Assembly (NCBI GenBank): GCA_036506915.1
Contig: DASXQY010000078.1
Coordinates: 551-64,550, forward strand
Source of the DNA: Gaiellaceae bacterium
GTDB taxonomy: Bacteria > Actinomycetota > Thermoleophilia > Gaiellales > Gaiellaceae
Reading direction: 5' to 3'
DNA: 64,000 bases
Both the position numbers and the translations under genes were made by a program. Of this stretch, positions 1 through 64,000 are shown one piece after another (positions within the stretch are counted from its first letter, which is position 1; every line of letters begins with the position of its first letter). The notes beneath the pieces were generated by a model. The model saw only the letters and a list, made by a program, of their open reading frames with translations, was not told the DNA's origin and made no database searches.

Positions 1-9325: not shown

Positions 9326-9895
9326 CTAGCCGGGGGCGCGGGCGCGGAGCGACGCCTTGTACGCGCGCTTCTTGGCCTGGTAGTCCTCCAGCGCCTCGGC
9401 CGAGTCGACGTCGCCGAGGGTCGGGTGGCCCGGCACGAGCTCCTGTGCGGCCTCGACGCCGAACCGCTTCGCCAGCACGGCGCCGAGCGCCGTTACCTTC
9501 ATCTTCCCGAAGCCGGGCAGCGCCGCCAGCCGCCGCCGGAGCTCCGCACCGTCCCCGGCCTCGCTCCACACCCGCTCGGTGTTCCCACCGTACTCGTCGG
9601 CCACCACCGCGGCGAGATCCTGGATGCGCTCGGCCATCGTCCCCGGGAAGCGGTGGATGGCCGGCGTCTGGCGAAAGATCTCCGCGAGGTGGCCAGGATC
9701 CGTCCGGGCGATCTTTCCCGGCTCGAGCGTCCCGAGCCGCTGCTTCAGCTTCAGCGGGCCCGTGAAGGCCGTCTGTACCGGCACCTGCTGGTCGAGGGCG
9801 AACCCGACCAGGAGCGCGAACGGGTCGCGTGCCAGCAGCTCGTCGGCCTCGTCCACGCCCGTGAAGTGGATCCGGTCGGGGCGCGTCGTCGCCAC
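9326..9895 (-). CDS. HhH-GPD-type base-excision DNA repair family protein
   Basis: FALLVGFALDQQVPVQTAF...LPGFGKMKV; about 190 aa, typical of this actinobacterial family. Confidence 0.75.
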   Translation of the reverse strand: MATTRPDRIHFTGVDEADELLARDPFALLVGFALDQQVPVQTAFTGPLKLKQRLGTLEPGKIARTDPGHLAEIFRQTPAIHRFPGTMAERIQDLAAVVADEYGGNTERVWSEAGDGAELRRRLAALPGFGKMKVTALGAVLAKRFGVEAAQELVPGHPTLGDVDSAEALEDYQAKKRAYKASLRARAPG

Positions 9896-9905
9896 GAACG
9901 CGATC

Positions 9906-11285
9906 CTACAGCCACTCCGCCGCCCGCTCGGCGACGGCGACGGTCGTCAGGTGCGTGTTCGCGCTCGGGATGGTCGGGATTGCCGACGCGTCGACGACGT
10001 AGAGATTCTCGAACCCGAGCACCCGGCACTGTTCGTCCACGACGCGGCCGATCGCGCACGTCGCCACCGGATGGAAGAACCCGCGCGCGCTCTCCCGCAC
10101 GTGGCTCTCCGCGTCGACGTCCTCGCCCGGCCGCAGCTCGCGGCCGGCGTACAGCCGCACCGCGTCGCTTGCAACGATCTTGCGCAGGAGCTCGAAGCCC
10201 TCGCTCAGCACGTCAACGTCGCGCTCGTCCCGGAGGAAGCCGTGGTCGACCGCGAGCGGCGTCTCCGGATCCCGGGCGTGGAGCCGCACCGATCCGCGTG
10301 AGCGCGGCTTCATCGCGAACGCCGCGGCGCTGGCCTCCAGCGTCTCGTCGAGCGCGGGGAACAGAAGCAGGTCGTTCACGCCCGGCGGGCACGAGCGGCT
10401 ACGGGCCGGGTTGGTTACCTGGCCCATGTAGAGCCCGTGCTCCGCCTGGTGGGCGGCCAACCCCCGCAGCAGCCGGCCGGTCGGCTCCCAGGCCGCGCCG
10501 GTGCCGACGTGGTCGGACAGCCCCTCGCCGACCGGCAGCTCGGCCACGAGCTCGATTCCGTGGCGCCCGAGCTCGTCTGCCGGACCGATCCCGCTCCGCA
10601 GCAGGATCCCCGGCGAGCCGTAGGAGCCGGCCGAGACGACCACGAGATCCGCGCCGAGCTCGTGCCCCCCGGCCAGCGCGCCCACCGCCCGGCCGTCCTC
10701 TGTCAAAACGCGGTCGGCGAGCTTGTTCGCCAGGATCGTCAGGTTCGGCCGGCCGCGCGCCGGGTCGACGTACGCGAACCCCGTGTGCCAGCGGACGTCG
10801 CCGACCACGTTGATCTCGTGGACGATCGCCTCCTCACCACCGGCGGCGCGAAAGGCCCGGTGCCAGGGCGAGAGCTCCGCCTCCGGGATCCGCCGCGCGC
10901 GCAGCGCCCCTCGTGCCCGAGCCAGGTATGGCTTGAGCTTGTCGTACGACCAGCCCGGCCCCCAGTCGTAGTCCGAGGCCGCCCCCTCCAGCAGCACGCA
11001 GGCGTTGTGCGCCGAGCAGCCGCCCAGGATTCTCGCGCGGAGCTGGGAGCGGTCGTTCTCGTCGTCGCGCTCCCAGTAGTGCGAGTCGAGCGCGAGCCAG
11101 CGGGCGTCGAGGATGTCCTCCGGCCAGCGGCCCTCGTCGTAGTGGCCGTAGTCGGGACCGGCTTCGACGAGGCAAACCGAACGATCGGGGTCCTCGCTCA
11201 GTCGGCCGGCGAGCGCGCACCCGGCCGCCCCGCCGCCGAGCACCAGGACGTCGAACGACGGCGTGCGTGCCACTGGACAACTCAA
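9906..11285 (-). CDS. GMC family oxidoreductase
   Basis: FDVLVLGGGAAGCALAGRLSEDP FAD motif and C-terminal VVDASAIPTIPSANTHLT. Start is TTG 11285 or GTG 11273. Confidence 0.9.
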   Translation of the reverse strand: MSCPVARTPSFDVLVLGGGAAGCALAGRLSEDPDRSVCLVEAGPDYGHYDEGRWPEDILDARWLALDSHYWERDDENDRSQLRARILGGCSAHNACVLLEGAASDYDWGPGWSYDKLKPYLARARGALRARRIPEAELSPWHRAFRAAGGEEAIVHEINVVGDVRWHTGFAYVDPARGRPNLTILANKLADRVLTEDGRAVGALAGGHELGADLVVVSAGSYGSPGILLRSGIGPADELGRHGIELVAELPVGEGLSDHVGTGAAWEPTGRLLRGLAAHQAEHGLYMGQVTNPARSRSCPPGVNDLLLFPALDETLEASAAAFAMKPRSRGSVRLHARDPETPLAVDHGFLRDERDVDVLSEGFELLRKIVASDAVRLYAGRELRPGEDVDAESHVRESARGFFHPVATCAIGRVVDEQCRVLGFENLYVVDASAIPTIPSANTHLTTVAVAERAAEWL

Positions 11286-11329
11286 TCACGCCACTTCTCC
11301 GGAGCCAAACGCCGCCGTACACTCGGGAC

Positions 11330-14300
11330 ATGGCGGCTTGTCCCAGGTGTGGGCATGACAACCCGGAACACGCCCGGTTCTGCTCCGCGTGCGCCGCTCC
11401 GCTGCCCCCGGAGGCGCCCGCGTCCCGCGAGCTGCGCAAGACGGTGACCGTCGTCTTCTCCGACGTCGCCAACTCGACCAGGCTCGGCGAGAGCCTCGAC
11501 CCCGAGTCCCACCGGCGCGTGATGAGCCGCTACTTCGAAGCGATGCGGACGGTGCTCGAGCGCCACGGCGGCACGGTCGAGAAGTTCATCGGCGACGCGG
11601 TCATGGCCGTCTTCGGGATCCCGGTCCTGCACGAGGACGACGCCCTGCGAGCGGTCCGGGCGGCCTCGGAGATGCGGACGGCGCTCGCGGAGGTGAACGG
11701 ATCGCTTCGCGGGGAGTGGGACCTCGAGATCTCGGTCCGGACCGGCGTCAACACCGGCGAGGTCGTGGCGGGTCAGCCGGGCGCGCCGACGCTGGTGACC
11801 GGCGACGCCGTTGTCGTGGCGAAACGGCTCGAGGAAACGGCGGCGGCGAACGAGATCCAGCTCGGTGAGAGCACGTACCGGCTCGTCCGCGAGGCAGTGG
11901 TTGCCGAGCCGGTCGAGACCGTCGCAGCCAAGGGGAAGGGCGCGATCACCGCGTGGCGCCTGCTGGAGGTGAGGGACGCCGACGGGAACCACGTGCGGCT
12001 CGACTCGCCGCTGGTGGGGCGCAGCATCGACCTGGCCGCCCTCCAAGAGACGTTAGAGCTGGTCGAGCGGGGAGGCTCGTGCCGCCTCTTCACCGTGCTC
12101 GGCCCGGCCGGGATCGGAAAGACGCGTCTCACGCACGAATTCGTCGGTTGGCTCGGGGAGCGCGCGACGGTGCTTCGGGGCCGCTGCCTGCCGTACGGAG
12201 ACGGCATCACCTTCTGGCCGCTCGTCGAGGTCGTCGGGCAGGCCGCAGGTGTCACCGAGTGGGACACACCGGAGGCTGCGCGGCAAAAGATCGCCGCACT
12301 CCTGCCGAGGACCGAGGACTCGGCGCTCGTCTGCGAGCGGGTGGCGGCGGCCGTGGGCCACGGCGAGGCGGCCGCCGCCCGGCCCGACGAAACGTTCTGG
12401 GCGGTTCGGCGCTTCATCGAGGAGCTCGCCCACGACCGGCCGCTTCTCCTTGTCTTCGATGATCTCCAGTGGGCGGAGAGCACCTTCCTCGATCTGCTCG
12501 AGTACATCTCGGGCTGGACGACGAGGGCGCCGGTGATGCTCTGCTGCCTCGCGCGCGCTGACCTGCTCGAGCTTCGGCCGTCGTGGGGGCTCCCCAAGCC
12601 GAACGCCTCGGCGATCCTGCTCGAGCCCCTCAACGAGGACGAGACGGACGAGCTGATCGGCAATCTGCTGGGCCGGCTGCCACTTCCGAGCTCGGCGCAG
12701 GCACGGATCATCGCGGCGGCCGAGGGCAATCCGCTCTTCGCCGAGGAGCTGCTGCGGATGCTCCGGGACGAGGGCGCGCTGTGCCGGGACAACGGAGGGT
12801 GGAAGGTCACGGCCGACCTCGAGGAGCTCGCCGTGCCGCCCTCGATCCACGCTCTCCTGTCGGCACGCCTCGATCGGCTCGAGCCCGAGGAGCGGGCGGT
12901 CATCCAGCGAGCATCCGTCGTCGGGCAGGTGTTCTGGTGGAGCGCGGTCGCCGACCTCTCGCCCGATTCGGTGCGCGCCGACGTCGGCGCCTCCTTGCAG
13001 TCACTCGTTCGCAAGGAGTTGATCCGCCAGGAGCCGTCCGCCTTCGAAGCCGAGGACGCGTTTCGCTTCGGGCACATGCTGATCCGCGACGCGGCGTACG
13101 CGGCGCTGCCGAAGGAGGCGCGCGCGGACCTCCACGAGCGGATGGCGGGCTGGATCGAGCGGAGGACGAGCGACCGCAGCGCCGAGTACGAGGAGATCCT
13201 CGGGTACCACCTCGAGCAGGCGGTGCGCTACCGGGCCGAGCTCGGCCGCCGTGACGAGCCGACCGACGGGCTCGCCCTCCAAGCAGGGCGGCGGCTCGCG
13301 TCGGCGGGGCGGCGTGCAGCTGCGCTTGGCGATTCCCCTGCGGCGGCGACGCTCTTCGGACGTGCGGCGATCCTGTTGCCGGAGAGCGAACGCGAGCGCC
13401 CGGACGTCCTCGTCGATCTCGCCGAGGCGCTGCACGCGGTGGGTCGGCTCCATGAGGCGCGCGATGTTCTCGAGCAGGTGCTCGACCGTGACGGGGACGC
13501 CGACGCCGGCGTGAGCGCCCGCGCGCGCCTCGAGCTCGCGTTCCTGCGACCCAAGATCGACACCGAGTCGGAGGCGGTCGACGACTTCCAGCGCGCCGGC
13601 GAGCTGACCGCGGCGGTCTTCGAGGAGCTCGGGGACGACAGGCGCTTGACCAGGGCGCTCGTGCGGCTCGCCGACGCGCATTGGATGCACTGCCGGGCCG
13701 CGCAGATGGAGCCGCTGCTCGAGCGGGCGCGAGCGCTGGCCGTCCGTGCCGGCGATACCCGCGAGCTCGCGCAGATCCGCTACGGCCTCGCCCGCGCGGC
13801 CGCCCTCGGGCCGCTTCCGGCGGCTCAGGCCGTCGAGCGCTGTCGCCGGATCCTCCGCGAGTCGGCCGGGGACCGCTTCACGGAAGGCGTGACCGCGAAC
13901 GCGCTCGCCTATCTCGAGGCGATGCGCGGCAACATCGGGGAGGCACGGGAGCTCTCCGCCCGGGGCCGCGCGATTCTCGAGGATCTCGGCCTCGTCATCC
14001 TCGCCGCGGCGCTGGATGCCTGGCGGGGGCAGGTCGAGCTGCTGGCCGGGGACCCGGCGGGTGCGGAGGAGGTCTGGCGCGGCGCGTACGAGCGGCTCGA
14101 GGGGATCGGAGAGCGCGGCAACCTCTCGACGATCGCCGCCTTTCTCGCCGAGGCGCTCCTCGCGCAGGGGGCCGACGACGAGGCGGAGCAGCGCACGGAG
14201 GAGAGCGAGCGCACGGCGTCTCGCGACGACGTCATCTCGCAGGTCGCGTGGCGCGTGACGCGAGCGAAGCTGCTGGCCCGGCGGGGAGAGGTCGAGACGG

Positions 14301-14551
14301 CGGAGCGGCTGGCTCGAGACGCGGTGGCCCGGGCGGACGAGACCGATTGGCCAAGCCTTCGCGGCGCCGCACGCACGAGCCTCGCCGAGGCGTTGCGCGC
14401 CGCCGACCGGACGGACGAGGCGGCGGTGGTCGCGCGCGAGGCGCTGACGATCTACGAGGAGAAGGGCAACGTGATCTCGGCGGCACAGGTCCGCGCGTTG
14501 CTCGAGCGGAAGATCAGCGCCGGCGCTGCTCGAGACGATCGAGCATCGTAG
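11330..14551 (+). CDS. multidomain signalling protein: zinc ribbon + class III adenylate/guanylate cyclase + AAA/STAND ATPase + TPR-like repeats
   Basis: CPRCGHDNPEHARFCSAC; cyclase core VTVVFSDVANST..GDAVMAVFG; Walker A GPAGIGKTRL; long helical C-terminus. ATG 11330 with TACACT 6 nt upstream. Confidence 0.85.
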   Translation: MAACPRCGHDNPEHARFCSACAAPLPPEAPASRELRKTVTVVFSDVANSTRLGESLDPESHRRVMSRYFEAMRTVLERHGGTVEKFIGDAVMAVFGIPVLHEDDALRAVRAASEMRTALAEVNGSLRGEWDLEISVRTGVNTGEVVAGQPGAPTLVTGDAVVVAKRLEETAAANEIQLGESTYRLVREAVVAEPVETVAAKGKGAITAWRLLEVRDADGNHVRLDSPLVGRSIDLAALQETLELVERGGSCRLFTVLGPAGIGKTRLTHEFVGWLGERATVLRGRCLPYGDGITFWPLVEVVGQAAGVTEWDTPEAARQKIAALLPRTEDSALVCERVAAAVGHGEAAAARPDETFWAVRRFIEELAHDRPLLLVFDDLQWAESTFLDLLEYISGWTTRAPVMLCCLARADLLELRPSWGLPKPNASAILLEPLNEDETDELIGNLLGRLPLPSSAQARIIAAAEGNPLFAEELLRMLRDEGALCRDNGGWKVTADLEELAVPPSIHALLSARLDRLEPEERAVIQRASVVGQVFWWSAVADLSPDSVRADVGASLQSLVRKELIRQEPSAFEAEDAFRFGHMLIRDAAYAALPKEARADLHERMAGWIERRTSDRSAEYEEILGYHLEQAVRYRAELGRRDEPTDGLALQAGRRLASAGRRAAALGDSPAAATLFGRAAILLPESERERPDVLVDLAEALHAVGRLHEARDVLEQVLDRDGDADAGVSARARLELAFLRPKIDTESEAVDDFQRAGELTAAVFEELGDDRRLTRALVRLADAHWMHCRAAQMEPLLERARALAVRAGDTRELAQIRYGLARAAALGPLPAAQAVERCRRILRESAGDRFTEGVTANALAYLEAMRGNIGEARELSARGRAILEDLGLVILAAALDAWRGQVELLAGDPAGAEEVWRGAYERLEGIGERGNLSTIAAFLAEALLAQGADDEAEQRTEESERTASRDDVISQVAWRVTRAKLLARRGEVETAERLARDAVARADETDWPSLRGAARTSLAEALRAADRTDEAAVVAREALTIYEEKGNVISAAQVRALLERKISAGAARDDRAS

Positions 14552-15305
14552 GGTCGACCTCGCGCGCGGTCGCGGGCGGCACCACCAGCGTCATGCCGAT
14601 CGTCAGCTCGACCTCGGCCAACCGCTCCAGCGGCGCGCGCTTGACCACGGGGCGGGCGAGGGGATACGGAGAGGCCTGGTAGGCGATCACCTCGTGGGCG
14701 GGCGGGTAAAACCCGGTCAGGTACTCGACCAGCACGGGCAGGTTCGACCAGTCCGGCCGGTCGTGGTGGGCCGTCTGCCCGATCACGCCAATCTGCAGAA
14801 GGACGAGGAGAGCCGCCGCGTCGGGCTCAATGCGCCGCACGACGAGCTCTGTCGCGTGGTGGATCTGGCAGCCGGTCAGCGCCGGGTCGAGACCGAGGTC
14901 GGCGAAAAGGCAGTCGAGCGACGACACACCCGGGAACATCCTGGCGGGGAAGCCCTCGGCCCGCGCGCGCTCGACCGCCACCCTGGCCGGATAGACGTAG
15001 ATGCCGGGGTGGCCGTAGAACGCGGCGCAGACGTCGCGACCCCGCCGCATCGGGGACAGGATCTCGTCGGCCATCCCCTCGTAGGTCTCGAGCCGCTCCT
15101 TGCCGTCTCCGTAGTGCGTATGCAGCGAGCGGGCGCGAGGGTTGAGCCACTGGAGCAGGCGCACCGCGATCGGGTCGGCCACGAGGTAAAACGCGTCGTC
15201 CGCCGCCTCGAAGGAAGCTCGTGCCTGGGGCGTGAGCTGCCCGCCGACGTCGATCCCGGTCCCGACGATCGTGAGCGACCCGGGCGTCGCTCTCGCCGCG
15301 CTCAC
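14514..15305 (-). CDS. stand-alone borosin-type peptide alpha-N-methyltransferase (tetrapyrrole-methylase fold, OphMA/SonM-like)
   Basis: GSLTIVGTGI, FYGHPGIYVYP, PGVSSLDCLFADLGLDP, ..LVVPPA..MLDRLE line up with OphMA methyltransferase-domain motifs from memory. The GTG start overlaps the precursor stop (GTGA). Confidence 0.8.
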   Translation of the reverse strand: MSAARATPGSLTIVGTGIDVGGQLTPQARASFEAADDAFYLVADPIAVRLLQWLNPRARSLHTHYGDGKERLETYEGMADEILSPMRRGRDVCAAFYGHPGIYVYPARVAVERARAEGFPARMFPGVSSLDCLFADLGLDPALTGCQIHHATELVVRRIEPDAAALLVLLQIGVIGQTAHHDRPDWSNLPVLVEYLTGFYPPAHEVIAYQASPYPLARPVVKRAPLERLAEVELTIGMTLVVPPATAREVDPTMLDRLEQRRR

Positions 15306-15526
15306 CCGCTGACGATGATCGGCCAGTTCCCGCAGACGATGATCGCCGTGCCCGCACCGAGCTGTTCCACCACGGTGGCAATCTCGTCGGGATCGCCGCC
15401 CAACATGAGGGCTTGGTCGTCTGCGGAAACGCCCTGATCCCTCATGGTCTTCCTGGGGTTCTTGAGGTGCTTCTTTAAGTTGTCCGGACTCTTTCCCAGC
15501 CAGACCAGGTACTCGCCGAGCGACAT
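15302..15526 (-). CDS. candidate split-borosin precursor peptide (74 aa)
   Basis: MSLGEYLVWLGKSPDNLKKHLKNPRKTMRDQGVSADDQALMLGGDPDEIATVVEQLGAGTAIIVCGNWPIIVSG. AGGAGG lies 5 nt upstream of ATG 15526. The stop is fused to the methyltransferase start. Local GC dip. Confidence 0.7.
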   Translation of the reverse strand: MSLGEYLVWLGKSPDNLKKHLKNPRKTMRDQGVSADDQALMLGGDPDEIATVVEQLGAGTAIIVCGNWPIIVSG

Positions 15527-15659
15527 GTTCCCCTCCTGTTGCATGTGTGACCGTGCCGATCATCACTCCCGGGCGGGATCGGCGCAACCCGGGAATTGCG
15601 ATCAGGGCGTTCGTAACCGAGCCCCGGGGTAGGGGCGGGCCGATGGTAACGTCGGCGCG

Positions 15660-18600
15660 ATGGGCGACCCGCTCGCGCCGTTCAGTCCCGAGACCCGCGC
15701 CTGGTTCGAGCAGGCCTTCGCCGGGCCGACTCCCGCGCAGGCCCTCGGGTGGCCGGCGATCGCGCGCGGCGGGCACACGCTGATCCAGGCGCCGACCGGC
15801 TCGGGCAAGACGCTCGCCGCCTTTCTCTACGGGATCGACAGGCTCAACCCGGAGCCGGGCGAGGGGCTGCGGCTGCTGTACGTCTCGCCGCTGAAGGCGC
15901 TGAACTACGACATCGAGCGCAACCTGCGCGGGCCGCTCGCCGGCCTCCGCTCGGAGCTTCGCGTCGGCGTCCGCACCGGCGACACCTCCCAGAAGGAGCG
16001 CGCCGCGATGCTGCGCGAGCCGCCGGACATCCTGATCACCACTCCCGAGTCGCTCTTCCTCCTTCTTACTTCACGCGCGCGCGAGACGCTGCGGTCGGTG
16101 CGCACCCTCGTGGTCGATGAGGTCCACGCCGTTGCAGGCACGAAGCGTGGGGCCCATCTCGCGCTGTCAGTCGAGCGCCTGCAACGGCTAGTCGACGAAC
16201 CGATCCAGCGGATCGGGCTTTCCGCCACCCAGAGGCCGCTCGAGGAGATCGGGCGCTTCGTCTCGGGGGGTCAGGAGATCGAGCTCGTCGACGCCGGTCG
16301 GGCGAAGGAGCTCGATCTGCGCGTGGTCGTCCCGCTGGAGGACATGCGGGAGCCCGAGGAGCAGCAGTCGATCTGGCCCTCGATCTACCCGGAGGTGCTC
16401 GAGCTGGTCCGGGCGCACCGCTCGACGATCGTCTTCGTCAACAACCGCCGACTCGCGGAGCGGCTCGCGCTCCGCCTCAACGATCTGGCCGAGGAAGAGA
16501 TCGCGCGGGCCCACCACGGGTCGCTTGCGCGCGAGCAGCGGGTCGAGGTCGAGGAGCTGCTCAAGCGCGGCGAGATCCCGTGCCTGGTCGCGACCTCGTC
16601 GCTCGAGCTCGGGATCGACATGGGGGCGGTGGACCTCGTCGTCCAGATCGAGTCGCCCAAGTCGGTCGCGCGCGGGCTCCAGCGGGTCGGCCGCGCCGGG
16701 CACGAGCTCGGCGCCGTCTCGAAGGGGCGGATCTTCCCGAAGTTCCGTGCCGACCTGCTCGAGTCCGCGGTCGTCGCCCGGCGGATGCTCGACGGCGCGA
16801 TCGAGGAGACGAAGATCCCGCGGAACCCGCTGGACGTGCTCGCGCAGCAGATCGTGGCTATCTGCGCCGACGAGGAGATCGCCGTCGACGAGCTGCACCG
16901 GCTCGTGCGCGGCGCGTACCCGTTCGCCGACCTCTCGCGGGTCCAGCTCGAGAACGTGCTCGACATGCTCGACGGGCGGTACCCGTCGGACGAGTTCGCC
17001 GAGCTGCGCGCGCGGGTCGTCTGGGACCGCACCGCCGGCGTCGTGCGCGGCCGGCAGGGGGCGCGCCGGCTGGCGGTCACCAATGCGGGCACGATCCCGG
17101 ACCGCGGTCTCTTCGGCGTTCATCTCGTGGACGGCGGCGGACGCGTCGGGGAGCTCGACGAGGAGATGGTCTACGAGGCGCGCGCGGGACAGACCTTCCT
17201 CCTGGGCGCATCGACGTGGCGAATCGAGGAGATAACGCGCGACCGCGTGCTCGTCTCGCCCGCGCCCGGGGTGCCCGGGGCCGTGCCGTTCTGGAAGGGC
17301 GAGGGGGTCGGCCGGCCGTACGAGCTCGGGGAAGCGATCGGCGCAGCGTCGCGGCAGCTCGTCGCGCTTTCCGATCCGAAAGCGCTAGAGCGGCTCCGTT
17401 CCGAGCACACGCTTGACGAGCGCGCCGCAACGAACCTCCTAGGCTTCCTGCGCGAGCAGGAAGCCGCCACCGGCGCCGTGCCCTCCGACCGCACCGTGGT
17501 GGTCGAGCGCTTCCGGGACGAGATCGGCGACTGGCGGCTCTGCATCCTGACCCCGTTCGGCGGCAGGGTGCACGCGCCGTGGGCCCTGGCGCTGGGGGCC
17601 CGGCTGCGCGAGTCGCTCGGGCTTGAGACGCAGGCGATCTGGTCGGACGACGGAATCGCGATCCACCTGCCGGACGCCGACGCGACGCCGCCGACCGACG
17701 ACGTCCTGCTCGATCCCGGCGAGGTCGAAGACCTCGTCACCCGGGAGCTCGGCGAGACGGCGCTGTTCGGCGCCCGTTTTCGCGAGAACGCAGGTCGAGC
17801 GCTGCTGATCCCGCGCCGCCGTCCGGGCGAGCGCACGCCCCTGTGGCAGCAGCGCCTGAAGGCCCAGTCGCTCCTCCAGGTGGCGCGGCGTTACCCCGCC
17901 TTCCCGGTCGTGCTCGAGACCTACCGAGAGTGCCTCCAGGACGTCTTCGACCTGCCCGCTCTGAAGCGGCTCCTGCAGGGGCTGCGCACGCGCCAGATCG
18001 ACCTCGTCGACGTGGAGACCGCCTCGGCCTCGCCTTATGCGGGTTCGCTGCTCTTCGACTACGTCGCCAACTACATGTACGAGGACGACACGCCGGCGGC
18101 CGAGCGGCGGGCGCAGGCCCTCTCGCTCGACCGCGACCTGCTGCGGGAGCTCCTCGGCCAGGAGGAGCTTCGCGACCTGATCGACCCGGGGGCGCTGGCC
18201 GAGGTCGAAGAGCAGCTCCGGGGGCGGCCGCGGACGCCGGACGAGCTCCACGATCTCCTGCGGAGGCGCGGCGACCTGCGCGCGGACGAGTACGACGGCG
18301 AGCTCGCGGCGCCGCTGCTGGACGAGCGCCGTGCGGTGCCGGTGCGCGTCGCCGGGGAGGAGCGGCTGATCGCGGCGGAGGACGCGGGTCGCTACCGCGA
18401 CGCGCTCGGGGCGATGCCCCCCGGCGGCCTGCCGGAGGCCTTTCTCGAGGCCGACGAGGAGCCGCTCCACTCGCTGGTGCGGCGCTTCGCCCGCTCGCGC
18501 GGCCCCTTCACCACGGCGGAGGCGAGCGAGCGCTTCGGCCGGGAGGTCGAGTCGGTCCTGCGTGAGCTCGAGCGGCGCGACCAGCTCGTTCGCGGCGAGC

Positions 18601-54422: not shown

Positions 54423-57305
54423 ATGCGGACCGAGGGCCCACCGCCGGACCCGGATCAGGTGGACGGCGCTCAGGCCGCCGAAACGGCCGTGACGCGCACG
54501 TTCCTGATCGCAGACGTGCGTGGCTATACGAGCTTTACGCAGTCTCACGGAGACGAGGCTGCCGGGCATCTCGCCGCGAGGTTCGCAGGGCTCGCGCGGG
54601 CCGCAGTGACTGCGACGGGTGGTGAGGTAATCGAGCTTCGGGGAGACGAGGCGCTCTGTGTCTTCCATTCGGCGCGGCAAGCCCTTCGAGCCGCCGTCGA
54701 GCTGCAGATGCGTTTCCGGCAGCACGTCGAAGGTCAGCCTGCCTTCCCGCTCGGGGTCGGCATCGGCCTCGCCGCAGGCGAGGCGGTACCCGTCGAGGGA
54801 GGCTATCGCGGCGGGGCACTGAACCTCGCCTCGCGCCTCTGCAACCTCGCGAGCGGCGGGCAGATCCTGGCCAGCGAGACCGTGACGAGCCTTGCCGGGA
54901 TGCTCGAGGGCGTTCGGTTCGTCGAGCGCCGTCGCACGAGGCTGAAAGGCCTGGAGAAACCGGTACGGGTGATCGAGGTCGTCCCGGAGGTCGAGCTTCC
55001 GGCGCTACCGGAAGCGCCCCGCGGGCACCGCCCGCGGCCGCTCCTCTTTGGGGCAGCAGGCGCGGTGATTCTCGCCGGCGCGATCACCGCCGCTTCGATC
55101 GAGCTCACTGGCGGCGGAGGCGGCACCACCGCCGCCCTCTCCGCCGTCGTGCCCGACTCGCTCGCGGTCGTCGATCCTAAGACAAACGGAATCGTCGGGC
55201 AGGTGCACATCCCCGGCCGGCCGTCGCTGGTGACGGCGGGGCGAAGATTCGTCTGGGTGGCGAGCGACGCCAGCCGCACCGTCTCGTCGATCGCGTCCGA
55301 CAAGCGAGCGGTGGGGAACGTCGTTGCACCCAACGCGACCCCGAGCGCGCTCACGGCGGAGGGTGACGCGGTCTGGATGTTCGACGGGACCCGCCGCATC
55401 CTCCTAAAGATCGATCCAGCCTACGAGGAACCGACTCGGAGGATCGCTCTGCCACGTGCGCCGCCCCTGCCGGCCACGAACCGCAGGCTGAGCAGCCTGA
55501 GCGTCTTCTTCGGAGCGCACGCTCTGTGGGTCACGGACGGATCGAGCCGCCTGCTCCGCGTAGAGCCTGAAAGCGGGCGTGTCCAAGCGCTTGACGTTCA
55601 CCACCCACTCGACGATGTGGCCGTCTCCGCTGGTGCCGTCTGGGCCGTCAGCGGCCCCGCGGCCTCCCTGTTCAAGATCGATCGGCACGCCCGGGCGATC
55701 GAAACCCGGATTCGCATCGTCAACCGACTCGGCGCGACGGCGCCGTTCCCGGTCGCCGTCGCGGTGGGCGAGGGATCGGTGTGGGTGGTGAACGCGAACA
55801 CGCAGACGGTCAGCAGGATCGATCCGGAGTTCGACAGCGTCACCGCGACAATTCCGCTCGGCATCGGACGGAACCCGAGTGACATCGCAACCGGCGGCGA
55901 CGCGGTGTGGGTCGCGAATAGCGGTAACGGCACGCTGGCAAGGATCGACCCGAGCACCAATTCCTCCTCCGCGATCCCGTTGGGCAACAGGCCGACCAGT
56001 GTTGCCGTCGGCGGCGGCCGGGTGTGGGTGAGCGTTCAGCCGGGCTTCAGGGCCATTCCCAGCAGCGGTGCAGAGCCCGCTTCTGCGTTGGAGCCGGAGA
56101 CGCTCCCTGCCTCCCGGTGCTCACCCGTCGAGTTCGAGGGGAAAGGGCAGCCGCGGTATCTGATCGCCTCTGACCTCCCGTTTCAGGGGCAGAGCAGCTT
56201 GGCGGAAACGCTGCAGATGAGCGACGCCGTCAGGTTCGTGCTTGCGCAGCATCACTTCAGGGCCGGGCGATACTCCGTCGGCTACCAATCCTGCGACGAC
56301 TCGATCGCAGCGACCGGCAGCTACGACAGCGCGCGGTGCAAGGCGAACGCGCAGGCGTACGCCGCCACGAAGAGCGTCATCGGCGTGATCGGCGGCTACA
56401 ACTCGGGATGCGTGCAGGCTCAGCTCGCAGTCCTCGCGCGGGCGCGGGATGGGCCGCTGGCGGTGATCGGCACGGCGTCGACGTACGTGGGCCTGACGCA
56501 CGCCGGGCCCGGCACGGCCCGTGGTGAACCGCAGAAGTACCACCCTGGCGGAAAGCGAAGCTATGTTCGCGTGGTGGCCGCGGACGACATCCAGGGTGCA
56601 GCCGATGCGATCCTGGCAAATCGGCTCGGCGTGACGAGACTCTACGTCCTTCACGACGGAGATCCCTACGGCTTCGGGATCGCATCGGACGTCCGGCACG
56701 CCGCAACCAAACTGGGCGTCCGCATCGCCGGGTTCGAACGCTGGGATCCCCACGCCCGTACGTACGGCGCGCTTGCGCGCCGAGTTCGGAGGACGGGGGC
56801 CGACGGAGTATTCCTAGGCGGCAGTGTCGACATCTCGAACGGGCCTGCGCTGGTCAAGGACCTTCGCGCCGCACTCGGCCAGCGCGTTCACATCCTCCTG
56901 CCCGACGGCTTCTCGCCGATCTCGGCCTTCGCGCAGCTGGCAGGCCCTGCAGCCGAGGGGATCACCGTCAGCCTCCCGGCCCCCGCGCCTGACCGGGTCA
57001 GAGGGGCAGGACGACGGTTCGTCGCCGATTTCAGAAAGGCGATCGGCAGGCCGGTGGAAACGTATTCCGTGACCGCCGCGCAGGCCACAGAAGTTCTGCT
57101 CGATTCGATCGCAAGATCGGACGGGACGCGCGCCTCCGTCACGCGGCAGCTCTTCAAGACCAAGATCAAGAACGGGATCCTCGGCAGCTTCTCCTTCGAT
57201 CGGAAGGGCGATACGACGGCGGGCGCGATGACGATCTACCGCGTCGTGAGCGGGAGACCGAGAGTCTTGAGCGTGATCACCCCGTCGCCGAGCCTCGTCC
57301 GCTAG
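54423..57305 (+). CDS. class III adenylate/guanylate cyclase fused to TM, beta-propeller-like repeats and a type 1 periplasmic binding protein domain
   Basis: TFLIADVRGYT..LRGDEALCVF cyclase core, TM LLFGAAGAVILAGAITAASI, repeated ..VWV(A/T).. blades, and a C-terminal Leu/Ile/Val-binding-protein-like region (VIGVIGGYNSG..). Confidence 0.8.
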   Translation: MRTEGPPPDPDQVDGAQAAETAVTRTFLIADVRGYTSFTQSHGDEAAGHLAARFAGLARAAVTATGGEVIELRGDEALCVFHSARQALRAAVELQMRFRQHVEGQPAFPLGVGIGLAAGEAVPVEGGYRGGALNLASRLCNLASGGQILASETVTSLAGMLEGVRFVERRRTRLKGLEKPVRVIEVVPEVELPALPEAPRGHRPRPLLFGAAGAVILAGAITAASIELTGGGGGTTAALSAVVPDSLAVVDPKTNGIVGQVHIPGRPSLVTAGRRFVWVASDASRTVSSIASDKRAVGNVVAPNATPSALTAEGDAVWMFDGTRRILLKIDPAYEEPTRRIALPRAPPLPATNRRLSSLSVFFGAHALWVTDGSSRLLRVEPESGRVQALDVHHPLDDVAVSAGAVWAVSGPAASLFKIDRHARAIETRIRIVNRLGATAPFPVAVAVGEGSVWVVNANTQTVSRIDPEFDSVTATIPLGIGRNPSDIATGGDAVWVANSGNGTLARIDPSTNSSSAIPLGNRPTSVAVGGGRVWVSVQPGFRAIPSSGAEPASALEPETLPASRCSPVEFEGKGQPRYLIASDLPFQGQSSLAETLQMSDAVRFVLAQHHFRAGRYSVGYQSCDDSIAATGSYDSARCKANAQAYAATKSVIGVIGGYNSGCVQAQLAVLARARDGPLAVIGTASTYVGLTHAGPGTARGEPQKYHPGGKRSYVRVVAADDIQGAADAILANRLGVTRLYVLHDGDPYGFGIASDVRHAATKLGVRIAGFERWDPHARTYGALARRVRRTGADGVFLGGSVDISNGPALVKDLRAALGQRVHILLPDGFSPISAFAQLAGPAAEGITVSLPAPAPDRVRGAGRRFVADFRKAIGRPVETYSVTAAQATEVLLDSIARSDGTRASVTRQLFKTKIKNGILGSFSFDRKGDTTAGAMTIYRVVSGRPRVLSVITPSPSLVR

Positions 57306-57331
57306 CCTCGGTCGACCTCTTCGAAGACGCC

Positions 57332-57817
57332 GTGAGCGAACGTCCGCGCTACTTCATCGGCCAGGCCATCGGTGTCGACGATCTCGAGCAGGAACAGCTC
57401 TATCTGCGGGAGAAGGCTCGACGCCACAATCGACTCCTTCACGGCTGGGGAATCGTCCGCGGCCTGGAGCTGCAGGCGGGGAAGCCGGGCACGGGCGAGG
57501 TGACAATTTCGCCCGGGTATGCGCTCGACCCGCGCGGGGAGGAGATCGTCGTAGACGAGAGCGTGAGCGTCGACCTCTCCGCCCACTCGGTAGGGAAGAC
57601 CCTCTATCTGGCGGTTCGGCAAGACGAGCGCCTTGAGCATCCGGTCCCGTCTCCTCATGGCACGGAGTACTCGCGCATCCGCGAGACCTTCGCCGTGGAG
57701 GTGCTGACCAGCGTGCCGAGACGGAAGACGCTCGTAACCCTCGGGGACGTCGAGCTGGGACGCGGCCACACGATCGCCAGGATCGGCACCGCGCACCGGC
57801 GCCGGGTCGGCGGCTGA
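57332..57817 (+). CDS. hypothetical protein
   Basis: GTG start. RYFIGQAIGVDDLEQEQLYLREKARRHNRLLHGWGIVRGLEL. I cannot name a family. Confidence 0.5.
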   Translation: MSERPRYFIGQAIGVDDLEQEQLYLREKARRHNRLLHGWGIVRGLELQAGKPGTGEVTISPGYALDPRGEEIVVDESVSVDLSAHSVGKTLYLAVRQDERLEHPVPSPHGTEYSRIRETFAVEVLTSVPRRKTLVTLGDVELGRGHTIARIGTAHRRRVGG

Positions 57818-57848
57818 CGGTCGCCAGGGCCGCACTACACTGCGGCTC

Positions 57849-59134
<1,286 letters not shown>

Positions 59135-59138
<4 letters not shown>

Positions 59139-59548
59139 CCGGCTCTCGCGTCCGTGACGCGATGATCCCGGAGCCGCAGACGCTCGATGCGGGCGCGACT
59201 GCGCAGGAGGCGGGCGAGCACCTCGTCCAGCCGGACGTCCGCGCCGTTTTCGTCAGCGACGACCAGAGGCTGGTGGGCGTCGTCACGCGCAAGACCCTCG
59301 TACGCGAGGTGGTCGCGGCGGGCCGCGACCCGCGCGAGGCGAAGCTCGGCGAGATCGCAGAGAAGCCCCACTGGACGCTGGATTCCGACCTGCCACTCGA
59401 CCAGGCGTTCCGGCTCCTCGAGGAGCGCGACGCCGAGCGGGTGCCGGTGACGGAGGACGGCCTCCTCGTCGGCGTGATCTCGCGCAGCGTCCTCCAGCGG
59501 CGGCTGGCCGAGGACGAGCCGCCAACGGACCCCGAAGAAGGGATCTAG
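59135..59548 (+). CDS. CBS-pair domain protein
   Basis: Two CBS-like repeats (VRDAMIPEP.., LVGVVTRKTL; LLVGVISRSVL). ATGA overlap with the gdh stop. Confidence 0.8.
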
Positions 59549-59928
59549 GCTCGGCTCAAGGCGCTGACCTGCGCCTTTGCCATCGCCTCGAAGTTCTCCC
59601 AGAGCTGCGGAGCGCCGCGCCCGCGCATCTCGAGCAGGATGCTCTCCAGCCGTTCCCAGACGCCCGCGACCCAGAGCCAGTCGAACAGGAGCTCCTCGTT
59701 GACGAGGCCCCGCTTCCAGAGCGTCGCGACCGTCTCGTGCCAGGCTGCCATGCCGCTCACGTAGAGGAACTCGTCGGTCCCCGGCGGGTACTTCTCGAAG
59801 AACTCGTCGGCGTCGGTGACGAATTCATCGCTCCAGATCCAGCCGCGCGCCTTGGGGTGCACCATCTGCGACCCGAGCTGCGCGAGCTCAATCACGAGGT
59901 GCGCGTCGTCCTTGGTCGGCTCGGCCAT
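59545..59928 (-). CDS. hypothetical protein
   Basis: ATG 59928 preceded by GAAGGAGGG. MAEPTKDDAHLVIELAQLGS.. . No family recognised. Confidence 0.5.
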   Translation of the reverse strand: MAEPTKDDAHLVIELAQLGSQMVHPKARGWIWSDEFVTDADEFFEKYPPGTDEFLYVSGMAAWHETVATLWKRGLVNEELLFDWLWVAGVWERLESILLEMRGRGAPQLWENFEAMAKAQVSALSRA

Positions 59929-59938
59929 CGTCCCTCCT

Positions 59939-60865
59939 TCAGCAGCAGGTGTATGCCCCGGGCGGAGCTTCTCCCTCCTCCGCCTCGGGCAGCGCCGCGG
60001 CCTCGAGCGCTGCGCCGTGGAGGATGTCACGCTCGCTGGCCTCGAGCTCGTCGAGACCGTAGCGGCCGAGCACCTCGTCGACGATCACAGCGCCGGCGAC
60101 GATCACCGGCGCGCGTTCAGGGTCGAGCGCGGGGAGCTCGCGCCGCTCGGAGAGGGGGAGGGAGGCGAGCCGGTCGAGCTGCTCCTCGACCCCGCGGCGC
60201 GAGATGCGATGGCCGTGGACGCGATCCGGATCGTGCTCGGCCAGGCCGAGGTCGAGGGCGGCGAGGGTCGTGATGGTGCCCGCCACGCCGATCGCGCTCG
60301 TCGGGTGCAGGTGGGGAAGGGCCTCACGGACTGCGGCGGCGGCGGCGTCGAGCTCCTCGCCCGTCGGGGGATCGGTGTGAAAGAAACGCTCGGTCAGACG
60401 ACCGGAGCCGAGGTCGAGGCTCGTCCGAAAATCAGAGCTGATCAGCTCGGTGGAGCCGCCGCCGACGTCGAGCACGAGCGTGTCCGGGCCGAGTGCGCGC
60501 CCGTTCGCCACGCCGCGGCGAGTCAGGTCCGCCTCGTCCTCGCCCGAGAGCAGGCGCGTGACGAAGCCGTAGCTCCACTCGATCTCGCCGAGGAAGGCCT
60601 CGCCGTTCTCGGCGTCGCGGATCGCGCTCGTGCCGACGGCGAGCACGCGCTCCGCGGCGAGCTCGTCCAGCTCGCGGCGGTAGTCGGTCAGGACGTTGCG
60701 CACCCGCGCGATCGGGAGCGGAAGTAGCTTGCGACGCTCGTCCACGCCCTCGCCGAGCCGCGTGATCCGTGTGCGCCGCGCCACCTCCTCGACGCGACCG
60801 CCCGCGACGTCCGCAACGAGCAGCCGGGTCGAGTTGGTGCCGAGATCGACAACGCCCACGCGCAT
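59939..60865 (-). CDS. Ppx/GppA family phosphatase
   Basis: VVDLGTNSTRLLVA, LDVGGGSTEL. Confidence 0.85.
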   Translation of the reverse strand: MRVGVVDLGTNSTRLLVADVAGGRVEEVARRTRITRLGEGVDERRKLLPLPIARVRNVLTDYRRELDELAAERVLAVGTSAIRDAENGEAFLGEIEWSYGFVTRLLSGEDEADLTRRGVANGRALGPDTLVLDVGGGSTELISSDFRTSLDLGSGRLTERFFHTDPPTGEELDAAAAAVREALPHLHPTSAIGVAGTITTLAALDLGLAEHDPDRVHGHRISRRGVEEQLDRLASLPLSERRELPALDPERAPVIVAGAVIVDEVLGRYGLDELEASERDILHGAALEAAALPEAEEGEAPPGAYTCC

Positions 60866-60894
60866 CTCGACGATGGTATCGGTGCCGCGTGAGC

Positions 60895-61701
60895 TTAGGA
60901 ACGCGTGCGAATCCAGGTGAGGACGAGCGCGCGCGCCTTCGCCGAGTAGCGCGCGTTCCCGACCAGGTTCCAGCCGTGCAGCGAACCGGAGTAGAAGACG
61001 GCGCGCTTATCGCGAGCGCCGATCCTGCGGAAGATTCCGAGCGCTTCCTTCACCGGTGCGCGCCAGTCGTGAAGCGTGCCGAGGTAGAGGAACGGTGCGC
61101 GGATCCGCTTGAGCCCGTTCGGGTTGTTGATGCCGAAGCCCGTCCAGAGGCGGGTGCCCGAGAGGCTGACCCGGCCGTCGACTCTGAGGGCGGAGGTGTT
61201 CTGCACGACCGCGGCTCCGCCCATGGAGGCGCCGATGAGGAACACGTGCTCGACACCTTCCTCACGAGCGCGAGCCACCACAGCGGCGAGATCTCTGCCG
61301 AGCGACAGGCGATTGCGCGACGGGGTTTGCGACCGCCCCCAGCCCCGAAAATCGAAGGCGAGGACGCGGAACCCGGCCGGCGCGAGCTTTGCCGCGTAGG
61401 GAAGCGTGTCGCACAGGTCCGAGCGCCCCTGGTGGGCGAGGATGATCGCGGTCGAGCCGCCGCCGGCCTCGATCGTGTAGAGGCGAACGCCGTCCCGCGT
61501 CATCAGCCACGACGGCTGCGCTTCGAGGCCGTACGCGGAGCCACAGGCCTCGGCGAGAGTCGGGGGCGAGTCGGCGGCCGCGGAGCCGCCGGTGGTGGCG
61601 GCGACGACGAGCAGCGCGATGACGAGAGGACGAAGCGGGCGCAGTAGGTCTTGTAGACGTCCGTAGCCCGGGCTATGCTCGAAAGTAGTCCTTTCGCGCA
61701 T
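60895..61701 (-). CDS. secreted alpha/beta hydrolase
   Basis: Signal-like LRPLVIALLVVAATTGGSAAA, nucleophile elbow GASMGG. The ATG 61701 start is uncertain. Confidence 0.65.
   Translation of the reverse strand: MRERTTFEHSPGYGRLQDLLRPLRPLVIALLVVAATTGGSAAADSPPTLAEACGSAYGLEAQPSWLMTRDGVRLYTIEAGGGSTAIILAHQGRSDLCDTLPYAAKLAPAGFRVLAFDFRGWGRSQTPSRNRLSLGRDLAAVVARAREEGVEHVFLIGASMGGAAVVQNTSALRVDGRVSLSGTRLWTGFGINNPNGLKRIRAPFLYLGTLHDWRAPVKEALGIFRRIGARDKRAVFYSGSLHGWNLVGNARYSAKARALVLTWIRTRS
61675..61701. promoter_or_regulatory. 27-nt near-palindrome, candidate PadR operator
   Basis: ATGCTCGAAAGTAGTCCTTTCGCGCAT; 11 of 13 positions are self-complementary. Lies between or over the divergent hydrolase and padR starts. 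Confidence 0.4.
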
Positions 61702-61707
61702 ATTCTC

Positions 61708-62295
61708 ATGGAGACTAGCAACAATCGACCCACGACGACCGAGTACGGCGTGCTCGGCCTCCTCGCCTCCGGCGAGAGCTCGGGCTACGACCTCGCCCGG
61801 GCCGCGTCGCGCAGCATCGGCTACATGTGGGCCCCGTCGCGGAGCCAGATCTACAAGGTGCTTCCGCGCCTCGTGGCAGCCGGCTATGCGGACAGCCGCG
61901 AGGTCGAGCAGCACGGCCGCCCGGACAAGGCGATCTACCGGATCACGCCGGCCGGACTGGAGGCCCTGCGCGCCTGGGTCGAGACCATCGAGGAGGAGTC
62001 GCCGGGTGTCTTCGTGATGAAGCTCTTCTTCGCGTGGACCGCGCCTCCTGAAGCCGCTCGCGAGCAGCTTGCCCGCTACCGAAGCCGGGTCGAGCGGCAT
62101 CTCGCCGAGTTCGAGGAGATGGAACGCAACCTGCCGAACAGCGACGAGCCGGTCCATTCGCGCGTGGCGCTGCGTCACGGGATCCTTCGCGCCCGCGCGA
62201 CGCTCGAATGGGCGAAGGAGGCGGCGGCGCTGCTCGAGAGCGAGGCCGGACGCCGCCCCTCGCACCGGCGTGCCCGGTCGACTCTCAAGGCGTGA
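61708..62295 (+). CDS. PadR family transcriptional regulator
   Basis: YGVLGLLASGESSGYDLA..IYKVLPRLVAAGY..YRITPAGLEAL winged helix. Start is ATG 61708 or ATG 61675. Confidence 0.8.
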   Translation: METSNNRPTTTEYGVLGLLASGESSGYDLARAASRSIGYMWAPSRSQIYKVLPRLVAAGYADSREVEQHGRPDKAIYRITPAGLEALRAWVETIEEESPGVFVMKLFFAWTAPPEAAREQLARYRSRVERHLAEFEEMERNLPNSDEPVHSRVALRHGILRARATLEWAKEAAALLESEAGRRPSHRRARSTLKA

Positions 62296-62309
62296 CTCTC
62301 AGCGGCTAG

Positions 62310-62501
62310 TCAGGCGGCGGCGCTGTAGCCGTGCTCGGGGTCGTGGCTGACGACCTTTGCGAGCACCGACTTCAGCTGGGCGAGCTGGTGTCGGCGGTCG
62401 GCGAGGGCGGTCTCGTCGGCGCCGTCGCCCTCGAGCTGTTGCGTCTCGAGGACGAGGGTCCGGATCCGGTCCAACAGGGGGTCGATCTCGTGCAATGCCA
62501 T
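62310..62501 (-). CDS. small hypothetical protein coupled to the MFS gene (weak call)
   Basis: The ATG shares one nucleotide with the MFS stop (TGATG). 63 aa, helical-looking, high GC3. Confidence 0.35.
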   Translation of the reverse strand: MALHEIDPLLDRIRTLVLETQQLEGDGADETALADRRHQLAQLKSVLAKVVSHDPEHGYSAAA

Positions 62502-63979
62502 CAGGCGGCCTCCTCGATCGGAACTGCGTCGAATTGAGCTTCCTCGACCGCGGCGGGCGGACGGGACTCGATCAGCACCGCCGCGAGGACGGCGGCGAGC
62601 GCGGCCAGCCCGGTCAGGGCGTAGAAGGCGATCTGGAAGCCGTGCGTCAGGGCCGCGGCCCCGAGCGGCGAGGCGCCCGGGTGCGCGTCCACGTAGCGGG
62701 TCGTGAAGGTGGTGGCGATCGTGGACGCCGCGGCGAGCCCGATCGCGCCGCCGATCTGCTGGGTCGTGTTGAGCAGGCCGGAGGCGACGCCCGCGTCGGC
62801 CGCCTCGACCCCCATCAGCGCGGCGATCGTCATCGGCACGAACGCGAAGGCGAGCCCGACCGCGCTGACCAGGAAGGCGGGGAAGAGGTCGAAGAAGTAG
62901 TGGCCGTCCGCGGGGAGCCGGGTGAGCAGCACCAGCGAGCCGGCCGCGAGCGTGAGCCCGACCGGCAGGACGAGGCGGACGCCGACCCGCGTGACCAGGT
63001 TCTGGGAGACGCCGGCGAGCACGATGATCGTCAGCGTCAGCGGCAGGTAGGCAACGCCCGTCTCGATCGCCGAGTAGTGCAGCACCTGCTGCATGTAGAG
63101 GGTGCCGAGGAAAAACTGCGAGAAGACGGAGCTGCCGAGCAGGAACGCGGTCACGTTCGCCCCGGTGAGTGTCCGCAGGCGGAAGATGCGCATCGGCAGC
63201 AGCGGCGCCCTCGAGCGCAGCTCGATCGCGACGAACGCGAGGATCAGCGCGGCGGAACCGGCCAGAAGCCCGATCGTCTCGGTCGTGCCCCAGCCGATCT
63301 CGGTCGCCCGGGTCATCGCGTAGACGAGGAGCATCAGGCCGCCGGTGACCGACGCGGCGCCCGCGACGTCGAAGTAGCGGTGCTGGAGCCCGGCGCGGCT
63401 CTCACGGAGCAGGAACGGGCTGAGCGCGACGATGGCCGCTCCGACCGGGACGTTGATGAAGAAGATCCATGACCAGTTGAGAGAGCTGGTCAGTAGGCCG
63501 CCGAGCAGCACGCCGGCCGCGGCGCCACTGCCGGAGACCGCGCCCCAGACGCCGAGCGCGATGTTGCGCTCGCGCCCTTCGGCGAAGGTGGTGGTCAGGA
63601 TCGAGAGCGCAGCGGGGGCGAGCAACGCTCCGCCGAGCCCCTGCGCGGCGCGGAACGCGATCAGCGACGCCTCCGACCAGGCGAACCCGGCGAGCAGGGA
63701 GCTGGCGGTGAAGAGGATCACGCCCGCAATGAAGAGCCGGCGCCGGCCGAGCAGGTCGGCCATCCGGCCGCCGAGCAGCAGGACGCCGCCGAACATGATC
63801 GCGTAGGCGGTGATCACCCACTGGAGGCTCTCCTGGGTGAAGTGGAGGTCGGTCTTGATCGACGGTAGTGCGACGTTCACGATCGCCACGTCGAGGACGA
63901 CCATGAACTGGGCTGCGACGAGGACCGCGAGCGCGATCCAGCGCCGGTCAGCCAAGGCGGTTTGGTTTCGTGGCGACAT
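62501..63979 (-). CDS. MFS transporter, DHA2 (EmrB/QacA-like, 14-TM) drug-efflux type
   Basis: LDVAIVNVALPSI, GGRMADLLGRRR motif A, about 490 aa. Confidence 0.9.
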   Translation of the reverse strand: MSPRNQTALADRRWIALAVLVAAQFMVVLDVAIVNVALPSIKTDLHFTQESLQWVITAYAIMFGGVLLLGGRMADLLGRRRLFIAGVILFTASSLLAGFAWSEASLIAFRAAQGLGGALLAPAALSILTTTFAEGRERNIALGVWGAVSGSGAAAGVLLGGLLTSSLNWSWIFFINVPVGAAIVALSPFLLRESRAGLQHRYFDVAGAASVTGGLMLLVYAMTRATEIGWGTTETIGLLAGSAALILAFVAIELRSRAPLLPMRIFRLRTLTGANVTAFLLGSSVFSQFFLGTLYMQQVLHYSAIETGVAYLPLTLTIIVLAGVSQNLVTRVGVRLVLPVGLTLAAGSLVLLTRLPADGHYFFDLFPAFLVSAVGLAFAFVPMTIAALMGVEAADAGVASGLLNTTQQIGGAIGLAAASTIATTFTTRYVDAHPGASPLGAAALTHGFQIAFYALTGLAALAAVLAAVLIESRPPAAVEEAQFDAVPIEEAA

Positions 63980-64000
63980 GGAAATCCCTCTCCCTTGGAA

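What the first reader, a model, noticed from the sequence alone, without database searches (positions are those of the whole stretch)
15302..15358. Predicted core peptide GAGTAIIVCGNWPIIVSG: duplicated IIV triads, one Cys and one Trp, no follower sequence
Seen: the last 18 codons of the precursor are almost entirely small or beta-branched hydrophobic residues. They contain two IIV triads separated by CGNWP (A-IIV-CGNWP-IIV-SG). The peptide ends at Gly directly at the stop codon that overlaps the enzyme start.

Established: the omphalotin core (WVIVVGVIGVIG) is similarly Val/Ile/Gly-rich, and N-methylation falls on such residues.

Inference: the two IIV blocks are the likely methylation targets. 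The Cys, Pro and terminal Gly could allow further processing such as cyclisation or thiol chemistry, but no enzyme for that is encoded nearby.

The gene also stands out by composition. It has visibly lower GC than its neighbours and uses codons such as TTA (Leu17, 15476-15478), AAG AAG and GAT.
Basis: partly seen in the sequence, partly recalled or inferred. Interest (0 to 1): 0.6.

Follow-up and report, generated by a model that had tools for sequence, protein, structure and literature searches.

The report
Two-repeat core of a split-borosin precursor
The last 14 codons of a 74-residue gene are very probably the core of a ribosomal peptide whose backbone is N-methylated by the enzyme encoded next to it (a "type IV split borosin"), so this is a new soil-actinobacterial member of a known family; its methylation has not been shown chemically.

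Summary
Window 15358-15302 (minus strand) encodes GAGTAIIVCGNWPIIVSG plus the stop, and that TGA overlaps the GTG start of the next gene (GTGA).

- **Next gene:** a SonM/OphMA-type peptide alpha-N-methyltransferase (PDB matches at E about 1e-50). All four key active-site residues are kept.
- **Leader:** residues 1-54 are a borosin binding domain. The family profile hits SonA at E=2.6e-10, AlphaFold2 gives five helices, and the 30 best PDB fold matches are all SonA.
- **Core:** conservation sets it at A61-G74 (14 residues). GAGT belongs to a hypervariable linker.
- **Doubled triad is not chance:** sister lineages keep two co-varying repeats (FIVH-VNWP-FIVH, IVHP-GNP-PIVHP).
- **Low GC:** it comes mostly from amino-acid composition, not foreign origin.
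- **Partner gene, not mentioned in this finding:** a convergent class III cyclase/AAA_16/TPR gene follows the methyltransferase in 25 of 29 Actinomycetota loci and in 0 of 51 loci from other phyla. It is absent together with the cassette from three same-genus genomes.
- **Unexplained:** the 36 core-coding bases carry no synonymous change in nine orthologues.

Which residues are methylated, and whether the peptide is cleaved, remain untested. This scan has reported split borosins with TPR-GGDEF partners, and one doubled core, on other DNA before.

The parts
15582..15587 (-). Promoter -35-like hexamer TTGCGC
   Evidence: TTGCGC or TTGCAC, then 17 nt, then GATGAT, is conserved upstream of all 10 orthologous precursors. 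It is also present in L053 and L054, whose cores differ. Other clades have TTGAC-N17/18-TAnnnT at the same place. The consensus scan did not call it.
15559..15564 (-). Promoter -10-like hexamer GATGAT
   Evidence: It has A at position 2 and T at position 6, and lies 17 nt from the -35-like hexamer.
15532..15537 (-). Shine-Dalgarno AGGAGG, 5 nt before ATG 15526
   Evidence: Read from the sequence. A GGAGG-like purine run is kept before the second ATG in orthologues, while the residues it would encode vary.
15365..15526 (-). Precursor residues 1-54: borosin binding domain (leader)
   Evidence: The profile of 14 precursors hits SonA at E=2.6e-10. AlphaFold2 gives five helices at residues 3-54 with pLDDT 81-92. 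The 30 best Foldseek PDB matches are all SonA chains.
15347..15364 (-). Residues 55-60: hypervariable linker (VEQLGAGT region)
   Evidence: pN 0.23-0.53, equal to or above pS, in all orthologue pairs. See also the alignment.
15305..15346 (-). Residues 61-74: conserved core AIIVCGNWPIIVSG, with two IIV repeats around CGNWP
   Evidence: The core is invariant in 8 homologues of 71-99% identity. Sister clades show co-varying two-repeat cores. The 36 bases 15308-15343 are identical in 9 loci.
15302..15305 (-). GTGA: precursor stop overlapping the methyltransferase start (translational coupling)
   Evidence: The overlap is kept as GTGA or TTGA in relatives.
14514..15305 (-). Borosin alpha-N-methyltransferase (263 aa)
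   Evidence: PDB sequence matches: dbOphMA 1.5e-51, SonM 1.3e-49, OphMA 6e-48. Y65, R71, Y75 and Y97 correspond to SonM Y58, R67, Y71 and Y93 and are invariant in 10 relatives.
11267..14551 (+). Conserved convergent partner: Zn-ribbon, class III cyclase, AAA_16 (STAND) and TPR protein. Its last 38 nt overlap the methyltransferase gene.
   Evidence: Pfam domains. The same position and orientation is seen in 11 of 13 family loci, in all orthologous contigs long enough to show it and in 25 of 29 Actinomycetota loci. It is absent together with the cassette from three same-genus genomes.

Best explanation
What it is: the stretch is the C-terminal core of a type IV ('split') borosin precursor.

Proposed mechanism, in order:
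1. Transcription and translation. The 74-residue peptide is made from its own promoter with a strong ribosome-binding site. The methyltransferase is translated by re-initiation at the GTGA overlap, which may keep production of enzyme and substrate linked (the ratio is inferred, not tested).
2. Docking. The five-helix leader (residues 1-54) docks on the dimeric SonM/OphMA-type S-adenosylmethionine enzyme. A flexible, fast-evolving linker (55-60) feeds the hydrophobic tail AIIVCGNWPIIVSG into the active site.
3. Methylation. Backbone amide nitrogens are methylated one after another from the N- to the C-terminal side. The tail is built from two short repeats (hydrophobic-Ile-Val plus a polar residue) separated by a turn-like G-N-W-P. 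Each repeat is probably one methylation unit, with the first triad being the better-supported site.
4. Release. A protease encoded elsewhere would then release a short linear N-methylated peptide.

Basis of each step:
- Shown here: homology and fold of both proteins, conservation of the active-site residues, gene coupling, purifying selection, and conservation with co-variation of the two repeats.
- Inferred: that methylation occurs at all, which residues carry it, and that the peptide is cleaved.
For: Enzyme:
- TP_methylase domain.
- PDB sequence matches to dbOphMA (1.5e-51), SonM (1.3e-49) and OphMA (6e-48) over the full length.
- Gap-free alignment to OphMA residues 9-122 places Y65, R71, Y75 and Y97 at the positions of SonM Y58, R67, Y71 and Y93. 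All four are invariant in 10 relatives.

Leader:
- Weak direct hit to SonA (E=0.12, collinear).
- The profile of 14 family precursors hits all SonA entries at 2.6e-10 to 5e-10.
- AlphaFold2 gives five helices.
- Foldseek ranks 1-30 are SonA chains, with TM 0.65-0.81 to the target and rmsd 1.5-2.8 A.

Translation and selection:
- AGGAGG lies 5 nt before the ATG.
- Leader pN/pS is well below 1.
- Conserved promoter-like element upstream.

Linkage:
- The small ORF overlaps or abuts the methyltransferase start in all orthologous contigs.
- BBD-bearing ORFs sit upstream of the enzyme in most of 80 loci across phyla.

Core:
- AIIVCGNWPIIVSG is invariant at 71-99% overall identity.
- Relatives read A-FIV-YTGNWP-IV-HW, A-FIVH-VNWP-FIVH-D and L-YIVHP-GNP-PIVHP. 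The repeat halves differ by synonymous changes, so selection acts at the peptide level.

Literature:
- SonA is methylated at L63 and I65 directly after its binding domain. The product is a 16-residue linear peptide, and no protease is encoded in that cluster (PMC10549244).
- SonA variants with duplicated cores acquire three or four methyl groups (PMC11751858).
- Borosin cores often contain repeating motifs (bioRxiv 10.1101/2024.01.09.574750).
Against: - There is no chemical evidence. Methylation, its sites and cleavage are all inferred.
- The core is modelled only at low confidence (pLDDT about 50).
- The direct sequence match of the precursor to SonA is weak on its own (E=0.12).
- No protease or exporter lies in or near the module.
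- In two related contigs (L026, L027) a GGG deletion removes Gly74 and the GTG start of the enzyme. The coupling is therefore not absolutely fixed.
- The rules for which residues borosin enzymes methylate are described as still enigmatic.
Confidence: 0.85

Rival explanations
1. The peptide (free or still attached to its leader) is not an exported natural product. It is an intracellular ligand or partner of the adjacent cytoplasmic cyclase/STAND/TPR protein. N-methylation of the tail would then control recognition by the TPR sensor, and so nucleotide-dependent assembly and second-messenger output.
For: - The cyclase/AAA_16/TPR gene sits convergent to the methyltransferase, usually overlapping its 3' end. 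This holds in 11 of 13 family loci, in all orthologous contigs and in 25 of 29 Actinomycetota loci, against 0 of 51 loci from other phyla.
- The genome has about 20 paralogues of this protein. The closest one is the copy beside the genome's second borosin cassette.
- Only the borosin-linked copies, plus two or three other paralogues, share an alignable C-terminal TPR region.
- The cyclase and methyltransferase trees share their well-supported clades.
- All three genes are missing together between GMC oxidoreductase and lhr in three same-genus genomes.
- No protease or exporter lies in the module.
- Borosin clusters of Gammaproteobacteria carry TPR-GGDEF cyclases, some fused to the enzyme.
Against: - The evidence is gene neighbourhood only. 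The genes are convergent, so they are not co-transcribed.
- The family is highly expanded, and at least one paralogue with the same C-terminal region (contig C38) has no cassette beside it.
- In the window's clade the catalytic Asn of the cyclase motif GDxVNxA is Val, so cyclase output may be weak.
- No binding has been shown for any borosin-cyclase pair.
Confidence: 0.2
2. Only the first IIV triad (residues 62-64) is methylated, as in SonA. The second repeat and G-N-W-P serve for positioning in the active site, for product conformation or for target binding.
For: - The collinear alignment to SonA puts A61-I62-I63-V64 opposite the methylated L63-V64-I65 stretch.
- In engineered SonA variants with closely spaced duplicated motifs, the predicted sites were often not methylated.
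- AlphaFold2 pairs the two repeats as a hairpin, at low confidence.
Against: - Both repeats are conserved and co-vary equally.
- Longer duplications of the SonA core were methylated in both copies.
- Omphalotin-type enzymes methylate many residues.
Confidence: 0.3
3. The small ORF is not a functional gene. It is either a chance frame or a decayed precursor.
For: It has no Pfam or NCBIfam hit of its own, and its GC content is low.
Against: - Strong Shine-Dalgarno site.
- Purifying selection on the leader.
- Conserved in at least 9 metagenomic homologues, always next to the enzyme.
- Significant profile match and fold match to SonA.
- 1,615 representative clusters of the same family exist in public data.
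Confidence: 0.02

Closest known systems
SonA/SonM, the type IV split borosin of Shewanella oneidensis MR-1 (product shewanellamide A; PDB 7LTC, 7LTE and others)
   Same: - Discrete enzyme of about 260 residues with the same key residues.
- Separate precursor of about 70 residues, with an N-terminal five-helix borosin binding domain and a short hydrophobic C-terminal core.
- No protease in the cluster.
- A nucleotide-cyclase gene with TPR repeats next door.
   Different: - About 20-25% identity between the leaders, and the enzymes match at E about 1e-49, so the relationship is distant.
- The host is an uncultured Gaiellaceae-type actinobacterium, not a gammaproteobacterium.
- The core has two co-varying repeats around G-N-W-P and ends two residues after the second repeat. 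SonA has one methylated stretch followed by SHGNGD.
- The partner is a cytoplasmic class III cyclase/STAND/TPR protein in convergent orientation, not a membrane GGDEF protein.
- The precursor stop overlaps the enzyme start.
OphMA/omphalotin and dbOphMA (type I fused fungal borosins)
   Same: - Best sequence matches for the enzyme. P0002 residues 9-122 align to OphMA without gaps.
- The core is rich in Val, Ile and Gly and contains a Trp.
   Different: - In fungi the enzyme, binding domain and core form one polypeptide, and the product is macrocyclised by a prolyl oligopeptidase.
- Here enzyme and substrate are separate genes, and no macrocyclase is present.
Type V split borosins (RceA/RceM) and engineered SonA variants with duplicated cores
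   Same: Repeated short core units, each taken to be one methylation unit.
   Different: - RceA has ten 11-residue repeats, and its binding domain sits on the enzyme.
- Here there are two 3-4-residue repeats, and the binding domain sits on the precursor.
Type X borosin enzymes (TPR, transmembrane segment, GGDEF and methyltransferase fused) and the son-cluster GGDEF protein SO1480
   Same: A borosin methyltransferase is associated with a TPR-bearing nucleotide cyclase.
   Different: - Different cyclase superfamily: class III adenylate/guanylate cyclase, against GGDEF.
- An added STAND ATPase module.
- No membrane segment detected by Pfam.
- A separate, convergent gene rather than a fusion or an operon member.

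Membership tests
Type IV split borosin (SonA/SonM type) | Stand-alone alpha-N-methyltransferase homologous to the OphMA/SonM branch of the tetrapyrrole-methylase fold | tested here: met
   Pfam TP_methylase at 3.7e-16. Full-length PDB matches at 1e-47 to 1e-51 to dbOphMA, SonM and OphMA.
Type IV split borosin (SonA/SonM type) | Active-site Tyr/Arg/Tyr/Tyr set (SonM Y58, R67, Y71, Y93) | tested here: met
   Y65, R71, Y75 and Y97. These were placed by gap-free alignment to OphMA and by coordinate arithmetic to SonM. All are invariant in 10 relatives. The SonM alignment itself was not printed.
Type IV split borosin (SonA/SonM type) | Separate precursor with an N-terminal five-helix borosin binding domain | tested here: met
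   The family profile hits SonA at E=2.6e-10. AlphaFold2 gives five helices at residues 3-54. Foldseek ranks 1-30 are SonA chains.
Type IV split borosin (SonA/SonM type) | Short core at the C-terminus of the precursor, encoded beside the enzyme | tested here: met
   The 14-residue conserved hydrophobic tail ends at the GTGA overlap.
Type IV split borosin (SonA/SonM type) | Backbone alpha-N-methylation of core residues by the cognate enzyme | not testable with these tools
   This needs co-expression and LC-MS/MS.
Type IV split borosin (SonA/SonM type) | Proteolytic release of a mature peptide | not testable with these tools
   No protease gene lies in or next to the module. The same is true of the son cluster.
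Type I-III fused borosins (omphalotin type) | Enzyme, binding domain and core in one polypeptide | tested here: not met
   There are two separate frames. The enzyme ends at residue 263 with no C-terminal extension.

The most novel reading that the evidence does not exclude
In Gaiellales-type actinobacteria the borosin cassette and the adjacent cytoplasmic cyclase/STAND/TPR gene form a self-contained, three-gene intracellular peptide-signalling module. The N-methylated two-repeat tail would be the ligand of the TPR sensor and would switch STAND assembly and nucleotide-cyclase output. This would give a function to the repeatedly observed but unexplained pairing of borosins with TPR-bearing cyclases, reached here with a different cyclase class from the GGDEF proteins of Gammaproteobacteria.
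Probability: 0.15. Interest if true: 0.75.

Novelty: new member of a known kind. Interest (0 to 1): 0.42.

Why it matters
Backbone N-methylated peptides interest drug designers because they resist proteases and cross membranes. Few borosin products are known, and in the literature read here only one comes from bacteria.

- **A compact test case.** This locus adds a clade from uncultured soil Gaiellaceae. Its 14-residue core is naturally built from two co-varying repeats, which makes it a small system for asking how a discrete methyltransferase chooses its sites and iterates.
- **A broader pairing.** The strict, lineage-wide pairing with a class III cyclase/STAND/TPR gene parallels the published but unexplained pairing of proteobacterial borosins with TPR-GGDEF cyclases. 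That parallel makes the idea that the borosin peptide is a signal for a TPR-cyclase more general.
- **Easier to test.** Because this partner is soluble rather than membrane-bound, the idea could be tested in vitro with purified protein.

Tried and rejected
- **RNA structure at the precursor/enzyme junction** as the cause of the nucleotide-level conservation: the fold is no better than shuffles (z=+0.41).
- **Long-range pairing of the core-coding CCGATCATC with the upstream GATGATCGG:** rejected. The upstream element is kept in L018, L053 and L054, whose cores lack the complement. It also sits where other clades have a TTGAC-N17-TAnnnT promoter.
- **Gene conversion between the two repeat halves:** rejected. 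The halves differ by synonymous changes in L053 and L054.
- **Codon preference as the cause of the silent-site conservation:** insufficient. GGG and AGC are not the preferred codons, yet they are invariant.
- **Foreign origin of the low-GC gene:** rejected. The enzyme has genome-typical GC, the deficit is at codon positions 1 and 2, and orthologues share it.
- **TTA as a regulatory rare codon:** rejected, because it is not conserved.
- **The 80-residue start at ATG 15544:** unlikely, since the ribosome-binding site precedes the second ATG.
- **Direct family searches of the precursor:** Pfam and NCBIfam gave nothing useful.
- **Consensus promoter scan:** found nothing.
- **Unannotated genes upstream of the precursor in some orthologous contigs:** no Pfam match.
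- **Literature:** searches for borosin together with adenylate cyclase, and with guanylate cyclase, Gaiella or Thermoleophilia, found no paper linking them.
- **One PDB search** was wasted on a threshold that excluded SonM.

Full report
**1. Observation**

On the minus strand, codons 15358..15305 read GAGTAIIVCGNWPIIVSG, followed by TGA at 15304-15302. The ORF most likely starts at ATG 15526 and encodes 74 residues. AGGAGG lies 5 nt upstream of that ATG. The alternative ATG at 15544 has no ribosome-binding site in most orthologues. The stop shares TG with GTG 15305-15303, which opens a 263-codon frame ending at 14514.

The composition claim holds. GC is 0.609, against 0.708 for the next gene and 0.72-0.73 for the other neighbours. 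The deficit lies mainly at codon positions 1 and 2, and GC3 is still 0.84. Orthologues share the low GC. The rare TTA at codon 17 is CTG or TTG in orthologues. The low GC therefore reflects the Lys/Asn/Asp/Met/Ile content of a small helical domain, not a foreign gene.

**2. The enzyme**

The 263-residue protein has a TP_methylase domain. It matches over its full length the solved peptide alpha-N-methyltransferases: dbOphMA (1.5e-51), SonM (1.3e-49) and OphMA (6e-48).

Its residues 9-122 align to OphMA 9-122 without gaps. SonM carries three extra residues in that range. This places Y65, R71, Y75 and Y97 at the positions of SonM Y58, R67, Y71 and Y93, whose mutation lowers or abolishes activity (PMC8429565). 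All four are invariant in ten relatives.

**3. The leader**

Alone, the 74-residue protein hits SonA only weakly, though collinearly (E=0.12). A profile of 14 precursors collected here hits every SonA entry of the PDB at 2.6e-10 to 5e-10.

AlphaFold2 with that alignment gives five helices at residues 3-54 (pLDDT 81-92) and a low-confidence C-terminal hairpin. Foldseek ranks 1-30 against the PDB are all SonA chains, with TM to target 0.65-0.81 and rmsd 1.5-2.8 A. Residues 1-54 are therefore a borosin binding domain, the docking module of type IV split borosins.

**4. Conservation and the core boundary**

Nine homologues exist in metagenomes. In every contig long enough to show it, the small ORF ends 4 nt inside a TP_methylase gene.

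Selection differs by region:
- The leader is under purifying selection. For example, pN is 0.009 against pS 0.30, and pN 0.077 against pS 0.37.
- The six to eight residues before the core are hypervariable, with pN 0.23-0.53, equal to or above pS.
- (V/T)A-IIVCGNWPIIVSG is invariant in eight homologues of 71-99% overall identity.

The conserved core is therefore A61-G74. The true N-terminal cleavage site cannot be predicted: shewanellamide A includes seven residues ahead of its first methylated residue.

**5. The doubled triad is a selected design**

More distant members of the same clade read as follows:
- A-FIV-YTGNWP-IV-HW (P0011/L018)
- A-FIVH-VNWP-FIVH-D (L053, enzyme 69% identical)
- L-YIVHP-GNP-PIVHP (L054, enzyme 71% identical)
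- AFIVYPHNWPIVHW and ALIVYFPNWPIVHW (P0013, P0021)

Both halves change together. In L053 and L054 the halves differ by synonymous substitutions, so the repeat is maintained at the peptide level and not by gene conversion. The Cys of the window's core is Tyr or His elsewhere, which argues against essential thiol chemistry.

Across the wider family (1,615 representative clusters at E<=0.001), many cores carry two or three short hydrophobic repeats. This agrees with the published remark that borosin cores often repeat.

**6. Which residues are methylated**

This cannot be computed. Two points favour the triads:
- The collinear alignment puts A61-V64 opposite the SonA stretch that holds the methylated L63 and I65.
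- SonA variants with duplicated cores acquire three or four methyl groups (PMC11751858).

Against certainty, closely spaced duplications were processed poorly and sometimes at unexpected residues. The rules are called enigmatic by those who study them. I put about 0.55 on both triads carrying methyl groups, and about 0.3 on the first triad only.

**7. Genomic context**

Inside the window the two genes lie between lhr (15660-19910, divergent) and a convergent gene at 11267-14551. That gene encodes a Zn-ribbon, a class III cyclase domain, AAA_16 and TPR repeats. Its last 38 nt overlap the enzyme gene.

This third gene is not a casual neighbour:
- It occupies the same convergent position in 11 of 13 loci found in the class and in all orthologous contigs long enough to show it. 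The same 38-nt overlap appears in the window and in every orthologous contig where both gene ends were called.
- It does so in 25 of 29 Actinomycetota-labelled loci of a wider survey, and in none of 51 loci from other phyla.
- The genome holds about 20 paralogues. The closest is the one beside a second borosin cassette on contig C176.
- Most paralogues have no alignable C-terminal TPR region.
- The cyclase and methyltransferase trees share their supported clades.
- Three genomes of the same genus have GMC oxidoreductase and lhr close together, with other genes between them and none of the three module genes.

The unit that is gained and lost is therefore precursor, enzyme and cyclase together.

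lhr also flanks the cassette in other genera (L011, L013, L014, L017), at 76-81% identity. The enzyme there is only about 50% identical and the cores are unrelated. The cassette thus evolves far faster than its surroundings.

No protease, exporter or further tailoring enzyme is present.

**8. Mechanism proposed**

- A conserved promoter-like element (TTGCGC-N17-GATGAT at 15587-15559) and a strong ribosome-binding site drive the precursor.
- The enzyme is made by re-initiation at GTGA. This overlap is kept as GTGA or TTGA across the clade.
- The binding domain docks, the flexible linker delivers the tail, and backbone amides of the two repeats are methylated from the N- to the C-terminal side.
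- A protease encoded elsewhere releases a short linear peptide.

Shown here: homology, fold, active-site residues, coupling and selection. Inferred: methylation, its sites and cleavage.

**9. Unexplained**

The 36 bases encoding I62-S73 (15343-15308) are identical in nine orthologous loci. By comparison:
- 16 of 30 leader codons and 78 of 140 enzyme codons with an invariant amino acid carry synonymous variation. A background calculated per amino acid gives P of about 1.5e-4 for none among the 11 degenerate core codons.
- No window of 11 such codons in the enzyme is silent (0 of 167). The longest silent run there is 7.

RNA folding, pairing with the upstream element, gene conversion and codon preference do not explain it.

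**10. Comparison, novelty and limits**

All testable defining features of a type IV split borosin are met. The chemistry is untested.

The differences from SonA/SonM are the host lineage, the two-repeat core around G-N-W-P with almost no C-terminal tail, the stop-start overlap, and the partner gene. That partner is a cytoplasmic class III cyclase/STAND/TPR protein rather than a membrane TPR-GGDEF protein.

The pairing of borosins with TPR-GGDEF cyclases is published. It has also been noted repeatedly by this scan on other DNA, together with one doubled core. No paper in the library links borosins with class III cyclases or with Gaiellales.

I class the finding as a new member of a known kind.

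Noticed in passing
window 15308-15343 (minus strand): The 36 core-coding bases are identical in nine orthologous loci, although more than half of the codons with an invariant amino acid elsewhere in the operon carry synonymous changes. No window of 11 such codons in the enzyme gene is silent (0 of 167). No explanation was found.
   Followed up: partly
window 11267-14551 (+), and L001, L003, L007-L014, L053-L132: A Zn-ribbon/class III cyclase/AAA_16/TPR gene lies convergent to the borosin methyltransferase in 25 of 29 Actinomycetota loci and in 0 of 51 loci from other phyla. In the window's clade its last 38 nt overlap the enzyme gene.
   Followed up: yes
window 11267-14551 (+), cyclase motif LVTGDAVVVAKRLEE: The metal-binding Asp residues, the Lys and the Arg of the class III cyclase domain are kept. 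The Asn of GDxVNxA is Val in the window, L023, L053 and L054, and Val, Ile or Thr in several other borosin-linked copies. It is Asn in the genome's second borosin-linked copy. Cyclase activity may therefore be reduced or altered.
   Followed up: partly
G000 contig C176 (L005 1333-2565; L003): The same genome holds a second split-borosin module. It has a precursor ending EIFLGQAPHFALMGQAPHVAPPDDGD (again two repeats, GQAPH), a methyltransferase 50% identical to the window's, and its own convergent cyclase/AAA_16/TPR gene (49% identical, the closest paralogue).
   Followed up: partly
L050, L051, L052 (same-genus genomes G317, G262, G272): Between GMC oxidoreductase and lhr these genomes carry other genes, namely a conserved protein of 171-186 residues, a P-loop kinase-like protein and, in G262, a beta-lactamase-like protein. 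They have no precursor, methyltransferase or cyclase there. The interval is a variable island.
   Followed up: partly
L026 2589-2951 and L027 887-1267: Two independent contigs (JGI and ENA) share a GGG deletion. The peptide then ends ...IIVS, and the GTG start of the methyltransferase becomes CTG. Gene callers place the enzyme start 120-140 nt downstream.
   Followed up: no
L018 2116-3932 and L019 1-1775: In the lineage with the AFIVYTGNWPIVHW core, an ECF-type sigma-70 gene and an unannotated 433-residue gene lie divergent from the precursor, between it and lhr.
   Followed up: no
L079, L091, L099, L119; L080, L096, L117, L122: The wider survey shows other borosin architectures. Some have the binding domain fused to the N-terminus of the methyltransferase. 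Others are long precursors of 250-400 residues with many repeats, such as NPAALIWAQ, HPQVV or QVIYAAGAP.
   Followed up: no
window 15559-15587 (minus strand), and upstream of precursors in L001, L005, L007, L056, L064, L068, L081, L116: Every precursor gene examined has its own promoter-like element. It is TTGAC-N17/18-TAnnnT in most clades and TTGCGC/TTGCAC-N17-GATGAT in the window's clade.
   Followed up: partly
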